Virus record (IMG/VR): IMGVR_UViG_3300035660_000060
Span: 1-30,542 of that record
Reading direction: 5' to 3' (one strand)
Origin: a virus
Taxonomy: Duplodnaviria > Caudoviricetes
DNA length: 30,542 nt
Of the stretch, positions 1 to 30,542 are shown in pieces. The notes under the pieces were generated by a model that was not told where the DNA came from, searched no databases, and was given only the letters and a program-made list of their open reading frames with translations. Position 1 is the stretch's first letter, and each line of letters starts with the position of its first letter. The position numbers were made by a program, and so were the translations under genes.

Positions 1-4
1 ATGT

Positions 5-1768
5 TTAATTGACATATATCACACTGACCTTGTCTGAGGCGTTGCCGAAGACATAAATCAGATTCACGTTGTTGACTACGATGTCGACTGCTTGGTCTTT
101 AGAGAGCTCATGGCCTCTGGAAGCGGTGACGTTGCTGTCGCCCACTCTCACCTTGTTTGTGTTCCCCGCCAAGGCTTTGACCGTCACAGTTTTGCAAGGA
201 GTAGAGTTGGCTGTGAGCCGGGTTGCTGAGGCGGCTGCGGTGACATCGGCCAGAGTGCCTATGGCGGTGGCTGTTTGAAGAACCGTGGGCCAGCTTTGTT
301 CCTCTGTTTTGAGTCCGCCTTCGCCACCAAGAGCCGCAGGCAAGCCAGCGGCGAGAAGCGTGGCCACAGCTGAATCAGGGTAGTCCGCGGGAAAGTTGTC
401 GACGCCGAGGCTGGCGATAGGGTTCAGCTCTTCGACTTTTAGCCCCCCCGCGCCGCCGAGTGCTGCAGGCAAACCGGCAGCCAGCAAAGTCGCGACTGCG
501 CTGTCAGGATAGTCGGCGGGAAAGTTGCTGACTTCTATCTCGGTGAGGGGGCTTTGCTCTTTCACCTTGAGAGCATCGCCGTCTAATGCGGATGGAAGCC
601 CCGCTGCCAGAAGTGTGGCGACAGCCGAGTTAGGATAATCAGCAGGCCAATTCGTAACCTCAACTTCTCCGCCCCCGCCGCCGCCTTCCTCAACGGATAC
701 TTTCAGGTTTCCGGCAACAGTCAAAGCTGCAGGCAGGCCGCCGCCCAGAAGCGCTTCAAGTCCGTCCACGTAGCCGGCGATCAAAGCTAAGGTTGTCTGG
801 GTTGCGAACCCCGTTATTGGGTTCTGCTCCCGAGTCTTCAAGGCATCTGTGTCTAGGGCCGTCGGTAGACCGGCGGCCAGTAGTGTGGCGACAGCTGAGT
901 CTGGGTAGTCTGCGGGAAAGTTGCTCACTTCAATGGTGGAGAGAGGGCTTTGCTCGCTCACCTTGAGAGCGTCGCCATCCAGCGCACTGGGAAGCCCGGC
1001 CGCCAGCAGGGTTTCTATTTCTGTGGCTCGAACCTTGAGCTTGTCTGCGGTGAGTGTGCTTGGAAGGCCGCCTGCGAGTAGGCTTACCAAGATGGCGAGG
1101 GTGGCTGCGTCAGGGTAGTCGCTGGGAAATTCCTGCTCTCTGACTCTGAGTGCATTATCTCCAGCGACCTGCTGCAAGGGTGCAGCATTGGAGCCAAGAG
1201 GGGTGCGCTCCGTCGTGGTGAGGTCTCGAATATCCAGATCCGTAGCCTGAACCGTGATGGTTTCTCCGTCTAAGGTGACGATGAGATCATTGCTGGTCGT
1301 TTTCTGCTGCAGCGCCACGCCTTTAGAACCGAGAGGCGTGCGCTCTGTTTCCGTGAGATCGCGAATGTCTAGGTCGGTGGCTTCGACCACGTAGCTTGCA
1401 GGCCAGTTCTGCTCACTCACTTTCAGGGCTTCGCCGTCTAGGGCGGCCGGTAAACCGCCTGCCAGCAGCGCCTTGACGTCATCAAGCACTGAGTCGATTG
1501 CGGTGAGGGTGCTGTCAATGGTGGTGAGTTTGCCGGATTCTTTCGCCGGATCTGTGGGAAGGTTCTGCAGCTTCGCTAGGTCAAGGCTCCAGTCCCGAGC
1601 TGATTGGTCTTCGCCAGCAATCGCTTCTATGTCAATCTTGAAGCGGTCCTTGGCGGAGTCGTAGGCGAGCGCAGGGTTCTCTACGCTTATGGGAAGCGCA
1701 GCGGTCACCGTTGGAGTTTTCAGGGCGGCGCCCTTGACTTTGGTAACGTCGACCTGTGTCTCACTCAT
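5..1768 (-). CDS. Repeat-rich acidic structural protein, fibre/adhesin-like (587 aa)
   Basis: 8 copies of L(A/G)xGLPxxL..LK, 5 copies of PxDYP(D/N), 2 copies of ATDLDIRDLTxTERTPLGS, and a beta-rich C-terminal domain of about 80 aa. Confidence 0.6.
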   Translation of the reverse strand: MSETQVDVTKVKGAALKTPTVTAALPISVENPALAYDSAKDRFKIDIEAIAGEDQSARDWSLDLAKLQNLPTDPAKESGKLTTIDSTLTAIDSVLDDVKALLAGGLPAALDGEALKVSEQNWPASYVVEATDLDIRDLTETERTPLGSKGVALQQKTTSNDLIVTLDGETITVQATDLDIRDLTTTERTPLGSNAAPLQQVAGDNALRVREQEFPSDYPDAATLAILVSLLAGGLPSTLTADKLKVRATEIETLLAAGLPSALDGDALKVSEQSPLSTIEVSNFPADYPDSAVATLLAAGLPTALDTDALKTREQNPITGFATQTTLALIAGYVDGLEALLGGGLPAALTVAGNLKVSVEEGGGGGGEVEVTNWPADYPNSAVATLLAAGLPSALDGDALKVKEQSPLTEIEVSNFPADYPDSAVATLLAAGLPAALGGAGGLKVEELNPIASLGVDNFPADYPDSAVATLLAAGLPAALGGEGGLKTEEQSWPTVLQTATAIGTLADVTAAASATRLTANSTPCKTVTVKALAGNTNKVRVGDSNVTASRGHELSKDQAVDIVVNNVNLIYVFGNASDKVSVIYVN

Positions 1769-1784
1769 CGTTGATCAGCTTGAG

Positions 1785-1877
1785 CGCAGGCATCTTTCCC
1801 GTTTGGCGACTGCCGAGATGAGCTAAAATCTCAGACAGGGAATCGCCAGAGCTTCAGACGATTCGGGGATGCCTGCG
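1785..1877 (-). other. Structured intergenic/5'-UTR RNA element (long nested hairpin)
   Basis: Nested inverted repeats: 1785-1794/1868-1877 (10 bp), 1798-1801/1864-1867, 1804-1809/1843-1848, 1810-1819/1828-1838. Confidence 0.6.
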
Positions 1878-1880
1878 TAA

Positions 1881-2183
1881 CTATGAAGGTTGAGGCGAGG
1901 TTTGAGTTCTTCGGTCAGCCTCGTTTCTCGCCATGATGTACGACAACATCTCCGTGTAGTCGTACCACTTCATGTCGCAGCTTGTGCACTCGTAGAAAGG
2001 CAGGTCCAGCTTCCAGGGACCCATGTCAAGCTGTTCAGGTATGCGATCGGTAGTGCCGAGCTTGTGGCAGCGGGGGCAGGCGAGGCTCTCCATGCGTCGG
2101 CGGCCGCGTCGTTTCTTGGCTGAGGTTGAGGCGAGGGGCGCCGATGTGACTTTGGCCGGCAGCTTAGGATCTTCAACGCTCAC
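1881..2183 (-). CDS. Zn-ribbon protein (100 aa)
   Basis: CPRC...CTSC motif and basic N-terminus; GTG start overlaps the upstream micro-ORF. Confidence 0.65.
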   Translation of the reverse strand: MSVEDPKLPAKVTSAPLASTSAKKRRGRRRMESLACPRCHKLGTTDRIPEQLDMGPWKLDLPFYECTSCDMKWYDYTEMLSYIMARNEADRRTQTSPQPS

Positions 2184-2289
2184 GTTTCATTCGCTCCATG
2201 TCTTCTCGGGCGCAGGCTTTGCAGAGCAGCAGCTTGCGTCCTCGGGGTTTGCCGCAGCGAACACATCTCTCTGTCGCTCTGCTTTTCAG
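2173..2289 (-). CDS. Zn-finger micro-protein (38 aa), probable CTG start
   Basis: Translated by hand: (M)KSRATERCVRCGKPRGRKLLLCKACAREDMERMKRER. CTGA overlap with the upstream stop; fills the operon gap. Confidence 0.5.
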   Translation of the reverse strand: MKSRATERCVRCGKPRGRKLLLCKACAREDMERMKRER

Positions 2290-2402
2290 TCTGTTCGCCT
2301 TTTCTTCCAGCAGTGGTAGCAGTAAGGACCCTTGCCATCTATGTATTCGTCTTCTCCTTCAGGGATGGGGTCGCCGCAGGCTTCGCATTCCTGCTCGCTC
2401 AC
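2286..2402 (-). CDS. Zn-finger micro-protein (38 aa)
   Basis: Translated by hand: MSEQECEACGDPIPEGEDEYIDGKGPYCYHCWKKRRTD. GTGA overlap with the upstream gene. Confidence 0.65.
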   Translation of the reverse strand: MSEQECEACGDPIPEGEDEYIDGKGPYCYHCWKKRRTD

Positions 2403-2599
2403 CGAACCACCATCTGGTCAGGAACATTGAAGAGCCAATAGGGCTGTTTGGTTCGACAGTCAGAGCAAAGATGCTCTGTCACAACGATGTGTCGGAGTGC
2501 TCGTGTGCCTATGTAGCGGACGGATTTTGTGGGGCGGTAGTGCTTGCCTGGCAGGAACGGTTTCTTGCATCTGTCGCAGATCAGAGGTTTGGTGCTCAC
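2399..2599 (-). CDS. Zn-finger protein
   Basis: CDRC...CSDC; likely GTG start overlapping the stop of the upstream gene (the track extends it to 2626). Confidence 0.6.
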   Translation of the reverse strand: MSTKPLICDRCKKPFLPGKHYRPTKSVRYIGTRALRHIVVTEHLCSDCRTKQPYWLFNVPDQMVVR

Positions 2600-2892
2600 T
2601 TCTTTCGCCAGCCGTAGAGGAACCATGCGACTGCCACAAGGATGGCGCCGTACCAGAAGTGGTGTAGGCCCGGTAGGCCGGTGGGGCTGAGCAAGCAGTA
2701 GAGCGGCTCATGTAGGTGCAGGACTTCTTCCCAGAAGTCCCAGATCATCATGACGAGCCCGATCCAGAAGCATGCTTCGATGATTCGGTTTCGGTTGTGT
2801 TCTTCTAGGAGCTTTTGATGCCAGCTGCGCCTTCGGTGGTAGTCGTACAGTTTGTCGACATCTCCAGGTTGATATTCGTCCATTACTTTCAT
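2596..2892 (-). CDS. Small membrane protein (98 aa)
   Basis: Two hydrophobic segments (ACFWIGLVMMIW; HHFWYGAILVAVAWFLYGW); ATGA coupling to the upstream ORF. Confidence 0.65.
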   Translation of the reverse strand: MKVMDEYQPGDVDKLYDYHRRRSWHQKLLEEHNRNRIIEACFWIGLVMMIWDFWEEVLHLHEPLYCLLSPTGLPGLHHFWYGAILVAVAWFLYGWRKK

Positions 2893-3005
2893 CTACCTCT
2901 CTGTGTGAGAACGCGTCGAATCAGCTCGTAGGCGCCCAAGATCAGCAACGCAGGCAGGATTCGCACAAGCGCATAGCCAACAACCATATCCAAGATCAAG
3001 TGCAT
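2889..3005 (-). CDS. Small hydrophobic protein (38 aa)
   Basis: Translated by hand: MHLILDMVVGYALVRILPALLILGAYELIRRVLTQRGR; strong SD GAGGTGA upstream. Confidence 0.6.
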   Translation of the reverse strand: MHLILDMVVGYALVRILPALLILGAYELIRRVLTQRGR

Positions 3006-3017
3006 TTTCTCACCTCT

Positions 3018-4634
3018 CTATCCGAACAGATCCACCACGCCTAGCTCATGACCCATCTTCCTGGCGTGGTATGCGATCAGAGCGTAAACGAATGAATGAT
3101 AAGCGTCGTCCGGTTGGCCTTCCGGATGCGTGTAGTGGTGATATTTCTTGCCGGCGACGGTTTCCTGCTCTTCCATTTCTAGGCACGTGAAGTGGTCGAT
3201 GAGCCATTCAACGTCTTCGGGGCGTTGCCATGGTATGACTAGGCGAGGCGTGGGCTTTCCGTCTGGGCCGGTGCGTTTGATCACGTCCAGAGCGGTTTCG
3301 ATCCAGAAGCTGCGGTCTGCGAGCAGGATCATCTGTGCGATTCTTTCGCCGGCCTCGTCGCGGTGCTTCATCTCGAGCGGAAGCTCGGGCCGCCTGATGT
3401 AGTGGCAGCCCAACACGCGGTCTGCGAACTTCTTCTGCAGCTCCGAGACTTGCACAGCGCCATAACCCATGTCAGCTACGGCCTGTTTCACGTTGAACAG
3501 GTTGATCAGGTTGCCGATCGTGGCGACCTGTTTCATTGGGTCGCGCTCGTCAAACTTGTGCACGTAGAGCAGGCGCCAGCGGTCCAGCTCGTCCATTGCC
3601 ATGATCCAGATCAGGGTGAAGGAGAATTCTCCGCCGCCCCAGTCGATCCCGGCATACGAGACATAGGGCGCGTTGAGGGCTTGGAACATGGTTGACTCAA
3701 AGTCTCGGCACTCCATCAGGTCCTGCGTGATCAAAGGTTTCCTTAAGCCTCGGTAGAACAGGCCGAGCACTTCATTTTGGAAGAGGCGGGGCAAGTAGTG
3801 CGCACGCTTGTAGGGAATGCTGTTGACGTCTTCGGGCGGCAGCTTTGTGATCCACACGGCCATCTCCTGCGTCATGTGGTAGCCGCTGTAGCTGCGGTTT
3901 TGGGGTTTTTGAGGAACCCACGCTTTAGCGTCTGAGTCCCATTCCTTCATGTCGCTTTCCTGCCAGCGCTGGTCGAACTGTGAGCCTGCGTCTGAAGATG
4001 TGCCCACTATGACCATGCGGCCGAAGCTGCTGTGAGCCATAGTTTCTGTCAGGACTGGTAAGGCTTCGCTTGAAACGTCTTGGGCTTCATCTACGGCTGC
4101 GAAGTCTGCTGGTATGTTTCTTATGGCGCTGAAGTCTCCCCAGCCTGAGTACATGTAGCAGAGGGAGCCGTTGTCGAAGGGTATGCGGCTGATGGCCGGT
4201 TGCCCTTCCACGTCCTTAGACTCAATCACCACATGCCTGAGCACGGGGCTGTCCCAGATCGCTTTTCTGAGCCTGTCTCGACTGAAGCGGCTGACCTGAT
4301 CCATTCGGGGCGCAGTGTAGATTGCGGTGGTGTTTGGGTTCGTGGTGAGCTGATAGAGAAGCCAGTTCACGATCCACTCCGTCATCTCCATTTGCCGGGC
4401 TTTGGCTACCACTACTCGCCGGTGCGGGTCTCGGTAGATCGGCAGGAGATAGTCGCGGTCTTGGAAGGTGAACGCTGCGCCTTTCAGGATGCGGCAGCGC
4501 AGGGCCCACTCAACTGGGTCCTGGTGCAGGGCTTCCAGAGCTTGGCTTCGCGCTATCTGCTCCTTGATTTGCTGCAGGTCCTTTTCTTGCTGCAAGAGCC
4601 TGTTGGAGACTTGCGATTGCTGCCTCATGCTCAT
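3018..4634 (-). CDS. terL: Terminase large subunit (GpA-like ATPase plus RNase H-fold nuclease)
   Basis: Walker A-like VVVAKARQMEMTE, YTAP, Walker B FAAVDE, coupling motif VIVGT, nuclease acidic motifs YAGIDWG, VADMGYG and PDDAYHS. Confidence 0.92.
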   Translation of the reverse strand: MSMRQQSQVSNRLLQQEKDLQQIKEQIARSQALEALHQDPVEWALRCRILKGAAFTFQDRDYLLPIYRDPHRRVVVAKARQMEMTEWIVNWLLYQLTTNPNTTAIYTAPRMDQVSRFSRDRLRKAIWDSPVLRHVVIESKDVEGQPAISRIPFDNGSLCYMYSGWGDFSAIRNIPADFAAVDEAQDVSSEALPVLTETMAHSSFGRMVIVGTSSDAGSQFDQRWQESDMKEWDSDAKAWVPQKPQNRSYSGYHMTQEMAVWITKLPPEDVNSIPYKRAHYLPRLFQNEVLGLFYRGLRKPLITQDLMECRDFESTMFQALNAPYVSYAGIDWGGGEFSFTLIWIMAMDELDRWRLLYVHKFDERDPMKQVATIGNLINLFNVKQAVADMGYGAVQVSELQKKFADRVLGCHYIRRPELPLEMKHRDEAGERIAQMILLADRSFWIETALDVIKRTGPDGKPTPRLVIPWQRPEDVEWLIDHFTCLEMEEQETVAGKKYHHYTHPEGQPDDAYHSFVYALIAYHARKMGHELGVVDLFG

Positions 4635-5100
4635 CTAGTTTCATCCTCACGGCTGACAGGTCTAATCCGTACAGGCGGTCCAGATCCCGAGAGAGCACCG
4701 TGGCCGCTCTGATTGCGTGGACCTGCACAAAGCTTCGGTCCTCTTCGTTGCCTTTCTCATCGAACCGCGCAGGCTTCTCAACAATTTCCTGCAGCTTCTT
4801 GAACAGGCCTTTCTTTTCGTCCACGCTTTGAGCCAGGTCACGCTTGTACAGGTCGGGTTTCGTAGCCTGATCGATTTGGCGTTTGGCTCGCATGTCGGAG
4901 AGGTCGCGTTCTATGGTTCGTTGGCTGCATTTGAAGCCTAGGGTTTTGAGGTTTTGGGTTATGATGTGGGCGGGGGTGCCTGTGAGGTGGAGTTGCCAGG
5001 CTCGGTAGGCTCTGTCTTGTCTGGTTCGGAGTGGCGGGGTGGTTTTTTTGCCGTCATCTTTTGTGGGGGTTTTTGTCGGGGGTGCGTCATTCTTTGTCAT
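4510..5100 (-). CDS. terS: Probable terminase small subunit (N-terminal HTH)
   Basis: Lies immediately upstream of terL; HTH-like segment (AHIITQNL..GFKCSQRTIERDL) followed by helical/coiled-coil sequence. Confidence 0.7.
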   Translation of the reverse strand: MTKNDAPPTKTPTKDDGKKTTPPLRTRQDRAYRAWQLHLTGTPAHIITQNLKTLGFKCSQRTIERDLSDMRAKRQIDQATKPDLYKRDLAQSVDEKKGLFKKLQEIVEKPARFDEKGNEEDRSFVQVHAIRAATVLSRDLDRLYGLDLSAVRMKLDEHEAAIASLQQALAARKGPAANQGADSAKPSSGSPAPGPS

Positions 5101-5305
5101 GGGGGGCTTCCTTTGGGGGGCTTGGCTTCTTGTCTTTTTCTTTGAGGGTGAGTAGGGCTTGTCGGCGTTCGACGTCTTGGATGTATGCTACGATTGCTTC
5201 TCCTAGGTTCTGCGTTGACACTCTTAGGACGGTGTATTGGTCGAATATGCGTCGCTTTGACCGCTCTATGTTGGGCAGGTTTGTTTCAGGGGGAGCGTTA
5301 GACAT
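5087..5305 (-). CDS. Hypothetical protein
   Basis: ORF fits the - strand operon; the start at 5305 avoids overlap with the upstream ORF. Confidence 0.5.
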   Translation of the reverse strand: MSNAPPETNLPNIERSKRRIFDQYTVLRVSTQNLGEAIVAYIQDVERRQALLTLKEKDKKPSPPKEAPHDKE

Positions 5306-5325
5306 GGGGGGTTGTTCCTTTGTTT

Positions 5326-5517
5326 TCAGGATATGAGGGTTATGCTCCACAAGTTTGGATGGATCTGTCGAGGTTGCTCGTCTTGGGGGCAGCCGCACCA
5401 GAAGAGCATGGAACCATCTCGGCGCTGGAGTAGCAGGGGCTGATTATGGGTGAGGCAGCGCAGGGCGAAGAGGGTGAGGAGCTGCTGCACATGGCTGAGC
5501 GAAGCTGTATATTGCAT
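5326..5517 (-). CDS. Hypothetical protein (63 aa)
   Basis: TAATG stop/start coupling at 5517; CxxH...CxC motif. Confidence 0.5.
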   Translation of the reverse strand: MQYTASLSHVQQLLTLFALRCLTHNQPLLLQRRDGSMLFWCGCPQDEQPRQIHPNLWSITLIS

Positions 5518-5813
5518 TATACAGCCGCCTTTGAGAGTTGTTGGCGGGTTTCTCGGGCGGATGCTCTCCAGATATCGTCCGAGGATAGGAGCAGCCAGCC
5601 TTTTCGCAGTAGGAGAGTGTGGCAGGTTGTGCAGTGCTTTTCTGGGCGGTCGGTGCAGGTGCAGCGAGTCTCTTCGGTGAGTGCGTTTCTGCAGAAGTAG
5701 CATTGAATTGACGTGGCTGGAATAGGTGGTGCCTTGGATGGAAGCGAGGAGACTCGATTGTAGCCTTCGGGAAGCCGGGAGCCTGGACGCCAGAGCGGCC
5801 CTTCCTCAGTCAT
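5517..5813 (-). CDS. Zn-finger protein (98 aa)
   Basis: CYFC, CTC, HCTTCH; ATGA overlap with the upstream gene. Confidence 0.55.
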   Translation of the reverse strand: MTEEGPLWRPGSRLPEGYNRVSSLPSKAPPIPATSIQCYFCRNALTEETRCTCTDRPEKHCTTCHTLLLRKGWLLLSSDDIWRASARETRQQLSKAAV

Positions 5814-6046
5814 TTCACGAACCTTGGGACTATGGCTGCGATGAGGGTGGCTATAATGCCTGCGATTACAAGGATGGTGGCAGTGTTGGTGCGGTGGTTC
5901 TCTATGTGCGTGTCGACGCGCTCCTGGTAGCGGGGGTAGCTGTCGCACATGGGCTTGATCTGTTCGCTGAGGGTGCGCACTCTCTCTGCGACGAGGATTA
6001 GAAGCTCTCGGTCGGGCAGTGATCTAACGTCAGGGTCAACAGTCAA
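5810..6046 (-). CDS. Small helical protein with C-terminal membrane anchor (XhlA/holin-like architecture)
   Basis: 78 aa; amphipathic N-terminal part, then ILVIAGIIATLIAAIV and a basic tail; follows the membrane protease gene. Confidence 0.6.
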   Translation of the reverse strand: MTVDPDVRSLPDRELLILVAERVRTLSEQIKPMCDSYPRYQERVDTHIENHRTNTATILVIAGIIATLIAAIVPRFVK

Positions 6047-6066
6047 GATCCGGTCCCATGCCGAGG

Positions 6067-7608
6067 CTATGTTTGTTTTACGATCACGGCCTCTGCTTGC
6101 AGGGGAACGGGTCCGGCGGGCACTTTGTCTCCTTGCTTGGGGCTCACTGCGATAGCTTTCGATGTATCTGTTGGGTTTTCTTCAACTTCGAACGTGATGT
6201 GTGCACTCTCCTGTCCGCGCACGCCTTTGTAATATGGCACGCTCCACCATGTGTAGGTTCCGGGTTCAAGGGTCTGAATGGACTCGTACAGGTTGCCGGT
6301 CTTGGGCTGCGTCTTTGTGTCCGCCAAAGCGTCGTCTAGATAGAATTCTACCTTGTCAACTTTCTCAGCGGGTGATCCGCCTAGGCCTGCGGCATCGTCT
6401 CCCGGAAACTGCTGCGCATCAATGTCCCACGCCATGTAGTACTGGATGGTGTACGGCGCCTTGCTAAGCCAAGTGTTCCATGACGTGATGCAGGCTACGG
6501 TGGCGGGGCCGTGCAGCAGCCCTTCCAAGAGCGCTCGGAAGTAGTCGCTGTGCGGACAGAAAAAGTACTTGCTGTGCGAGTCCATGGTCGGATCTTCGTT
6601 GTCGATGCTGAACACAAAGTCCTCTATGTAAGAGTGCTCTGCGAGCTCTCCTTGGCTGAGGCGCTGCTGGAAAGAGTCGCCGAACTGGCAGCTGAGGAAG
6701 CTGCCGATCCGGTTTCTCATGTTGCCGTAGTTCACAGGTTCAAGTAGCACATCTTGTCGGTATCCCGTGTACCTTGTGGAGTCTCCGTGGCCGGTACCTT
6801 CTATTCCTCGGACTAGCGAGGTGGCAGCGGTGGCTGCTTCAAACTGAGTTCGCTTCGCTTGGTCGCCATCAAGCTCTACGACTGAGAATCCAAGCTGCCT
6901 AGCGTATTCGCCTATCATCTTCTTGTTCCAGTATTGGCCGAAGCGGCATGCAGTGTCGCCCCAGTCGCCGTCAGGAATCGTGAGGATCTGTATTTCTTCT
7001 GGAAGAACGCGTCCTTTGATTTGCAGTGTCGGCAAGTCTGTGAACAAAGGGGCGACTGGCGGCTTTTTGCTGAAGATGCGAACCAGCTTCTTGCCAAGCG
7101 GTGTGCCCTGCACCATGTGCTCGTACTGTTCCGCTCGAGTGACGCCTCGGGCGGGCCACACGGATCCGAATAGGCCGGCGTTGAGGCTTGTGAGGCGGTC
7201 GCCTTCATTCTTCTCGAACTCTTTGTCGCCCAACTTGACGGGGTGCTTGCTGAAGTCTTTTCGGGTGGCTTCTTCAAGGTTTTTGATGGCTAGCTGCGTG
7301 GTCGGGTCAAGCTGCTCAAGTTCCTTCTGCGACAAGCCTTCTTTCGGCCGGAAGTGGTTAAACGCATACTTGATCACGTCGATGCCCCAGTAGCCAGATC
7401 CGATGATGCCAGCGAGAGAGACTAGATCAGGTTTGACGCTGCTCAGGTAGGCGAGCAGGCCGACTAGGCCGCCTGCGAACAGGTGGCGCAACCACTGTTT
7501 TGCGTCGGTGAGCACATCGTGGCTTTCAGGCGGCAGGATCATGTAGGCGACTCCGCCCAAGATACCTGCGCACAGTTCAATCAAAAGCGCGGTTAGTTGT
7601 GGATCCAT
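6067..7608 (-). CDS. Membrane-anchored clan CD-like (gingipain C25/caspase-fold) cysteine protease with C-terminal Ig-like domain
   Basis: About 3 Gly-rich TM helices in the first 85 aa. GTGHGD and FLSCQFG match the His-Gly...Ser-Cys dyad pattern. KVDKVEFYLDD...LEPGTYTW is an Ig-like signature. Confidence 0.7.
   Translation of the reverse strand: MDPQLTALLIELCAGILGGVAYMILPPESHDVLTDAKQWLRHLFAGGLVGLLAYLSSVKPDLVSLAGIIGSGYWGIDVIKYAFNHFRPKEGLSQKELEQLDPTTQLAIKNLEEATRKDFSKHPVKLGDKEFEKNEGDRLTSLNAGLFGSVWPARGVTRAEQYEHMVQGTPLGKKLVRIFSKKPPVAPLFTDLPTLQIKGRVLPEEIQILTIPDGDWGDTACRFGQYWNKKMIGEYARQLGFSVVELDGDQAKRTQFEAATAATSLVRGIEGTGHGDSTRYTGYRQDVLLEPVNYGNMRNRIGSFLSCQFGDSFQQRLSQGELAEHSYIEDFVFSIDNEDPTMDSHSKYFFCPHSDYFRALLEGLLHGPATVACITSWNTWLSKAPYTIQYYMAWDIDAQQFPGDDAAGLGGSPAEKVDKVEFYLDDALADTKTQPKTGNLYESIQTLEPGTYTWWSVPYYKGVRGQESAHITFEVEENPTDTSKAIAVSPKQGDKVPAGPVPLQAEAVIVKQT
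7013..7040 (-). repeat. 28-bp inverted repeat, copy 1 (inside the protease gene)
   Basis: The - strand reads CAGACTTGCCGACACTGCAAATCAAAGG, identical to + strand 14655-14682. Confidence 0.95.
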
Positions 7609-7610
7609 GA

Positions 7611-7859
7611 CTATTCGCCTCGTGCCTTCGCCAGAAACTCTTGAAGAGGCATGCGTTCACCTGAACTCGTGAGCACGGTGCCGTCCCACAGAAACATGAG
7701 GGGTCCCTGACGGATGGTGGGTGGCGCCTGCTGGCTGAACAGAGCCTGCAATATGTCTGCTGCCTGAGGCGCCGCGGGTTGATTAGCTGGATGGTTTCTG
7801 CAGATCCCGCCGAGGCCGCATCGATTGCAGTCCGGCGAGAAACAAGGTGGTCCTTTCAT
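7611..7859 (-). CDS. Cys-rich hypothetical protein (82 aa)
   Basis: C-x4-CxxC-x5-C N-terminus; tight operon spacing. Confidence 0.6.
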   Translation of the reverse strand: MKGPPCFSPDCNRCGLGGICRNHPANQPAAPQAADILQALFSQQAPPTIRQGPLMFLWDGTVLTSSGERMPLQEFLAKARGE

Positions 7860-7865
7860 TCTTTC

Positions 7866-8168
7866 TCAATTCCTTCTTAAACTTGGGTGCACATAGCTGT
7901 GGTCGCGTTGCGTCAACACGTCTCCTTTCGCCACGCCTACGCTCGGGTAGCTGTTGAGGCTCACGGTTTCAGCCCGCTCACGGTCCCGGAAAGAAGATTG
8001 CCACATGGCGCCGCGAATGATGCCTTGAACCATAGCGTAGGGAGAAAGAGCTTTCTGCAGACGTTCTTGCCGGCGCATTTCATGTCTGCGTCGGCTGGCG
8101 TATCCGCGATGCTTTCTGCTGGTAGACTGCGCGATCGGCTGATTCCGGAGTTCAAACCAGAGTTGCAT
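7866..8168 (-). CDS. Basic hypothetical protein (100 aa)
   Basis: ORF in operon orientation after a short intergenic gap. Confidence 0.5.
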   Translation of the reverse strand: MQLWFELRNQPIAQSTSRKHRGYASRRRHEMRRQERLQKALSPYAMVQGIIRGAMWQSSFRDRERAETVSLNSYPSVGVAKGDVLTQRDHSYVHPSLRRN

Positions 8169-8232
8169 GGCTAAAGAGACAGCTCCTTAAGAGAGCCTTA
8201 CGCAACGTTCCACGCTATTTTGCGGGAGAAGC

Positions 8233-8613
8233 CTAGGGCCCGGGGTTATTTATCGCTTTGCACACCCTTGCGGCAAAGGCACGCATGTTCCGCTCGGTCA
8301 GGCGACGGTACGGCAGCCGGAGAGGATAGATGTGCATTTCACGCAGCTGCCGGTCGACCCAAGCATCTTTCTCCTTTTGCTTCTCTGACCGAGCGTGGAT
8401 CGGCCCATCCATGAAGACGGCGACTGCGACCCAGTCGTCTTTCGGCGGGTCCAGCTCATAGTACTGGTCGGCGCTTGTGATCAGGCGGAAGATAGGGTGG
8501 TTGATGAAGTCGGGATGCACGCGCATCTTTTCCAGAAAGATGAGCTGGTCCACTTCACCCTTGCTCTGATATCTGTCGTGGCTGAAAGGGCGCTTGCTTT
8601 CTGGAACAGTCAT
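8233..8613 (-). CDS. DUF559/Vsr-like endonuclease
   Basis: SxxE near the N-terminus and AVFMDGPIH...KDAWVDRQLR..IYPLRL match the family pattern. Confidence 0.7.
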   Translation of the reverse strand: MTVPESKRPFSHDRYQSKGEVDQLIFLEKMRVHPDFINHPIFRLITSADQYYELDPPKDDWVAVAVFMDGPIHARSEKQKEKDAWVDRQLREMHIYPLRLPYRRLTERNMRAFAARVCKAINNPGP

Positions 8614-9151
8614 CTAGCAGATCAGGCTCCCACATGCGGATGGGCATGGAAATAAGGCGAGGCATTCGGCGGGGTGAAATCCGAGGGCTTGACAACTTTT
8701 CGAGCACGGTCAGAACTCGAAGGCCCCGAAACTCAGCCGGTTCAAAAAAGAACTTGGCGATGAGACGCATGCTGCGTTTGAGGTAGAGCGAAGGATCCAA
8801 GTAGTGCAGAGAGATAAGGCGGCCGCCAGTCGGCAAGGCCTCTTTCATCTGAATTAGTGCGGGTTTGGTGTTCCAGAGGGTCACACCTTCATAGGGTGGA
8901 TCCCAAATGATAGATCTGAAGTGACCTGACCGGATCGGTAGCCAGCAGTGGTCTGCTCTGATATCGGCCCTCTCATATAGGTCTAGTTTGATGTCTCCAA
9001 GAGGACTCTGACCGCTGCAGACATGAAGGCAGGGATGCAGGATCCACTTGATAATTTCATGTTCAATCAGCTGAGGGAAGCGCCAGCCGGGCCGATACGA
9101 CTCCTTAGACTTGCCCTTGAGAAACCGACGCTTCCTTCTGATCTTCCTCAT
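8555..9151 (-). CDS. Small amino (N6-A/N4-C) DNA methyltransferase
   Basis: SAM-binding motif I-like CLHVCSG followed by catalytic IIWDPPY. Confidence 0.8.
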   Translation of the reverse strand: MRKIRRKRRFLKGKSKESYRPGWRFPQLIEHEIIKWILHPCLHVCSGQSPLGDIKLDLYERADIRADHCWLPIRSGHFRSIIWDPPYEGVTLWNTKPALIQMKEALPTGGRLISLHYLDPSLYLKRSMRLIAKFFFEPAEFRGLRVLTVLEKLSSPRISPRRMPRLISMPIRMWEPDLLDDCSRKQAPFQPRQISEQG

Positions 9152-9503
9152 CTTTCGGTGCCTCTTTGAATTCCTTGACGTAGACTGTGGCGCCTCTCAG
9201 AAGGGTTCGGGACTTCACTCGAACAGCCAGGTAGCAGGGGTAGTGGTGGCAGCTGGCGTGCACCCTGTTCGCCCAGAGACTGTGGGGCTGCACGTACAGC
9301 TGGCCTTTCATGATGGGCTTGTGGCAGACCATGCAGTCGCCCAAGTTCTTCGTTGCCCTGTGCAGGCCGCCGCTCACTCGAGCATGGTCACAAGGAATGC
9401 CTGTGGTTGTGTAGGTGGGTTTCGGGTCGTCGTGTGCTTGGGTACGCTTGATTTCTGTGATGAGCCAATATCTTCTACGATATCTCTTCATTTCTTTTTC
9501 CAC
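9105..9503 (-). CDS. Zn-finger protein (132 aa)
   Basis: CMVCHKPIMKG...VHASC. Confidence 0.6.
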   Translation of the reverse strand: MEKEMKRYRRRYWLITEIKRTQAHDDPKPTYTTTGIPCDHARVSGGLHRATKNLGDCMVCHKPIMKGQLYVQPHSLWANRVHASCHHYPCYLAVRVKSRTLLRGATVYVKEFKEAPKDEEDQKEASVSQGQV

Positions 9504-9666
9504 CAGCTTGCCGGCGCAGTCTCCACTTGATCAGGACGTATGCGAGCCCTTGTTGTCCATCGTCCAGATCGGGGTGCCACCATCGTGCATCATAGTCTGC
9601 GAGTCCTCGCCAGTACAGGCGCCGGGCGATCCAGTACTTCAGGCGCAGCCACAGTTGGTAGATCAT
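9475..9666 (-). CDS. Hypothetical Trp/Arg-rich protein (63 aa)
   Basis: ATGA overlap; operon packing. Confidence 0.55.
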   Translation of the reverse strand: MIYQLWLRLKYWIARRLYWRGLADYDARWWHPDLDDGQQGLAYVLIKWRLRRQAGGKRNEEIS

Positions 9667-9947
9667 GGCTGTTGGTTCCTCTCATGGAGCTTCCCAATCT
9701 TGGCCTTGGCAAAGTCCAAGTATGCTCTTTCCTGCGAGGTTAGCTCAGCATATTCTTGATCAGTCATGAGCCGAAGCCCGTCTTTGGTGTACACTAACAG
9801 TGCGGTGCAGGAGAAGCAGACTGAAAGATCGCCTTCGGCCGGCTTGGCTTCCATCTCTCCACTCACAGAGGTATGCGCATCCAGAAGATCGCCGCATTTT
9901 GGGCAGCGTCCTCGGTTTTCCTGATGCGCCCAGCTAGGTGCGCTCAT
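9663..9947 (-). CDS. Zn-ribbon protein (94 aa)
   Basis: CPKCG...GDLSVCFSC. Confidence 0.7.
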   Translation of the reverse strand: MSAPSWAHQENRGRCPKCGDLLDAHTSVSGEMEAKPAEGDLSVCFSCTALLVYTKDGLRLMTDQEYAELTSQERAYLDFAKAKIGKLHERNQQP

Positions 9948-10380
9948 CTTCTCTCACCATGTACTTCAGGACGAGCGGCCCCGGCTTAGGAAAGACCTTG
10001 TTGAGTTTGGGGTACACTGCGTACTTCTCCAGCACCACCATCCTTCGGCCTGTGACAGTCTTCATGCGCACCGGGAAACGAACCAACAGCCAGGCGGGAA
10101 AGTACTGGCGTTTGAAGGCTTGCCACCATCCGTCCGGGTACTCAAAGGGAAAGGTGACGTCGTAGCTTTCCGGCCCCAAGTCCTCAGCCAGCACGCAGCT
10201 TCTCAGGCTTAGAACCATCTGCCGAAGCAGTATGTGATAGTACGTGCTCAGCTTCAAGTCATGCTTGAGTTGGGTCAGGTCAGCCACGGATTCTTCAGCC
10301 ACTACGGCCAGCTTCTGGATCAGAACTTCTTCAAGATGGGGGTCGATCATTGTCTTATACGGACTTGCCATTACTTTCAC
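9934..10380 (-). CDS. Hypothetical viral protein (148 aa)
   Basis: Globular-looking ORF (PDGWWQAFK..FPAWLL.RFPV) overlapping both neighbours by a few bases. Confidence 0.7.
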   Translation of the reverse strand: MKVMASPYKTMIDPHLEEVLIQKLAVVAEESVADLTQLKHDLKLSTYYHILLRQMVLSLRSCVLAEDLGPESYDVTFPFEYPDGWWQAFKRQYFPAWLLVRFPVRMKTVTGRRMVVLEKYAVYPKLNKVFPKPGPLVLKYMVREDERT

Positions 10381-10649
10381 TCTTCTCTCTCTTTCTTTGT
10401 GTGTGTGTGTGACAGAATGTCTTGGGTTTGTGGGGGCACTATGCCATTTCCTTTAACGGCGTTAATCTCCCACCGACTTTCTTCCAACCGAATATCTAGG
10501 AAGTAGTCTCGGTAGGCCCGAGCAAGCCAGTACTGCTTCCAGACAGGCACATGAACTTCCAGCTCTATTTCGCCCATGCTGACATCGCCACCCTTGTCGC
10601 GCACATGAGCCACAATACGGTTCATCAACGCAATGTTGCTAAGTCTCAT
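10377..10649 (-). CDS. Possible winged-helix DNA-binding protein
   Basis: RIVAHVRDKGGDVSMGEIELEVHV resembles wHTH helices 1-2; weak evidence. Confidence 0.45.
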   Translation of the reverse strand: MRLSNIALMNRIVAHVRDKGGDVSMGEIELEVHVPVWKQYWLARAYRDYFLDIRLEESRWEINAVKGNGIVPPQTQDILSHTHTKKEREE

Positions 10650-10656
10650 TTCTCTC

Positions 10657-10917
10657 TCACACACACACAAGTTGCAGTGGAAGTAGAGGGGTCTGGGCCG
10701 CCAAGGCAAGCAGGTAAGGCACCCACTGGCCGTTCATCCGGGTCACCGCTTCACTGGACTTGAGCCACGTGTGGCAAGGCACGCAAAGGAAGTGTCGGTC
10801 GTATTTGCTGACGCCGACTCGTTGATGGGGTCGGCGCTCTTTGTGGTCGTGGGGGTTCATTCGAAGGGCTTTGTGGCAGCTTGGATCAGGGCAATGCGGA
10901 CGAATCAAAGTTACCAT
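10657..10917 (-). CDS. Zn-finger protein (86 aa)
   Basis: CPDPSC...CVPC. Confidence 0.6.
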   Translation of the reverse strand: MVTLIRPHCPDPSCHKALRMNPHDHKERRPHQRVGVSKYDRHFLCVPCHTWLKSSEAVTRMNGQWVPYLLALAAQTPLLPLQLVCV

Positions 10918-11093
10918 TCCGCCGGCACCTCTCCTTCATACGCCGCCAAGAGAGTTCTTCCCTCGGACCAATCCCACTTCTTGACCATGGCGTCGGGGCA
11001 TCCTGTGCACCTTTCCTTGCTCGTGATTCGGAAGCCCCTGTGATGTCTTGGACACTGGGAGTCGGCCATGCAGTGAATCTGGGGCTGAGTCAT
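10911..11093 (-). CDS. Cys/His-rich small protein (60 aa)
   Basis: C-x5-CPRHH...CTGC; ATGA overlap. Confidence 0.55.
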   Translation of the reverse strand: MTQPQIHCMADSQCPRHHRGFRITSKERCTGCPDAMVKKWDWSEGRTLLAAYEGEVPAEW

Positions 11094-11278
11094 GTCGGCA
11101 GCCTCGTTTGTCCTCTGAGCTTCTCGTCGCAGCCCTGAATGAACTCATCCAGCAGGTCTAGAAACTTGCGGCATTCGTCTAGGCCTTGGAAGCCTTGCAC
11201 GATGACGCGCACCTTGTTGCCTCGCTCACTCACATCAATCGTACGTTTCACAATCTCGATCAGTTCCATGTGAATCAC
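11090..11278 (-). CDS. Hypothetical protein
   Basis: A GGGGTGA SD suggests the start may be the ATG at 11269. Confidence 0.6.
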   Translation of the reverse strand: MIHMELIEIVKRTIDVSERGNKVRVIVQGFQGLDECRKFLDLLDEFIQGCDEKLRGQTRLPT

Positions 11279-11496
11279 CCCCTGAGTTCATTGAGCTCTT
11301 CCTCAGCGGTCACTCTCACCCGTAGAGACTCAAAGTACTTCGCCTGATAGTCTGACATGTTCTTTTGGCATGCCTTAACCGTTTCAGTCAGAAACTCCGT
11401 GCGTTCTTTCCATTCTTCGTCACTCATAGGAACTATAACGGTCACAAGGCCACCGCACTTTTGGCAGGTTCCTTTTCTCCTAATCATGTGGCTCAT
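11275..11496 (-). CDS. Hypothetical protein with CxxCG
   Basis: CQKCG then an acidic helix; operon packing. Confidence 0.6.
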   Translation of the reverse strand: MSHMIRRKGTCQKCGGLVTVIVPMSDEEWKERTEFLTETVKACQKNMSDYQAKYFESLRVRVTAEEELNELRG

Positions 11497-11500
11497 TGAT

Positions 11501-11866
11501 TCATCGCCTCGCTTCAGGTTTTAGGGGCCGGCTCGGGCTGCCAAGAAGGGGATCGCGTGTCTCAGAGAATTGACTTGGCGACGACTGAGGCGCCGAGCCT
11601 GGCTCTCCCCGGTTGACGCAAGGCGGATCCACAAAGCGCCGGTACTTCTCCTCACGCTCCCGCTGCTTCATATAGCTCTGGCAGCACTCGCAGTGCAGAG
11701 ACAGGTGAAAGAGCCAGTGGCATCTGGTTTTGACTGGCCGGCCGCAGATCTCGCAAGGCTGATCTGTATGAATCAGGTCGGTGCATCTGAAGCAGTGGCT
11801 GCGAATTCTGCGTGCGAAGGTTTCAGGCGACATAAGAAACTCCTGCTGGTAGCTCGATTCGCTCAT
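11501..11866 (-). CDS. Cys-rich Zn-binding protein
   Basis: CFRC, CEICG, CECC; ATGA overlap at 11863-11866. Confidence 0.6.
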   Translation of the reverse strand: MSESSYQQEFLMSPETFARRIRSHCFRCTDLIHTDQPCEICGRPVKTRCHWLFHLSLHCECCQSYMKQREREEKYRRFVDPPCVNRGEPGSAPQSSPSQFSETRDPLLGSPSRPLKPEARR

Positions 11867-12051
11867 AGTTCCACCGTCGCTCGTTCTATTCCGCATCCAA
11901 AGCAAACAACGATCACTCGGGAGTTAGTCAAAGATCCTGATGCCTTGACCATGTTGGAACCGCACTCAGGGCAGGCCCCGCTGATGGTCACGGCGCCAAT
12001 CTGAACTGGGAGAGTGATTGTTACCGTGCCTGATATTCGTGGAAGACTCAT
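11863..12051 (-). CDS. CPxCG Zn-ribbon micro-protein (62 aa)
   Basis: CPECGS...CFGCG. Confidence 0.7.
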   Translation of the reverse strand: MSLPRISGTVTITLPVQIGAVTISGACPECGSNMVKASGSLTNSRVIVVCFGCGIERATVEL

Positions 12052-12239
12052 GGTTTCTTGCCTCGCCTTTTGATGATGGCTCGCTGATATCGCTCGATCA
12101 GGTCCAAGTCCAGCCGGCCCGAAAGCAGGCGCTGCTTTAGTTCGTAGTTCTTTCTGGAGTCGTAGCGGCCGCCGCGTATATACCGCCGTACATATGTGGT
12201 CAAGTTTCTGGGAAGAAGCCCTCGGTACTGGCGCCTCAT
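12048..12239 (-). CDS. Basic hypothetical protein (63 aa)
   Basis: Arg-rich; ATGA overlaps at both ends. Confidence 0.6.
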   Translation of the reverse strand: MRRQYRGLLPRNLTTYVRRYIRGGRYDSRKNYELKQRLLSGRLDLDLIERYQRAIIKRRGKKP

Positions 12240-12412
12240 AGCTTTCTCCTCTTCATTTCTTCTTCAACGCGATCTAGCCTGCGTTCAAGCTGAACGAGCA
12301 CGCGTGCGGTGTGCGCCCATGCTGCAAATCCTAACCACCATTTCCACAGGCAGTATCCGCCGACTCCTATTCCCATCAGGGCTGCGGAAGTGAGCAACAG
12401 TTCAACAGTCAT
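12236..12412 (-). CDS. Small membrane protein with coiled-coil tail
   Basis: Hydrophobic N-terminus (LLLTSAALMGIGVGGYCLW) then QLERRLDRVEEEM. Confidence 0.55.
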   Translation of the reverse strand: MTVELLLTSAALMGIGVGGYCLWKWWLGFAAWAHTARVLVQLERRLDRVEEEMKRRKL

Positions 12413-12734
12413 GGTTTCGTTTCTCCTTGAGCCATTGCCCTGCTTTCCGGGCCTTGAATCGCTTCTTGCAGGCTGCACAGTTGTCCGGCGACGCTTCCTT
12501 GCCTTGCTCCAAAGCTCCGAAGTAGAAACCCCAAGACCCGCAGAGGGACCTGGAGTCCACAAAATAGTGCCACTTTCTGCTCTCAAGCGGTTTACCCCAG
12601 CCTTCCTTGACAGTTTTAGTCGTTTTAGTCATGAGGATCAGACGGGCTCGGTGCCGGGGGCAAGTCCTGACGCCTGACTCTGACACGTAGGTCGAATCAT
12701 GCATACAGCCAGGATAGTCGCACTTCTCATTCAT
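12402..12734 (-). CDS. Double Zn-finger protein
   Basis: CDYPGC...CPRH and WHYF...SLCG...CAAC. Confidence 0.65.
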   Translation of the reverse strand: MNEKCDYPGCMHDSTYVSESGVRTCPRHRARLILMTKTTKTVKEGWGKPLESRKWHYFVDSRSLCGSWGFYFGALEQGKEASPDNCAACKKRFKARKAGQWLKEKRNHDC

Positions 12735-12957
12735 TTTGATTTCCTCGCACCGCTTCCAGACCCGCCAGAGCACGCTTCTTTTCCTTCAACCCGTTCAAGG
12801 CAAGTTCGGCGTCGACTCCGCAGGGTTCGCAAAGCTGTTCCTCAAACCATTCCATGAAGTCATCGCTCCTCTTCATTTTTGCCTTCATGTTGAGAAGGCG
12901 CTGAGGCTTGTCGGTGATGTCTTTGCCGCACCAATCGCAGAAACGCCTGTCGACCAT
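12727..12957 (-). CDS. Zn-finger protein
   Basis: FCDWCGKDI...LCEPC. Confidence 0.7.
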   Translation of the reverse strand: MVDRRFCDWCGKDITDKPQRLLNMKAKMKRSDDFMEWFEEQLCEPCGVDAELALNGLKEKKRALAGLEAVRGNQNE

Positions 12958-12958
12958 G

Positions 12959-13564
12959 TCACTTGCCCCCCCGAGGTGGCCACGGTATGCGTCCAAGCAG
13001 ATCCCTGTTGTCGCCGCTGATGATGTAGCTGTAGGCACCGCACCTGCGCCATTTCTGACTCATCTGATCCATCTCGGCGATGAACTGTTTGATGGCAAGG
13101 ATCACTTCAACTTCTTTTCGGTAGCACCACTGGTAGCCTTTCTCGTTTGGAACGCTCCATGACGATATTCCGTTCAGAAGCGATTCCACATTCACATCAG
13201 GTTGAGTTATTGGCGGTTGCGGGGGCTGCACAGGCTGCTTGGCCGGTGCGGGTCGTGTAGGCGGTGCACTCGATGGGGGCCGCACATCCGGCTGCTTCTG
13301 CGCATCTTCCAAATAGGCAGCTTTGGCCTCTCCGATCAGCACATTCAGGTCGGTTTGAAGTTCGTGCGCAAAATCCAGTCGTTTCTTGCCTATGGGCGTC
13401 TCTTCGAAGAAACCAACTTTCACATACTCAAACTCACCTGGCGCCACTTGGCTAGGAACAGGAATCGTTCTTCCCACATGGACTACGCGTGTCAGATGAC
13501 TCTTCGCTATAACCTCGTCCATGTACTTCTTGAGTTCTTCAAAGGCTTCTGGATGACCCATCAC
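12959..13564 (-). CDS. Two-domain hypothetical protein with Pro/Gln linker (201 aa)
   Basis: Long clean ORF; function not assignable from sequence. Confidence 0.7.
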   Translation of the reverse strand: MMGHPEAFEELKKYMDEVIAKSHLTRVVHVGRTIPVPSQVAPGEFEYVKVGFFEETPIGKKRLDFAHELQTDLNVLIGEAKAAYLEDAQKQPDVRPPSSAPPTRPAPAKQPVQPPQPPITQPDVNVESLLNGISSWSVPNEKGYQWCYRKEVEVILAIKQFIAEMDQMSQKWRRCGAYSYIISGDNRDLLGRIPWPPRGGK

Positions 13565-13814
13565 GCCTTACCTCGCTTGGCTCGGACCACACGGATCTCG
13601 TCTGCATTAACCGCAAGAATCGCGCCTCGAGGGCGGAGCTTTATTTGCAGCAAGCAGATTCCTTTCCGGAGAGCGAATAGAACTTTGTTCATTCTTGCTC
13701 CTCGCTCCCCTCTTGGTCGTTGTCTCGGACACCTTCCCGGCTGAGCCGGTGAGGTGGTTCCGGTCGACTGTTCGTACTCATCTCAGTCGCCATGTCCGTT
13801 AAGCTGCGGACGCC

Positions 13815-13830
13815 CTATATAACTGCTTTT
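13815..13830 (-). promoter_or_regulatory. Archaeal-type promoter of the small-gene operon
   Basis: The - strand reads AAAAGCAGTTATATAG; the TATA lies about 23 nt before the ATG at 13793, consistent with a leaderless mRNA. Confidence 0.6.
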
Positions 13831-13835
13831 GATGG

Positions 13836-14459
13836 CTACATGAACTGGCTGAGAACTCGACTTTTCTCGGGGTCGCGCTTTGTTTCTGTCGACAACGGCG
13901 GCCGAAGAGAGTCCAGGTAGATCAGGAAGCGGTCAGCTGACCATGCCTGCTCCGAGGGGATCTCGAGATAGGTTTCAGGGCCGCCTCGAATTGACACCTT
14001 GACTGTTCCGTATCGGTACGGGTCATCAAGGAGAATGAAGCGCACTAATCTCAAGTCAGGCAAGACGTGAGCGGCCCATGTCTCTTTGTCTCGGTGCTTC
14101 AGGGCCCAGCCGAACTTGTCAGGCCGAATCCACAGGGGAGAATCGAACGTTAAAGGCTTCGACGTTCCTGTCACTTCCAGGAAGAGTTCTCGGCTCAGAC
14201 CTAGAACTTGCAGATCTGGAATCCCGGGTTCGGACGGCATCTCTTGGGCCTTGCGGGTGCTTTCCGCATAGAAGCCGAAGCCGCAAACGGTGTGCCCCGC
14301 GTCCTGCAGCACCTTCTTGACAATGTCGACTCTGCGCTTTCCTTCAACCCAATCGCCCTGATATTTGGCTCTCCAAGCATCATAGACTTGTCTTTTCGAG
14401 CTATGCCTTGCACGGTTCATGTCTACCTTCACCGGCCCGTCAGGCGTCCCGTCGCTCAT
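13836..14459 (-). CDS. PD-(D/E)XK-superfamily nuclease-like protein (207 aa)
   Basis: PGIPDLQV...LFLEVTG: PD...E present, but Thr occupies the usual Lys position. Confidence 0.6.
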   Translation of the reverse strand: MSDGTPDGPVKVDMNRARHSSKRQVYDAWRAKYQGDWVEGKRRVDIVKKVLQDAGHTVCGFGFYAESTRKAQEMPSEPGIPDLQVLGLSRELFLEVTGTSKPLTFDSPLWIRPDKFGWALKHRDKETWAAHVLPDLRLVRFILLDDPYRYGTVKVSIRGGPETYLEIPSEQAWSADRFLIYLDSLRPPLSTETKRDPEKSRVLSQFM

Positions 14460-14492
14460 AGTCCTGTCAAGCTCCGCTAGACGCAGTCAAAG

Positions 14493-14513
14493 TATATAAA
14501 ACGATTTTTCGCG
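14493..14513 (-). promoter_or_regulatory. BRE/TATA promoter of the nuclease-like gene
   Basis: The - strand reads CGCGAAAAATCGTTTTATATA, about 33 nt before the ATG at 14459. Confidence 0.65.
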
Positions 14514-14549
14514 TACATAAGGATCACATATAAGGAGCTTCAAGAACAA

Positions 14550-14700
14550 GCCCTCTAGCACCATGGTGCTGCAGCCGTTTCAGGGCATCATTCCGCCCTC
14601 TTTCCTGAGTTTTCGGGCGCCGAAAAGTGCGCAGCTAGGCGGAAAGAGCGTCCGCAGACTTGCCGACACTGCAAATCAAAGGCGGCGACTTTCTCTTTCC
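14550..14700. ncRNA. Candidate structured non-coding RNA
   Basis: Palindrome AGCACCATGGTGCT at 14557-14570; stems 14591-14597/14638-14644 and 14610-14616/14620-14626; GGAAAGAG (14641-14648) can pair with CTCTTTCC at 14598-14605 or 14693-14700. Confidence 0.4.
14655..14682 (+). repeat. 28-bp inverted repeat, copy 2
   Basis: CAGACTTGCCGACACTGCAAATCAAAGG is the reverse complement of 7013-7040. Confidence 0.95.
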
Positions 14701-14834
14701 GTCAGCATGCGTCGACAAGCCGGCGATGCACTTGGACCAAAACGTGCCTCTCGGCCTTGCAGGAAGGCCGCGCATTGCTCGTTGCATTCTCGCGTCTTGT
14801 CGTAGGCGCAGTATCTCGTCTTGGTGGAACTCAT
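14676..14834 (-). CDS. Cys-rich micro-protein (52 aa)
   Basis: CAYD..RECNEQCAAF...C; follows the last tail gene. Confidence 0.55.
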   Translation of the reverse strand: MSSTKTRYCAYDKTRECNEQCAAFLQGREARFGPSASPACRRMLTERESRRL

Positions 14835-14850
14835 CTTCCGTTCACTCTCA

Positions 14851-15807
14851 TCACGGCAACATTGCATCATGTATCTCATAAATCATGTAGGCGCAGGTGG
14901 CTGGGTCTGGAAAGTATTGGCAAAGATAGGTGTTTAAACTGATGACCTTTGTTTTGAGGTCAGAGGGGTCAAGGCAGAAGCGGCCATATGAGTTTGCTCC
15001 CCTAGACATCCACGTGCCGAAATTTCCAACTCGATGATTTTGGTTTTCCTTAGCGAAGAACACGCCATAATCGTCTGGACCGATCAACCAATCGCGGTTA
15101 GTGATTCCCGCAGCCAAGAGATAATCCAGATAGGGCACCTCAAGAGTGATGTCGCCATCCAGACAGAAGAAAGCATACGTGTCTGAGTAAGGATAGTCGC
15201 GATCAACCCGTTCCGCAATCCAATGCCGGTCTTGACTGTCAATCACCAGACCACCAATAGAGGCGCTTGGAGCGAGCGTGTGTTCTATTATCTCGGTCCA
15301 TTCCGGATCATCACTCATCCCCAAATTGCAGACCGCATATTTGTATCCCCCAGCGTAATAACGACCAAGCCCCCACAGCACACCGAGCTGAGTGCAACAC
15401 AACTGCCGGATTTCCCCCGGGGGGCTCACATAATCCGTTTCTATTTCCAGCACTTTCTCGAAGGTTTTTGTGTCCAACTTTTCTCTGAACAGAACTTCCG
15501 TGCAGGGGCCGGGATATGTTCCTGTTGCTCCTCTTCCCCACGCTCGTCCTTTCTCATCCAAGCAGGAGCGATAAGCATCATCGAATCCATAGATATCTCT
15601 GAAGTCGTCCGGAATCAGAACATACTTGTCAAATGTGGCAACTACTCCTGTACCTGCTCCTGCGCCACCCATCACCACCACGGGCACGGAGCCGCTTCTT
15701 CCCACCTTTCTCCGCATCAAGTCGTCTATGTCGTCCTGTACGTCAGCCACCATTTTTCCTAAGCCCGGTCTGGTTTGGAGACGATATTTGGTCAAGTTTT
15801 TTCCCAT
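14851..15807 (-). CDS. Putative tail-tip/receptor-binding protein (318 aa)
   Basis: Position after the baseplate hub; N-terminal helix plus Gly linker, then beta-propeller-like repeats (LDEKGRAW, IDSQDRHW). Confidence 0.55.
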   Translation of the reverse strand: MGKNLTKYRLQTRPGLGKMVADVQDDIDDLMRRKVGRSGSVPVVVMGGAGAGTGVVATFDKYVLIPDDFRDIYGFDDAYRSCLDEKGRAWGRGATGTYPGPCTEVLFREKLDTKTFEKVLEIETDYVSPPGEIRQLCCTQLGVLWGLGRYYAGGYKYAVCNLGMSDDPEWTEIIEHTLAPSASIGGLVIDSQDRHWIAERVDRDYPYSDTYAFFCLDGDITLEVPYLDYLLAAGITNRDWLIGPDDYGVFFAKENQNHRVGNFGTWMSRGANSYGRFCLDPSDLKTKVISLNTYLCQYFPDPATCAYMIYEIHDAMLP

Positions 15808-17492
15808 CCTTTGATGATTCTGGTCCAGCCTCTTCTCTTTGATATGCTATGCTTAATGGTTCTTGCCACCATCTCTGTACCGTTCAAAGTGAATGTCTGA
15901 GCGATGGGAATATCCACTTTGCCCACGGTTTCGATGTCAGTGTATTTCTGGGGCATGCGCTCGTTCTCGGCTTGGCAAGCCGCCCACGCCTTTGCCCAGC
16001 TGTAGCTTTTCGCCCATGGCTCAAACAGATGCTTCGACTTCACGATCGTATCTGCCGCATCCATGTGCTTGACGACGAGAGGCTTCACGAACCGCAGCCC
16101 ATCTATCTCTCCATAAAAGATGCTGTCGAGTGGTCCGGATGCGGGAAAGTTGAAGCAGAACCTGAGCTCAGACACGTTCTCCCAGTAGGGCGCCGCATCC
16201 TCGGTTGGGCTGACTAGGCGCCACTGCTCGTCTCCCGTGCCTACGGCGCTGCCGGGGCCGAACGGGTGCTCGAACCATGTCCAGGTGCCCGGTACGTCGC
16301 CTAAAGGTGCAATGCTTTTCTCGTCTGTTTTGATGGTGACCGTGTCGACTCCCAGTTTGGGCTCTGTGGTGACCACTTCAAGCCTGAAGGTAATGTTCTG
16401 TTCGACCCCCGGGCGATAACCCACATAGAGTCCTATCTTGTTGATTTCTCCCTGGTACTCCAAGTCGTCGTCAGGGTAGTCTGCGATGTTGGTGATGTTG
16501 TAGGTGTTGAAGCCGCCTGCCGGGTCCTGCCCGGGCCACTTGCCTGAAGCGAGAGGAAAACGCATGTAGAAGTATCCGGTCCACGGGTCCTCAAAAGAGG
16601 CGAATATGGCTCGCGTGCTTTGGATAGCTTCCTTCGTCACATAGTACCCTGCGTCGGCTTGCACGTCGACGCAGTTAGGTCCCTCAAGGTAGTCCTCAGT
16701 GTTCAGCTCGCTCCATGGATCCTCACGCCATGGGGCTCCGTTATGCTGGGCGCCGTAGCCAAGCTCCATCTCAAGAGGAAGCGAGCCACAGTATTGGTCT
16801 CCAAAGACCACAAACATAGTGCGTACCGGAAGCGAATCTATCACTGGCACAATTCGTTTGCAGTCGCCGGTGAGTAAGGCTACGCCGCTGCTCCGGTACC
16901 CTATCTCCTCAAAGTAGAGCTGCTTCGAGCTGTTCACATAATAGTCGAAGAAGGTGTCGTAGCCGCTGAAAGCCTCAGGCAGGCCTAGAAGCTCACCCAG
17001 CTCCTGCAGCATGCGAATATGAGATTTGCCTTCCTGCTGCATGGTGACGTAGGGCGGCTGACTGCTGGGCGCTCGGTTGCTACCAATGGAGATAGTTGGA
17101 TCCGCTGAGCCTTTCAGCGCATTATAGCTTTGCACAATTTCAGCCACTGCGTAGTCTGCCTTGTTGTTGACAAAATGCAGGTTGCCAACGACGTCCGCCA
17201 TAGAGGCGATGTAGCCTCGCGCCACCACTTCCAGCTTGACTCCTTCCCGCTTGCTACGCGGCCTGCGCGGGGTGTCAATGTATCCGCTGAAAAGGTTCAC
17301 GCCGTTCACGATGGCAATTAGCTCATCATGCCAGTCCACAGTGCTGTATTTGTCGCCTCGATTGCTCAGGATCAAAACGGCGTTCGGTATGACTTGGCTA
17401 ACCGATTGCTCTACATCAAGACTGATGAAGTCGTTCTTCACGTTTGCGCCGCCGAGAGTCAGCGTGTTTATGGTAGGTCGGTTTCCAGCCAT
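15792..17492 (-). CDS. Baseplate hub/tail-tip protein (gp27/Tal-like, 566 aa)
   Basis: N-terminal hub pattern (AVLILSN..DKY...LFSGYID...LEVVARG; YYVNSSKQLYF), inserted domain, C-terminal barrel; synteny. Confidence 0.75.
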   Translation of the reverse strand: MAGNRPTINTLTLGGANVKNDFISLDVEQSVSQVIPNAVLILSNRGDKYSTVDWHDELIAIVNGVNLFSGYIDTPRRPRSKREGVKLEVVARGYIASMADVVGNLHFVNNKADYAVAEIVQSYNALKGSADPTISIGSNRAPSSQPPYVTMQQEGKSHIRMLQELGELLGLPEAFSGYDTFFDYYVNSSKQLYFEEIGYRSSGVALLTGDCKRIVPVIDSLPVRTMFVVFGDQYCGSLPLEMELGYGAQHNGAPWREDPWSELNTEDYLEGPNCVDVQADAGYYVTKEAIQSTRAIFASFEDPWTGYFYMRFPLASGKWPGQDPAGGFNTYNITNIADYPDDDLEYQGEINKIGLYVGYRPGVEQNITFRLEVVTTEPKLGVDTVTIKTDEKSIAPLGDVPGTWTWFEHPFGPGSAVGTGDEQWRLVSPTEDAAPYWENVSELRFCFNFPASGPLDSIFYGEIDGLRFVKPLVVKHMDAADTIVKSKHLFEPWAKSYSWAKAWAACQAENERMPQKYTDIETVGKVDIPIAQTFTLNGTEMVARTIKHSISKRRGWTRIIKGWEKT

Positions 17493-17497
17493 GTATG

Positions 17498-17899
17498 CTA
17501 CGCAGCTACATATCTTCTTAGCTCGATGCTGAAGCTCCAGACATGGGGAAGGCCACCCACATAGTCGAAGGTCATGCTTTCAATCGCCAACTTATCCACG
17601 CTGGTTATCGTGGCATCGTTATCGTCCGTTTGGGTCAGGGTCACATAGCCGTTGTTGCTGGTGTCAATCTGCACTTGATCAAAGAAACTTCTCAAAGTAT
17701 CTTTCTGAGCGTCGGTGCAGCGCCCCTGAAGAAGCCAGGGGGGAGACTCGCTGCCCATGTCCTGCCCCTCATCGCCTTCCCTGTTCACAATCTCGTGCCT
17801 TGCAATGATGCGGCTTGGGGATTCCCGCTGCAGATTAGTTGGATGAGTCAAGGTGAGAGAGGAGACAAGTGTATGCGCAATGGTGGTTGTGGCAGCCAT
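17498..17899 (-). CDS. Distal tail/tube-initiator-like protein (133 aa)
   Basis: HEIVNREGDEGQDMG...WLLQG...WSFSIELRRY pattern; lies between the tape measure slot and the hub. Confidence 0.7.
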   Translation of the reverse strand: MAATTTIAHTLVSSLTLTHPTNLQRESPSRIIARHEIVNREGDEGQDMGSESPPWLLQGRCTDAQKDTLRSFFDQVQIDTSNNGYVTLTQTDDNDATITSVDKLAIESMTFDYVGGLPHVWSFSIELRRYVAA

Positions 17900-17903
17900 G
17901 TTT

Positions 17904-18347
17904 TCACGCTCTATACTTGCGATATCTCCGATAAGGCTGATCGTCCAGGAGCTCTTCCTCGTCCGCCCGAGTTCTGATTTCGTTGGCTCGAACCGAGATG
18001 TAGGTGCCGCCGCCTGTGCGGTAGGGCCCGAAGGTGCTGGGTTCGGGTTTGGCTGCGGCCGCAGCCTTGGGACTGAAGCCGCCTGCAGCCGCGTAGCCCA
18101 CTAAGCCACCGATCAGGGCTGCTCCGGCGATGGCTGCTATTCCCAAAGGTCCACCTAGCGCTGCAAGGTTCATGGCGTGAAAGCTGGCTGTTGTGGCCGC
18201 GTTCTGAGTGGCCAAGGCTGCGCCAGCTACTCGAGTCGCCATCATACCAAGCCGAACCATGCTCAAGGCTTGAGCGACTTCAGTGAGACCAGCCATTCTT
18301 GAAGCCACTGCGGTGACCCGCAGTATTCGTTCAGGTCCTGCTGACAG
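17904..18347 (-). CDS. Miniature tape-measure-like protein (134-147 aa)
   Basis: Ala/Gly-rich (LAALGGPLGIAAIAGAALIGGL), between the chaperones and the distal tail gene. The frame opens to a CTG at 18347 behind SD-like GGAAGTGA; the track start is GTG 18308. Confidence 0.65.
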   Translation of the reverse strand: MSAGPERILRVTAVASRMAGLTEVAQALSMVRLGMMATRVAGAALATQNAATTASFHAMNLAALGGPLGIAAIAGAALIGGLVGYAAAGGFSPKAAAAAKPEPSTFGPYRTGGGTYISVRANEIRTRADEEELLDDQPYRRYRKYRA

Positions 18348-18492
18348 GTTTGATCACTTCCAATTTCTCTCTAAGGTACTCTGCAGCCAGCGCCCATTCT
18401 TGCTCTGAAAGGTGGCTGAGCTCATTCAGGGACCGATGGAACACCTCGAACGCTATGGCGCATTTCAGGAAGCCTCTAGGGCTTTGGACGAA
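18331..18492 (-). CDS. Tail assembly chaperone frameshift extension (T/GT-equivalent)
   Basis: +1 frame overlapping the end of the chaperone ORF at AAA TTT CGT; HRSLNELSHLSEQEW resembles GT-type extensions. Confidence 0.65.
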   Translation of the reverse strand, partial: FVQSPRGFLKCAIAFEVFHRSLNELSHLSEQEWALAAEYLREKLEVIKPVSRT

Positions 18493-18937
18493 ATTTTCTG
18501 ATGTCTTCCAGCTGGCTGTCACTCACCTGGCTGAGTTCAAGGATCTTCATGAACAGGGTGCGTTTCAAGGCTTCGCTGAGAGGCATTGTTTCAGCCGTGT
18601 GGCCCGTAGCCAGTAGGATGCATCGGTCCATTACTTCTCCGAACTGCGCCAGCTGCTCTTCAGACAGCTGCACCGTCCACGCTTTCTCCATATCAGTCAA
18701 GTCGGGGCTTATCTTCCGAGCCATGCTTCGAAGCTCACTCAGCTGCGGGTCAAGCAGCCGCCGAGCCTTAACCGACACCGGCTCTTCCTGATCCAGCATC
18801 TTCAAATCAATAATGACTATTCTCTTCAAGAGCCCTTGCATGGCTTCAGACTCTTCCGCCAGCTCTTTGTCCGACTTCTCCAGCGCAGCCAGAATCTTAG
18901 CCTGTTCCTTCTCAATGTCAAGTTTAGGTGGTCCCAA
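18476..18937 (-). CDS. Tail assembly chaperone (G-equivalent, 153 aa)
   Basis: Acidic helical protein upstream of the tape measure; SD GGGGGTGA with TTG start. Confidence 0.7.
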   Translation of the reverse strand: MGPPKLDIEKEQAKILAALEKSDKELAEESEAMQGLLKRIVIIDLKMLDQEEPVSVKARRLLDPQLSELRSMARKISPDLTDMEKAWTVQLSEEQLAQFGEVMDRCILLATGHTAETMPLSEALKRTLFMKILELSQVSDSQLEDIRKFRPKP

Positions 18938-18950
18938 GGAATCTCACCCC

Positions 18951-19427
18951 CTACGGCTCGTAATATGGGCTGGGATATCGATCCAGCACGTTTTCAATCG
19001 CCCGATCGACCGCCAGCATGATGTCAAACATCTTTGCCATAAATGTGTTATGCAGCACAGGGTACGGCAAGGTGCCCGGGTGAAGCACTCGCCTAGCGAA
19101 CACTTCTTTGCCTTCCGGCGTGAAGAAGTGCAGCGCTTTGGCTCGGACCGGTTCAATCACATGGGGCAGGCTGCCGCCCTCTATGATGTGTCCGTACTCG
19201 CTTAAGGTGCCTAGCTCCAGTGTGGTGTCGTCTGCCCAGCAGTAGATGCTGTCTCGGTAGGCGCCGGTGCGCACCGGAGCCAGTAGCTTTGCGTACTGCT
19301 CAATCTCTGGCGCTAAGGCTTGGAATTCCTCTGCGATGGCGTCATGAATCTCAGGCTCGGCTGTGCCGTAGACAGCGATTGCCTCGTCTACGCCACTCAT
19401 CTCAAGCTGCACAGACAAATGTATCAC
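18951..19427 (-). CDS. HK97 gp10-like tail completion protein
   Basis: AKLLAPVRTGAYRDSI...EYGHIIEGG...VFARRVLHPGT signature. Confidence 0.85.
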   Translation of the reverse strand: MIHLSVQLEMSGVDEAIAVYGTAEPEIHDAIAEEFQALAPEIEQYAKLLAPVRTGAYRDSIYCWADDTTLELGTLSEYGHIIEGGSLPHVIEPVRAKALHFFTPEGKEVFARRVLHPGTLPYPVLHNTFMAKMFDIMLAVDRAIENVLDRYPSPYYEP

Positions 19428-19874
19428 TTAGGGACCGAACTGTGGCTTTGAGGTTAATCTGCCGCTTCCGGTAAGTTTGACTGAGCCGTCGCCGCCGGAT
19501 TCTCCTACTCTTCGCAGCCTGAAAATCTTAGCGGTCACGGTGACGCGTTTGATCACCGGGCTGGCTTGCGTGTCCACATCATCTGCCTTGATCGTGACTT
19601 CAGGCAGCTCGTACGTGGTGTTATCTGGCGATATGAGGGCGAGAAGCGCATCCGTAGTGAACAGCCACTCGAATTCGAACCGACCGTCTAGTCCGCCAGT
19701 GAGCACCCATGGAACCTGGCTACCGTTCACATAGTCCAATATTTCTTGGTAGCCCATATCCATGGTCCAGTTCTTACCTGCCGCGATAAAATACTCGGTC
19801 ATGCCCAGCGTCACGTAGAGTTTCGCAACCTTGCCTGTCGCAGTCTTCGTTGCGGATCCTATTGTCGTCGTCAT
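19428..19874 (-). CDS. Major tail tube protein (148 aa)
   Basis: TGKVAKLYV N-terminus, beta-rich, ends GDGSVKLTGSGRLTSKP; synteny. Confidence 0.75.
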   Translation of the reverse strand: MTTTIGSATKTATGKVAKLYVTLGMTEYFIAAGKNWTMDMGYQEILDYVNGSQVPWVLTGGLDGRFEFEWLFTTDALLALISPDNTTYELPEVTIKADDVDTQASPVIKRVTVTAKIFRLRRVGESGGDGSVKLTGSGRLTSKPQFGP

Positions 19875-19887
19875 AACGATATCACTT

Positions 19888-20343
19888 TCATGCTTCTCCG
19901 GACATGACTAGGCACTCAAAGGTGAGCGTGTTGTACGCCAGCATCTTCGTGGGCGGAACTGGATATCGGTCGCTCACCAGCTTATGCTCCTTCCAGCCTG
20001 TGCCGTTGAAGCTGGCGGAGAACAGGTAGGCGTTAATTCGGTCGTGGATAACCTTGCAGAGGTCCCGGGCATCAGTGTCCTCATTCTTCCCCGTCTTACA
20101 GATTATGTCGATTCCGATATAGTCTAGGTTTGAGAGAATGGCGCCGCCATTGCACCACTGTGAAGTGCCACAGCGTTCCTTTCTGATGATGACCAGCTGG
20201 TTCGGTTGAAGCCGCCCCGTCTTGTCAATGGCGCCCTGGCGGCGACGCTTCTCGATCAGCAGGCCTTGGATGGCGCTTAGGGTTGCGTCTGCCTTAAGGT
20301 CGTCATAGAACTCCTGCACCATGTCCGGCTGCAGCAGCGTCAT
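19888..20343 (-). CDS. Tail terminator/completion protein (151 aa)
   Basis: FYDDLKADATL N-terminus and IGIDII...ARDLCKVIHDRI pattern; directly precedes the tube gene. Confidence 0.65.
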   Translation of the reverse strand: MTLLQPDMVQEFYDDLKADATLSAIQGLLIEKRRRQGAIDKTGRLQPNQLVIIRKERCGTSQWCNGGAILSNLDYIGIDIICKTGKNEDTDARDLCKVIHDRINAYLFSASFNGTGWKEHKLVSDRYPVPPTKMLAYNTLTFECLVMSGEA

Positions 20344-21050
20344 ACCACTCCCACCGGCCTCGAGACGTATCCTGCAAGATCCCGCTTTATGTCTTCCTGC
20401 AGCTGCCGGATCAGGTTCTCATAGGGGCTCGGCTGATAAGTTTCTGAGACTCCTGCAAGCGTGGTGGCCGTGGTGCCCTGGGCGACTGCGACCCCTTTCT
20501 TCCGAAGCAGGTCTATGACCACAAGTTTGATGCATGCATCTTTGATTGACTCGGGCGTGGTCTCATGGCCGTAGGTGTACACGACCTCGATGTTGCTGAT
20601 GCCTTTGCCGAACGTGTTGTAGTAGTCAAACTCGCTTCCTCGCAGGAAATACCCTGAGGTGCTAAGATAAGGCCAAGAGAAGGCGCTTGAGGGCCAGCGA
20701 GGGCTTAACCAATAGCTGATGGGGGGCAGCGCGATCGTGCCGATCTCCTTATCCAAAATCAAATCCGCTTCCGCAGCAGTCCTGACAAGCTGATTGTTGT
20801 AGTTGTAGATTTTCACCGAAGTCACAGAGATGATCGGCCAGTGGCGCAGGATCAGCTTCTGTTGGCCGCTTCCATCATATCTCTCTGTCAGCGGGGTGGA
20901 CCTGAACTTGTTTCTGCAGAACCGTTCAATGTGGTCCATGGCTCGGTTGATGAGCTTCTGAATCTCAGGCTCATCGCTAACATCTTCGAGGTCCAGATCG
21001 GTCAGGTACTCCTGAACCTCTGCTATGGAGCAGTAGTCGCCTGTGACCGT
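20340..21050 (-). CDS. Head-tail adaptor (gp6/gp15-like)
   Basis: YCSIAEVQEYL, IERFCRNKF, ERYDGSG..KLILRHWPIISVTSV, NIEVVYTYG..TPESIKDAC. The start is likely ACG at 21050; the track gives ATG 21110. Confidence 0.85.
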   Translation of the reverse strand, partial: TVTGDYCSIAEVQEYLTDLDLEDVSDEPEIQKLINRAMDHIERFCRNKFRSTPLTERYDGSGQQKLILRHWPIISVTSVKIYNYNNQLVRTAAEADLILDKEIGTIALPPISYWLSPRWPSSAFSWPYLSTSGYFLRGSEFDYYNTFGKGISNIEVVYTYGHETTPESIKDACIKLVVIDLLRKKGVAVAQGTTATTLAGVSETYQPSPYENLIRQLQEDIKRDLAGYVSRPVGVV

Positions 21051-21063
21051 GGGTTTGAACCCC

Positions 21064-21207
21064 CTAACTGGTAACGTAGTAGAACGCCGTGTAGCCTCGG
21101 CCCTTCGCATACACTATGCTTGTGACCCCGGTGGGGGCCAGTGCATTCAGGGCGGTGATGAGGCCTGCGACGGTTGAATTTGAGATTTGACCGTATGTGG
21201 TCGTCAT
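21064..21207 (-). CDS. Small virion-region protein (47 aa)
   Basis: Translated by hand: MTTTYGQISNSTVAGLITALNALAPTGVTSIVYAKGRGYTAFYYVTS. Confidence 0.6.
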   Translation of the reverse strand: MTTTYGQISNSTVAGLITALNALAPTGVTSIVYAKGRGYTAFYYVTS

Positions 21208-21212
21208 CAATT

Positions 21213-21347
21213 TCACTTCTCATAGATGATTGCTATTCCTTTATCCGACCATGGAAATACTGCGATGATGCTGGTCGGATCATGCTTGTTGAGGAATTTG
21301 GCTGCGTCGTCCGGTGAAGGTACGATTTCAGCCTTGTATTCTCCCAT
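21213..21347 (-). CDS. Small virion-region protein (44 aa)
   Basis: Translated by hand: MGEYKAEIVPSPDDAAKFLNKHDPTSIIAVFPWSDKGIAIIYEK. Confidence 0.6.
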   Translation of the reverse strand: MGEYKAEIVPSPDDAAKFLNKHDPTSIIAVFPWSDKGIAIIYEK

Positions 21348-21424
21348 TACTTTCACTCATCTCTCGCGGTCGGATCGATACGGATCCCAAAGAAAGGCGG
21401 GATATCAGTTTCTGAGACTTTAGA

Positions 21425-21619
21425 CTATGCAGGCGGCGTCTTTGCAGGCGCCGGTGTTGCTGGTTTCGGATGGCATTCGGGGCAGACTGGGCCTTGGCTC
21501 TTAGGCCAACTGGCGCCGCAGTCGCAGGCGTACTCCGTGAACACATGCTCAACGGCCTTCGTCCGCTTTGTTGGCTGCTCATCCGGCTCATCGTTTGTGG
21601 CTCTTGGTTTAGGTGGCAT
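21425..21619 (-). CDS. Zn-ribbon micro-protein (64 aa)
   Basis: YACDCG...CPECH; SD GAGGAG upstream. Confidence 0.65.
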   Translation of the reverse strand: MPPKPRATNDEPDEQPTKRTKAVEHVFTEYACDCGASWPKSQGPVCPECHPKPATPAPAKTPPA

Positions 21620-21625
21620 TTCGAT

Positions 21626-22624
21626 CTACTCCTCAGCGTACTTGGTTCCACCCGACAGCGCGTAGTAGTTGTTGCTCCAGTAGTTGGTTCCTGAGCCTTT
21701 GACGTAGGCTGTGGTCGGGGTTGCGTGCCCCACATCGTTGTTGCGAATGAAGTTTCCGCTCGGATTTCCACCCAAGTCTATGCCGCCTGTCAGAGTGTGT
21801 CCGTAGCCTACTCCGCCTGGTGACTTCTGCAGAATCGCATTGCGGTTTATGTCGCACTCAAGCGTGTAGGTATCGTAGGCATAGAAGCCTTTGCCACAGC
21901 TGAACATGCGGTTGTCATCGATGATGGCTTTGTGGAAGTATCGGCTGGATCCTGCACCTGCCTTGATTGCTCTGTAGCAGTAGAGGAACTGGTTTCTGAG
22001 GATGACTGGTGCCTCGGCTCCTTCGATTAGGATGCCGTTGCTGTACATGCCGGTGATGTCTCCGTTAGCGTTGGCTCCGATGAACTGGTTGTTCACGATC
22101 GCCAGGTCGGTCGGGTTCGTGGAGTAGATGTAGGACTCTTCTGAGCCCAAGGCGTATTCTGAGGGCATGTAGAACTTGATGCCTTCCACGCTGCAGTTGC
22201 TGCGCGTGATTTTGAGGGCGGTCTTGCTGGCATAGCCAGTTGAAGGCCCACAGACAAGACAGGAGTCTCCGCCCCCGCCGTGTCCAAACCATGAGCCTGC
22301 TCCAATCAGGTGCAGCCCTTCTACGTCTAGGGATTGCATCGCTGTTTGAGCTAGGCCGGTTGTGGTTCTGCCTTGAAGCACTAGAGCGAAGTGCCTTCCT
22401 TTGGCGGAGTCATTGTCTCCGCCGTAGCACCTGTCCACCGCTCCGTTGATGGTTTTACAGGCTTTCTTCAGCGTGGTTCCCGGGTTGCCGTCTGCGCCGC
22501 GCTCCGTGTCAATGTAGATGACCTTGTCGAATAGCATGGCGGTTTCGGCTCTCACGAGTGAGCCGAAGGTTTGCCCTGCACGCATCTGAACGCTTCTATA
22601 CCAGAGATCTGCGGTTCCGGTCAA
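21626..22624 (-). CDS. Right-handed parallel beta-helix protein (head fibre/decoration-like, 332 aa)
   Basis: YIDTERGADGNPG..KACKTINGAV cap motif; repeated IVNNQF/ILRNQF/IDDNRM/IRNNDV rungs; follows the MCP. Confidence 0.75.
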   Translation of the reverse strand: MTGTADLWYRSVQMRAGQTFGSLVRAETAMLFDKVIYIDTERGADGNPGTTLKKACKTINGAVDRCYGGDNDSAKGRHFALVLQGRTTTGLAQTAMQSLDVEGLHLIGAGSWFGHGGGGDSCLVCGPSTGYASKTALKITRSNCSVEGIKFYMPSEYALGSEESYIYSTNPTDLAIVNNQFIGANANGDITGMYSNGILIEGAEAPVILRNQFLYCYRAIKAGAGSSRYFHKAIIDDNRMFSCGKGFYAYDTYTLECDINRNAILQKSPGGVGYGHTLTGGIDLGGNPSGNFIRNNDVGHATPTTAYVKGSGTNYWSNNYYALSGGTKYAEE

Positions 22625-22647
22625 ATTCAGCCTCTCCTTTGCCTATG

Positions 22648-24009
22648 CTATGCGATCCCGTAGATCCGGGCCATCTTCGAGGTCCCGGTCGTTGTGACGG
22701 GCCAGCTGTTGTTGTTGTATGTCTGCGCGTATGCCTGAGTCTTATCGATGATGTTGGCGAACTTCTTGATGACAAACGGCTGACTCAAAGCTGCTTTCGG
22801 AAGCATCTCCATGGTCGAGTCCAACAGCATTCTTTGGGCGAGGAACTTGGTGTCCAAGAAAAGCACTTCACGAGCGGCCGCTGTCACAGGCATGAACTTG
22901 CTTGCCACTATCGGCATTGTGCCGTAGGGCGTATGCCAAGCCAGCGCTTTCAGTCCCCACGCGATCTCCGTTTCCGGATTCACATACATGAGGACTCCCA
23001 TCATGAATTGCTTGATTTTCTGCCAAGTCCACAGGTCAGTTATGCACAGGTTGTATTTCACGTTTCGAGATGCTCCGTCTGCAATCGCCTTGTCAATATC
23101 CGTGTCGTCAATGTCGCTGTTGTTCTTGTCGTAGTTCTGATCAGCCTCACCAGAAGGCAAGCCTGCCACGGTCTGCGTGGTGTAGATCTCCGCACGGATG
23201 CCTACGAAGCCGTTCGAAGAGGCTCCCAGGCTTGAAGACCCGTTCAGGATCTCGTTCTCCCACGCTTCGTTCAAGCTCCAAGTCTTGTTCCGGACTTCCA
23301 GCGCCCTCGCATCTCGGCTCGGGTACTGGCTGCCCATCGTGGCTATGGCGACGTCGGTCCATCCGCCTGGCGAGATCAAGATGCCGATGGTCTTCGTGGC
23401 GTTCTTGTACGTGTCATCTCCCGGCGTGATGGTGCTGACTGTCTCCGTGGTGAATATGGCTGCGGCACGAGCCGTCAGAATGTCGTATGATGCGACCTTG
23501 CCCCGGGAAGTTTCCTGCGGAACAAGCTCCATGATCGGACATTCCTTCCGAGTCGTGTCGATGATCTCCTGGTCGGTCGTGGTGTGCACTATGGCTGCCG
23601 TGGAGTCAAGGTAGCCTTTGGTGCGTAGCTGAGGCGCCTGAATGCCGTTTCTAGTCCACTTCCAGAAGCCTTGACGGAAGTCGTCTCGAGTGACAATGCG
23701 GCCCGTCAGAGGGTCCTTGACCCATCGTCCGTTGAGTCCCAAATAGATCGGTGTGCCGTCTGGCACAGCCGCGGGACCCACCATGAGGCGGGCCATCTGC
23801 TCCCAGCGGGCTGACTCGTCTGGGCCGAAGCCCACCGCCCTCACTTGTTTGAGGGTGGGCGAGAAGCCTGGCTGAGCGACTTGAACGGGCTTGAATTGGA
23901 ACGCTTCTCTCAGCTGAGCGACCTGTTGAGGCGACATGTGTTTGTCGCGGTACGCGGGGTGCGCCAGTTGCATTCTCAAAGCCTGCTCACTTAGATCTGT
24001 AGCTGCCAT
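22648..24009 (-). CDS. Major capsid protein (HK97 fold) with N-terminal extension
   Basis: DQEIIDTTRKECPIMELVP, long backbone helix ...LNEAWENEILNG..NGFVGI, TPYGTMPIVASKFMP; follows protease and scaffold. Confidence 0.9.
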   Translation of the reverse strand: MAATDLSEQALRMQLAHPAYRDKHMSPQQVAQLREAFQFKPVQVAQPGFSPTLKQVRAVGFGPDESARWEQMARLMVGPAAVPDGTPIYLGLNGRWVKDPLTGRIVTRDDFRQGFWKWTRNGIQAPQLRTKGYLDSTAAIVHTTTDQEIIDTTRKECPIMELVPQETSRGKVASYDILTARAAAIFTTETVSTITPGDDTYKNATKTIGILISPGGWTDVAIATMGSQYPSRDARALEVRNKTWSLNEAWENEILNGSSSLGASSNGFVGIRAEIYTTQTVAGLPSGEADQNYDKNNSDIDDTDIDKAIADGASRNVKYNLCITDLWTWQKIKQFMMGVLMYVNPETEIAWGLKALAWHTPYGTMPIVASKFMPVTAAAREVLFLDTKFLAQRMLLDSTMEMLPKAALSQPFVIKKFANIIDKTQAYAQTYNNNSWPVTTTGTSKMARIYGIA

Positions 24010-24015
24010 CTTTCA

Positions 24016-24768
24016 TCAACCTCTGTATGCGTCGATGATGTCAAGCTGGCTCTCGATTGAGCCGTCATCGTTAGCGATGCGTTGAGCTGCTCTGATGCCT
24101 TCAGGCATAGGTCCGGATTCCTCGTTGAATCCTTTCCGGAGTATTCGCTGCCTAGCCAATTCGTCGCCTATCGTCTTCCTGACGAGTTTCACGACGAATC
24201 GTCCGAGGCTTTTGGCTCCGATTTCCTGCGTGTCCACTTCGTCAACCCCAGGGTCGTCTGACTCTATGGCGGTGATGACGCGCTGCTTCTTGGGCTTGCC
24301 CATGGGGCCGTACACAACCTCTCCAAAGTCCTGCTCTTCAAGACTTGTTGAGGCGGTTTTCTCGCCCAAGATTTCCAGCGTGTCCTCATCGATGCCTTTG
24401 ACATCGATCGGCACGCCCAGTGCCTTGCCTATCACTCCGAGTCCTTTACCCATGACTGCCATGTTCTTTGCTACTGTTGCCATCATTGTCTCCAGTCCTT
24501 TGACTCGTTCTTCCAGCTCCTCTTCCTCTTCCTCTCCTGGTACTTTGCCCCCCCTTCGCTGGATGGGATCTCCCCACTCGCCCAAGCCGGTTGAAGCCCG
24601 CTCGGCTGCGGTGGTGCCTGTTTGGCGGTCGAAGTCCCGTCTTTCAGCAGGGAAGCCAGGATCAGGGTCAGGATCGGGATCGGGATCGGGATCGGGATCG
24701 GGATCCGGATCAGGGTCCGGGTCAGGGTCTGGATCTGGGTCCTTTCTTCGGAATCGAAAGGTTTTCAA
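24016..24768 (-). CDS. Probable scaffolding protein (acidic, 250 aa)
   Basis: Lies between protease and MCP; acidic, low complexity, coiled coil EELEERVKGLE. Confidence 0.65.
   Translation of the reverse strand: MKTFRFRRKDPDPDPDPDPDPDPDPDPDPDPDPDPDPGFPAERRDFDRQTGTTAAERASTGLGEWGDPIQRRGGKVPGEEEEEELEERVKGLETMMATVAKNMAVMGKGLGVIGKALGVPIDVKGIDEDTLEILGEKTASTSLEEQDFGEVVYGPMGKPKKQRVITAIESDDPGVDEVDTQEIGAKSLGRFVVKLVRKTIGDELARQRILRKGFNEESGPMPEGIRAAQRIANDDGSIESQLDIIDAYRG
24658..24741 (-). repeat. Coding hexamer repeat, (Asp-Pro)14
   Basis: GAY-CCN x14 with synonymous variation. Confidence 0.95.
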
Positions 24769-24770
24769 AG

Positions 24771-25784
24771 TTATTTTCTCCTTTTCATTACAGTTTGTCC
24801 GGTCCAGCCCACTCCCTTGAGCAGCACTGGACAGAACTTGGATGAATTAGCGAACGCCTTCACATAGACGCGAGTCGTAGTCGCGCCCTCGTTGGCAGGC
24901 GCCCGCACGAGTGAAGTTGCGAAGTACTTGATGCCGCTGATGGCGTTCACGATCTTGTCGCCCACGGTTTTCAGCACTTCGCAGCCAGGAAGAGGAATGA
25001 ACTCCATCGAGAAGGCATTGCGGAACTTGTTTTTGAGTTCGTAGAAGGTGCGCTGGAAGTCGGGGTGCGCCTTGTTCATGAGCATGCGGGCCCAAAGCGC
25101 CGGCGTCGACCCTATCTTCACGATCTTGGATTTGATGAATCGGCCGATCGGCGGAGCATCATTGTACATCGGGCTTGCATAGGGCGACTTGTGGTCCAGC
25201 CAGACAAGGTTGTGAGGCGGCTGAATCATGGCCACTTGGGCTTGATGCAGCGCCGGCAGCTCAAGAAGGTCCCCCTGCAAGTCTTTGACAGGCATGTTGA
25301 TGTACCCCTCGACGTAGACTTGGCCGGTGTGTGGATCCCCGACCGTCTTGAGTCTGGCAGGCATGAAGAGCGCGTATCGTCTCGAGACCATGGGGCGAAA
25401 GCTCTTGGTTCGGGCCGGCGACCATTCCGCTGCCTCACGGCCCATGCCCGCTCGAGTGGCGTGGTCCCGCACTATCTGCGCGACCTGTTGGTCGCTCATG
25501 GTCATGTGTTCTCGGCGCTCTTTCTCGAACTCTTCCTGCAGCCCTTTCAGGCTCATGAGCATTCGAACGACCGCCACCTGGGCCTCTCCGATTCCTTTCT
25601 CTTCTCGCCGGAGAATCTCCCGCTTCTTCTTTTCGTCCAGCTTGTTGTGCCAGACATCGCCGACTGTGGCTTGAGCACGCTCCGTAACCGTATCAGGCTT
25701 CCAGTCAGGATGAGCCTCGCGCAGGCTCTGCTTGACGTCACGCAGAGTCTGTCGGAACCACCGTTTGGGCGGTCTTTCAGGAAT
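24771..25784 (-). CDS. Prohead maturation protease (HK97/U35-like) with N-terminal extension
   Basis: VEGYIN..VKDLQGD, WLDH, PIGR, AFSMEF, TSLVRAPANEGA. The start is likely ATT at 25784; the track gives TTG 25871. Confidence 0.85.
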   Translation of the reverse strand: MPERPPKRWFRQTLRDVKQSLREAHPDWKPDTVTERAQATVGDVWHNKLDEKKKREILRREEKGIGEAQVAVVRMLMSLKGLQEEFEKERREHMTMSDQQVAQIVRDHATRAGMGREAAEWSPARTKSFRPMVSRRYALFMPARLKTVGDPHTGQVYVEGYINMPVKDLQGDLLELPALHQAQVAMIQPPHNLVWLDHKSPYASPMYNDAPPIGRFIKSKIVKIGSTPALWARMLMNKAHPDFQRTFYELKNKFRNAFSMEFIPLPGCEVLKTVGDKIVNAISGIKYFATSLVRAPANEGATTTRVYVKAFANSSKFCPVLLKGVGWTGQTVMKRRK

Positions 25785-25890
25785 AGCGTTTCCTCTCCTT
25801 CTATGACTTGAACGGAGAAGTAATGGGCCTAGGGGCCATATCTGAATTGTTTTTGGGCGAATTACCCACAAAAAGAGGCTGAATCGTTAC

Positions 25891-26112
25891 CTACTTCATG
25901 CAGCCATCGCATTCCCACTCTATGTCCTGCCCGTCCGGAGAGAGCACGATGTCGCCTTTCTCCCGCCACTTTTGGCAGGTCCTGCAGAGCCCGCCGGGGC
26001 GCCTAAGAATCGTCTGGACATGTTTGCTGCTTATCTGAAAGGACTTTGCCAGGTAACCTAAACTCGCCGTCTTTGAGCACAGCTTTATCAGCAGGCAGTC
26101 TCGGCTCGACAG
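25891..26112 (-). CDS. Zn-finger protein, start uncertain
   Basis: C-terminal CRTC...WECDGC in the 25891..26346 frame; the 5' end cannot be fixed. Confidence 0.35.
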   Translation of the reverse strand: MSSRDCLLIKLCSKTASLGYLAKSFQISSKHVQTILRRPGGLCRTCQKWREKGDIVLSPDGQDIEWECDGCMK

Positions 26113-26332
26113 CTTCCTGCGACGGTCGCCGTTCAGGGACTTTGTCGTATTTGCAGGGCTTGCCGGCGGCTTGGAGAAGGCAGGTCCACTCGGGGACAGG
26201 GGTAGGGTCGTCGTCAAGCCTGAGGCCGCCGAACAGGTTAATGCGGTACTCTGGGCAGCTGAAGCATTCCCACCGGTAGATGTGGACGGGCGCTTCTGTA
26301 CGCCCTGCGTATCGGGCATGTTCTGGGTACAT
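26003..26332 (-). CDS. Cys-containing hypothetical protein
   Basis: ATG about 27 nt from the TATA box (leaderless spacing); CFSC...C...C. Confidence 0.5.
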   Translation of the reverse strand: MYPEHARYAGRTEAPVHIYRWECFSCPEYRINLFGGLRLDDDPTPVPEWTCLLQAAGKPCKYDKVPERRPSQEAVEPRLPADKAVLKDGEFRLPGKVLSDKQQTCPDDS

Positions 26333-26356
26333 GGCTGTTCTACCATTTATCGACAA

Positions 26357-26387
26357 CCCTTATAAGAATCTCCTTACTCTCCTTACT
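26357..26387. promoter_or_regulatory. Bidirectional TATA promoter with tandem operator-like repeats
   Basis: Palindromic CTTATAAG at 26359-26366 exactly at the strand switch; CTCCTTACT x2 at 26370-26387. Confidence 0.65.
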
Positions 26388-26399
26388 TCGGCGACTGAA

Positions 26400-26522
26400 A
26401 TGAGCAAACAAAGATGTTCTTGCGGCTGGGTCTTATTTGAAGAGCCGCCCCCACCACACTGCTTGAACTCAAAGTGTCCGAACAGCCGAAAGCCCGACTT
26501 GAGTTGGCATGGAGACCGGTGA
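26400..26522 (+). CDS. Zn-binding micro-protein (40 aa)
   Basis: MSKQRCSCG...HCLNSKCPN; first ATG after the TATA box. Confidence 0.6.
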   Translation: MSKQRCSCGWVLFEEPPPPHCLNSKCPNSRKPDLSWHGDR

Positions 26523-26529
26523 ATGAAAG

Positions 26530-26643
26530 ATGGGTGCTTTGATGCAGCTGACAATTCGCCGAGCTGTGCAAGACTGGGCTGCGCAGCAGGCGAAGTGGTG
26601 GGCTGATGAGCTTCTGATGTTGCGGGGGCGGGACCATGACTGA
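26530..26643 (+). CDS. Hypothetical micro-protein (37 aa)
   Basis: [37 protein letters not shown] fills the gap before AbrB. Confidence 0.4.
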
Positions 26644-26809
26644 GAAGCAGAAAGTGATTGGGCTGGCAAAGCTCACGAGCAAGGGCCAAGTCACCATCCC
26701 CAAGGACGTGCGCGACCGGCTGAAGCTGAAGACCGGAGACAAGATCGCCTTTGTCTTGAAGGATGGCGACGTGTGGATCGGGGCCTGCGTCGGAATGGTG
26801 ACCGCATGA
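26636..26809 (+). CDS. AbrB/MazE/SpoVT-family DNA-binding protein (57 aa; below the ORF-track cutoff)
   Basis: [29 protein letters not shown], a textbook motif. Confidence 0.92.
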
Positions 26810-27507
26810 TGGACTCTCAGACATACGAGTATTGGCTGACCATTGTGACCAGCCGCATCTACACAAGGGACCGCTTCAGCAAGGAAGCTGGGCGCCTTGG
26901 CGTAAATCGCACCGTTCCAGCGGGCATCCTGAAAGAGCTCTGCTGGAAAGATTCGGTGCTGCTAGGCGACTGGACTGGTCGCAGAGCCAGACGCGTGGTT
27001 CACAAGTTGAAAGGCAAACCTGCGGTGGCAATCACAGCGCCCGAGGGCAGCCTTGAAGTATTCGCATACTTCACGGTCGACACCATCATTCCTGAAGGCT
27101 TCAGTGAGGAAGCTCACAAGGAATTCGTGGACAGCCTAGACGTAGCTGGAACCGTGGAAGCATCCGGACCGGTGCAGCGTGCGTGCGGCAGCTACACTCT
27201 CGGCGGCGGATATGAAGTTCGAGACTCCATCACCCAGGCAGTTGTGAAAGCCGAACTGGTGGCGGAGAAGCACCGGCTGAAGCTGAAGTGGTTCATGGGC
27301 GGACGCTTCTACCCAGTGGACCCGATTTCTGCGGGAGAAGGAAAGTGGACGATTGGCTACCGGAAGGTGCAGCTGGACAAAGCCATCACGCCGGGAGATA
27401 CACAGGTCAACCACGTGCGCTTTCTAGAGGACTATGAGCGCCGGCGTCACCTGAAGAAGATTGATGCGGAGCGGCTGGACGGAGTGCAGATGGGGTTTGC
27501 CGAGTAA
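26806..27507 (+). CDS. Hypothetical protein (233 aa)
   Basis: ATGA overlap with AbrB; globular; motifs [16 protein letters not shown] and VQRACGSY; no family recognised. Confidence 0.75.
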
Positions 27508-27697
27508 ATGGAAACTCGAGAAGGACCGCTCCTGCAGAACCTGCGGACAAGTCTTTCCTCGAGACACGCCTTGTGGCATATTTCTCAGCCATGTCCAGCG
27601 CTGCCGACACCAAGCATCCCTTTATGACCGCATGAAGCACTTGGTGAGCGGCGTAGTCAACAGAATTATGGAGAGATGGGGGTTCTTGAAGGAATGA
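27497..27697 (+). CDS. Zn-finger protein
   Basis: CRTCGQVF...HVQRC; TTG start. Confidence 0.55.
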   Translation: MPSKWKLEKDRSCRTCGQVFPRDTPCGIFLSHVQRCRHQASLYDRMKHLVSGVVNRIMERWGFLKE

Positions 27698-28008
27698 GCA
27701 GGCAGCGAAGGAAGGACCTGTGCCGAAAGATCAAGCTCCGCGCAGACGCTGAACAAGCTTTCCAGCGGAGCCTTCTGAGAGGCGTTCCTTTCGGCAGGGC
27801 GGCTTTGGCGTGCAGCTGGGGCGACCCGGCCACCCGGTTCGGCCGGCACTGGTACGACAGCAAGCCTTGGTGGCGACGCTTGATCTGGAAGCTACGCTGG
27901 ATCCAGCTGTGGCAGTGGCTTCGATGGCAGTGGCTCAAGCTGCGCCGGAAGGTTGCGGAGTTCAGGTACTCGGACGAGTTCCACTTCGCCGTTGACAAGG
28001 AGACTTGA
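27694..28008 (+). CDS. Basic Trp/Arg-rich hypothetical protein
   Basis: ATGA overlap; ends in the junction motif. Confidence 0.6.
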   Translation: MSRQRRKDLCRKIKLRADAEQAFQRSLLRGVPFGRAALACSWGDPATRFGRHWYDSKPWWRRLIWKLRWIQLWQWLRWQWLKLRRKVAEFRYSDEFHFAVDKET

Positions 28009-28013
28009 GAAAG

Positions 28014-28304
28014 ATGAGTTATCAAATGATTGAGGTTGTTTGGAATCTCCTGGAGTCGAATGCATCCGAGAGATATTTCATTGATGCAGCTGAGGAACCG
28101 GCCTTTCTGATTGGTCGAGGTCCCTGGGCCATCAACAGCGAGTGGACGCTCTACATGAATCACGTAGCTGCCATAGGATCATTCACATCTTTAGGAAAAG
28201 CTAGAGAACAGCTGCTCAAGATGATTCAAGAAGCGAAGAAGCCGGTCAAGGTGTTCCGGGAAACTCGGCGGGGCAAAAAGTTCTTCGCTGAGAAAGAGGC
28301 TTGA
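28014..28304 (+). CDS. Hypothetical protein (96 aa)
   Basis: Bounded by junction motifs. Confidence 0.7.
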   Translation: MSYQMIEVVWNLLESNASERYFIDAAEEPAFLIGRGPWAINSEWTLYMNHVAAIGSFTSLGKAREQLLKMIQEAKKPVKVFRETRRGKKFFAEKEA

Positions 28305-28310
28305 GAACAG

Positions 28311-28436
28311 ATGACGAACAGAAGGTGTGAATTTGCGGGATGCTTTGAACCAGCAACCAGAACACTGCGGCAGTTCATAATCACTTGGCATCTTTGCGAG
28401 AAACATCATGCAGCGTTGACTCACAAGGAGGCTTGA
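28311..28436 (+). CDS. Zn-finger micro-protein (41 aa)
   Basis: MTNRRCEFAGCFEPAT...HLCEKH...KEA. Confidence 0.7.
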   Translation: MTNRRCEFAGCFEPATRTLRQFIITWHLCEKHHAALTHKEA

Positions 28437-28440
28437 GAGG

Positions 28441-28590
28441 ATGGGTAAAGTAAGGTGGGAAACATGCAGGCGGTGTGGTGCAAGAGTTAGAGCGAAACGC
28501 GATGGAACATTCAGATTGTGGTATCTTCCCTATCACAAGAATCCTAAGACCAAGCAACTATGCGGCTGCATAGACTTCGGTGAGGCTTGA
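28441..28590 (+). CDS. Zn-finger micro-protein (49 aa)
   Basis: MGKVRWETCRRCG...PYHK...LCGC. Confidence 0.7.
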   Translation: MGKVRWETCRRCGARVRAKRDGTFRLWYLPYHKNPKTKQLCGCIDFGEA

Positions 28591-28596
28591 GAATAA

Positions 28597-28689
28597 ATGA
28601 GTCGCCCTAGTTGCTTCGGACATTATGATGTTCGCAACGGTGACTGTTACTATTGCTTGTTCAAGGAAAGATGCAAGAAGGAGGCTTGA
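28597..28689 (+). CDS. Cys4 micro-protein (30 aa)
   Basis: MSRPSCFGHYDVRNGDCYYCLFKERCKKEA. Confidence 0.7.
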   Translation: MSRPSCFGHYDVRNGDCYYCLFKERCKKEA

Positions 28690-28694
28690 GAACA

Positions 28695-28805
28695 ATGAAT
28701 GTGCCTGACTGTTTCGGCTGGAACTTCACACAGGATTCCCCAGAATGCCAAGATTGCCCTCACACTGATACTTGCGAGAAAGTAATGCAAAAGGAGGCGG
28801 TCTGA
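28695..28805 (+). CDS. Cys4 micro-protein (36 aa), paralogue of the previous ORF
   Basis: MNVPDCFGWNFTQDSPECQDCPHTDTCEKVMQKEAV. Confidence 0.7.
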   Translation: MNVPDCFGWNFTQDSPECQDCPHTDTCEKVMQKEAV

Positions 28806-28808
28806 GAA

Positions 28809-28988
28809 ATGAGTACCGCACCAACGGCAACTGCCCCTGTTCCAGTAGTGATTCAAGAACCCACTTTCTGCCTTCTTTGTGGACAACAACACTTCATGTA
28901 CGCACCTTTCTGTATGGAGTGCATTCGAAAACTCAGGAAGCTTTTGGAGATCAACTACAGTTATGCCGGAGGTCAATATTTGCCTTGA
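28809..28988 (+). CDS. Zn-finger micro-protein (59 aa)
   Basis: FCLLCG...FCMECIRKL. Confidence 0.7.
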   Translation: MSTAPTATAPVPVVIQEPTFCLLCGQQHFMYAPFCMECIRKLRKLLEINYSYAGGQYLP

Positions 28989-29036
28989 GGTCTGAGGAAT
29001 GAACCGCACCAAGAATACCACACGGGTGTGTTTAGA

Positions 29037-29417
29037 ATGACCGCAACCAACCAACCAACCAACCAACCAACCAACTGTATGGTACATACATACCATACCA
29101 TACAGTACGCTGCACGTGGTCCTTCTTTTCTTCGGTCCTTTCGTTGGCGAGACTTGGAAACCTACAACAAGTTCAAGGAACTCATGCAGCGAGAAGGAAC
29201 CTCGGTTAGCCAAGCCCTATTCAACTACATGTTTGGCTACGTGCAGGACCATTATCCGGGCAACCCTCAGCCAGTGCTCGGCAAGTTTCTCGACCCGCCT
29301 CCTGCCAAAGCTGTCTGTCCTACTGGCGAAAAGAACGATTGCCCTCTACACCCTGAGATTTGTGTTCACCGGAAACGCTTTGCCTGTAAGTTTGACCCAT
29401 GGGTGAAAAAGAAATGA
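29037..29417 (+). CDS. Ribbon-helix-helix-like regulator with Cys-rich tail
   Basis: RSFRW...YNKFKELMQREGTSVSQALFNYM fits strand-helix-G.S.S-helix; alternative start at ATG 29079. Confidence 0.65.
   Translation: MTATNQPTNQPTNCMVHTYHTIQYAARGPSFLRSFRWRDLETYNKFKELMQREGTSVSQALFNYMFGYVQDHYPGNPQPVLGKFLDPPPAKAVCPTGEKNDCPLHPEICVHRKRFACKFDPWVKKK
29044..29075 (+). repeat. Perfect tetranucleotide microsatellite (CAAC)8
   Basis: Counted directly. Confidence 0.95.
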
Positions 29418-29860
29418 ACTTCGAACAGTATCTAGTCGAAGTCATCATTGAATGGTTCAAGACTGATGTGCCAGCTATACCTGAATGGTACACAAAAAAC
29501 AAATTCCGCCTCAAATTTGTTCGAGAATATCAAATTCCAAAGGCATCTTGCAGAGTAGACCTAGCTGTTCTGTTTGACGATGCCCCTTTCTTCGTCTGGG
29601 AGGTAAAAGCATCTAGTTCTAAGGCAAACATCATGCGTGCCTACGAACAATGCTTAGAATACCGCGAGAAACTTCCCAAGAACTGCTATATCTTCATGGC
29701 TTTTCCCGTTTCACCTGACGAGGAAACGGATGTGGCCGACTCAATGAAACACATCGCCCGTCAAGCCTACGATAACAACATCCTTGTGGACTTCATTGAT
29801 CCCGTGAGTAGGAGGGTAAAGGAATTTCCTCTCTACAAAAAATGGCGGGGTGAGGTATGA
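29414..29860 (+). CDS. PD-(D/E)XK endonuclease (HsdR-N/restriction-like)
   Basis: REY..RVDLAV...VWEVK...AYEQCLEY (D, ExK, QxxxY). Confidence 0.8.
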   Translation: MNFEQYLVEVIIEWFKTDVPAIPEWYTKNKFRLKFVREYQIPKASCRVDLAVLFDDAPFFVWEVKASSSKANIMRAYEQCLEYREKLPKNCYIFMAFPVSPDEETDVADSMKHIARQAYDNNILVDFIDPVSRRVKEFPLYKKWRGEV

Positions 29861-29912
29861 GTTTGGTGATACGGTTTTGGATAGGCAAGAAACAGCAGGA
29901 GACACAGACAAA

Positions 29913-30002
29913 ATGAGCATACCTGATGAAGAAGAGTTTCCTGAAGAAGAATGGGCTGAAAACCCTGAAGACATTGAATCGGAAGAGGAAGAATGGAATT
30001 GA
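29913..30002 (+). CDS. Highly acidic peptide (29 aa)
   Basis: MSIPDEEEFPEEEWAENPEDIESEEEEWN; AGGAG upstream; TTGA overlap downstream. Confidence 0.5.
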   Translation: MSIPDEEEFPEEEWAENPEDIESEEEEWN

Positions 30003-30121
30003 AGCAGAAGCCTCCGAAAATTCGCTGCGACCAATGCGGCGCATGGACCCGTGAACCATACCCTTTCGGCCAACAGCAGCTTTGCCCAACATGCTTCAGA
30101 AAAACGGCGAAAGGGATGTGA
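29999..30121 (+). CDS. Zn-finger micro-protein (40 aa)
   Basis: CDQCG...LCPTCF. Confidence 0.65.
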   Translation: MKQKPPKIRCDQCGAWTREPYPFGQQQLCPTCFRKTAKGM

Positions 30122-30122
30122 C

Positions 30123-30329
30123 ATGACTACCGTTCTTGAGTTTCAGCGATTGAAAGAGCCGGAGCCGAAGCCTAGGCCGTCGTGGAAAATGCGAGACATG
30201 GGCTTCCAAAAATGCAATTACTGCAAAAACTCGTTTCTGCCTTCCGAGTTCTGCGGGTGCGGCCAAGCCCAACCCCACTGCCAACCCTGCCACTTCATCC
30301 TAATCAAAAGGGGGTTCATCTCAAAATGA
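30123..30329 (+). CDS. Cys-rich Zn-finger protein
   Basis: CNYC...CGCG..HCQPCH. Confidence 0.6.
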   Translation: MTTVLEFQRLKEPEPKPRPSWKMRDMGFQKCNYCKNSFLPSEFCGCGQAQPHCQPCHFILIKRGFISK

Positions 30330-30538
30330 GTTGGAGCGAGATTCAAGCCTACGAACATGACCTTGAACTGAAAGGCGTGTTCCGAGATCCACACAGCCAG
30401 TTTCCTTTTCCCTGTCCGTTTTGCAATTCGAACTTTTGTTCTTGGCATGATTTGTGCTGTCATCGAACTAGGGGCCGTTGTGAGGGGCCGAGGCGCACCG
30501 CGGAGCAAGAGCTGAAACAAATAGTTCGGCTACGGTGA
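30326..30538 (+). CDS. C2H2/C2HC-like Zn-finger protein
   Basis: FPCPFCNSNF.SWHDL..H....C. Confidence 0.65.
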   Translation: MSWSEIQAYEHDLELKGVFRDPHSQFPFPCPFCNSNFCSWHDLCCHRTRGRCEGPRRTAEQELKQIVRLR

Positions 30539-30542
30539 CAAG

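Follow-up and report, generated by a model that had tools for sequence, protein, structure and literature searches.

Why does a 28-nt piece from the interior of a protein-coding gene recur, exactly and in reverse, at a gene junction 7.6 kb away? The question arises in a window of 30,542 nt (the whole stretch of DNA analysed) from a tailed virus whose host is likely archaeal and which likely belongs to a Bathyarchaeia-type virus family. The features from which it starts are the following.

6067 to 7608, minus strand: gene of a 513-aa protein with N-terminal hydrophobic helices, a putative cysteine-protease domain and a weak Ig-like tail, upstream of the terminase genes
7013 to 7040, minus strand: 28-mer in its coding copy, which lies in a linker of the 513-aa protein at codons 190-199
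7013 to 7050, no strand assigned: local quasi-palindrome around the coding copy, with a 6-bp inverted repeat (7013-7018 / 7045-7050)
14655 to 14682, plus strand: second copy of the 28-mer, designated site A; its plus strand has the mRNA sense of the 513-aa gene and its minus strand is antisense

The exact inverted match reported in the earlier note was borne out: the runner-up exact inverted repeat within the window measures 17 nt, and when the window was resampled 200 times under an order-5 Markov model, the maximum length of distant exact repeats lay between 14 and 21 nt. Both copies are present in the complete sister virus G002, and a single contig of 27,670 nt from a second sample (run X2) spans them unbroken at a depth of 152, and therefore an assembly artefact is excluded. 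The window and G002 are 99-100% identical across most of the genome and differ in 19 diverged blocks, two of which flank site A; the region around site A is, as judged from these alignments, a mosaic junction. Neither site A nor an inverted self-match of at least 18 nt was detected in the 10 more distant relatives (G001 and G003-G011). Several of these are fragments and none contains the donor gene, and they therefore permit no test of whether site A and its donor vary together.

The inverted orientation of the copies is compatible with a function as DNA sites, either as recombination sites for inversion of the 7.6-kb block, which the earlier note had considered, or as binding sites for one dimeric regulator. 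The 28-mer has an internal quasi-symmetry suited to such a role, and host recombinases could act in trans. Nevertheless, we regard this explanation as very unlikely. The statement of the earlier note that no recombinase is visible in the window can be extended to the complete sister genome, since tyrosine recombinases (PF00589) had no match in G002 and serine recombinases (PF00239) had none in G000 or G002. The block between the copies has the same orientation in both strains, the predicted inverted junctions are absent from 70 fetched loci, and no inverted joint occurs in the contigs of three runs (contigs drop rare forms), the X2 contig included. As for an operator, an identical centre would not be needed, and only two copies of the 28-mer exist.

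The coding copy looks native. A homologue of the 513-aa protein, P0003, is 68-70% identical and differs in the linker that holds the 28-mer codons, with T190, D191, P193 and K198 common to both proteins (T-D-x-P...K) and the rest of the linker differing. Because P0003 keeps the peptide register, we infer that copying proceeded from the gene to the junction. The P0003-type virus is represented by a 9,836-nt JGI contig, metagenome and viral scans with the 513-aa protein yielded no DNA for P0003, and a contig of run X3 departs from the window at 6993 with letters whose translation is the P0003 linker. The quasi-palindrome around the coding copy has a fold of no unusual stability (z -0.2). With respect to function, the 513-aa protein is a putative lysis protease on account of its N-terminal hydrophobic helices and an HG...SC motif, which we take to be that of caspase/gingipain-fold proteases; the database searches gave no support for the protease or lysis label that the earlier note had attached to it, and its structure model has a pLDDT of 32.

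Site A is surrounded by several small elements, of which the earlier note had overlooked the small open reading frame (ORF) and the strain-variable segment, as well as a second self-copy described below.

14492 to 14500, no strand assigned: TATA box, the only canonical one in the window (pattern count), readable both ways
14561 to 14597, no strand assigned: 37-nt strain-variable segment, exchanged in its entirety for unrelated DNA of the same length in G002 and X2
14610 to 14626, no strand assigned: short perfect hairpin, identical in G002, a possible terminator-like element
14638 to 14703, no strand assigned: predicted hairpin around site A (z -3.4 on the plus strand, -2.5 on the minus strand)
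14676 to 14834, minus strand: likely ORF (52 aa, with Cys) that follows the tail gene and has its stop codon in the 28-mer

The flanks of the 28-mer can form a hairpin: the 8-bp stem 14641-14648/14693-14700 noticed earlier is present and grows to 11 bp with one G-U pair on the plus strand. The 28-mer had been thought to be displayed in the loop of this stem; it is predicted to form a 7-bp stem of its own (7-bp arms, 7-nt centre) and therefore is no bare loop. The first 7 nt of site A, read on the minus strand, are the final codons and stop of the 52-aa ORF, and the label 'non-coding' given to this copy thus fails for these 7 nt. In G002 the 52-aa ORF is open too, starting from a different ATG and with a different N-terminus; relatives beyond G002 were not found by Pfam, PHROGs, tblastn (12 records) or exact look-up. 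The TATA box is likely the promoter of the nuclease-to-terminase genes. A match of G008 to the hairpin 14610-14626 lies within an ORF end, and 14-nt matches in G003, G004 and G007 lie inside the portal ORF; both were taken as chance. An Rfam scan of the window returned one chance match only, six loci checked for tRNAs contained none, and searches of GenBank phages gave no significant match.

Our preferred reading, to which we give an even chance, is that the reversed copy at 14655-14682 is a self-copied scar of the 513-aa gene, probably left when replication or repair of the DNA switched template. A short fragment of the gene would then have been written into the spot where the tail genes meet the accessory block, and short homologies in the flanks together with the 6-bp inverted repeat that brackets the donor would have seeded the switch. 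Such seeding would leave the core reversed and the flanks on either side uninverted, as is observed: 14648-14653 and 14684-14690 at site A are directly oriented matches to 7009-7014 and 7051-7057, with local scores of 15+14 (direct) vs 6+8 (inverted). As good a flank score was reached at 0.37% of 20,000 random sites (p about 0.004, for a test devised post hoc). Reversed cores between direct flanks are also found in quasi-palindrome template switches (Ripley model; four-point model, PMC5453318), where an inverted spacer between inverted repeats is described as a product pattern. Here, as in the cases presented there, the donor is bracketed by an inverted repeat, of 6 bp, and hairpins arise at the product. 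Those events are local, whereas 7.6 kb separate the donor from its copy here; the local model therefore has to be extended by a long-range templated insertion. No empty (pre-insertion) allele occurs among G001-G011 or runs X1-X3. The copy would probably have been made without dedicated machinery and be neutral, any antisense effect being a by-product. Two observations run against a scar: the core matches in 28/28 positions with imperfect flanks, which could mean selection on pairing, and the copy sits neatly within a hairpin, oriented so that the tail transcript is antisense. If the scar reading is correct, the locus would be a snapshot, of modest interest, of a virus acquiring a perfect antisense element ready-made in a single slip of copying; it would likewise illustrate the short self-duplications by which a Bathyarchaeia-type virus family is shuffled.

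Further self-copies occur elsewhere in the lineage and were counted in favour of a scar. One of them lies in the window itself.

1773 to 1794, minus strand: second self-copy, designated site B, just upstream of a 587-aa gene; its 22 nt are identical, in direct orientation, to an interior stretch of the G002 portal gene (1910-1931)
1785 to 1877, minus strand: predicted three-way-junction fold (z -4.0) whose closing stem takes in part of site B

The flank test applied at site A gave 6% at site B, which is not significant. G003 and G004 carry a 108-nt in-frame piece of the portal gene, 84% identical, in a small ORF, and G007 has a 61-nt repeat. A 24-nt repeat of G010 was not counted among the self-copies; it flanks an integrase-bearing provirus and is att-like. 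The 10-nt end common to the 28-mer and a 26-nt repeat of G003 and G004, considered as a constant guide end, proved to be the I-K-G codons in the longer portal-gene duplication.

The position and orientation of site A also permit an explanation that we hold to be possible but doubtful, namely that the copy has been exapted as a trans-antisense RNA: late in infection, the tail/small-ORF transcript (minus strand) would, through its 3' end, lower or delay expression of the putative lysis protein, a 7-nt apical loop of that end kissing the complementary loop of the 513-aa mRNA and zipping up to a 28-bp duplex with imperfect extensions. Of the trans-antisense idea of the earlier note, the geometry holds, in that the minus strand downstream of the tail operon is complementary to the 513-aa mRNA and the predicted duplex of -69 kcal/mol still amounts to -30.8 kcal/mol net once both partners are unfolded; any 28-nt inverted duplicate, however, yields such energies. 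The hairpin on the minus strand and the location of site A just upstream of the TATA box speak for an antisense RNA, but over the wider region of 331 nt the predicted fold is no more stable than those of shuffled sequences (z -1.1). Of the public runs listed as containing the sequence, none is of RNA. Likewise, the one stem change of G002, at 14641, leaves a G-U pair on the minus strand, while another stem pair favours the plus strand, and conservation between two strains as similar as these is uninformative. The target lies 570 nt into the coding region with no internal start signal seen nearby, and site A was not found in the 10 relatives. Loop-presented pairing is a feature of P1 c4. Phage RNAs complementary to phage mRNAs, as proposed here, are known in lambda OOP and aQ and P1 c4 (PMC12197685). 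OOP and aQ are cis-encoded, and the same review gives long perfect pairing as typical of cis RNAs, whereas the perfect 28-nt match of the putative RNA considered here is in trans and inside a coding region. If true, the antisense explanation would mean that an archaeal virus times its lysis by an RNA acting in trans, of which searches of open-access text listed no case.

On the other side of the TATA box lies a gene that had suggested a different use of the 28-mer.

13836 to 14459, minus strand: gene of a 207-aa PD-(D/E)XK-fold protein (Hjc-like) with the invariant family motifs E..G and W.R.DK

In IscB/TnpB omega-RNA systems, a gene for a RuvC nuclease stands beside structured non-coding DNA whose guide matches elsewhere. 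Similarly, a nuclease-fold gene here adjoins structured DNA with a segment that matches elsewhere, and a plus-strand RNA from the TATA box (hairpin, 37-mer, hairpin, 28-mer) would guide the PD-(D/E)XK protein to 7013-7040 or other targets. The TATA box is readable in the required direction, no conserved ORF occupies the plus strand, the hairpin has a z of -3.4 on that strand, and the equal-length swap of 37 nt between strains looks spacer-like. Yet the guide RNA envisaged in the earlier note is barely credible. At 21 of 25 homologue loci a same-strand ORF ends at most 50 nt upstream of the gene, and the omega-RNA-like idea therefore fails for want of room; at 11 of the 25 the upstream neighbour carries a (D/N)PP(Y/F/W) methyltransferase motif. 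No homologue locus has DNA like 14460-14860 (best match 20 nt, E 0.04) or a gene-adjacent distant repeat, and Rfam offers no match. Neither 37-mer found a source or match in viral genomes, the 70 loci or GenBank phages, and the 22-nt core of that of the window has none in IMG/VR. Unlike IscB/TnpB, the protein is Hjc-like and not RuvC, no scaffold travels with its family, and site A has no transposon end and no guide that varies between the two near-identical strains compared, the 28-mer being the same in both.

A likeness also exists to CRISPR mini-arrays of Bathyarchaeia viruses, self-targeting spacers included (PMC10848311), in that the host class is likely the same, the self-match is short and a spacer-sized 37-nt segment lies nearby. 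In contrast to those arrays, direct repeats flank neither segment and inverted repeats flank the 28-mer; no spacer-bracketing direct repeats were found at 14500-14720, and a search of two supplements of PMC10848311 found none of four 12-nt motifs (supplement text only, repeat figure apart). The flanks of site A were rejected as CRISPR handles, since direct repeats are lacking and the handle-like bases are not the same in the two strains. A broader proposal, which seems unlikely to us, is that the lineage takes pieces of 22-28 nt from its own late genes (putative lysis protease, portal) into structured RNA leaders and trailers, for use as reprogrammable antisense or guide modules; 14500-14705 would then correspond to a small RNA in which a 37-nt part can be swapped and is aimed at the host or a rival virus, and a 28-nt part is aimed at its own lysis gene. 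Such a lineage would be writing new regulatory RNAs without CRISPR.

For the 207-aa protein itself, a HMMER library search gave 140 homologues and a word-index search gave the sister protein only. In an alignment of 66 homologues, E95, G98, W110 and K115 are invariant in 66/66, and EVT, which the earlier note had read as a replaced catalytic Lys, occurs family-wide; on this alignment it is not a sign of a dead site. The group has no Pfam or PADLOC family. A Foldseek search with the modelled protein gave structures of the archaeal Holliday junction resolvase Hjc as best matches (E 6e-6, TM 0.70 by target). The family genes often stand directly behind DNA methyltransferase genes, as do restriction-modification-associated PD-(D/E)XK nucleases. 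A false lead is thereby removed, the neighbouring family being one without RNA association. Whereas Hjc and the restriction-modification enzymes have E-x-K, this family of predicted nucleases has EVTG and a separate invariant Lys (K115).

The exact 28-nt inverted match described in the earlier note was confirmed at both coordinates, one copy (7013-7040, the donor) lying within the gene of a 513-aa protein (6067..7608, - strand) and the other (14655-14682) being designated site A. In all 200 Markov resamples the longest repeat was at most 21 nt, and the second-longest inverted repeat in the window measures 17 nt; a 17-nt exact inverted repeat (23416-23432/27383-27399) between the capsid gene and an opposite-strand ORF is within chance range. 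An assembly artefact is ruled out, because both copies are present in the complete sister virus G002 and a single contig of the public sequencing run X2 spans both. Since the window and G002 strains are almost identical, conservation of the 28-mer is no sign of selection.

The window covers part of a tailed virus genome and has nearly all genes on the - strand. G002 (35,462 bp, with terminal repeats) shares 99-100% identity with it along most of the alignment, which is interrupted by 19 diverged blocks, and ten more distant relatives were located via capsid and terminase. A flank gene of one of these, G007, falls into a 90% cluster with proteins of Candidatus Bathyarchaeota; judged from this relative, the host is likely a bathyarchaeon. 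The features of the window and of site A are:

3018-4634, terminase large subunit
22648-24009, major capsid protein
reaching 14851, tail genes
14676-14834, - strand, 52-codon ORF with its stop codon inside the 28-mer
14638-14703, both strands, predicted hairpin enclosing site A (z -3.4 on +, -2.5 on -, versus shuffles)
14610-14626, short perfect hairpin
14561-14597, strain-variable 37-nt segment, replaced in G002/X2 by an unrelated segment of equal length

On the - strand, a tail gene that is diverged between strains is followed by the 52-codon ORF, the two hairpins (14638-14703, then 14610-14626), the 37-nt segment, about 60 conserved bases, a TATA box (by pattern count the sole canonical one in the window) and the gene of a 207-aa PD-(D/E)XK nuclease (13836-14459, -). 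In the part shared with G002 the 52-codon ORF shows no synonymous and two non-synonymous changes, and its N-terminus differs there, so that it is a likely rather than a proven gene. The description of site A as non-coding needs correcting, the stop codon of this ORF lying within the 28-mer. An enclosing hairpin is predicted, but the 28-mer, proposed to be displayed in its loop, is itself predicted to form a 7-bp stem on the - strand; the wider region folds no better than shuffles (z -1.1, -1.4). The 37-nt segment is spacer-sized but lacks direct repeats, and its source sequence was not found; the G002/X2 version holds a 12-nt tandem duplication.

The donor corresponds to residues 190-199 in the 513-aa protein, and this coding copy is likely the original, because the homologue P0003 (68-70% identical) retains T190, D191, P193 and K198 despite a different linker. 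A 6-bp inverted repeat (7013-7018/7045-7050) brackets the donor. Relative to the donor, site A has a reversed core but flanks in direct orientation, 14648-14653 matching 7009-7014 and 14684-14690 matching 7051-7057; in a post hoc test, 0.37% of 20,000 random sites reached the same flank score. PMC5453318 describes inverted spacers flanked by inverted repeats as one result of inter-strand template switching, although the events treated there are local and the copies in the window are far apart. The most likely reading, to which we give an even chance, is that site A was copied from the virus's own sequence by template switching, in which a piece of the 513-aa gene would have been copied with reversed core and direct flanks.

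Self-copying of own genes occurs more than once in this lineage. Site B (1773-1794) reproduces 22 nt of the G002 portal interior exactly, the sister's gene being used because the window has no portal gene of its own. It is in the portal's frame within a short ORF overlapping the start of a 587-aa gene, and ends a predicted three-way junction of about 95 nt (1773-1877, -; z -4.0) just before that start. G003 and G004 carry a 108-nt portal piece, 84% identical, in frame in a small ORF. This 97-aa ORF (L051 17631-17924 in G003) follows the terminase, its N-terminal part being the 36-codon portal piece with mostly synonymous changes; it is possibly a portal-mimic peptide. In G002, an HNH-like gene is inserted directly upstream of the site B region.

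Exaptation of site A as an antisense to the 513-aa mRNA is a lesser, tentative possibility. Pairing of a - strand transcript through site A with the mRNA is predicted to yield 30.8 kcal/mol net, which concerns feasibility only, and known phage antisense RNAs offer a precedent (PMC12197685). As site A is a hairpin, the flank similarity also lengthens the predicted antisense pairing, so that selection may have acted. Neither site A nor an inverted self-match of at least 18 nt was found in the ten distant relatives, several of them fragments and none with the donor gene, which counts against a family-wide RNA system. The target carries a protease motif, from which we take it to be a putative protease; its lysis role is likewise putative. 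G001, one of the relatives, has in a similar position before the terminase a small membrane protein followed by a papain-family peptidase, which by analogy would fit a lysis module.

That the 28-nt segment guides the adjacent nuclease, as also proposed, is very improbable. HMMER found 140 relatives of the nuclease, and its gene was locatable in 25 of 27 non-self loci fetched (L033 and L034 were left out). A same-strand ORF (at least 75 aa) ends at most 50 nt from it in 21 of these 25 loci, which include near-duplicates and three possibly spurious ORFs; the exceptions have gaps of 76, 92 and 195 nt or no ORF. In 11/25 the upstream ORF has a (D/N)PP(Y/F/W) motif. No homologue locus showed resemblance to 14460-14860 or a distant repeat beside the gene, many contigs being short. 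The EVT motif, formerly read as a replaced catalytic lysine, is instead the family signature: all 66 aligned members share E95, G98, W110 and K115, and nearly all have D82 and T97, while K115 may be the relocated lysine. The structure model (pLDDT 88) best matches archaeal Hjc. The family looks restriction-modification-associated rather than RNA-guided and is a defence-associated candidate; no Pfam, NCBIfam or PADLOC model covers it. Its members (13836-14459, L008-L032; EVTG, WIRPDK) often lie between methyltransferase and restriction-like genes.

It is also unlikely, if slightly less so, that the two copies are DNA sites, including recombination sites flipping the accessory block: G002 has no tyrosine integrase, neither G000 nor G002 a serine resolvase, and contigs of three runs (X1-X3), which can hide rare forms, contain no inverted joint.

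Further observations concern single loci. At 8233-9151, an ORF whose DPPY motif presumably marks a methyltransferase precedes a small endonuclease-like ORF, both without database match. The putative scaffold gene has a Pro-Asp hexamer repeat (24647-24741; shorter in G002), and the right-hand region a 4-nt tandem repeat (29044-29075). In G002, a 1245-aa fusion protein (L036 807-4544) joins the portal to an ADP-ribosyltransferase-like (polyvalent) stretch and to a methyltransferase domain of the D12 class of DNA enzymes, and a head-morphogenesis-like ORF (L036 4839-6020) has a weak intein match and an endonuclease-like ORF inside on the opposite strand. In G010, a 24-nt direct repeat (L065 470-493, L067 12614-12637), at which no tRNA was detected, flanks a provirus with a tyrosine integrase.
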